Assembly: GCA_001687465.1 (NCBI GenBank)
Contig: LVLI01000319.1
Coordinates: 1-64,000, forward strand
Direction: 5' to 3'
From: Halocafeteria seosinensis
Lineage: Eukaryota
Length of the DNA: 64,000 nucleotides
Under the pieces are notes generated by a model, which was not told the DNA's origin, did no database searches, and saw only the letters and a program-made list of their open reading frames with translations. The position numbers were made by a program, and so were the translations under genes. This document shows positions 1 to 64,000 of the stretch, in pieces; the stretch's first letter is position 1, and the number at the start of each line of letters is the position of its first letter.

Positions 1-720
1 CCCTTAAGCACAGCAGTCTGGGGCAGGCCAAGCAAGAGCCTTAGAGCTTTCGCGTACTCGGTTGGGGTAAAAGTAAAACCTTTCCGCGGAGCTGCATAGA
101 CCCAAGCAATAGCCTCCTTGGCTGATGTGCACTTGAGGATCGACTTCAGGGAACCAGAAGCGTTCTCTGTCAGCTTGGAATGAAGTATGACCTGCCACTT
201 AGCAGTGAAATGATGCTGCAATTGCGGCGTGTCTTTGTAGGACGCCAAACAAGCGTCCAGAGGCCCAATCAACCGGACCAATTCCTCTTGCACTGGGCGC
301 AACCAAACCGGTGCCTCCGTACCGAAGGGAGCCTCCGGCAGGTCCCTACTTCATCGAGCGTTGCCATCGCCGACACCAAGGAGCTCATGAAAGCAATGCT
401 CGGCTTCGAAAGCCCCCATCCTAAGCCACCCATTTTCACAGGAAGAGCTGCACGCGTCACCACCGCTTCACTTAACTCAGCACCATGGGGTAATTGGAGC
501 GCTCTCTTGAGGAAATTCAGCAGCTTCTCCACGAAAAGGTCCACGATGCCCTCCATGATATCCGGTCTCACGCAACGGAGCCAGTACATGTAGTTAGGCT
601 GCCGGGACAGACAGTTGGCGACAAGGCGCAAGACAGCCTGCGGAGGCAGGTTGTGCTCTGCAGCATTCTCCAACTTTCCCTTCCTTTCCAGTTGGGCAAA
701 ATCGTTTCTTTCGAGTAACT
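1..720 (-). mobile_element. 5'-truncated, frameshifted non-LTR retrotransposon remnant (CRE/R2-like RLE clade, post-RT region); continues beyond window start
   Basis: ORF 673-269 contains YWLRCVRP...RAALPVKMGGLG (LPxxxGGLG motif that follows the RT domain). After a frameshift near nt 345 another minus frame is open to nt 1 and reads ...EAIAWVYAAPRKGFTFTPTEYAKALRLLLGLP, matching the AWxxAxP...EF/YxxALRLxLGLP motif of these elements. No RT core is visible upstream. Confidence 0.75.
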
Positions 721-1355
721 AGGCTGATGTGACTAGCTCGTCCAAATCGCGTTGATAATCGACTGCTCAGTTGGATAGCAGCTCCATCGATTAACTAGAA
801 GTTGTGTATATTAAGGAGGTTGTATGAAGTAGAAGTTGTGTGTCGACACTGTAAATGTCGTATGCTTCCCATTTCAGGAAGTATTGGGAACGAGGCAGTA
901 AAGAATTGTTGCCAGGTCATTTATTTGGTATTTTGGTATTTTTTGCAACTTGTTGTCCTGAACCTTGGTAAGATTGAGTACTCGTTACTACCAAGAATTC
1001 TCGGCGACTGGGTTCTTAGGTCTCCGGAGTGGGCGACGTTGAGGTAGGTGCCAATTAAAATCACCGACATGGATTTTCTACTGCTTCAAGTATCTCTACT
1101 ACTACAGCGACAACAAATTTGTGTGTTTGTGGTGAGTGTACAGTTTTCACGTCCTCAACAAACGCATTGTATATCATCAATAGATTCAGTCAGTACAGTT
1201 CACCACTGTATAGGCTATGTGGACATTCTCATGAATATGATTGGGCTGTTTCCAGCGACATACATCCTGGAGCCGTCAATGAGTTGTGCACTTTCGACTT
1301 GTGAGTTCCGGGATGCCAGACTTGACAAAGGAAAGTGGAGCTACAATACTCTGCG

Positions 1356-2673
1356 TTACCTGGACTCTAAGTCTTTGATCTTGTGTGCGATTTTTTCCGC
1401 AATTTCCGATGCCTCCATCATCTGCGATGAACAATGGATGTAGCAATCGATATCAAATTTCTCAGCCTCACGGAACCGAACATACTTGAGGGAAAAAGTC
1501 GATAAACTCTCCATCAGGAGAAAGGAGGTACAAAACGATACTATGATCCACGACGTAATCATCATCATCTTCATCTCGATGATCAACCTGGACGTAGCGA
1601 ACGATATTGCTGGATTGCGGACATGCTACGTAATGCATCATAGAACACACCTCAGAAAAATATACTCTGAATGCCCGAGTTGCGTTTTTGATCTGTTCCG
1701 GAGTGCCGGTGAGTCCAATCATCTTCGGATGGAAATCTGTCAACATGCTATGCGTTGGCAGCCCAAACCAACAGGCAAGAATAACTAACTAACGCACCTT
1801 TCAAATATTCTCGAGTTTGAGCTACAGTATCCCGGTACGGATCAACCGAGATAAAGATGGGAACGACCTGTAACCCAGCGTAGCGCACCGTTAAAAGTCA
1901 ACAAAATGAACGCACGGGAGGTAGCAAAGGCATACTTCGGGTACATTTTTCCTCTTATTGAGCATGTCAATGACTTTACCCATTTTTACCATTTCGTTTG
2001 GGCATATATCAGGGCAGTAGGTGAACCCAAAATAAATCAGATGGTAGTTGCCCCTGCGAGAAAGTGAGAGCAGATTAACTACTGGTATTTTCCATTTGCA
2101 CAGCAAATTATCCCTTACCTGAAATTTTTCTCGGTAACAGGGCGTCCATTAGTGTCTACAAGTTCAAATGGACCTCCCAAAAGAGCCTTCCCAACACTTT
2201 GAACCGTACTTTGGCCTGTGGAAAACCATAAGAAGACACCATTCCGCCGATCAGGTCATATGTATCGTAGAATTATTTTACCTGAAAACTGTTTGCTCCT
2301 TTCCTTTTGATAGTTGTAATATAGGAGAACGGCTGCTCCTAGCACTCCAAACATCCCCAAACTGGCCCACGAGACCGGCTGCAAAAGAATTGACAGAAAC
2401 CTGCAGGATCCAGGATCGAGGGCTCTGCAATATCTTTCAACCACATACGCCTGTTGTACGAGATTCCTTAGACGCTTCGATATCTTGTCCTGAGTATTTT
2501 GATCCACTTCCCCCTTCCGCCGAGGTTCTTGCGCGGTTGCTACTGCTACTGGTGCACGATCGGACCCAACATGGCTGTCTCAGACTGGTTATTCGCATGG
2601 GGAGGGCGAGTTTGTCCCCTGAGTTTAGCATAGGACGGACCACTCCCATCCGTGAAGCCACTAGACGGTTCAT
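1356..2673 (-). CDS. SCO1: Mitochondrial copper chaperone SCO1/SCO2 (multi-exon; 3' end approximate)
   Basis: Exons encode a presequence-like N-terminus, TM helix [38 protein letters not shown] (CxxxC), [21 protein letters not shown] and [19 protein letters not shown] (conserved His). Confidence 0.93.
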
Positions 2674-3018
2674 TGTTAGGTGCGTGCGCAATGAATGATT
2701 CAGAACGTCAGAGTCGCAAACCGACTCTAACTGACTAAGCAAAGAATGACCACCCACTTGTGTCGTGACGATGTACAACAATCCTCTTGCCCATTAACTT
2801 GGTCAGCACTATTTAGTGCTGCACTAACAGAAGCATGCCTAACAAAAGCAATGCTCCAGGTATTACGGCTTTGTGAAGGTCGAAGGAGAGATTACCAATG
2901 CACCAGAAGAGTATTAATTGGCAAGAATTGTTAGATGATGGGTGTGAGAGCCTGTTTCTTTGGTATACAACTAATATCACTGCAATACGCACACACACAC
3001 GCACACGCATAGCCTGGT

Positions 3019-4855
3019 ATGGCACAAGAGGAGAAGGAGCCCCGACGCAAGGTGGTAGCCAACTTGAACATTGGAGCTTTGGGGCATGTTGACTGCGGTA
3101 AGACAAGCTTAGTGAAATTACTTTCAACAGAACTCTCTACAGCAGCATTGGACAAACATCCGCAATCGCAAGAGAGAGGGATTACTTTGGACCTCGGCTT
3201 CTCGAGCTTCAGACTAGGAATTCTTCCTGAGCACTGGAAGAAACGATACACGGAACGGGGATGGAATTCCTCAGATTTCCCGGAAGATGTTCAGGTAACT
3301 CTGGTTGACTGTCCCGGTCATGCTTCATTGATCAGGAGCATTATAGGTGGTGCCCAAATCATTGATATGGTAAGAAGCTTCTGTTCCCAGTGGGTTTGCT
3401 TCGCATCTTGTAGAAAAATGGACTCGCCGTCTCACAGATGCTACTGGTGGTGGATATTACAAAGGGGATACAAACACAAACGGCTGAAGTAAGCACTCAA
3501 ACGCCAATAGTTGAGTCACCCGGGAATAATTGTATCAATGTTGGTTTTACCAGTGCCTCGTCATTGGAGAGATTGTTACTGACCATATGATTGTCGTCTT
3601 GAACAAAGTAGACCTCCTGGCAGCGGATGAAAAGGACTATAAAGTATGCTTCTGAAACTACAGTTACCTTATATTCTGTGCTTTATGCAGGCGTCTGACG
3701 TGGTTGCAGATAGAAAAAATGAAAAAACGAGTGCAGAAGGTGCTATCGAAAACAAAATTTCATAGCGCCCCTATCATTGTTGCCTCTGCAAGGCAGGAAG
3801 AATCGCGTCCAGCTATTTTAGAAGCTATTGCAGTGAATTCGCCGGTACCATCACGGGACTCCACCCGCCCGTTACTCTTTAATGTTGATCACTGTTTTTC
3901 CTTGAAGGGGAAGGGTACAATATTGACTGGCACTATTCTAGCGGGAAGACTAAACATCAACGATACAATTGAACTACCTCTGCAAGGAGAGATAAGGAAA
4001 GTGAAGTCGATGCAACAGTTTCACCAGTCCATTGACTCGGCACAACAGGGTGACAGAGTTGGCGTGTGCTGTAGCGGTCTAGATGCAAGCTCAATAGAAA
4101 GAGCTGTCGCTTGTGCACCAGGATACTTGAGGCCAGTTTGCTCTGCGGTGGCTCTTGTAAAAAAGATAAAGCATTACAAAGCTCAGGTAGGAACTGGAAG
4201 TAAATTTCACATTTCTGTAGGCCATGCGACCGTTCTTGGCACTGTTTCATTTTTCGGAGAGCCTTTTGAAGTGGGACCGGATGCCTCCAAATTTTCAAGT
4301 TTTTCGTCGCGGGATCCATTTGAAGGAATCCTATTCGACTATTCCAAGGAGTATCCTTATAGAGAGAGCCTCACTGAACCTGACGATGATGAATCTGGTT
4401 TTTCCTACTTCCAATGGAGTTATCTTCGTTTCGAGAGCCCCGTGCTGATACCCCGCTCGGGCTTGCTAATTGGGTCGAAATTAGATACGGACATCCGCAC
4501 AAAGACCTGTAGAATTGCGTTTTATGGGTATGTGGTTGAGAATTTGGAAGAAAAACACCCCGCTGTATTTAGAGAGAAACGGAGGTTAGGGAAGGTAGAT
4601 CGAGTCACCAAAGGTGGGGACGGGGCAGCAAGTTTGACAGAAATCATAGGAACTGGAATGTTTCACAAGGAGACGGATATGTCAAAGTTTATAGGAAAGC
4701 ATGTCTTCTGCGAGGAGGCAAACGCGGAATTGACGATCGATAACCCTTTTGGAAAATCGGGGAAGTTTAAGTGTTCTACGAGGGCTCCGTGTTCATTGGA
4801 TAAAGGATACACCTTGGTCCTGATGTTGAAGAAATACATAACTTTATCTGGCTAA
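3019..4855 (+). CDS. EEFSEC: Selenocysteine-specific translation elongation factor (introns approx. 3370-3438, 3489-3553, 3643-3708)
   Basis: NIGALGHVDCGKTSL, AALDKHPQSQERGITLDLGFSSF, LVDCPGHASLIRSIIGGAQIID, GIQTQTAECL, NKVD, VDHCFSLKGKGTILTGT, CRIAFYG and PFGKSGKFK are diagnostic eEFSec motifs. Confidence 0.95.
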
Positions 4856-5006
4856 GAGGAAAAGAGAACGGCAGGCCTTTTGGGGAAATCGGGGAAGTTA
4901 AGGTGTTAACTGCGACGGCTCCGTGTTCATTGAATAAAGGGGCATACATTGGGCCTGATTTCGAAGAAATGCATGACGGTATGTGGCTAAGAAAACAAGA
5001 GAACGG
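4745..5006 (+). repeat. Degenerate direct tandem duplication (~130 nt unit) of the eEFSec 3' end
   Basis: 4745-4871 (ccttttggaaaatcggggaagtttaag...tggctaagaggaaaagagaacgg) recurs at 4876-5006 (ccttttggggaaatcggggaagttaagg...tggctaagaaaacaagagaacgg) with substitutions and small indels. Confidence 0.9.
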
Positions 5007-5009
5007 TTG

Positions 5010-7190
5010 TTAATAAAAATGTTTGGCATTGTTCTCAAGGTAGTTAATTCGCCGCCGTAGCCGGCCCATTTCCTCGTTCAGTCTCTGGGAATTCCAGGCT
5101 TCTTTCACCACAGCGTTGACATCTTCATCTTCATCGGGCGTTTCACCTACGAAATAAGAAGTGGTGTGGGTGAGGTTTTCTTTGCCTCTTGGCCCGGTAG
5201 GCACCGATTGCTGGCCCTTCCCGCCCTTGGCTCGGGCTACAGTGTCGTGGGGTGCTTTGGTGCCCGTTTGTAAAGGCTGTGCGTGTGCAGCATGCGATGC
5301 TCGATAGTATACTCCAGAGGGTATCCCAGAGGAATTGGATTTTGCTGCCCCATGTCCTTTTTTATGCTTCCTCTCCGTCGTACCTGAAGAACGGATTTCC
5401 GCGTTGCCATTTTCTTCCTTCAAACGATGAGGCTCTTCCTCGAAATCGACTGGGCGAACTGCTTCTCCGATTAGAGCCCACTGTGTTTCGAGCTGCCGCA
5501 GTGCCCTTCGTAGTTGAATAACGTCATTGGTGAATCCTTCCATGTCTAGTGCCCTCCGGCGTTTTAAATCAGCGTACCTGGTGAAGATGGCTAGAAAATC
5601 GTTGAAAACAACCTGAAATACGCTAAATGAGGATGTTCTTACTTCTTCCGTAAACTCTCGGCATGTTCACGGGTCTTACTCAGTTGGTCTTCGTAGTTTT
5701 GCTGAACCTGCTGATATTGGTCCTGTAACACCTTAAGATCATCATCGCGCTGCTGCGTTATACGATATGCCTCGGCTTTCAGGTTGGCTATTTCTCTTTC
5801 CGAAGATTCTTTAACTGCTTCCACTTCTTCCTGGGCAGATGCTCGGGCTCGTGCCAACTCTTCTCTCAACTGTTTTGGTGGGCAGGTATGAAGTAGAAGA
5901 ACAAACATGATCCCACTTTCTACGCACAATATAATGCAGGGGATCTGCAACATACCTGGTCCCTTTCATTTCGCAAGTCTCTGTTGGATTCCGCGGCTTC
6001 ACGAGTTTTCTCGTCGGCCTTCTGTTTGGCCTCCAACATATCCTTCGTTGCGTCTCGACTGCTTTCCCTTGCGGCTTTGAGATCTTTCTCCAACTGCTGA
6101 ACCCTTTCTTTGAGATCCTTTTCTCGATTTTCAGCTGCCTTGCGATTTCTTTCCCGGTCTTCCTCCCAGGCTTTTTTTCTTTGTTCAGATAGTTCATTTG
6201 CAGATTGCAACTGCTTGTCCAGAGCTTCCACCTTTTTAACGAGGGCTTCGGCTTGGTCGGAAGGCAAATATACGGTCCTTAGGATACGTTCCGACGTGTT
6301 GGTTTTGGTGGGATTCTGTTTCCCACTTGGTGGGTCACCATACACTCCTGCCGCCGTTTCCATGTGATGCTGCTTGGCTCCCTGCTTCCCATCATTATCA
6401 GTATTACCTCCTGATTGTAATTTCTCTGGCCTGCAATCTCTGAAAAAAGTGACTTCTTGAGTCACCGGCTGAGCCAAAGCCAGAAGATGCTGAATGCGCT
6501 TCCTGTCTTCAATCTCTTGCACCTTGAGCTGTTCATTTTCGGCCTGCAATTTGAGGACATGCTCGCGCTCATCATACAAATAACTATTGGCATCCGACAG
6601 TGCTTTCTGAAGCTCTTTTATCTGTATCGTTTCGGTTAGACCATTCAATTGTACAGAGCAGAGAAAGAGACCTCCGCAAAGTACGTACCTCTTCTTCTCG
6701 AACCTGCAACTGCCACCGTAGACGGTCGAGTTCTTCGTGTTGAACCTGCATAGGAGTAAAATAAAGTTATCCATAGCCTGATGAGAAACAAAATAAGCAC
6801 CTCTTTGCATACCTCGAGGTTCGAGAACCGTTCCAATAGCCGCTTCCTCTCTTGATCATACTGTTCACATCTATCACGGTAATACCTTAACAGATCCGCC
6901 TGAGCCGTGGTCGATTCTTCATCCCCTGGACGTCCTATAGCGACTTCACGGCCTTGTGTTTGTTCATGATATCTACTTGTCGTGGATGACGAGGACGTTG
7001 CGGGAGCTGGAGGAGCTCTGGCATTCGAGCCATGCGATGGCGTTGCGGTGGGTATCAACGACACGGAATTAGAAGAAAAAGACGAAGATGATGAGGACAT
7101 CTGATTATTGCTAGTATGCGTACGACTGCTTTTCATGGAGTAGCCGAAAGAGGAGCCGTTAGCTCCCGTCTCCTGCTGAAATCGCGACAT
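5010..7190 (-). CDS. CCDC77: Coiled-coil domain-containing protein 77-like (multi-exon)
   Basis: LLRYYRDRCEQYDQER, IKELQKALSDANSYLYDEREHVLKLQAENEQLKVQEIEDRKRIQHLLAL and RRALDMEGFTNDVIQLRRAL match the CCDC77 family; GT-AG introns join the ORF pieces. Confidence 0.85.
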
Positions 7191-7487
7191 TTATGCCTCC
7201 GTTTCTTGACCCCACATACATACACAGTTTATTCAACAATGGTCGTCAAAAGGAGAGTCCTTACATAAAAATTCATGGAGTCCCAAGCACTATGCCAACC
7301 AAGGAAGTGCCATGGCCCCATGGGCTGGCCGTTAAGGAATTTGTGAAGGTCCCCACGCGCTCGAATCGGCTCGATTCTAGTACATGGTAGTACAATGATT
7401 GTACAAAGTTGGACAGCACGAGTGTGTATGTCGTATTTATTCACTCTCTTTTACAAGACAGGAATTGGTGAACGCTCGATTTTGGAC

Positions 7488-8431
7488 ATGGAACAGGGGA
7501 CGAACGAAGCAAAGAAAGGGTATTTTGAATTGCGCTATTGCGTTTAGTTAGAGAGAGATTCAGGACGATGCGTCTAGAAGATTTTGAAATTGGTCGAGCC
7601 ATTGGGAAGGGCCGCTTTGGGAATGTATACCTGGCGAAACACATACCCTCGGGGGGCCGTCAAGTGGCACTTAAAGTGATGATGAAGCAGCCCATTATTG
7701 ATGCAGATTGTGTTCATCGTTTGAGAAATGAGGTGGAAATCCAATCAAGAATTTCCCATCCGAACTGCTTACGTTTATTCGGGTATTTTCATGACGAGAA
7801 CAAGGTCTATCTGGTGTTGGAGTACGCAAATGGAGGAAGTGTTAGTGACCACCTACGTAAACTGGGACGCTTTTCGGAGGAAATGGCTGCACGTCATGTA
7901 GCATCCGTGGCATCGGCGCTTGCTTATCTTCATGAACGGAATGTAATTCATAGAGACCTCAAACCAGAAAATTTGCTATACTTGGATGACAAGACCACGC
8001 CCATGATAGCGGACTTCGGCTGGTCCATACACGCGCCACCTCCGTTTGGAAGACGCAACACGTTTTGCGGAACTGTAGAATATCTACCGCCAGAAATGCT
8101 AGACGGGGAAGCTCATACTTATTCTGCAGATTCTTGGGCGCTAGGAATAATGGCATATGAGTTACTGTTTGGATATACTCCTTTCAGCGCTCCGGGTCAA
8201 GAGAAGACGGAAGCGGATTCCAGTGCATGGCAGAATACAACGATAGCCAACATACAAGAGTGCCAATACGGGTATTCCTCAACGGTGCCAATTTCTACGG
8301 ACGCCAAAGATTTCATCGATTCGATGCTGCAGAAGAATCCGAGCAACAGGATTCCAGTTGAGAGCGCTTTACATCACCCTTGGATTGCGTCGTTCATTGA
8401 TATGCAAGCATCCGAGGATCAGCCATCATGA
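7488..8431 (+). CDS. Aurora-family Ser/Thr kinase (possible short first exon 7488-7519; otherwise ATG at 7568)
   Basis: LEDFEIGRAIGKGRFGNVYLAK, VALKVM, EVEIQSRISHPNCLRLFGYFHD, HRDLKPENLL, ADFGWSIHAP, RRNTFCGTVEYLPPEM are typical of Aurora kinases. Confidence 0.92.
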
Positions 8432-8446
8432 AGTTATCGCATCATC

Positions 8447-11400
8447 TCACTTGCCTGTTCTGTCCATCTCTCCTTTCAGTAACTCAACGTGGGTTTCATG
8501 CGCGCCAATAATGTAGTATACTGGATCGAACAGCGGGTTCGCCCGCACCTCAAGTTGCTTTCCGGTCTGCTGCTTCGTGAAATCAGACGTCCCTTTCCCT
8601 CCGGGGTAGACTCCCACACTTTCCAACAAGGTCGTTGTTGTTTCAGTTTCTTTCATCTGTTTTGTCGAAGAAAGAATTTCGTCCTGCATCTGCTCGGTAA
8701 TGAGGTGCTCCCACTGCTCGGTGGATTCTTTCGAGGCTCGAGGATAAATTTCGGTCACGATACCAACGAATAGGTTAAGGACGANAACCGCCATAAGGAC
8801 ATAGAACATATAGAAGAACGTATACATCACGCGGGGTTGATACGTGGTGAGCCTATCAAATTCTCCCGCAAAACCTACCCCGAATAGAGAGTAGAAGGAA
8901 CGCAAGACTGAAGTGAACTCTGGGTTCTCAGTGCCAAAAGCAACATGGAACGATATCCCAAAAGTAAATATCAACATTGCCATTACGGACAAGTAGAGCA
9001 TTACGATGCGGTCTTGCCACGTCATCAAAAACGCTAGCAGCATTGGTCCCCAACCGGGTATCAACCTAAGGTACTGTACAAACCGGATGATCATCAACAA
9101 TACAGTTACCGCCAAGAGATCAGTTTCAAGCTCCAGTTTCGATGCAAGACCCCATAGTGAAGTAAAAGTGGACGTCTTCGCAACATCTATCCTTAGAGTA
9201 TCCCGTTCATTGGTGCTCGAAACGTCAAGGACTAAAATAGCCGAGAGCATTCCTGCAAGAAGGACCTCTAGCCAGTTCCACCCATTTAGAGCGGCACTCT
9301 TCAATCCACTGAAACTTAGATCCCGTGTCAGTATTAGTACCTGAATAGCCAACATAGCAACCAGAGTTGCTTGGAAGCTTCCCGAAGGAGCAAATCTGCC
9401 ATTAAAGGGACGAGCGGTCTTCAGGAGAATATCTGAACGGGATGAACCCGCTGAAGAAAAGTATGTCCCTAAACGGACACTAGCGAACGTATTGATGTTC
9501 GGGTTGTAAATCGTGAAGTCGACAGATGCAAATCGTGTACTCTTAGACATCCCTCCTTGCTCTACATAGAGAGCACGCTGCCTCCGGCTGGTCACATTTG
9601 CTGAGTCGAGATCGATCACGCTGACATCCTCGTCCTCTACGGGCTCCTTAAAGAAGAGATGGTGAACAGTCAGGAAGGATCCTTGAGAGTAATGCACTGA
9701 CGGTGCTAACGAGTTTCCTCTATACTCAGGAATACATCCTATCCATTGCGATCGAATAGAGCGCGGGTAAGAACAGTTTTGCATCGCTTCAGTATACAAC
9801 GCTAGGCGAATTGAGCCAATCAGAACATTACCTTCCGTAACTTCTGAGTAACCATACCCCGTATCGTAGAAAATAGGAATAACAGATTCATCGGAATTGT
9901 GTAACACATGCTGATTCATCCACATCCACCAAGACGAACGGTCTCGAACCTCTTCCTTATAGCTCCCGAAATGGTCGCGGAGCCACAAGCTCAGCTCCGC
10001 TACCGACCCACCATCGTAATCAGGTGAGATAGGGGTCATCATGATAAACAAAACTACAAGCACTAGCAAATGAACAATGAGTTTAAAGAATTGACTGATA
10101 GCGAAGTTCTGCCTTCCGGATTGTGTCTGCGGCGTTTCCTCTAGTAGGTCCAGCATACTTCTGCTGTGGTTTAAGTTCTCCTTAGATGTGGATACTGCCT
10201 GTTGCCTACGCTGCTCCAATAGTGCCACTTCTTTTTCAATGCTTCCAGTTCGCTGGCCTAAACCCTTCCTAATGTCAAACCGTCTCACTGTCCTATCATC
10301 GTCCTGCACCTCATCTGCAACTGTTGAACTACCCCCGGTTTCCGCGTTTGCGACGAGTTTCTTGTAGTACTCGATCACCTGAGCCGACAGAATAGACGAA
10401 AAATGGAGACTGTGACTGTCAACCAATCGGTATCGAGTCATAAATGTCAAAACTGATTCATCCATGGGCCTTAGTTGGTTTCTAGCAGCGTAGCTGCGGA
10501 CAACGTCTACGATACCTCGAAGCACTTTCACCTCGACAGAAGTACTGCGGCCCTCTTGGTTTGGTCGCTGATCATACCAAGATACAAGAGACTTGCTTAC
10601 ATCGTTAGGCTCAGTGTTAGCACTTCCCGACCATCCTCGTCTCAAGGCCCTAACAATACCTGGTGGATACTGCGCCGCCTCTTTCATTTCATTGACCTGT
10701 AGTGTTAATAACTTCCGATAGACTTCATGTTCCATCTTGTGCTGATACAACGCACGCTCGTACGGGCTGAGTAAGCTGTAGTCTTGTTTTGTCGGGTCAG
10801 CACCTCTTTCTATCAATAGCTTGGTAATCTCCGTGTTTCCAACATGGACAGCTACCGTCATCGGGCTGATCAAGACCATAGATTTGTTTTCACCTTGGAC
10901 ACTAAAGAGCTTCTGGATACCATACGAGTTCCGCCAGTTCTCTAAGTTCGGGTCTTTCGGCAATGCGCGCATCCAAATCTTAGCCGGAGTAAGAACGCAG
11001 GTGACGTCATTAGAATAATGATTGCGTTGACCAGATGGTTTCCACTCGTCATGTTCAAACTTTAACGCAGCTGCACGATCTTTTTCGACCACTGTGCTGC
11101 CTTCAGTCAAGTGTTTAGAAAACAAATGATTGAGCAAAGTATCACTGTGGTCTTGGGAGGTCCAGTCGTGAGATGAAAAGCCATGGAACCATGAAATATC
11201 CACTAGTTCTAACTGTTTCTTCTTGGAAGTGTCATAAAATAACGAAGCGCGCTGTCCACTAGTAGTGGGAGAAGTGCCTGAACTCAAGGGTGATTTTCCT
11301 CCCGGCTTCACTGTCTTCTGCATAGCGGCAAGCCACCTCTTCTTGGCACTATTAGTGTTGGTAGCGTCATCTTTCTGTGATGTCGAGTCAAAATCATCGC

Positions 11401-14400
11401 GGGACATCATATCGACTGCAGCATACTCAGCAAAGGCAGAGAACCTATCCAAAATACATTTAGCAGTGTTAATCTTTCCGGAGAAAGCGGCATAATGGAG
11501 AGCTGATAACCCTAGCCGGTCACGAGCATCACAATGGCTTCCATGACTAATAAGCAGCTCAACGATATTCTCGTTTCCTTGCATTGCAGCAATGCTGAGA
11601 AGAGCGGTACCATTTTCATCGGGGCTATTGGCTGACGCTCCTCTTGATAGCATCCACTCTGCCAACTCTGGGTATTCATAGAGCACTGCGTAGTACAAAG
11701 GTGAACGGCTTAAGCTATCTCGTAGTTTTAGAGCTTCCATAACCTGCTTGGTTTGCTTATCAAATAGTTTTTGCAAGTAATGGAAATTTCCCCGCGAAGA
11801 ACATATAAAAACCAGTGACTGCACCAAACCACGACGGAATAGTGGGATTTCTGCTTGCCTGTCGCGAAGAACCTCGGCTTCACCCGCGGCCAAATCTTTA
11901 TCAAGCCCCGTCATTTCCATGCCCTCTGCATCTCTATCCTTCTCGATGGTGTAACCCGTAACCAGCATTGTTTTCACCAACTGTGAAGCATTCTCTCTGT
12001 TCATCTCTTTCTCAGATTCACTCAGAAGTTCATATGGTACCAGCATTGGGGAAGTCTCAGCATTCTGATCCAAGTAGTGACTGCGAACAGGAGCATATGA
12101 GAAACCAGCAGATATTTTGCTTTCTGCCCACGTTTCATGCATGTTCTTTGATAAGAGCTCGACCACATTGACAAGTTCATCCGTGAGCTCAACATCACTT
12201 GTATCCACAGGTTCAGGGACATATTCGGACCCATCCGTGCTCATTGCCGCATCCTCTGTCTGTTTTCTGTTCAAAGGCTTACTGTCGTATCCGGGAGCAC
12301 TATCCCTGATGCTTTGATTCCTCTTTTCAAAGAAGACATTGTAACCTAGCGCTTTGATGACACACACACTTTGTTTTGCTGACTCTCGATCCCATTTTTT
12401 TTCTTCCTCGGAAAGCATCCAGTATGGCCTCAGACCTGGAAGACGGGATGGAGAACAGCACCCATCATAGCAACTTATGCGGTGGACGTGTTACTTTTAA
12501 CGTACCTGGATGAAGCTTTTTGGTATTATCGCGGACTTCCCCATATCTCCAGCCACCACGAATTTTCGATGCTCCCCATACTTCGTGGCTGTTACGAGCC
12601 AACTCTTCAACGAGTTGAAACAACTCAGAACCTTCGCTAAAATCTACATCATGAACCTGACTAATATCAATGGGCTGGGGGTGAAACCGATACCCTTGTC
12701 GCTCTCTTTCGTTGACCATGGTGATAGAACGGCAAGTCTTTCTCGAGCACTCACAGTGCCCCTCGACGAGACCCAGCCGGCGACATTGACTTAGCCAGGT
12801 GTCGTTGCACTGGAAGGCACAAACTAAGCAAATACGCTTTCCCGAAGAAGGGAGCTGGTACATATATTGCGTCAAAGGCAGCCGACCGGAAGTCATAGTA
12901 AAGGAACAGGTGCCAGTGTATTCAATCCTCGAGAGTAGTTCCAGGAACGCGTCGTCTAGTCTTACGTCATTTGCTGAATCCCGCAGCATAGTGTGGGCGG
13001 TCACGGCATCTCCTGACAGAAGAAGGAAATGTAAAAACTCCGAGGCATAGTCTCCACGGCATTCAAGGCACTGGAATCCAAGACGGCATAAAAACCTGGC
13101 ACAGGCGAAGTGCCTTTGAAGGATGGCAAAGTCCAAAGGAGTGTAATGACGCCCACGAATTTTCATTACGTAGGACTCATAATCTGCCTGATCGTCTACT
13201 AAGACAGGGATGCTGCTGGGAATCCCACTCCATGCAGCGATGTGTAAGTTCGAGGGTGTTAGGATAGATGTTTTTTCATCTACCATGGGTTTGCAGTGAT
13301 TCAACAGGAGTGGCATATATTTGCCCAAGATAGACCTCCATGGTATTAAGGACGCTATCTCACTACAGACGGAAAAGTGCACGGCATTCCAGCTCCACGT
13401 GTCAGATAAGACGAGTAACCGATATCTTCTTTCTAGAGACGGCTCCTCGAGAAGCAGATACTGAATGAGGTCCGCGTATCTCCTCAATGGCACCTTTCCT
13501 TCAGTTGCGAGAGGCGCACTAAAGGCTAGGGTTAGCGCACTGTGTCTCGTGACCTTTGCCTGGTAGCGCAGTACTTCGGCTGTGGCGATATCTAGTTTCG
13601 TGGCTGCCTTCAGAAGGAGAGTTGCCAGGGATATGTCGCCTCTTAAACAGGCGAGCATCATTGGCGAGAAGCCACAGCGAGAATCAGGAGTGTATAGCGT
13701 TCTTGATAGCAACCGTTTATGCTTGAGTACCATCTCTAGCAAAGACGATCTGCCCCGTTCACACGCCAAATGAACTAAGGATTTCCCGGAGCCTGTTCGC
13801 ACATTGGGGTCGATGTCGAACATACTGAAAAAACGGTGAGCTAGCGACTCCGACAACCATGTGATCGCAATATGAGCCATATTGAGCCCGTATGGTTCAA
13901 TGATGGTATCAACTTCCCGTGAAGTTAAATCTTCGCAAAGAATAGACAGCTTCGCCACCGTAGAGCACCTCTGAAATTCATATAAATAGTAAAAGAGTGA
14001 TGGTCGGGTTTCATGGCACTTCCGAGTGCTTTGAGACTGATATTTCAACCATGTTTTTAACGAGGATGTGCCTCCAAGCTCAGAAGCATCAATCGCCTCA
14101 AGTTCTTCTGAATCGGCGCTTTCCACAGGCAATCTTCCGAGGGTCTCCGACGCTGTGGACGATCGCCTACGATACATCGAGGATCTTCTGGGTGTCTTAC
14201 CGCTTGGGAAACCCAAATCCCCCGTCCCTTTGGCTGCGAGCGTTTTTAAAGTGTCCTCGGTAGAGACCCACTCGACATTTATCTCGGAAAGTTGCTCTAA
14301 CATGCTCGTGATGGCTTCGTCATTCTTTGGGCAGATACCGTCAGAAAACACGAGGGTGCGAAGGTTAGGAGCCACCCGCTGGATATCTTTGACGGCGGGC

Positions 14401-14957
14401 GCAAGGCATTTATCAGTAAGAATGCCTCCAATGTAACACTCTTTGACATCATGGTCGTGTAAAATCTTCTGCAAGGACGGTAAATCTCGTTCTGCTGACG
14501 ACACAAGTGACCACCCGGAGTCGGTAACTTTGATACGAGTGGACAGACGAAAATCAAGCGGGTGCACTTCGGTATCATCATGTAGCAATGCACCAGAGGA
14601 ACCAAACACACAATATGGCGTTTCGTTTCCCGCAGCCTCTGACGTTTTAAGTTTCCCGGCGTTGCGTTGCATATCGTTGAACCTAAAATCCTGGTGGTTG
14701 ATGGGATGGTCAATACCAAAGAAAAATACGTAGTCCCAATGTATCGCACGCCGAACGAGTGAAAGAAGCTGGATACACTCATGTGCATCTTCGATGGGGC
14801 GCCTTCCTCCTTCGACAAAGTCTTTCTGGAAACAAGCACAGGGAGATTGAATCATGGGTAGTCGGACTCCTCGCAGACTTTTCACACTTACCTGCAAATT
14901 GAGCAGACAAAGTGCCCTGACGTTCTCCGAAGGTTGCGGAGGCGGGACATCCCCCAT
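8447..14957 (-). CDS. Multidomain polycystin/TRPP-type cation channel: nicotinamidase-like domain + ankyrin repeats + Cys-rich Zn-finger-like segment + RyR repeat pair + ankyrin repeats + PKD channel (PKDRR-like); introns approx. 14826-14891 and 12436-12505
   Basis: ORFs 14987-12465 and 12418-8447 splice in frame to give KKLHPGLRPYWMLSEEEKKWDR, which completes RyR repeat 1. RyR repeat 2 is YVPEPVDTSDVEL...LSKNMHETWA...MLVPYELLSESEKEMNR. Ankyrin motifs are present (G-T/S-A/P-LH-AA-G type). The polycystin TOP domain shows TRFASVDFTIYNPNINTF, followed by NGWNWLE, pore FGTENPEFTSVLRSFYSLF and S6 LNLFVGIV. One N base at 8785. Confidence 0.9.
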
Positions 14958-16155
14958 TTTCCCCTTGTGGAAGCGTTGTAGACGCAAACACAGACAATAT
15001 TAGCTAGGCTGCAAATTCCAATACGGGAAAGATCCCTACCGGGACAGAAGCCAGTTCTCGCCGCCGCTAGTGCTGGTCGTTCGCACGCGCCTCTTTGGGT
15101 CTTTGCAGGCCGAGCAAATACACTCTTTTACACGATTTCCCAGTTCGTTGATCAGTGAGTGCCCAAACAGACTTGTGTGTATGCATCAACCGGATAGCGC
15201 GGGAGGAACCAAAATCGCAACGAAGCTTTTGCTCTCAAATATGAGGCCACCAAGCAACAAACACACGCTTTGGGAGAAACGAGTTGCAAATGTAGGCAGA
15301 GTGCGTCTTGTTTCTGTGTTGTAGGCGCTCTGTTTGCGGGCATAACAAACACAACAAGGTGCCCTTTCCTTTTTTGTGTGGGTCGCGCCTGTCGGCCTTG
15401 GTCGCAACAGGAAGCGCCTGCACATGGCATTCGCTGGTGTGTCCACAGCTAGTTGACTGCGCCAGCTATGCACGCATAGATCGTGGCACAAGAAGCGCAT
15501 AATCTAAAACATCGGTAATTATGCTATTCTCATATCCATTGCCTTCCAGTGGCGAGTTGCCAGTCCCCGCATCCGCTCATTTGTTCACTGTCCAGACATA
15601 CAATGATACGAATTACGAAGCGAATTCGTTTCATAGCATGCATCTGGTAGATGCGCTCTTCCATACATATGAAGGGTGCCGTTCCGGCTCGTGTCCTATG
15701 GTCCATGGAAGTGGATGCATACAGGTCACAAGTGGCAGCTTCCAACAGGCATTGCCGTTCAGACCACTTTCCTGTTACCATCCATATTGAACTCTGCCAA
15801 TTGGCATCATCATGTGGACACCGTGGTTGCGAGCGTCCTAGAGGCATTCAGATAGTTCCTTCCGAGGCGATGCCACCACTGGCGCGTAGACACGCATGTC
15901 AGGAGATCTTCCTTCTGCACCAACTTTTGCAGGGAAAAAGTAAAGTACAAGTTTAATGGTTCCGTCAGTTCGATTTTTCAGCATTTGCCGTACGGGTTTC
16001 CTTATTAGCAGTACCTACTAAAGGTAAGCATTTGTGAATTAGACTTTGTGAAGTTGGCTAACTTTCGCTGCTGGAAGACTGTGCAATTCAATGACATACA
16101 GTATTTGTGGAGCTATACTCATACTGACGCCTTGCTCAGGATAGTTCGCATAGTC

Positions 16156-19100
16156 ATGGGCAGCCAATGCCGTCAAATTGGAAGGTATCATCATCTTCTA
16201 AAACAGGCTCTGGTGGATCCAGGTACGTAGACTCTGTTGTCAAGAAGTCGATGAAGTTTTCCACGACTCTTACATGGTAGCAAGGATACTGTCTACACAT
16301 TTTGTCCCATTTTGTTTCTGTATCAGGCTATAAAAGAGCTGTGCTGGTTGATCTTCCCTATGGATGCGGAAAGAGATCTGCAACCCTGGATAGGGTGCTA
16401 AGTCGAATTGGCCACTCAACTTCGGGACGACGTATCGGGGAATCTGACGTAGCATCTCGTACTGCCATTGTCTCGAACTCTTTCATATCACAATGGTTTC
16501 AAGATCGACTGATGGAGCACGCAGGCTGGGCGGGTATGGAAGTGCGCACAGGAAGTCTTCCGATGATACTGTTGCAACTTATGCACGACAGCGTATTTCA
16601 AGCCGTATTTGAACAAGGACCGTTTCCTCAGACCCTGTCTTCCACAGACGCCCAATTGACTATGCATAGGCATCTAAGTGAAATCTCACCTAATTTGAAT
16701 GCCAATTGGCAGTTGTCAACAGACAAGCTCGCCAAGGAGTTGTATTGGCATTTTTCGCGATTGCAGTGGCATGGGGTAGAGCCGTCTGATTACTTGGCCT
16801 ACACTGCGCAAACTTCAGTGAATGACATGACTGTAGGGCAACACAAACGGTTAGCATACGGGTATGCAAAGTGGAAGCAGATCAAAGAAGACAACAATTG
16901 GATAGAGTATTCTGATGTATGTAAATGGGTGAGCAGGGCGATCCGCGACACACCGGAAGCAAAGACTCTGCTGCTGGGAGAAGTGTCTTCATGGGTTTTT
17001 TACGACGTACAAGATCTGCCGGTGTCAGCATTGCAGTTCATAGACTCCTTAATTGAGGGAACAGATAAAAGTACCTTTGAAATTGCAGCTGTGGGGAATA
17101 GTAAAGCGACAGTCTCCCATAAGAATAGTGCAGATTTATGTCTTGCTGATATAGCAGACTTGTTTCGGAAGAACTTTGCAAGGGAAGATATAACGATGAT
17201 AGATAAAACTAGCCTGCCGAAGAATGACTCTGTGTCACCGACAGGGCTGAAATATGTTGCTAATTCAATAGCGGACGAGGCCTCTGTTGAGTATGCCAAC
17301 GCGTGGCGTCTTGTGGACGATGCTCGGGCCTTTAAGCGGCTGAGGGTGGAAATAGATGGAAATGAGGCGTATATAAAGTCAGTGATGGAGTACATAGAGT
17401 ACCCCTCCGCCATAGAAGAGCTGTACGCTATTCCGGGTGCAATCTTGGAGAAGTTGCATGGAGTTGAACCTGATTGCTCTTTCCGGGTCAAGGTGATTGC
17501 CAAGTCTCAAGGAGATGCGGAATTCATTGCCGAGCGTCTACAAAAAAACGTAGACCAAGATAATACCCTTAAAGCAGTAGTGGAGTGTGATGGCATGCAA
17601 GACATTCAAGAGTTTCCTATTACGCAGTTGATCGGGAGTTTCATCGAATTGATGGCGTCTCCTCGGATGGAATTACGCAAGGATGCTTTCACACGTTGTA
17701 TGCTAAGCTTTCTGGAGATCGCACACCTCATTGAAAATGCATCCTCGGATGACCATGATGAAGAGCTTATACAGTCTTATATAAAAGCAGGATTAATTAA
17801 TAAAGACTTCTTCAACTCATTGGAAAATGCTGATGGTCATAAGAAACTGAGCAAGTTTGTCGGAGCTTTACATAGTTCTTGGGAACGTCGCATGACAACG
17901 GAGCCTGCAGTAAATATAAACAGTATGCTTAAAGAAAGCGGGCTTCTTGAGCGCCTGCTGTCACCGCAAGTACAGCTTGAAACCCAATCAGCGGAGGTAA
18001 CAGCATTCCTACTTCAGAAAATCCAAGACACTGTGAAAGTTTCTTCTCGGGGCGATTACATCGGAGCAAAGTATGAAGCGGCGGATGCGGCCCTTAAGAA
18101 CCTACTGATAATCAAACCTCGAGTACCATCGGCTGGTGACGTTTCTCCGGAAGGTGAAAGGACAAACAAAGTGTTCGTCACTTCCCTTCGAGAACATGGA
18201 GCTTCGGAGTTCTCCGATTGCGATTGGTTGTTTATTTGTCAAATGTCTGATCAAAATTGGCCAGGAAATAGGTATCCTGCATATGCTCCAATACCTTGGC
18301 AACTTATTACCATCAAATCTGATGGCGTAGAAAAAACAGCGGGAGGCGCCGCCCGCACTCGCACACACCACGTGGCAGCTGAACGTCGCAGATTGGCGAA
18401 GTTTGTATCGTCGGCTCGAAAAGGTGTCGTCTTTTCTAAAGGAAACACAACCGATGAAACTCGTCATAATGATAACAGCAAGGGGCTTTTGGGAACTATG
18501 AAACTTTCGGGAGGGCCGAAACGCGCCTCTGTGAAAAACACGTTTCCTCGCAGGAGCCGTCTTATAGACTGCCTGTTCACCGAGAACAGCGAGCAACTTG
18601 TAGGCGGCCCCTCTGTCAATACGGCTGCTACTGGTATATTGGTGAACGATGACAGCAAGCTTATATGTGCAAATCCAACTCCGGTTAATATTGATTATAT
18701 ATCGTTTTCCCAGCTCTCGGAATATCTCTCATGTCCCTACAAGTACTATCTCAAACGAATCGCTGGAGCAGATAGTAACGCAACGGAGGCTATGCAAAGG
18801 GGCACAGCTCTTCACAAACTATCGGCTGCCTCAAGTACATGGCTTCGTGACTCTGTTTTAGACAAATTGGGTGTAATAACGCTTCCATTTTTCAGTCAGC
18901 TGCAGAATGTGGTTCCTGTGGAAGCTCCGAAGGAATCTGTGGAGGAAGTTATGACGAAGACTTGGGAGGACCTCGTTGGGATGCTTGTGGAGGAAGATGA
19001 GCCACTTAGTGACTTCATCTCTAATAATGCCTTAAACCGTAAGAATAGATTGGATGAATGGATAGCCGAAACACGATGGGAACGGTTTGATAGCGAAGAA

Positions 19101-19699
19101 GCGGCGACTTCCCCACTAGTTCCTCTGTACATTGAGCAGCCATTCGAGACAAAGCTACCTTTAGGTACGGGGCAGGAAGTGCCCGTAGTAGGAATCTTCG
19201 ATAGAGTAGATGTACCGGTAGGGATGCTATACCTTTGGGCACATAGCGACAAAGTTCAAGACGAGGCGCTTGCTTCGCATTTGTCGATTATCGAGCTCAA
19301 AAGTGGAGAGAGCTGGAAGCAACAGGTGAGGTCATCGGCTTTGTTGCCGTTTGAGGATGATGCAAATATGCCGACTAATGTTTTATTATGCTTTCTTGCG
19401 TATGTATAACATACATGCAGGTGACAAATTCATGGCAGCCACCATTGTACTTTGCGGCCTTCTCGAAAATTTTCGGTCAGGCACCTCACGATTTGGTCTT
19501 GCAAAGAATCGAAACAGGAGAAGCTCGCTCTATCGAAAGGGCTACATTACAGAGTAATAGTGCTGAGCTAGTAAGACGACCACTTATGCAAGCTTTAGAT
19601 GGTATCCAACACAAGCGGTTTGACCCCACTCCCGAGGCATGGAAATGTCGGTTGTGTACAGTAAAAAACAGTTGTCCGCACTCTGCCGCAACTGACTAA
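16156..19699 (+). CDS. UvrD/AddAB/AdnAB-like protein: degenerate SF1 helicase + C-terminal Fe-S PD-(D/E)XK (RecB/AddB/Cas4-type) nuclease; start uncertain, introns approx. 16223-16327 and 19326-19420
   Basis: Relic helicase motifs: VLVDLPYGCGKRS, FYDVQD, AVGN, VFVTSLREHGASEF, AERRRLAKFVSSARK. Nuclease motifs: ISFSQLSEYLSCPYKYYL, RGTALH, IEQPF, GIFDRVD, IIELKSG, QPPLY, CRLCTVKNSC. Confidence 0.85.
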
Positions 19700-20318
19700 T
19701 TGAGCCTCCACAGTCACCGGAGAACTGATGATTAATGTTTCTACGAATAATCTAATAAACAGCATTACACATTTTCTCTCGTATTTTGCCCAGATCTGGT
19801 AACAACTGTACTGTACGACGTCGACGACTTCACTTTGGAACAGTGGAATTCATCTGTATCACACATGAGTTGTAAAGGAGCGAGTTTAATCTACAAGACG
19901 TATTCTGCAAGTTAAATGCGTCATTCAATAGATAAACCGGTTAATTTCATCTGATTCCATGTTTGCTTGACCGATTTCAAGACTTTGCGCGCCTTCCGTG
20001 CGGAAAACGGGATCCCAACGGTGCTCGCACAAGAAAGCCAGTGGTGTGTAGTTCGACAAAGCCTGGTTGTTTTTGACGCATTTTCGCCAGGGTTCAAGGA
20101 GTGGGAGATATCGTTTCTATTTGACGTTTTCTGGTCAGATAGCCGCTTTCACTAGTGTTTCCTGTTTGCTCTCTCCTAAGGGGTGTATGTTTTTCGCGGG
20201 CTCTTTATTGGTAGAAACAATAAGACTACTTTTCCGGTTTCTCAGACGCGCGAGTGTGGTATTTCATTGCAACTGCAAGGACGAAAAGACCAAGTAAACG
20301 ACTTCTGTTTGTGCAAAA

Positions 20319-22599
20319 ATGGGAGCCTGTAATAGCAAAAAGGCTGTAAGCCCAGACAACCAGCCGGAGCAACGTAAAGATACCGGCAAGGAACAGTCCT
20401 CCACCACTCCTGCCCATCAGCCAGTGAACAACACTGATGCCGATGAGAACCAGGAGCAGGATCAGTCACAGAAGGAAGAGGTGCAAAATGAGGTATGTGA
20501 GAAGGCCTTGATCCCAGCGATCTTTCGAGCAAGTTGAAGTTGGGCACACTCGGAACTCTATTTTTTGATTCTGCAGGGGCAGCCAATCCCAGCTAAGGGT
20601 CGTCGGTGGTCTTCGACACAAGAGATGGAATCCCAAGATGCTGGACAAGCCGCCATTCAGTCGGAAGTCGAGGAGGCTGCTCAGGGTGGAATTACTAAAA
20701 TCCTGAAACTTATGAGGGATAAGTCGGAGGATCCTTCTTACCAGTGGTGGTGCTGCGACGCGATAATTGGACTTTGTGCTGGTGATGGTATGAAGCACTC
20801 CCAATGATTTCACTGTTTTAGTCACTTTCAAAAAGTATGAGTTTGGGTTATCTCCTGCAGAAGATAAGCGAGCAGAGCTGTACTCCCAAAAGGGAGTGGG
20901 TGATGTGCTCAATGCAATGAAACTTTTCCAATGGGATGAAAATGTTCAAATGAAAGCTTCAAGCGTGTTGCAGGCGATGTCTTCCGACTATGGTACGGAT
21001 CGCTGACTAAGTGTTGTTGTAGTCGGGTTTTATGCTTACAATGCTGAACCTGACGCAGGTGAGCAAATTGGCAAGGCCGGTGGCGTAGCTGCTGTCCTTG
21101 AAGCGATGAAGAGCTGTGCGGATAGTTATCAGGTCCAGGTTAGCGGACTGAAAGCCCTTCAAGGCCTTGCTGACCACAGCCGTGAGAATTTGTTACGCGC
21201 CAGGGCTTTGAAGGGTCTTGACGTACTGAATGACACCCTTGACAACCACCCTGAAGACGGTCAGTTGCAATACCGAGGACAACACCTGGTGGGTATGTTA
21301 CAGAGTCTATCGGAGGAGGAAATGGAGCGTCTTGATTCTTTAACGGGGAGCCGTTCGAATCCTTGGAGCAAACTTCGTGTGGCTGTGTTCGCTGGCAAAG
21401 CTAAAGAAATTGCCATGGGCAATATACCAGGAATGCACGGAATTAGTGGACAGGTTGCTAATGCCTTGCAAGAAAAGGGAGTTGAGGCTGTTCTGGACAT
21501 GCTGGTCTACAGAATGGCTTCAACAGAAGCGTGCCATTGGTGTCTAGATGCGCTCGCTACGGAAGCACATCAGAGCGAAGAGATTCGACAACGAATTGTG
21601 AATTACGACGGAATCAAAAAATCGAGGGTTGCCGCGAGGCGTCATATTTGGTCGGATGATGTGCAATTCAAGGCGTTTTGGCTTTGGGCAGCGCTCTCTG
21701 CCGATTACCCGAAGGAACTTGGAGAAAACAATATCATTGACGCCATTGTTGAGGGAATGGTCAAATGCGAGACTGACTATCTGACGCAGTCACAAGCCGT
21801 TAAAGCACTCCAAGGTATACTAAGACTAGAAATGAACCGCGTCCGAGCTGTAAGGCTCGGCACAACCAAGAGAATTTTCCATGCCTTAGAAAACAACATT
21901 GATGATGGAGAGCTCCAGTGGAGAGGGATGCAATTGTTGGAAGGGCTAGAGCGTGGTAGTTCGGCCAACATTCGGGAGAAGGTGGTCTCCAGAACACAGT
22001 CCGGAGCCGGTATGGCAGCTATGCGGTCTGAAGCCCGCGAGAGAGTGCGCGACACTTCCAGTAGACACAGCAACCGGTCTGACGAGATGGCTGAGCAAGT
22101 AGACGAGGACAACCTCGACGACCTCGTGGACGATGGGGGCAATCGGGTGGAAGAAGCTGAAGAAATTCCTGCTGCGGATCATCAACAAAACGATGACGAT
22201 GGGAACGAGGACAACAGTGGGAACAATGAAAATGTGGAAACTACAGACAATGCTGAAGGTGACGGTAATCCTGGAGATGCGCTTGGTGAAACGAAGACCG
22301 GCGATGCTGAAGACGACGTTGGCGATGCCGCTGGACAAGAACAAGAAGGCGCTGAGTCTGAAGAAGAAGAAGAAGCAGATGCTCTGGGTGAAACTAAGAC
22401 GGATGAAGATAGAAAGAACGACGAAACGACTGATGAAACCAAGGCATCTGACGGAGAACAAGATGAGGGAGAGGAGAACGACGCAGCCAATACTGATGAA
22501 GGAGATCAAGGCGCTGACTCTGCCTCTAAGCAGGATGATGAAAATACTAATCAAGAAGCAGCTCAGGAAGAAGGTGCACCTACATCCCAAGACGAATAG
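20319..22599 (+). CDS. Armadillo-repeat protein with predicted N-myristoylation/palmitoylation (MGACNSKK) and acidic C-terminal tail (multi-exon)
   Basis: MGxCxSK start, repeats of the GxxxVLxAMxxxxxDxxVQxxGxxAL type and a D/E-rich last ~170 aa; GT-AG introns join the ORFs at 20319, 20565 and 21106. Confidence 0.8.
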
Positions 22600-22721
22600 A
22601 AGACTTGTTTGCAATTATCCACTGTCAGTGAATAAATAACCCACATGTAGGAATATCATTCGTGCCTACTACCGGTAGTATAATAACCAAAAGCCCTGCT
22701 TGTCATCATTCATTGAGACTT

Positions 22722-24539
22722 CTAAAACTTAAACTCCTTGCTCCTTTTCGTTGAGGTTTGAGAAGTTGCACCGTCAGATCGTCTCCGTTTTGATCCAACT
22801 GCTTCTTCTTCATCATCGTCTTCATCATCGTTTTGTCGTGCAGCCTTGGACTTCGCTTTACGCACGGCGGCGCTATTGTCAGTTGTACCACCGCTTTCGC
22901 CCTTAATGTCATACTTGTAAGAGGTGCCTACCAGCGCATTGCCCACACCTGTTTGTTTCTGTTCCAGGACCCTGTAGAGTGGTTGTTGAGATGTGGTCTC
23001 AGGTGTCTCCATGCCATCCTTGTCGTCCGTTTTACGGACTTGAACAGAGGAAGCGGGTGTTTGCATACCCGTCATATCGGAAACGACACTGGCAGTGCCA
23101 TCTGCAGGGGTGGCTGTACCCAACGTCGTGGCACTCTCGTCTTGTTGCTCTTCCCCCTCTTGCTGCTGTCCAGCTTCTTCCTCTTCTTCACTTTCAATAT
23201 CGCTAATACTCTCAGCTTCTCCCCATCTATTATCGTCTAAAGGAGCTTCGCCCTCGCCCCCGGATGCAACATTTTGGGCATTATCGTGTTGCTGCTGTTT
23301 AGTACCGAAGACATCTCCGTATATCGGTTCCCCAAACTCATCTACTGGTGGTTTGCCCCACCCGCCGGGATGATATCCAAAGCTCGCTCCTTCCGGAATT
23401 GGTGCATTAAGCCCTGGGATGTTCAAGTTCGGGTAGCTTGGTGGAGGCCCGTACCGTTGCATGTTAATCAGCCACGGTGGTGGAGCCCCTTCAGGCATTC
23501 CAAGTGCACTTTTTAAGCGAGGCGACAAAACTCCTGGTACCTTGTCATCGTAGCGAACTTCAAACTCCTTTCCTTCATAATGTAGATCGCCGTGTCCAGT
23601 CATCTTTGGTTTTGTTTGATGTCGGAAGAACGCATCATGCAGCACCTCATAATCAATTTCAATTCTACCCATCTTGGGGCGAATCTTTTCCCTTTGTCGC
23701 TGTTTGATTGATTTCGCCTGATCTTGTTCTTCAGCTGTTCCTCTAATCCTGGAAATACCCGTGGCTTCAATGAAGTGGGGAAGTTTGTAGGGCGCTTTCT
23801 CCATACCCGTTTTCCCCTGTAAATATCTTCTTTTGTATTGCCAATGTTGTGGAACAGGTACTGCATTTCTGTAAGATTTCAGATGAACCAGCAAAGTTGG
23901 GTCAGAAGCGCTGACATCATGGACCTCCACAACATCAGGATTGTCCACTATGCGTTTGAGCTCGGCAACAGTCAAGCGAGTAAGTTGTTTTCGCTTTCTG
24001 TGACTAAGCTTGCTTTCATCTAAGTCCTCGGGGTTTATCTCGTCGCCTCCTGCTTCATCTGTACTAGTTTTGGCCTTTTCGTTACTTCGTTGATCATTTG
24101 CTCCTTCCGTGGTTTGACTCTTTTGCTCAGTACTTTCCTGTTGCTCTTGCTCCTTTTCTTGTTCCATCAATTCATCCGGTCCCATAAATTTGGCGATGAC
24201 ATCGGCCAGTTCTTCATACTCTGTCCCTTGCAAATCATCGGGATTCGTGTCTCTAACAAACGCCTCTGTACCCGCATCCTCCATCTCGTTGTCGTCCTGT
24301 GTTTGGCCATTTTGGCTCCCGGTGTCCTGGGTCTGCTGCTGCTCGTGGTACTGTTTCAATTGCTGCTTTCTCTCCTTCTTCTTAAGTCTCCGTTTCTGAG
24401 CTTTGGTTAGACGTCCTCCTTTCCCTTTACCATTCGTCTTTGTATTGCTTACATGGCTTTGCTCATCTCCATTCACCTCCTCGTGTGTATTCGACGAAGA
24501 TGCCTCCTCCCGAGTCTTTCCCCTCGTTGTCGTGACCAT
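22722..24539 (-). CDS. SF3B2: U2 snRNP splicing factor 3B subunit 2 (SAP145/Cus1), intronless
   Basis: RLTVAELKRIVDNPDVVEVHDVSASDPTLLVHLKSYRNAVPVPQHW (DUF382), PPPWLINMQRYGPPPSYPNLNIPGLNAPIP...GWGKPPVDE (PSP domain) and C-terminal KEFKF. Confidence 0.97.
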   Translation of the reverse strand: MVTTTRGKTREEASSSNTHEEVNGDEQSHVSNTKTNGKGKGGRLTKAQKRRLKKKERKQQLKQYHEQQQTQDTGSQNGQTQDDNEMEDAGTEAFVRDTNPDDLQGTEYEELADVIAKFMGPDELMEQEKEQEQQESTEQKSQTTEGANDQRSNEKAKTSTDEAGGDEINPEDLDESKLSHRKRKQLTRLTVAELKRIVDNPDVVEVHDVSASDPTLLVHLKSYRNAVPVPQHWQYKRRYLQGKTGMEKAPYKLPHFIEATGISRIRGTAEEQDQAKSIKQRQREKIRPKMGRIEIDYEVLHDAFFRHQTKPKMTGHGDLHYEGKEFEVRYDDKVPGVLSPRLKSALGMPEGAPPPWLINMQRYGPPPSYPNLNIPGLNAPIPEGASFGYHPGGWGKPPVDEFGEPIYGDVFGTKQQQHDNAQNVASGGEGEAPLDDNRWGEAESISDIESEEEEEAGQQQEGEEQQDESATTLGTATPADGTASVVSDMTGMQTPASSVQVRKTDDKDGMETPETTSQQPLYRVLEQKQTGVGNALVGTSYKYDIKGESGGTTDNSAAVRKAKSKAARQNDDEDDDEEEAVGSKRRRSDGATSQTSTKRSKEFKF

Positions 24540-25408
24540 TTCCTGTGGAGTCGGTACACCAACCCTCTACTACACTGGTCTCTTTTTTTTCTTCTTCAAT
24601 CAGTCTCTTTTGCCCCCAAATTGCACCATTCATACGCCTCGAACCTATAGCATTGCAGTGGCAAGAGGTCAAATTCCCCGAATCCGGGCGAAGAGCCCGG
24701 TTTCGGGCACAGACCCGGGCCGGGAGTCCGAGACCCCCATACCGTGTCGCGATCTGCGCGTTACCTTTTGCAATTCATGTGTTTGTCTTGGTGCTGAAAC
24801 TCGAAACAATATCGTGTCTACACCTCAATCCTTTCTGAGTGTGTTTGTGTTTTGTGTATACGTGTAACTCTCGCTCTACGCACTTGCACGAGGTCGAAGG
24901 AAACCGTGCGGGAAGAGGTAAGTGGGTTCGGGCCGAACCAGCTCCTGTTGAAGCTTGCCCAAAAAAGGTTTCAAGGGGACAGTCAAGGGGGAGACAAGGA
25001 TAGTGGTGAGACTCTTCTGAGAGGGATAGTGTTGGTATTCCGTGTTAAAATCATGGGTTGGATCCATCGATTCCCTACAATGGGCAAGGTTTCCCATACC
25101 AGTGAGAACCTATCACTTCTGTGTTAATCTTGGCATTTCTTAGTCTGCAGATTCCTCGTCAACACGGACGAGTGGGAGGCGGATAAAGGCGAAAGAAAGA
25201 AAAGCAATTTCACCCTCCTTTGTGCTGTATACGCCTCGTTTTATTGATCTCTTCAGGCGTACACAAGGCCTATCTTTAGTTTTCTATTGGATGGACATCC
25301 TGAGAGTGTGGGCAAAGACTTGAGTGGAGTGATATAAGGCATCAAGAAACGGCAACAAACGCCCTCCGTGTGTGCGGAAACGAGAAACTAGACTGCTCAG
25401 GGCTGCAA

Positions 25409-28400
25409 ATGAGGATGAGGGTGGGACGATACCCCTATGGATTCATCACGCTCTTTGTAGTGCTGGTGCTGTGCTCCTGTCTCCCAGCATCGCCGGTCGA
25501 AGGGTCCGGCCCATCGTTCCGCAGAGGTACGTTTCCGTCAGCAACACGTGGTTGCTAATTGCTTCTGTCATGTTCCCGATCTGTGCTTTCCAGACCAAGT
25601 GAGAGATGGTTCGCGCGATCGCCGGCTGGAAGGAGAACATAAGCAACTACGGTTCGGTGATGATGGTGTTTCCATCCGCCTTCCAGCAATGCGACAACAG
25701 GTCTATTACTACTACAAGTTTCCTAATACAACTGCTTATTGGGAAGGTAATGCCGAGCCCGGGGTCGAACTATTTTATGAGAACGCCGCATCTGCTTTTG
25801 AGAACGTTGACCTCGGTTGTGGACTAACATTCCACGAAGGAATTGTGGAGGATGCTTTCATCGAAGGTTTCGTTACCAAGGAATGCACGGACGACATTCC
25901 CCTACTGTTGGCAGCCCACAGAGACGGGGTTATCGCAAAAAAGGAAGTCATTATTAAGAAAGAAGAAGAATCTGAGGGATGTGTGTGGAGGTTTGATGGT
26001 TCCAAACAAGTGGACTGGAACAGTAGACCTGCTTGGATGTCTTGGGAGCCTCCCTCCACGCAAGACTTGGTGGTATTCTCTGGTGTTGAACACCTCACCA
26101 GTATCGCAAGCGGCGAGTTCGCTGTTGCTGGAGGGGTTGTGTTTGAATGGGACGATAGTCAGAGCAAACCGCAACTTCACATTGAGCCGGATTCGGATTT
26201 CTTTATTTTCGGTATCTCGAAGGAAAAATATCTTGATTGGAAGGAATGTGATGGACTTAACCAACCAAGTCCGACACCATCGGCCGCGCCTTACACTGTG
26301 CCATTTGAGGAAAACGTCGAAGACGAACCAGCTTTCCTCAATGAGTGGGTCCAAGGCAATCTTAGTCTGAGCTTCGCGGGCGGTGACATTGGTGCACCAC
26401 CTGCTGGAAGTGAATTGACTCTTATGATTACTAGTGTCCCAGGCAAGACTTGGAGACTTCGATCCACCAGGGATTGGATCGATCTTGAGTACGATATCGG
26501 ATCAGGTGATGACAACGTAACCGTTTCTCTCCTGGACACGGAAAGGACGACTGAACCTCAACTGTATGAAGGCTCGATCGTCATCGTGATGGATGACTTT
26601 TCTCGGATTGTTGACAGCATCGAGGTGAGGATGGAAATCGTTCGGCCGATTTTACAGATTTCTCCAGGTACACTCACACAGGTCCTTTTTACGGGTACGA
26701 ACGGCACCACAGGCTTGGTTTTATCGAATGATGCGCCAGAGCACGACTCGGACGACGAGTTGCTAGAAGATTTGTCCACGCTACGTTTTACCGTCCATTT
26801 GGAACAACTTACCCCCGAGAACGATTCATGGGCTTTTTTTGGCTCGATTGAGGCTGACGACGGGCAAACGCCTTGTGAAGTGTTGCCTGATGGTGGCCGA
26901 AATTGTAACCTTAAACCTCAGAGAGGTTTGCGACTCGATATGGAAGCACTGGCGGCATCGTTACCCCGTGGAGATTATGAAGCAAGAGTTGTCATTGTTG
27001 CCGAAACATATAGTGAGGACTTTGTAGTCAATTGGATAGTTCGCGTCGCCCGTTTCAATGTTTGTCCGGATTCGTTTTCCGCGAGGTTGGGTCCTGGGGA
27101 AGTTGATTCGCGAACTTTTAGTATCTCTAATTTATCCCCATCGGAGCCCTTGCCAATGGCCATAGACTTAAGTGGCACTGCCCCTTGGATATCCGTTTTG
27201 TCCTTCCCGCATACTTTGCAGTCTGGTGGTGTACCCCACTTTGCCACCATCTCGATTAAGAACATCCCGGATTTTTCGGGTGCGAGTGAATTGCAGACCA
27301 CTTTCGATCTGATCAGTGGCGTGTCTTCTAACAAATCGAGTATTGGCGTGATTGACGGTGAGTCTCTGGAGGAGTTTGCGGACATCAGTAGACGAACCGT
27401 CAATGTTACCCTTATAAGAACGAGCGGCACTATAGATGCCCAAAGATCATCCCTCCGTCTTAATGTGACTCAAAGAGAGTCTTCCGTTACTGCGACTGCA
27501 GAAATCTTTCTGCGGGACAGCATTCAGCAGCTTGTACCTCTGGGTGGAGCTATTCCGGGCGATCTGGAAGTCTCTAGCACAATCTGGGGTAGAGAGTCAT
27601 CCGCTGATCTTGAGGTAGATCTAAGGATCGACGACGACACTGAAGGCACTGTTATCGTTACCATTCGCCCAGATCGAGTAGGCATGGTGGAGGTTAGTGT
27701 CAAGTATGCGGGCCAACATATAGATGGTAGCCCAATGTTCAGAGCTGTTGAGGAAGCCATATGTTCTGACCCGACTCAAATCCAAACGCGTTCCAGGATG
27801 GAATGTCATTGTAAGGCGGGGTACGAGCCGCCGGAAGATGATCAAAGTACGGAGGAGAGCTGCGTGAAATGCGAACAAGGGTATATGAAGTCAGCTGCTG
27901 GTAATGACCAATGCGTGCCGTGTGGAGAAGACGAATTCTCTTGGGAAGGGGCAACAAGCTGCACTGCTTGTCCTCCGGCAGGTGCAGTATGTGATGATGG
28001 TACCCTCCGATTGAGAGATGGTTACTGGAGGGAAGAAGACATCGGTATAAAAGACATTGACGAAAGTACCATACTCCACGAATGCGATAATCAGGATATC
28101 TGCCTCGTCGCGCGCAACGAGTCGGGCCGACCAGCTCAGTGTGCCGAGGGACACAAGGGCGTCTTGTGTGACACGTGCGAACCCAATTATGCCAAGAGTG
28201 GTTCCGTTTGTTTGAAGTGTGGTGATCGGAGCACGAACATTGCCATAACCGTGCTCCTTATTCTCGCATTCGCACTGGTTGTGATGTTCATTGCTTTAAA
28301 GAAAAAGGACCAGAAGGACCCCAAGACTTCGCCAGCAACTCTCGCTCGTCTTACGGTAAACTGGCTACAAGCATGTGCAATGTTAAGCGAATTCACAATT

Positions 28401-30056
28401 CAGGTGTTTGACGAAGTGCAAACGATGCTCAGTATTGGCGAGTCTGCGAATGGCGGATCGGCAATCTCTTTACACACCGTGCAATGCGTTCTGCAGTTTG
28501 ATTACTTCACAAAATTCTATATCATCTTCAGTATACCGGTGATAGCCGTCATTTTACCATCTCTGATTGTGGGGATCCTCCTATTGAGAGACAAAATTTT
28601 AGGTACCGATCCATTCAAAGCTGTGGCAGCGGAGGACACTGACGAAAAGACGGCGGAGCCCGAGTCGCCTTTCCAGAAATATTCTAACGCAGCCATGTCA
28701 GCCATTGTGGCGCTTCAGTTTTTATCCTACAATACAGTGTTAAAGTTTATTGTAAGTTCGTGGGATTTCTATCCGTACGAAATAAACGGATCGCGGCATC
28801 TTCGTTCCGACTTTTCGGTAACGGAGGACGATCCTCAATACAAGGTTGTTTTTGCCCTATCGTTGATTGGGACCGTATTCTACATTATAGGCATCCCACT
28901 ACTGGGTTTCCGAGTTTTGACAAACAACCGGCGAAAACTCTCAAATATCGTAGTCAGGAGGAGGTTTGGATTTTTATACGAGGGGTACCGTCGAGACCGA
29001 TTTCTGTTTGTGGTATGGGAAATAATAGTGCTCCTGCGGAAGACTAGCTTAACAATGATATCCATTTTGATCAACAACGGGCTTCTGCAATTGAGCAGTG
29101 GTATTTTTGTGTTGTTCGTCGCCATGGTGCTTCAAGAATCAGTACGCCCGTACGTGTCCAAGACAGCCAATCGTCTTGAACTAGCAAGTCTTTGTGTGTT
29201 ACTGTCGACGGCTGTTGCGGCACTGATCAACTATTCTACAACTGTCAGGGATGACGAAGGGGCACAGTTTGGGGTAGCCGTTACCGTCATTATCATGAAC
29301 GCGTGTATTGCAGTGGCCTTCGCAGTCACACTTGTTATTTTATCGAGTAAGAAAGTGATGGAGTTCTGGGCGGTGCTGGTGGAAAAGTGCAACAAGAAGA
29401 CAAAGGAATGGAGGGAAGCTATATCTGGCCAGATAGTTAGCGAGGAAATATCGGACTCAGTAGACCGGCTTATCAAAGGAGAGCGAGTGGAGACGAAGAC
29501 GCTTGTCAATGTCTTCAGTGGGAGTCTTGGTGCCCTACGGCAACTTTTAGCCGACAAAGAAGCGATACCTGCGCAGGCGAGATCGATCTTGGAGGAAACA
29601 GCTGAAATTTTAGAGCAACAACAGTCAACACACTCCCAGAAAGCTCGGCGAGTGTCGCTTGAAACAGCGCAAAAGCAAGGATGGTTACAGAATACTGAGG
29701 AGGAGACGGCAGGCAGCATGTTTGCAAACCCTCTGACCCAACGAACTAAGAAGACAGCTAAGAGCCCTGAGGAGAAGAGCGAGCTGGCGCAAGCGCGATG
29801 GCGCAAGATCAGGGTATACGTCAAGATGTTCGGAGCTATGGGTGTATTGTCTCGCGGCGAACAAAAAGCGCTTGAGAGAGAGCAACAAGAACAAAAAGTT
29901 CTTGCCGCGTCTGGGAAGCGAGTTCCTGCTGGAGATCGCCGTAGTACTTTTAGACCCGAGCCAAAGAGGAAGAGCTCGGCTGTATCCAGCCGCTCGTTAT
30001 TGGGCCGTCCAAGTCGCGCCTTCCAGCCTCAGGCTAGCAATAGGCGGCAGTTCTGA
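25409..30056 (+). CDS. Large signal-peptide, multi-pass membrane receptor-like protein (Ig/BACON-like beta modules, filamin-like domain, GCC2/GCC3-type Cys-rich repeats, multiple TM helices); intron approx. 25527-25593
   Basis: Signal-like FITLFVVLVLCSC; GTVIVTIRPDRVGMVEVSVKYAGQHIDGSP (filamin-like); CVKCEQGY...CVPCGEDEF...CTACPPAGAVC; CAEGHKGVLCDTCEPNY; TM region with RRRFGFLYEGYRR...WEIIVLLRK and RPY...NRLE, typical of a large protist membrane-protein family. Confidence 0.85.
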
Positions 30057-30074
30057 TTAATTTGCTGTGTGATT

Positions 30075-31585
30075 TTACACTTCCATTAACAGCGATCTGC
30101 TCACTATCAGTCGCATAATCTCGTTAGTTCCTTCTAGGATTTGATGCACGCGACAATCCCTTAGGTGTCGCTCAATCGGGTAATCTCGGAGGTAGCCGTA
30201 TCCTCCGTGAAGCTGAAGCGCACCATCGCAAATGTGGAAGCCGTTATCAGTCGCTAGTCTTTTTGCCATCGCAGCATATGCACGGGCATTGGGATCTTTG
30301 TTGTCTAGCATTGTGGCAGCTTGACGAACTAACAGTCGTGCGCTGACGAGAGAAGTCGTCATATCTGCCAAGCTGAATTGTAAAGCTTGATTCTGTGATA
30401 ATGGTTGACCGAATTGCTTCCTCTGACTAATGTGCTCTCTTGCTAAGCGCAGGCTGTTTGTTGCCGCTCCTAAGCTACAGTTCGCTGCAAGATATATTTC
30501 GGTCCTTTATAAATGTGAAGACTATTGCATGCAGTGCATCTGTGAACGTACCAATGCTTAGTCTTCCTCCATCAAGGCCTTTCATTGCAATTTTGAATCC
30601 GTCACCTTCATCACCCAATCTGTTCTCCACAGGCACCCTACACTCATCAAAGGAGACAGCCCGTGTAGGTTGTGTGTTCCATCCTAGTTTACGTTCATTG
30701 GCGCCGAAAGATAGCCCTTCCGTATCCCCCGGTACAAGCAGACACGTGATACCGCTGGGTCCGGCATCTCCTGTACGGACCATGACGACATATACCTCAC
30801 TTCTTCCGCCTCCACTGATGAACATCTTGCTTCCATTGATAACATAGTAGTCTCCTTCGCGTCTGGCTTTCGTTTCCAAGGAGGCAGCGTCGGACCCAGC
30901 ATTGGGTTCAGTAAGGCAATATGAGGAAAAATGATTCATTGAAACCAAGTCAGGGAGCCACTTCTGTCTTTGTTCTCTGCGTTCTCACATGACGAACAAT
31001 ACAAGTACGCTGCTTGGCATGCTCTAAAGCCCCATCCCATAAACAGCTCACTCACTCTGTGCCGAAAGTATCAATCATCCACGCACACATGTTGTGTATC
31101 GTGAGATAGGCGGTAGTGCTCGTACATCCTCCTGCGAGGGCTTCAATGACAACTCCTCCGTCCAGACGAGTTAGTCCTGTGCCGCCGCTTTCTTCACGGA
31201 CAAACATCCCTCCGAAACCCAGTTCCGCAGCCTTCCTGAGTGTATCTTCTGGAAATATCTTCTCTTCGTCCCACTTGTCCGCATAGGGGGCCATTTCATT
31301 CTGGGCAAACTGGTTGGCCACTTCATAGAATTCACGCTGGTCTCCATTCAGTCCCACAGTTGCTGCAGCATCAACAAATAGAGAGAGAGAAGAGAAAATT
31401 TGAAGAAGGACAAAAAATGCTTGCTTTTGCGCGGTATGCCAACACGTACGTGACATAATGTCGGTGGAGGACCAAGCAAAGAAGCGCTTTGCCGTACTCC
31501 TTCTCAGCGATGGCTGATGCGAGCACACACGAAATGCGCTCTTGCGCCCAGCGTGGTACCGTCCAAGGGCTAAAAAGCTCGACAT
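30075..31585 (-). CDS. ACAD8: Isobutyryl-CoA dehydrogenase (acyl-CoA dehydrogenase family), mitochondrial, multi-exon
   Basis: [95 protein letters not shown]. Confidence 0.95.
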
Positions 31586-31787
31586 CTCTAATTTTCCCTC
31601 TCTAGTCAACAATATGCCTGTGTATAGAGGGCACCTGAGTTGCGTCAGAACACTTCCAACGACAAAGTATCCAAGTGGCAGAGACCGCACACAGGAGTGC
31701 AACTTCCGCCATCTACACCAGCGGGAAAAAAAGGGAAAAGAAACGAATAAATCAATCATGAACTATAGCTCTAAAATGTGGCGTGCA

Positions 31788-33244
31788 TGCACAGATTGAC
31801 TCCACGTGGTAAGTGAAACTTTTGATTGTTTGCTGGCGCTTCTGCTCCATTTCCGAAGCCGCAAAGATCGCCGAATTGTCAACCCAGACACGGGTACTCA
31901 GGAAGTAAGAAAGAAAACGTCCGTGTGTGTATTCAGACTGAGCATCTCTCTCGTCTCTTGTTGCATTGTGTCGAACTTGACGTCAGCAGGAGAAATAACG
32001 CGCATTTCGATTGGCACCCAACTTCAACTTATTCATTATCCTTTACTGGAGTTGCCTCATTCATTTGCACCCATTGGGAAATTGGTACGAAGATATCTTG
32101 GAGATTTCTGATGAAGCAGGCTTCCTATTCGACGACAAGTAGAGGTGGACAACCCAACGCAACGTTTCCCGTCCACGACGCGGAATTGTTGGCCAAGACT
32201 CGCAAGGACGCTTTGGCCGATGGTACGATCCCGACACCCCGGGACAAGCAAGTGCATCAGCAGAATAAACCCGAGCCAGAATTAGAAGAATTCGATCGCG
32301 TTCCGACAGAGACATGGCTCGAATTGTACCAGAACTTGCACACTACCTACACACAATTTGGGCGACGGTTGGACCCAAATCCTCCAGCTGCAAGTAAGTC
32401 GGTGATGAAGCACGTTGCCATTTTCAGCATGTAAGCACACCCATGTAATGTGATACAGATATCCACAAGGCGGAAACAGGAGCACCTTGGAGACGTGAAG
32501 GAGAACGAAGAGTGGCCGAAGCAAATCGACGAGCTCAACCTGAGTTGGAACGAAGGCGAGCTGTGGGTCTGGCGCGTCAAACCTCGAGTGGGCTATGGAA
32601 CGCTTTCGGAATCCATTATGACTACTCTGATTTAGCTCCAATACTTAGCGACGCTATTAAACTCAAAGAGAAAGCTGCTCGGCAAGACAAAGAGTACAGG
32701 AGGAAGCTGGAAGAGGTTCTGGCGAGGAGAAAGGCTGCGGAGGAAAAACAACGCGAACGTATTGCAGCGGAAGTAGAACATGAAGAAAGAGAGCGAGTCA
32801 AGCAAGAGAAACTAGAAAAGATAAAGCAAGAACAGCAAGAGCAGCAGAAACAGAAGACAGCAAAGAAGAAGCCTGCTTCTGGAAAATCGAAGAAGTCTAA
32901 TGAATCAGCACAAGAAACTCAGCCGCAGGAGGTAGAGCTATCTCAGGAAGATGAGGCCAGCATTCAGTCAGCAGTAGAACAGGCATTAAAACAAATAGAT
33001 TTATCAGATGAATACCCCGCTCCTAAGCAACCGGAACTGACACAAAAGGAGTCAGAATATATCCAGTTGGCAGATGCAGCGTTTAAATTCGGTAAGCTAT
33101 ATATGCATTGGGTAGTCGCACTGACAAGCTGTAGACACAGTGTCATTTGCAGATTTGCGCAAAGTCAAAACCTTGTTGAAACTGAAGGCAAAAGATAACT
33201 CAGATACTATACTAGCCCCCGAAATGGCAGAAACGACCTACTAG
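31788..33244 (+). CDS. Hypothetical protein with central charged coiled coil (5' exon structure uncertain)
   Basis: Long open frames 31826-32434 and 32512-33198 are joined by GT-AG introns and include a K/E/Q-rich helical stretch. A predicted last intron 33092-33152 extends the CDS to TAG at 33242-33244. No family recognised. Confidence 0.6.
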
Positions 33245-36200
33245 GCCCGCGTGAAGAGAAACTTCATATCCTTTTCCGTGAGTTTGGATAATTCGCCTTC
33301 GTTCTGACCTACAGTCCCTTCGAAAATAAGGCGTTTTTTCTCTTGGAGCGCAATGATCCGCTCTTCTATCGAGTCCTTGATCATAAACCGAACGGCATTG
33401 ATAGGGCGATATTGGCCTAGGCGGTGTGTTCGGTCCAGGGCCTGGTACTCCGCAGCGGGATTCCACCAGGGGTCCATCAGATAAATTCTATGAGCCGCCG
33501 TGAGGTTTAACGCCAACCCTCCCGCTTTTAAGGAAACTAAGAACACCTGAATGATAATCAATCATTAATTCGGTTGCAATCGTTTAAGTGGTTTAGCGAC
33601 GGGAGATGACGTGTTCTTACCGTTACATCGGGGTCCGTCATGAAAGCATGAACCATACGGTCCCGCTGTTTAACCGACATCCTACCATCTAGCCTGACAG
33701 CCTGAACACCTGCCATCGACAAGCGATGCTGTATCAAGTCTAGCATGTTCGTGAACTGAGAGAAAACCAATGATTTTCCTCCCGGATCGTTTACCCGCGC
33801 TTTATATAGCTCCTGTATTTCGATTTGAATACAACTTCCACTCGAGCTTGACAAAGTACGAAACAATGATGCACTCACCTCCAATAGAGCTTCAATCTTA
33901 CTGCTACTCCTGAAGCCTTTTCCGATGCGTTCCGGAGGTAGTCTCGCTAGCATAGACTTGGATCTCAACACTCCAAGAGCCGACAGATATGCATCAGACA
34001 CACGATCTGCTCCCGCATTCATTGCTGCTAGGGATGCTGTTTGACGGCTGTTCACATTGAGTATTTGTTGTGATGACGTTTGCACATCGGTATCCTCCGT
34101 CACTGAATCCTCCAAATTATTCGTCTCGGCCGTCTGTAGAGACTGTGTGGGATCTTCATTCCTCAAATCCACGGTCAGCGGCGCGAAACACTTTGGGCAC
34201 TGCAGCTCCCCAGCTGATAAATCAATCGATGACAGAAAGTCACGCATACAAGTGCGGCAAAACGGGTGGTTGCAGTTCGTAAGTACGGGATCCTCACATG
34301 CTTCATTGCAGATGCCGCAAGGCCCTGCCGTTGTGCTGCTCTGCAATGATTCTGTACCACTCTCAGATTGTCTCCCGTTAGCGTTTGAGTATAGGACCAA
34401 ATATGGATGGTCTACCGCTTGCCGCAAACGAACTAGTAAGTCAAATATGTGCGCATAATTATGAAGGACAGTTCCAGATTGCACATACGTATTAAATTTC
34501 GCCTGTGATTGTGTGTAGAGCGCTTCATAGAAATCCTTCTCAAACGGGTCCATCGGACTGACACGAATCGTGGTCACCTTTGGAGGAAGTGAAAGTTCGC
34601 TGGAACGGGATGTTTTGGTGCGCCGCAGTAATATATGAGTCAACACGTCACTTCTTAAGGTGTTAAGAGCCTTTTCCACAGCTTCTTCGCCAGTGTGAAA
34701 CCTTATGGGATTTGATATGAAGCGGTTCCACCAACAGTAATGCCTCAAAGGACTATGCCCACACTCGTCACAAGACTTCCAATTTGAACCGAACTTGTAG
34801 TCCAGCGTCTTGCACGGACAGTTTCGACAGAAGTAGTAGGCGAATGGGTCGACCCTCAAAAATCTAATTAGGCTGTACAGTTCCCCCACTCTGTTTTGGA
34901 GAGGGGTGCCACTTAAGCACCATCGTCTTTCAGCAGTCAATGCGAATGCAGCTTTTGCCGTTGTCGATCGACGGTTCTTGATAGCGTGAGCCTCATCCAA
35001 CACAATTCGCTTCCAGAACACACTCTGCAAAAGCGAAATAGGACCCAGTTGCGACACCGGATGGTTAGCGCTCTCGTTCGAACCGGCATGAGAACTGTCA
35101 GAATCCTGTTTTCCCGTTTCTATTCCTTTATTTGAACCAGTCCCTTTTTGATTCCTCGTAGGAGGTCGAGACCTGCGAACGCTATCGTTTTCGTCATCAG
35201 ACTCGCCACTAAATTCGGACTCGGAATCGTCCGACGCAGATTCTTGCTTCCTTGCCCGCTTCTTCGTACCTTCCTTCTTGCTTATCGGCTTCTTCGGGGT
35301 CGAACTTTTTTTGGGGCCACTTCCCTGTTTCGACGGATCTTTGATTGCGCTAGATGCTGCGGTTTTCCCACCTTTCTTATGTGAGGTAGAGTTATCCTTG
35401 GCCTTCTTCTTGGTTGCCTTTTTCGGGGATTTAGTTTCTTCGTCATCATCTTCCGAGGATGACAGTTCTTCATCATCTTCGTTGACTGCCGACTGAAGTT
35501 GTCTATGTGTCTGACGTGCGAATCGCCGAGCCACCCTAGTCGCCCGTCTCTCCGTCATCGCTAAGCGCTCTGTTCTTTCAGCATCCGGGCCACAGAAATA
35601 ACGAAGATGTATCTGCAAAATACCACGGAATATATTTTACAACCGAGAAGGCTCACCCCGTAGTACTTGTTCACGTACAGTCATCTTCTCAGGGAGTAAT
35701 TTCCGACCACAGTACTCGCAGACCTTTTTGGTAGGTTCTATCATCTTCCTGAACTCGTTCTCTATGATGGAATACGTCGTAAGCACTACGTCATAGCGCT
35801 TCAACTCTTCAGCCGATGAGCATCGGTTGGATCCGTGGTAAACCAGAACTTTGAGACTACCTGGAGCAGTGTGTCTCTCAATCTCAAGTTTCCATTGATT
35901 CAACGCCACAACGGGACACACTACTAGGGTTGTGTTACAAGCTTTCCCTTTTGGTTTTGGCAATACGATTCCACCAGATATAACATCGTTCATTTGCGCG
36001 GTTTGCTCAGGGAGTACTTGCGGAGGAACTTCCACGGGCTCCACCGGGATTTCTTCATCGGACAACTCCTCGTATATTTCCTCGTCTGGTTTCTTTTCTG
36101 GAAACGGAACATTCTCCTGGTTCTCAGATTTTCGGCTCTTCTTCGCTTGTTGCATTTGAGCTTTTTCTTGTTTGCGTGCTTCGCGGCGGGCATCACGTAA

Positions 36201-50400: not shown

Positions 50401-50972
50401 GGTCTGCATCCGCTGAAGAACCTGTGAGATTCCGCTCCAAGACTGTCGCTTACGGTAGCCTCACGAGTGACAGATTTAACCCAGACACGCTAATGACTGT
50501 AAGCGAAGAAAATGTTCAGGCAGTCCACTCAGATCGTGACGAACCGAATTATGATTCCGCTGAAGAAGAGAAAAAGAACTTTAAGGCGTTTCTCAGGAAG
50601 TATAAGCAAACAACATCACGCTGGACAAGGCCCCGCCCCCGAACAAGTAGTGGAGCCCGTCCATCGCGTCCTGAAAGTGCTCAAATCGGTACCTCCCCTC
50701 GTGCGAGCAAGCTTGGTAGCGGCGATCGAAGCAGCCCGCGTTCTCGACTACCCCCCAACACTCCCAGGACGATTCGGCATTTTTTTCCTTCTGAGAATTT
50801 TGAAGACACCCAACGTGGAGATGGCTCGGCTTCTTTTATCCACTCAGGAATAAGAAACGGATCAGAGGAAGAAGCTAGTGGCATGGGACCTATCGCCCCG
50901 TTTTCGAACTTCAAAGTACCCGAACAGTCACCGGTAAGCACCCGCTACATGCTGGCTCTAACATATAACTGA
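44442..50972 (+). CDS. Second EF-hand + WD40-repeat protein (WDR49-like) with N-terminal C2-like region, multi-exon
   Basis: VYRRMDANSDGTLTWNEYMSYL (EF hand), LLSLSFDQTLRMWDPF, IWDPRTLKCIQTL, LTAATLDPNERRLITGSIDGSIRIWN, EWQAHDHAI; ORFs joined by GT-AG introns (e.g. 45748-45811). Confidence 0.82.
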
Positions 50973-51487
50973 ATCAACTCGAACTACAAAAATGCAATGG
51001 CTTGCAGAAACTTCCAGAGGAGGCTTACGTAAAATATGAATACTTAGGGAAGGGACGCTGGAGGATACTACCAGAAGATTCCCCACGGAACTACGACGGA
51101 TGGGACAGGTACCGATATATGCAACAAGGAAGCACGTACAGGAGACTGCAAACTTCTCTCCAACAACAATTAAGGGCGCTTTCGTAGATGGCAGCCCCAG
51201 CCTAGCGAAGTAGCTACCGGTTAACTCATGGTGTCACATGGACCGACTGTACAAAAGTACCGAATATGTAATCACCGTGAACTCAATAACACGGAATATC
51301 GCGGTAGACATGCTCCAACTAAATCTTCAGGACAAAACAGCATGCGGCGTGGCATGATCTCGTATTACCAGCTGACTCGTTTGTTTCCTTCCATCGTTTC
51401 TTCTTTGTCTCTACAGGCTCTCCTCTCTACCTTTTTTGTAATAATGTACTACCGCTTTTTGTAATTAGCACTGTTCATTTGAAATTC

Positions 51488-51515
51488 CACACACACACAC
51501 ACACACACACACACA
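51488..51515. repeat. (CA)n microsatellite
   Basis: Perfect CA dinucleotide run read directly from the sequence. Confidence 0.95.
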
Positions 51516-52117
51516 TCCTCGGTAACATTTCCATTGGTTAGTTTTCCATCTGTAAACGCTTAGAGTTCCTATTGCGAGTAGGCTGGACTCCGGGTAGCAC
51601 AAAGTGACGTCAAATTCTTTCCGTTCTCGAAGGTTTGGTACTTGCACACACACACACAACTTGCACAGCAACGCTGAACGGAATTCTGGGCATCTACAGT
51701 ACACACGTGTGTAGCAATCAGGTAGGGAGTTCTCCTTCCCATTCACGTACCTTGAGTCTCAAGTTTCGTTTGATGACCTCATGTAAAGGAGACATATCTG
51801 TATTCACATCATTCGTAAGAGGTTTGTTTTTCGGTCTTTGAACTCCCAAGGCGAAACACCCAAGGCTAAGGGGAAACTGGAGAAGGCATACACCCACTGT
51901 TTATTGTTGATTTCATGGCTTTTTGCCATTCAGTGTAGTTTTCTCTTCTCCATTCAGTGTGTGTGTTATTATTTGTTGTTGTACAGAGGGGGCATCAATT
52001 TTCAGCCTTTGAACTCTGTCTCTGTGGGGAAAAAGGAAAAAAAGAGACAGGCTTGTAGGTTTGGTAGCCAAGCATACACTCAGTGGGGAAGTACAAGTTT
52101 CTTGAAATTTGACCAGC

Positions 52118-53117
<1,000 letters not shown>

Positions 53118-53124
53118 ACCACGC

Positions 53125-54927
53125 TTAGTGGCCCGCTTCTTGGCTCTTGATGCAGTCATCTATCAAATTATTGATTTGCTTCCTTTTGCTTGAACTTAGT
53201 CCTCCCTCATGTAGCATGCGTTTGAGGGTGTTTAGCTTTGCCGCCAGCGATCCGTCGGTGTCCCCCGGCTTTGGAGAGGATTCACGTGGAATAAATGTAC
53301 TTCCACGATATGTTTTCACAAATTCTATTTTCCCTGGATCAGAAGACCCGGTATCCACGCGCTCTCTTTTGTATTCATTGCTTGCCTCCGCACGCCATGT
53401 AGCTGCAGCTCCTGATGAAGCCACGCTTTCGTCAGGATTGAGTTCCGTAGACGAAGCATGCTCTTTTTCCCTACCATAGTCAGCATCTTCGTAATCAACC
53501 TCGACAAACTCATCGCTTTCTTCAATCGTCTTTTCGACACTGACTCTATCTTCAGGGTTCAGGGACAGGTATCTTGAGAAGAAAGGGACACTACACTTAC
53601 CCAACATTCCGTATGAAAGTGACTCTTCAAACGCTACATCGTTTCTGAGTTCAAGAGCCTTCACGAAGATGTGACAAGCAGTGCCGACACTATCTGCCTG
53701 TAAATCAGCTAAAGTAGCAAGACACTGAGGATTTACCAAAGACTTGAGAGTGCTAGACATGCTGACGAGTATCGTTACAGAGATCCACTCTAGAGCCTCC
53801 AGCAAAGATATCCTACCCCATTGGCGCTTAGGTGTTTCTGACGGTGTGCAGAAAATTCCAACCCGACCGCAAAATAGCTCGTCCCACAATTTCAGGAGTT
53901 GCCCTAGTCGGAATTCCCGAATGAAGAGGAGTTTCAGCCACTTCAGCCCATACAACAATGGCTCTACTTGCTCCTTCATTAAGTGCGCATGTAAATCAGG
54001 GGCTAAATAAGCCAAATCTACATCCTGAATTTTGTGGCATATCGTTGTTAGATCTACCGTACCTCCTCGTGTCACCGCTTCGCCGTTGTCACTATCTTCC
54101 TCAACTTCTTCCTCCACCCAAACTTCGCCCTTCATGCACGGGTCAAAATGTGAGCTATGGAAGTTAGCAGAGTTTATACCCAAGTCTCTTCCTGAATACG
54201 CTTCTTGCATTGGACAGTATATAGGTCGCAACTCTCTCATCAAGGATTCAAATAGTGTGTACGTGTCCGCTTCAATGTAGGTTAAACTGGCCAGCTCCTG
54301 TAGTTGTGAAAATTCGTCTGACTGAAATTCAGATGCATTCGATGCATCCGCAACAACTACGAATGCCAATTTTTGAACAATCTCATGCAGTCCTTGGTGG
54401 TACCCAGTGTCTTCATGGGCTGAACACCAAATATACAACACACGGCGAACAATCCGCGAAATAGCTCTACTCACCGGTAATGCTAAATCTAACGGAGGAA
54501 GACGAATGCTGTCCACATTAATTGAGTTTTCAAGAACTGTCGACTTCTTTGATGACGTTTGCCAAGAGGTTCCGTTGAAAGAATTGAAGTTCAGACACGC
54601 AACTGGCACATCTGTATCGAGCTCCTCAGTGGAAGAGTCCCCCTGGAGCAGAATTTCGGGATGGGGAGGTTCTAACCCGTCAACTTCAGAAAAGGTGTTA
54701 TACAACTTGTCGTATTTGTGGCGATGTTGGCACAATTTCTTTCCCAACTGGTCCCAGCAATTTTCCTCCGTACCGTTCGTTTCGCGGGAGTCTTGCGGAT
54801 GCACTAAGAAACATAACTTCCATATCAGACTCCTTCCAGGAAAAACAGTTTGATTATTCGATTTGTGTGCAGAAAGAAAAGCCTTTCCGACTTCTTCCAC
54901 GCTTCGACTTTTCAATAGTTGCTCCAT
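53125..54927 (-). CDS. TBC-domain Rab GTPase-activating protein (TBC1D5-like)
   Basis: RSLIWKL, INVDSIR (IxxDxxR Arg finger), RRVLYIW...GYHQGLHEI (Gln finger), IEADTYTLFESLM, YGLKWLKLLFIREF...LKLWDELF. Confidence 0.88.
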   Translation of the reverse strand: MEQLLKSRSVEEVGKAFLSAHKSNNQTVFPGRSLIWKLCFLVHPQDSRETNGTEENCWDQLGKKLCQHRHKYDKLYNTFSEVDGLEPPHPEILLQGDSSTEELDTDVPVACLNFNSFNGTSWQTSSKKSTVLENSINVDSIRLPPLDLALPVSRAISRIVRRVLYIWCSAHEDTGYHQGLHEIVQKLAFVVVADASNASEFQSDEFSQLQELASLTYIEADTYTLFESLMRELRPIYCPMQEAYSGRDLGINSANFHSSHFDPCMKGEVWVEEEVEEDSDNGEAVTRGGTVDLTTICHKIQDVDLAYLAPDLHAHLMKEQVEPLLYGLKWLKLLFIREFRLGQLLKLWDELFCGRVGIFCTPSETPKRQWGRISLLEALEWISVTILVSMSSTLKSLVNPQCLATLADLQADSVGTACHIFVKALELRNDVAFEESLSYGMLGKCSVPFFSRYLSLNPEDRVSVEKTIEESDEFVEVDYEDADYGREKEHASSTELNPDESVASSGAAATWRAEASNEYKRERVDTGSSDPGKIEFVKTYRGSTFIPRESSPKPGDTDGSLAAKLNTLKRMLHEGGLSSSKRKQINNLIDDCIKSQEAGH

Positions 54928-55443
54928 AGTGAGCTTGTTGAAAGTTAGACTGGCGGAGAATGCTAATTTGAATTCAGCGATCAACGTATTTCCTACGTCT
55001 CACGTATGAGATTCTCAAGCGGTGTGGAATAGCTTAATATGAATACAGTAAGTTTTGATTGACCTGTGCGACTTTGATGCCGATGGTGTTCTCTTCGTCG
55101 GCAATGCGCTGCAGCAAATTGAAGTCTCTTAGCTCACGGAGGTGAGCGACCCGGATTCCCACAGCTTAAATAAGGTGTTAAACTTGTTACTCCACCCAGA
55201 AACGTGCAAGGATGGAATGTTAGCATAATTTACTTGTGCGAGGTACGATATCGTGTGAAAGAGTGAATTGACAATCTATCACGCGTTTGACATACTGAAA
55301 TACAGCATTGAAGTTGAAGCCTAAGGCTTCTCGTTCTGGCTTGAAGTGGAAGCCAACTGGCTATTACACATTGCGCACTTCAAATAGTGCGAAGCAGAGC
55401 ATAGAATTTGCGGTAAGTAAGTTCTCCTTGTGTGACGAGACGG

Positions 55444-57506
55444 TTAAGTATCTCCTTCGTGTGAGTTCTCGTATGTCTTCTCTAATGAGCGAGGAAGAAG
55501 TAGCGTGAGAAGCGACACGCCACCGGCCATGACCGACCCTAGATAAAAAATGAAATGATAGTCCAGGGGAAACGGCAAACCATTCGTCATCGTCCAGGCA
55601 AATATAACAGCTCCTATGGAAGGGCCGACACTCTTTCCGAACGATCCGAGTGTCATCGCGAGACCATTCATTGCTCCTCTCTGTTCGCGCGGTACTGAGT
55701 TATTGATTAGGCGGAAATTGGATGTAAAGGCACAGGTAGCTGATGCCATTCTAAGAAATGCCCCAACGATTAAGAGAGCGAATCTCTGCATACGCCAAAG
55801 AAGAGATTAGACATGTCTAGGGCTCTTAACAAATTTATAAGCCTTACCACTCCTTTTGCATGAGGCAATGAAATTGTAGGAAATACAATCGACAACGGCA
55901 CTTGAAAGGCGGTTCCATAGCGGAATAGACGCACTGGCCCTACTGCATTATCAAGTTTGCTGTATATGCAAAGCTGAAATATCAAAAGAAGCGACCCCAT
56001 AGCAACAAAGACGGTTCCCACCAAGGATGTGCCCAGCCCAAGCCCACCGTCTGACGCCTTAGCCAGGGCGTACAATGGTAGTACATCACCGATCATGATT
56101 TGCACTAGGCTCCATGTCGTGTAGAGGCCAAGAACCAACCGGACAGTTTTATCTCCTAACAAATTCAATTCTTTGTGTTCCGATTTCTCGTTCACTGCGG
56201 GTTCCTCGTCTTCCGGCCTCTTCTCACGAGAGCTACTACCTTGTGTTTGTCCCTCTAAACTGTCACTTGGCTCGTCCATCTCCTCAGGAGACGCAAATTC
56301 AAACGGAGAGCCTTCGTCTTCCCCCAATTCTGGCTCGTCCCTGACATCTTCGAATATTCTCCCACTGGCTCCCAAATCTTGTTTGCTTCTGCTGCTGCTG
56401 TCCATGTGCTCGACGTCCACATTATTAGCTTCCGCGCTATCTTCTACAAGCTTGCCATACTTAACCTTTCGTAGAGCTGTATCATTTTCAACAGTAGAAT
56501 TCCCAGAAAATTCTTTGGATGGGGAATAGTAGTCGCGGTCCTTTTCTGGGGTTCTTGCTACCGCAAACATCAGCCAGTTGCTCGCGTTGTACATACAGCC
56601 TAGAGAGCCGACACTAGCATGTACTTTGGATTGGTTGCTGTGCCTTGCCGATGCTGATAACGTTTCAGGAAGCCAATATATACACGTAATCCAACTCGCT
56701 AGGCCAATCAAACCCGATATAAGACATGGAAGTAGAAACGGGAAGTCGCGAAGAATGCCTACCTCAGCGAAGACAGAAGGATACTTCGATACCGGCTGAG
56801 ACAATAGGCCGCCAAACGCTGGACCTATTGCAAGACCCAGCCCCCAAGTGGCTGTCACTGTCGCCATTCCTTTGGCCTGTTGCTTTTCCGAACAGATTTC
56901 AGAAACACACGTCTTGGCAGTCCCAACGACACCATTCATCATTCCTGACAGCAATCTGATGATCACAGCCCAACTATAGCTGAAGCTAAATCCGAAGGCA
57001 GTGCTTAAGAAAATTAAAGAAAAGCTTCCGAAGGCTAGAACAGGCTTTCTACCATGTATATCACTCCAGTTACCCCAAGCAAAACTTGACAGCGTTCTTC
57101 CAACCATAAACGCACTGGTCACATACCCAGCATAGAACCCATACTCGTTCTCGTTGCTCGCCATCCCCAATTGTTGAACCATGGGTCCCACAAACGGGAA
57201 AAGCATTGTCATACTAAAAGCACTACTGAATAAAACCACACTGAGCGTAAACACCTGTAAGATAGGAAATGGCTTGTCATCTTCCTCCGTCACCTCGTCC
57301 GTGTCGATACCATCCACCTCGTCCCTCGTTTGATGCTCGCCATTGTGATGCAATAGTGTCTCTCTGTCGTCAACCTCCTCCTCCTCATTGTCTTCGCCTC
57401 TCTCCTGCCTGTCTTTTCTGACTTGTGGTACTATCTCGATGGCTGAAGACCTATTGTCAGGGGCTTCCTCCGTGGATGTTCCACGGCGTCTCGTCCCTGT
57501 CGGCAT
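55444..57506 (-). CDS. Major facilitator superfamily transporter (ZIF1/ZIFL-like), intron near 55788-55850
   Basis: LFPFVGPMV, GFYAGYVTSAFMVGR, WGNWSDIHGRKPVL (MFS motif A), GLAIGPAFGGLLSQP, INNSVPREQRGAMNGLA; two TM bundles separated by a long loop. Confidence 0.93.
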
Positions 57507-59055
57507 CTTTCTACCGCCACTCTATTGAAGCTGAGAGTCCGATGGAATCTTGACGGAAGCACCCAAGGAGATAATGGACCAGGGGAATCTCGGCAAACTT
57601 TGATGAGATAATCAACTCCACCTAGGTTCACATACGAACAGGCGGGGAAATGAGTGCCTATTATTATTGACCTCTGCAAGATCTTGTGCTGTGATAATAC
57701 AGTGCCTGCCTTCCTATGTGAATCGTACAAGACAGTGTATATTCGCAATGCCATTCAAGTCAGTGATGGGATAGGCGTGCATAAGACAGGGGACTTATTT
57801 GTGAAGTCTCCTGGTGGTGTCCGTCACTCGGTGATTTGATACTCCAATCTCGAACTTGGTTCATTGAACGAACCGGGTATTCCTCGTGTTGTAATTTCAA
57901 AACCAGAAGAAACGAATTATTTAGCTACCTAAAACAGGTTTCGAGCATGGGTTCGCAAACCACGGACTATACATATATGTATTTCACACAGTCGTCATCA
58001 TGGAAGCTTTCATGCCTACCGCGTCACACTCTTTCGACGGTTTATTATCTTTACTACCCCATGAATCGTATGGGAGTGTGATTGAGTCGAATCTTTAAAT
58101 AAGATATACTTGTCGATGCCCATGTTTCGCGACTTCTCTACATCATTAAACCGCATGTCAATGTCACCATCCGTTATATGTAGAGACCGTTGCATCCCAT
58201 GCAAGGATTTGAAGAAAATCGTAGCAGGGAATTTATATGTGGAAAATCCGGAAACTCTACGTTGGAATTGCACCTTCGAACGAAGTTTGGGTCAAACTGA
58301 TTCAAGCAGACGTCGACGCCAACGAAAACTTCTCGAAGGCAAAATCAAATTGCTAACCAAAACTCGAATCATAATAGTTTACTTGCAGGAATTCAATATC
58401 TCTACTGAACGCTGCAAGCTCCATTCGTTCGGAAACTCTGGCCGCCAGAGTCTGGGCGGCGAGTAAAGGCTGCGAGTCGCACATAGCTTCCCGGAAGTGC
58501 CAATCGTGCTGTGTTCTTGGCAACCCACACGGGGCTTATCTTTCAGTTTTCTTTCCCTTGAAATATATCGTCAACATCAGCTGTCGGACAGAAAAATGTC
58601 TGTAGTTCGTTCGTGATGGCAGAAGAGTCTGACAATTTGGCAAGTGGATGCTACTGGCTACCGGCATGTTCGAACAATCTCATTGAACAATACAAATGCG
58701 TTAAGATAGATGTGCACTGTTCTTTTATCCGTCTACAGCAAACTTTTTTCTCTGACCATCAGCTGAAACCGGTTGGCCACCCCAGGCAGTTTCGCTGAAG
58801 TTGGCTGAGTATTACGCTGCGGAGTTGGCCGCAGTACCATGAACAAACCAATCATTGGTAATTTATGGAACCTGAATTTTTTAATTCAGCTCCCCAAGAC
58901 TTCCCTCACACCGAAGCAGGTGCGAATCACAAACACATTGCATTGTCTGGTACTCGCACGTAGAACGAAGACATTCGCTGCTTCCCATTTGCTTTCCTAG
59001 AACTTCGGTTTTGAATCGTTCGTCGCCTGTCTGTTCAGGATATTCGCCAAGTACA

Positions 59056-60336
59056 ATGTCTCTTCAAAGGAAGAGACGCCTTGACAAATGCGATATCCGC
59101 TTTGGATCCCCAGTAGATGATTCGCCTCTGTACATGTAAGCCTAGTTTATTAAAGACCTGGATTCCCAGTGACACGCCTACTCATATTCTCCCTATGATC
59201 TACAGCAACAGCGATACAATGCATAGGAGAGAAGCAGGAGGAACGTCGTCAGCTCCAACAGCAGTGATTGATACCAAACATTCGTAAGTGGTGTCTCTCT
59301 CCAACGAAGGTGAGTTAACGTAGAACACCCAACACATACAGGAGGCGCCGTCAAGTTCAAAACTTATCTGAACAAAAACGAGCGAAAAAAATCCGCAAGG
59401 AAATTGATAAAATGGAGCACCTATTGAATGTAAGGCATGCACAAGCTTACCTAGGAGACTCTCCAAATACCTAGTGTCGCTTTCCTGCAGCGCGCAAACA
59501 AGCAGCCTAGAACTGACAGACACTCAATACTTGCAAGTACAGTGAGTTATATAGAGGAGCTTGAGGGCAAACTAGCGTCGGCTAACAAGCACGTAGGTGA
59601 CCCAAGAGGTAAGTATGAGCCCTTATGTCCTACGTTTCTTCATGTTTACACAGTGCCCACACCCACAGCTAACGTTTACCCGGTCGCTTTCAAATACCAC
59701 GGGCTTCCTCAAGTAATAGTCTCATCGAATGACTTTTTGCTTGACTGCAACAAAATGTTCCATTGGTTGACAGGCCTCCACCGAGATGAGGTTATAGGAC
59801 GGTCCCTGAGCAGTGTTTTTCCCGGTCTAAGGTTCCAAAAAGTTCAGGAGATGATTCGGTTGTCAAAATACTTCGATAGTGACATGTGTTCTCATTCATG
59901 TCGGCAGCGCTGTCTGTGCAAGTATCACACAACAGAAGTGTTCCTCTCTGTTTCCTTGGTGCGCCATCATCCATATGACACGACATCTCTCGTACTCACT
60001 GTTTTGCCTTTGATCTACACTGACGCTCCAGACGGTAGTACGTACATGCTGAACGATGACGGTCAACTAAGGATTGCAGCGCAGGGCATAGTCGAGGATA
60101 GAACCGAATGCTCCCTACGCTTCACCGGATACAGAGTGGATCATCCAAGCAGCATCTTTGATCCACCAGCTAACACTTCTACGACTCCTAGTCGCCTTGA
60201 TACCACAGGAAACGTGGACAATGTTGCAGAGGAGGAAGCGCACACAGGACAGTTAGCTTTAGAGCCAGAGTCTCCTGGCACACATGGCGATCCATTCTTC
60301 ACGCAGTTGAGTGACTGGCCTCCTCCAGGTATATGA
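59056..60336 (+). CDS. bHLH-PAS transcription factor, copy 1 (multi-exon; 5' exons absent from ORF track)
   Basis: Manual splicing gives RRRQVQNLSEQKRAKKIRKEIDKMEHLLN|RANKQPRTDRHSILASTVSYIEELE (bHLH), then PAS YPVAFKYHGLPQVIVSSNDFLLDCNKMFHWLTGLHRDEVIGRS. Confidence 0.82.
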
Positions 60337-60954
60337 GTAACTTTCCAACTCAGGACCACTCTTAGTTAAACTGAACGTCCAATGGAACCTTGATGGAACC
60401 ATCTAATGCGCAGCATGCCAAACTTTGGCAAGAACGCTTGTTCAGGACCCTCCTAAACCGAGGTCAGATAATATTTTGTGTTGATTCATTGAGATTAACA
60501 AACTACCAATGGGATACTGATGTATGATTCATTGATCTGCATCAATAGCACGAGTTGCTGGCAGCATGTGGTACTGGAAGACATCTGCCGTGCTGTAGTT
60601 TCACAGAGCACCGCCTCTTTCGATATAGAACTGAAACGCTCTTGCATTCCACATTTTACGACTTAGCGTAACATGTAGACTATATTATGCAGTACCTGAT
60701 ACCCACCTGTAGACACAAACTAAAGTACTGCCTAGAGGGAGCAAGGCAGGGGCTCTCTTCTTCCTGCCTTGACCGAATGACGTAGGAATGGATGGACCTG
60801 ATTAACAACCCATCCTCACATGATACCATTTTCATGCTATCGTGGAAACTTCCATAGCGACTCTTTTCTTCTGTTTCTCTGGCCAGACACGCGTCAAGCC
60901 GGCTTCTGAAGCACCATGGAGTCATGATGAACATGTCCGGTTGCGCCACATACC

Positions 60955-60973
60955 TGTGTCTGTGTGTGTGTGT

Positions 60974-61017
<44 letters not shown>
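60955..61017. repeat. Imperfect (TG)n microsatellite between the bHLH-PAS copies
   Basis: TG run with two TC interruptions read directly from the sequence. Confidence 0.95.
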
Positions 61018-61019
<2 letters not shown>

Positions 61020-61494
61020 CACATATATACGGTACCATCAAAAGCCTATCCGGCTGATGCAGTGGCCAAAACCACTGTACACAACTGTCGCTTAAACAAT
61101 CATAGTACGTGACCTTAGTGTATCATCCAATTCATGTTCATCAATCTAGACGCGGTCTTGTGAGTCCTGGGTTGAAACGCCCCGGCTTCCGCGTGGAAGC
61201 TGCAACGTAATACGCCACTACGCGGACTGCGTCGCGGAGATGCTGTCCATGTCACATTCAATGGTGGAGTACACTATCCTCTCAACACGTGTGAGCATTC
61301 GTGGGTTTGATTACCTACAGACTGATCCAACCACAAACTTAATTTGATTCATATCTTTTCCGTAGAGGGTTTCATGTGTTTGCCTGTCCCCACGGGCCCT
61401 GAACTGCTGTAGTGCTTGCGAGCTTGGGAAAGAGAGGCGGCAATTGTTCCACTCGTTCAACTAGCTACAAAGAGAAGAACGAAAAAGAACTAAG

Positions 61495-62906
61495 ATGAAG
61501 CGTGTTCGAAGAACGGATCAAACACCGTCAACAGAGGGCTCTGGCAACAGGTAAGTCATGCTGCTTCGAAGATTCGAGCTGGTTGTATGGTATTCCATTA
61601 ACACCCCTCCGTCGTCTCTTAGCAGAGACTCAGACGATGATCATGACCCCGAAACACTCAGCGGAAGAGGAAATAGGAGGAAAAAGAGTGTTAGACCTGG
61701 AGAAAAGGATAAATTTGGGTACGGAGCGTTGTTTTCTACACAAGGACTTGATGCTTCCGTGTTCATCCATCTCTGCAGAAACGACCGCTTCACCCATAAT
61801 CTAGCTGAGAAACGACGCTCAGAACGAATAAGGAAACAAGTGCAGCACTTGGAAGAGATGCTCAAAGTACGTGTACTGCGATAATCTGCAACTGTGCATG
61901 AACTTGCTTGAACATCGATCCCTCTGCAGCAAGCGGGAAGAGAGAGTAAGAGGGATCGAAGCTCCATCCTAGCGAGCACAGCATCTTATATCAAGGAATT
62001 AGAACAGTCAATCGCATCGATGCGGGAATCGTCTAACTGTACGTTTTATGTAAGGCACATTCCCCCAAGCATGAAAATACTTTATCCGGTTTTTGTACAT
62101 AAGCAGTGGCCATGACCACCCCTGCGACACCATTTGCTACTAGCATGAGCAGATACGGGAAAGTCGATGCGGCCCTGGACTATCACTCCCTCTTCGTCGC
62201 TGAAGGGCTGCCGAAAGCTGTTGCCTCACTGAGTGGCAAGTTCTTGGACTGTAATGCAATGTTTACGTGGCTGACGGGATACTCTCGAGACAAGCTCACT
62301 AGTTTGTCGTTCTTCGATCTAACTCCTGAGCGAGAGCTAAACAAGACCCAAGCAATGGTTGGAGAATTGCTATCTCTCTGCCAAGGTGAATGTAGTTACA
62401 ACGGATGCTGTTCGAAATCCTTTCGAAAGGAATGTATCTTCAATGACAGACTGGAAGAAGTTTACATTATTCTGTCGTTGGTTTGCAAAGAACAAGGGTC
62501 TCCTCAGCATTTTGCCTGCACGGTGCTCCCGCTGGTATATGCGGACGCCAGAGCTCAGTCTGTGTTCTGCGTAGACGTCGATGGGAAGGCGGAACGGACG
62601 AAGTCCCTTCCCACGACAGGCTCGAACTGCTGCTCATTGTCGTTTACCCACCATCCTCAAGTACCGGTTGGAACGCAGTCCACTCAAGGAAACAGCTCGT
62701 CCTTACAGATACATGGGGGACAGGTTCCGTCTATAGCCATACCTGAACACGTCCCCGACGAATCATTTGACACTTATTCGGACATGAATGAATTGAATTT
62801 CCCGGCAACGGGCATGGACCACTCTGGAAGTGAGTTCTTTGGGACGCCGTGGAGCCAACCGACCTCGGAGGATAATCCATTTCCATCGTCCACCTATTTT
62901 GGATAG
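61495..62906 (+). CDS. bHLH-PAS transcription factor, copy 2 (multi-exon)
   Basis: DRFTHNLAEKRRSERIRKQVQHLEEMLK|QAGRESKRDRSSILASTASYIKELE (bHLH) and YHSLFVAEGLPKAVASLSGKFLDCNAMFTWLTGYSRDKLTSLSFFDLT (PAS). Confidence 0.88.
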
Positions 62907-63709
62907 CGGCACTTGAATCATTAAAATTATGCATATTTCGTGTTTTCGCGCGACAACGTGTGCTCGCGCGTCTTGTTCCATGCAACTATCCATGGACGTC
63001 TTCCGGTAGGAGCAATACCATAGGATAGGATACAGTTTTAGCATTTAGTTCTCTGCTTTCCACCTCAACGACGAATGTCAAACCGATATCAGAAGTCGCC
63101 TCCCCCTATCTTTATGGAAGCGTCGCCACTCAATTTACTTTCCATTCCGATGGTCTGTTTGCACAATATCGAGCACCATATAATTGCACAACTCTCAAAT
63201 CGTCGTGAAAGTGCACGCGTATGAGTTTATATACTGTAGTGCTCCTACCGGAAAGAATCTAGTCTACATGATACACTGCTAAACCCCTCCAGTAATCAAT
63301 CCAGTGTCCTCACGTAGAGGCTTATCAACGCTATAGGCTATAGCCCGCATAGTGCAACCTGATTCCGCACCTGTCGTGCTGTGTAAATAGCTCCGATACG
63401 CTGCTTCCGCTGCTGAAGTTCCGAGCCGCAGCATGATGTTGTACTTCAATAATGGCATTCAACGGTGGAGCCAAAGAGCCCCACACTTGCAAGTTTAGAA
63501 AGCTAATTTGGAGTCGAACTTTTTTGGCAAAATTTTGGGAGTACTTTCCCCAAGATACTCCGGTGTTGTTCGTTTTCCCTCTGCTGCCTGCTTAACGGAA
63601 GATTGAACAGCGAGCCGTGCCATACGAGCAAAACCATTTGTGTTCGTTCGATAGTGGGACGCCCAGTACTGTTCCAACAAGCAGGAAGTTCCCAAAGCTC
63701 CAGGGAACG

Positions 63710-64000
63710 ATGAAACGAAACCGAACAGAAGCTGGCGGAAGAGGATACGAAAGGTACGTGCCTGTCCGCCAACCTCAAGGTCAACAGCAGGGGTACCGAT
63801 CATGGAGTTCTCTGTCGCCGCCCTACACTCCATATGTGCATTGGATCTACCGTGCAAGTATAAATGCAATGTATTGTCCAGTGGCAAGAGGCAGGGGGTA
63901 TCGTCTTTGGTTTTGGAATACTGTAGAAGCTTCGTCAAGTCCGTAGAGAAGCTCGACCGACAGGATCCGTCCTTTGTACAGTTGCTAGGTCATCTGATCC
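63710..64000 (+). CDS. Possible first exon(s) of a further gene, perhaps a third bHLH-PAS paralog, truncated by the window end
   Basis: ATG at 63710 gives MKRNRTEAGGRGYER followed by a gtacgt donor, resembling the copy-2 first exon MKRVRRTDQTPSTEGSGNR|gtaagt. No domain is visible within the window. Confidence 0.3.

Follow-up and report, generated by a model that had tools for sequence, protein, structure and literature searches.

A polycystin-type channel gene of Halocafeteria seosinensis encodes a nicotinamidase-derived, probably inactive domain and a RyR repeat pair

TRPM2 is the textbook channel that turned an NAD-metabolite enzyme into a ligand sensor, and nicotinamidases hold their substrate via metal ligands and a pocket Trp. 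In the part of PMC6461439 available, the enzyme domain of TRPM2 is described as active in certain lineages and inactive in the rest. TRPV channels of nematodes and flies are opened by nicotinamide, according to excerpts of PMC5064019. For Entamoeba ERM-BP, the accessible text of PMC6207428 reports that turnover was lost and NAD+ binding kept in D12A and K150A, while C198A lost both. Among eukaryotic channels, the papers on oomycete PKDRRs held RyRs and PKDRRs to be the only ones with RyR domains.

The window, i.e., the whole stretch of 64,000 nucleotides that was analyzed, carries on its minus strand a three-exon gene at 14957-8447, whose coordinates and sequence match an earlier note on this DNA. 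Exon 1 (14892..14957) starts with the ATG at 14957 and comprises 22 codons; it carries strand beta-1 of the nicotinamidase fold and the Asn20 codon (14898-14900) at the catalytic-Asp position. Intron 1 (14826..14891), the in-frame 66-nt intron proposed earlier, is bounded by GT..AG and absent from P0004, a transcript-derived EukProt record marked 'complete'. Exon 2 (12506..14825), intron 2 (12436..12505; 70 nt, GT..AG) and exon 3 (8447..12435, through the stop codon) follow. The spliced coding sequence of 6375 nt contains one stop, and its product of 2124 aa equals P0004 at 2123/2124 positions, the sole mismatch being due to an N at 8785 in the window. Both introns were skipped in contigs from three of four runs (X2, X3 and X4; one study), and X1 contigs were unspliced throughout; no run is recorded as RNA, and X2-X4 were taken as RNA solely from the skipping of three GT-AG introns. 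The X2 contig covers the gene but continues across a convergent kinase and thus is by itself no proof of one transcript. Intron 2 links both open reading frames inside RyR repeat 1, and the two frames of the orthologue (P0006/P0005) are split at the same point. Therefore, the division into two genes at 12436-12505, named beforehand as the result that would speak against a fusion, is not what was found. Read-through of two genes was rejected on the skipped introns, the P0004 match and the position of this junction; the fusion is one real spliced gene, as the earlier note had it. In three runs, the spliced contigs extend to 15352, 15359 and 15428, a weak hint from one study at a probable 5' untranslated region (14958..15428, minus strand). 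No NAD-related gene was present among the 19 long neighbouring open reading frames scanned.

From N- to C-terminus, the protein consists of the nicotinamidase-like domain (14256..14918; aa 14-212), an ankyrin-repeat region with approximate limits (12972..13889; about aa 335-640; Pfam Ank matches in P0001), a Cys/His-rich segment (12726..12914; aa 660-722), RyR repeats 1 (12338..12695; aa 733-828) and 2 (11936..12235; aa 863-962), a second ankyrin block (11432..11731; aa 1031-1130), a further ankyrin-like repeat to which P0055 also aligns (10739..10870; about aa 1318-1361) and a TRPP-type channel (8717..10111; aa 1571-2035), all on the minus strand. Pfam matched the RyR repeats (two stretches, E=8e-53), ankyrins, PKD_channel (6.8e-10) and Polycystin_dom. 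With the hydrophobic segments, these domains bore out the claimed order Ank-RyR-RyR-Ank-TRPP in one chain. The Cys/His-rich segment is putatively zinc-binding, common to the fusion family in the family alignment and shares eight Cys and one His with the orthologue; aa 660-722 of the Halocafeteria copy gave neither a Pfam nor a PDB match. A UBR-box match, with E=0.3 at best and in 1/4 relatives, we take as a hint.

With six hydrophobic segments, read as transmembrane with the pore loop between S5 and S6, and a TOP domain, the C-terminal part is a TRPP (polycystin-2-type) channel. Its PKD_channel match lies above the Pfam cut-off. The S1-S2 loop of about 215 aa scored just below the cut-off of PF20519 (E=5e-5, 23.4 versus 23.6 bits), which was exceeded in P0002, and the TOP domain is supported by alignment with PKD2L1; the top Atlas clusters were polycystins. 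The acidic filter G-E-F-D (8852-8869) aligned with G-D-F-D of the TRPP2 subfamily, and the filter sequence differs among the relatives. From knowledge of the family, a tetrameric cation channel with cytosolic N-terminus would be expected. Pfam detected no EF-hand in the Halocafeteria protein.

The N-terminal domain is, by sequence comparison and structural modelling, a nicotinamidase homologue with an isochorismatase fold. NCBIfam PRK11609 matched residues 14-185 (E=1.9e-8, 34 bits; far below the model's naming cut-off of 174), and the best PDB matches were nicotinamidases. A profile of natural nicotinamidases scored the domain at 58.6 bits, compared to at most 7.6 in 1000 shuffles and -1.6 for the reversed sequence, and a chance motif match was rejected on these values. 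The fold expected in the earlier note was found in the Atlas model of the orthologue's domain (TM 0.77-0.80), but PF00857 stayed under its cut-off (E=0.12). AlphaFold2 with a nicotinamidase-rich alignment gave a pLDDT of 86 and nicotinamidases in the nine best Foldseek rows, an outcome that is partly circular since the alignment contained 85 prokaryotic and viral nicotinamidases. Single-sequence fold prediction reached a pLDDT of 41 with no Foldseek match.

The PncA/Pnc1 motif order claimed earlier stood, but it had been overlooked that most catalytic residues within the motifs are replaced. The catalytic triad Asp-Lys-Cys reads Asn20, Thr118 and Cys162, and the metal site Asp-His-His reads Ile60, His62 and Tyr93; the pocket Trp of nicotinamidases is replaced as well. 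Among 136 nicotinamidase frames, with the same residue mapping from a second aligner, the catalytic Asp and the metal Asp were present in 136/136 and the Lys in 135/136. The set had been chosen by the pattern WPxHC-x-QG, so the columns of this pattern are invariant by construction. The His-to-Tyr and Trp losses were also judged on 108 other domain rows, in 101 of which the metal-site His was present, and on the family alignment. Thus, the domain is probably catalytically dead, as judged from the replaced Asp, Lys and two metal ligands.

By sequence, the fusion belongs to a small recurrent family, which is new here. Word-seeded searches had returned nothing beyond the self record and a single orthologue; confinement to two species was overturned by a profile search, which revealed six further full-length fusions, of which four carry the RyR pair, plus fragments. 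Two JGI metagenome scans for relatives yielded 0/592 and 0/210 candidate stretches. The catalytic Lys was kept in none of nine channel-type domains versus 86/108 other domain rows. In the tree, the channel-type domains fell inside one clade of 16/131 leaves (FastTree support 0.985), and all 16 lacked the Lys. In P0047, P0053, P0074, P0037 and P0038, the exchange of Lys to Ala was the sole change, with the Asp, Asp-His-His, Trp, Phe, Tyr and Cys kept; the triad positions of P0010 read Asp, Ala and Cys. Such a single loss in an otherwise kept pocket would be expected of a ligand binder. The Halocafeteria pocket is among the most eroded of the family, and decay continues within its sub-clade, where P0055, P0036 and P0044 are more eroded still. 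Separate from these, P0013 joins an ankyrin-channel to an intact nicotinamidase, a second such fusion, and is a candidate for a true chanzyme.

The RyR pair, which best matches RyR1 Repeat12, is a candidate nucleotide pocket overlooked in the earlier note. Repeat 1 carries His769, Trp772, His794 and Asp811 at offsets 0/+3/+25/+42, as do the ligand residues H75/W78/H100/D117 of RyDEP (PMC13232231); since RyDEP was not found among the phage matches listed, this likeness rests on the residue spacing given in that paper. The same spacing occurred in both phage RyR proteins checked, and H/W/H/D is near the PF02026 family consensus and thus not specific to ADP-ribose. In repeat 2, two of the four are present (His895 and Trp898, with Ser924 and Asn941 at the other positions), and a viral scan with this repeat gave one marginal match of 17 residues, which was left aside. 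The fourth residue is Asp only in the Halocafeteria protein, its orthologue and P0055, and Asn in P0047, P0053, P0037 and RyR1. The available part of PMC12627627 describes adenine nucleotides bound by RyR3 Repeat12 at its two Trp and, for nucleotides alone, no ITC signal with RyR1 Repeat12.

Taken together, a polycystin-type channel subunit is tentatively proposed, at somewhat less than an even chance, in which the nicotinamidase-derived domain, predicted to be inactive, and the RyR pair would act as a cytosolic sensor through which NAD-related metabolites tune cation flow. The family ancestor would have fused a nicotinamidase that lost only its catalytic Lys and thereby came to bind nicotinamide or NAD+ without turnover, for which the ERM-BP mutants D12A and K150A set a precedent; the RyR pair would bind an adenine nucleotide (ADP-ribose, cyclic ADP-ribose, ADP or ATP), and the ankyrin stacks would relay the change to the gate. 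In the Halocafeteria copy, two of the main three metal ligands are lost together with the pocket Trp, which counts against a nicotinamide sensor there; with the pocket remodelled, this copy may bind a ligand other than nicotinamide or none at all, and the working input may lie in the RyR pocket. A further point against sensing is the sea-anemone TRPM2, in which the cycle of the fused enzyme is uncoupled from gating (PMC6461439, part available). NAD-metabolite sensing, as suggested earlier, is still the reading that fits best, and the sequences of the relatives strengthen it. Improbable, in comparison, is the extension that these channels read both halves of NAD+ cleavage, nicotinamide or NAD+ by the disarmed nicotinamidase and ADP-ribose or its cyclic isomer by the RyR pair, so that NADase/TIR activity opens the pore.

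The domain might instead be a ligand-free structural or protein-binding module for assembly or tethering, with gating by membrane tension, voltage, Ca2+ or a partner protein. The domain seems to be kept under constraint, being 68% identical to the orthologue versus 27-59% in linkers, but protein-wide identity is 66%, so that its conservation is average and a structural role fits equally. The eroded pocket of the Halocafeteria copy, and more so those of P0055, P0036 and P0044, would fit such a module, and each of the ankyrins, the RyR repeats (PMC4820453, part available) and the Cys-rich segment can serve as an interaction module. Against it stand the five relatives with a near-intact pocket and one targeted Lys loss, and the pocket positions His62, His66, Tyr93, Trp127, Lys161 and Cys162, which are the same in the orthologue. 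This makes a purely structural role rather unlikely. A lower chance is given to the RyR pair alone sensing a nucleotide (ATP/ADP or ADP-ribose signals), in which case the Halocafeteria nicotinamidase-like domain would be a relic of an ancestral input. Only the pore and S1 are better conserved than the repeats (86% and 91% identity with the orthologue), all four RyDEP residues occur in repeat 1, and 6/8 phage homologues bound cADPR (PMC13232231); however, P0036 and P0044 lack the pair and keep the nicotinamidase-like domain, and the nearness of the pocket residues to the PF02026 consensus weakens the case. That the unpartnered Cys162 is a covalent sensor for oxidants or electrophiles has a slim chance: of the triad, it alone survives, in both orthologues and adjoining the conserved Lys161, but the kept Cys is not constant across the family, being gone in 3/9 channel-type domains (Ala in P0055, Glu in P0036 and P0044). 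Very improbable is an active amidase, a sense in which the 'chanzyme-like' of the earlier note could be read and in which Lys121 or Lys161 and Asp61 replace the lost residues: Cys162 and His62 are kept, and Lys121, Lys161 and an acid (Asp/Glu) at 61, common to copy and orthologue like Arg119, adjoin the lost positions, but the model places Thr118 in the strand bearing the catalytic Lys in nicotinamidases, the triad exchange D8N decreases PncA activity (PMC5605632, part available), Lys-to-Ala abolishes ERM-BP turnover (PMC6207428, likewise), and as main reading it was rejected on the replaced Asp, Lys and two metal ligands and the family-wide absence of the Lys.

The family looks like a separate instance of the TRPM2 route, taken with a different enzyme in a different TRP subfamily and caught in steps: one Lys removed from an intact pocket, then deeper decay. 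Since nicotinamide is a TRPV agonist, a fused pocket would provide a TRP channel with a binding site for it that is defined and can be purified. The Repeat12-like pair here belongs to a small channel that is neither a ryanodine receptor nor a PKDRR, so that in a subunit of 2100 aa cADPR-type signalling through a RyR domain becomes testable by patch clamp. If both halves of NAD+ were read, NAD-based signalling in protists would have this channel as an effector, and the ligands of ryanodine-receptor Repeat12 domains could be studied in a tractable system.

No description of a nicotinamidase-TRPP fusion was found in the literature searched, in line with the novelty claimed earlier. PncA, Pnc1 and Naam share the fold and motif order; unlike in them, the catalytic Asp and Lys, the metal Asp, the second metal His and the pocket Trp are replaced here and a channel is fused. 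Entamoeba ERM-BP likewise has a nicotinamidase domain, serving as NAD+ sensor and changing conformation, but is a transcription factor whose wild type is catalytically active (PMC6207428, part available). RyR Repeat12 and phage RyDEP (PF02026) resemble the RyR pair in match and residue spacing, respectively, whereas here the pair sits on a TRPP channel and its ligand is putative. In the PDB, the membrane part is most similar to PKD2 and PKD2L1 of the TRPP2 subfamily (E 2e-6 to 1e-4), which also have the TOP-type S1-S2 loop; the protein differs from them in its multidomain N-terminus of 1570 aa. Oomycete PKDRRs also unite a polycystin-type pore and a tandem pair of RyR domains in a single polypeptide; they are PKD-R-R, usually of 1.0-1.5 k aa, with the pair near the C-terminus, and their Table S3 records no ankyrin or hydrolase domain. 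In the Halocafeteria protein, the pair (aa 733-962) lies about 600 aa ahead of the channel. Since it precedes instead of following the channel, PKDRR membership, asserted in the earlier note, was rejected; a channel-region search gave two matches among 5760 candidates, neither of them a PKDRR. TRPM2 is alike in being a TRP channel carrying a domain from an NAD-metabolite enzyme; it differs in its fused NUDT9-homology domain and gating by ADP-ribose, where the present protein has an N-terminal isochorismatase fold, a TRPP channel, the RyR pair with ankyrins and a putative ligand. By this analogy, a TRPM2-like design with enzyme-derived sensors, rather than a chanzyme, appears to be the best reading.

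Two long minus-strand frames (12465-14999 and 8447-12490) are present at the channel locus. Contigs from four coded sequencing runs of one study (X1 to X4), none recorded as RNA, were placed on positions 7000-16500. The X1 contigs covered the region without splicing. Those of X2, X3 and X4 lacked intron 1 (14826-14891, minus strand; 66 nt, GT..AG), intron 2 (12436-12505, minus strand; 70 nt, GT..AG) and a third intron located in a neighbouring gene. The joined exons of the channel gene (6375 nt) encode 2124 residues, and the product matched its transcript-derived EukProt record, P0004, at all positions except the window's single N. Intron 2 interrupts the first RyR repeat, which is complete only once spliced. 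A metagenome orthologue (ORFs P0006 and P0005) shares 66% identity with the channel protein, and its ORF break lies at the same point as intron 2; both ORFs are inferred to lie on one contig, since the longest contig for each has 27,343 bases. The single spliced gene and the domain fusion observed in the earlier note were confirmed.

The neighbours of the channel gene are unrelated housekeeping genes. A protein kinase gene (7529-8431, plus strand), by eye presumably Aurora-like, ends 15 bases from the channel stop codon, tail to tail, and spliced contigs spanning both genes suggest overlapping 3' ends. Divergent from the channel gene, a 1042-aa frame (16281-19409, plus strand) carries a C-terminal PD-(D/E)XK nuclease domain, and the spliced contigs omit a 104-nt intron just upstream of this frame. 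The window also has a second channel-like gene, a 1531-aa frame (25461-30056, plus strand) with a filamin repeat and a PF06011 TRP-type membrane domain. A selenocysteine-specific elongation factor is encoded at 3656-4855 (plus strand), so the organism probably uses selenocysteine.

Pfam assigned ankyrins, two RyR stretches, PKD_channel and Polycystin_dom to the channel protein. The membrane part matched PKD2L1 and PKD2 best, with the filter G-E-F-D aligned to G-D-F-D; its six hydrophobic segments, the first two separated by a loop of about 215 residues, fit a TRPP subunit. The best match of the RyR pair was Repeat12 of RyR1. N-terminal to this pair lies a Cys-rich segment (aa 660-722; 12726-12914, minus strand). 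This Cys/His segment is present family-wide, with one CxxC pair gone from this copy, and we take it to resemble a UBR-box zinc finger; a zf-UBR match (E=0.3) was obtained in one relative only, P0044.

As the earlier note had proposed, the domain at the N-terminus is homologous to nicotinamidases. Pfam PF00857 matched weakly (E=0.12) and NCBIfam PRK11609 with E=1.9e-8, and all five PDB matches of a two-sequence profile were nicotinamidase-family entries. A profile made from 89 of 154 motif-selected loci scored 58.6 bits, the maximum of 1000 shuffles being 7.6. Single-sequence fold prediction gave no usable model of the domain. AlphaFold2 with an 87-row alignment, on which the result leans, reached pLDDT 86, with nicotinamidases in Foldseek rows 1-9, and for the orthologue's domain the Atlas model matched nicotinamidase clusters with TM 0.77 and 0.80.

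The catalytic residues of PncA are Asp8-Lys96-Cys138, with metal ligands at 49, 51, 57 and 71, and D8N reduces activity (PMC5605632). In the 136 of 154 frames covering the profile, Asp and the metal Asp were conserved in 136 each, Lys in 135 and Cys in 133. The channel protein has Asn20, Ile60, Thr118 and Cys162 at these positions (MAFFT agrees); of the metal site, His62 is retained and the second His is Tyr93, and the pocket Trp is absent. The orthologue shows the same losses wherever its sequence covers them. The domain is therefore probably without enzyme activity, judged from its residues, and the active enzyme implied by the term "chanzyme-like" was not borne out. Lys121 and Lys161, common to both orthologues, could compensate, leaving a small chance of activity.

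A profile search across 1.84 billion representatives yielded 109 matches, with sources in MMETSP, EukProt, Logan and ENA. Pfam was run on the 16 matches of at least 487 aa, P0006 excluded; eight of these 16 had no channel domain by Pfam. P0047, P0053, P0055 and P0074 showed the domain order of the channel protein: isochorismatase (above the cut-off), ankyrins, two RyR stretches, a further set of ankyrins and a channel. P0036 and P0044 share this architecture except for the RyR stretches, P0037 is partial and P0013 has a different arrangement. The relatives were 22-27% identical to the channel protein over the nicotinamidase-like domain and 23-32% over the channel. In a FastTree tree of 131 domains (106 from profile matches, 25 from the 89-locus set), one clade (support 0.985) contained all nine channel-type domains together with P0038 and six short proteins, the last six probably fragments because they scored higher against full-length members than against the prokaryotic set. 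The catalytic Lys was missing from all 16 members; it was present in 86 of the 108 rows outside the nine channel-type domains, a count that includes the seven non-channel clade members. In P0047, P0053, P0074, P0037 and P0038, Lys is replaced by Ala, and Asp, Asp-His-His, Trp, Phe, Tyr and Cys are retained. In a sub-clade (the channel gene, P0055, P0036 and P0044), Asp and the metal Asp are also gone, as is Cys in three; what can be read from the tree on order is limited by its midpoint root and long branches. The family is real and consists of TRPP channels that carry a disarmed nicotinamidase, most of them together with a Repeat12-like pair.

Further matches differed in arrangement. In P0038 (1061 aa), a cyclic-nucleotide-binding domain precedes the nicotinamidase domain, and this record may represent the first part of a longer channel gene carrying a third sensor. 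In P0007 (964 aa), isochorismatase domains occur four times in tandem, all lacking both the catalytic Lys and the catalytic Cys. P0013 (848 aa; label EP00004_Rigifila_ramosa) combines ankyrins and Ion_trans with a C-terminal nicotinamidase whose Asp-Lys-Cys triad and metal site are complete, and it falls outside the 16-member clade. It is a candidate true nicotinamidase chanzyme of separate fusion; being a single transcript-assembly record, it may instead be an assembly chimera.

An intact pocket with one targeted residue loss is the pattern that would be expected of an enzyme-derived ligand binder. K150A and D12A of ERM-BP abolish turnover and keep NAD+ binding, C198A abolishing both (PMC6207428; PMC7379229); human TRPM2 employs a dead NUDT9-like domain and the Nematostella protein uncouples its catalysis from gating (PMC6461439); and OSM-9/OCR-4 and Nan-Iav have nicotinamide as an agonist (PMC5064019). 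The RyR pair is a candidate second input. In phages, proteins with an RyR domain use H75, W78, H100 and D117 to bind or cleave 2'/3'cADPR (PMC13232231, preprint), and His769, Trp772, His794 and Asp811 of RyR repeat 1 have the same spacing, also found in the two phage proteins checked. In RyR3 Repeat12, two Trp hold adenine nucleotides, weakly for nucleotides alone (PMC12627627). RyR repeats 1 and 2 share 86% and 91% identity with the orthologue, compared with 68% for the nicotinamidase-like core and 95% for the pore. Against a nucleotide-binding role count the near-consensus character of the four pocket residues and the replacement of Asp by Asn in three relatives; against an RyR input counts the absence of the pair from two relatives. 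An Arthrobacter phage carries an RyR-domain gene (L156:236-893) and, two genes downstream of it, one for a PnuC-like nicotinamide riboside transporter, which agrees with a link between RyR domains and NAD. We tentatively propose, at a little under even confidence, that NAD-related metabolites regulate this channel via one or both pockets. Counted against it, the nicotinamide pocket of this copy is heavily altered. The sensor case is stronger at the family level than for this copy.

Full-text searches of mainly open literature on PKDRR, nicotinamidase/isochorismatase channel fusions, RyR-polycystin-ankyrin and RyR-cADPR, judged mostly from titles matched, turned up no paper describing the architecture, and the TRPP family with a disarmed nicotinamidase is apparently undescribed; supplements of PMC13232231 may list eukaryotic RyR-domain proteins. 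The main texts of PMC4820453 and PMC7399828 contain no "nicotinamid", "isochorism" or "hydrolase". The earlier note's interpretation held for a nicotinamidase-derived domain in one gene with an RyR pair and a TRPP channel, and was not supported for an active enzyme or the "PKDRR-type" label. According to both papers, PKDRRs carry the RyR pair near the C-terminus, and Table S3 of PMC7399828, within the part covered, records neither ankyrins nor a hydrolase domain for its homologues, whereas the channel gene includes ankyrins and a nicotinamidase-like domain. Since the PKDRR layout differs, the channel gene represents a second way to link RyR repeats to a polycystin pore.
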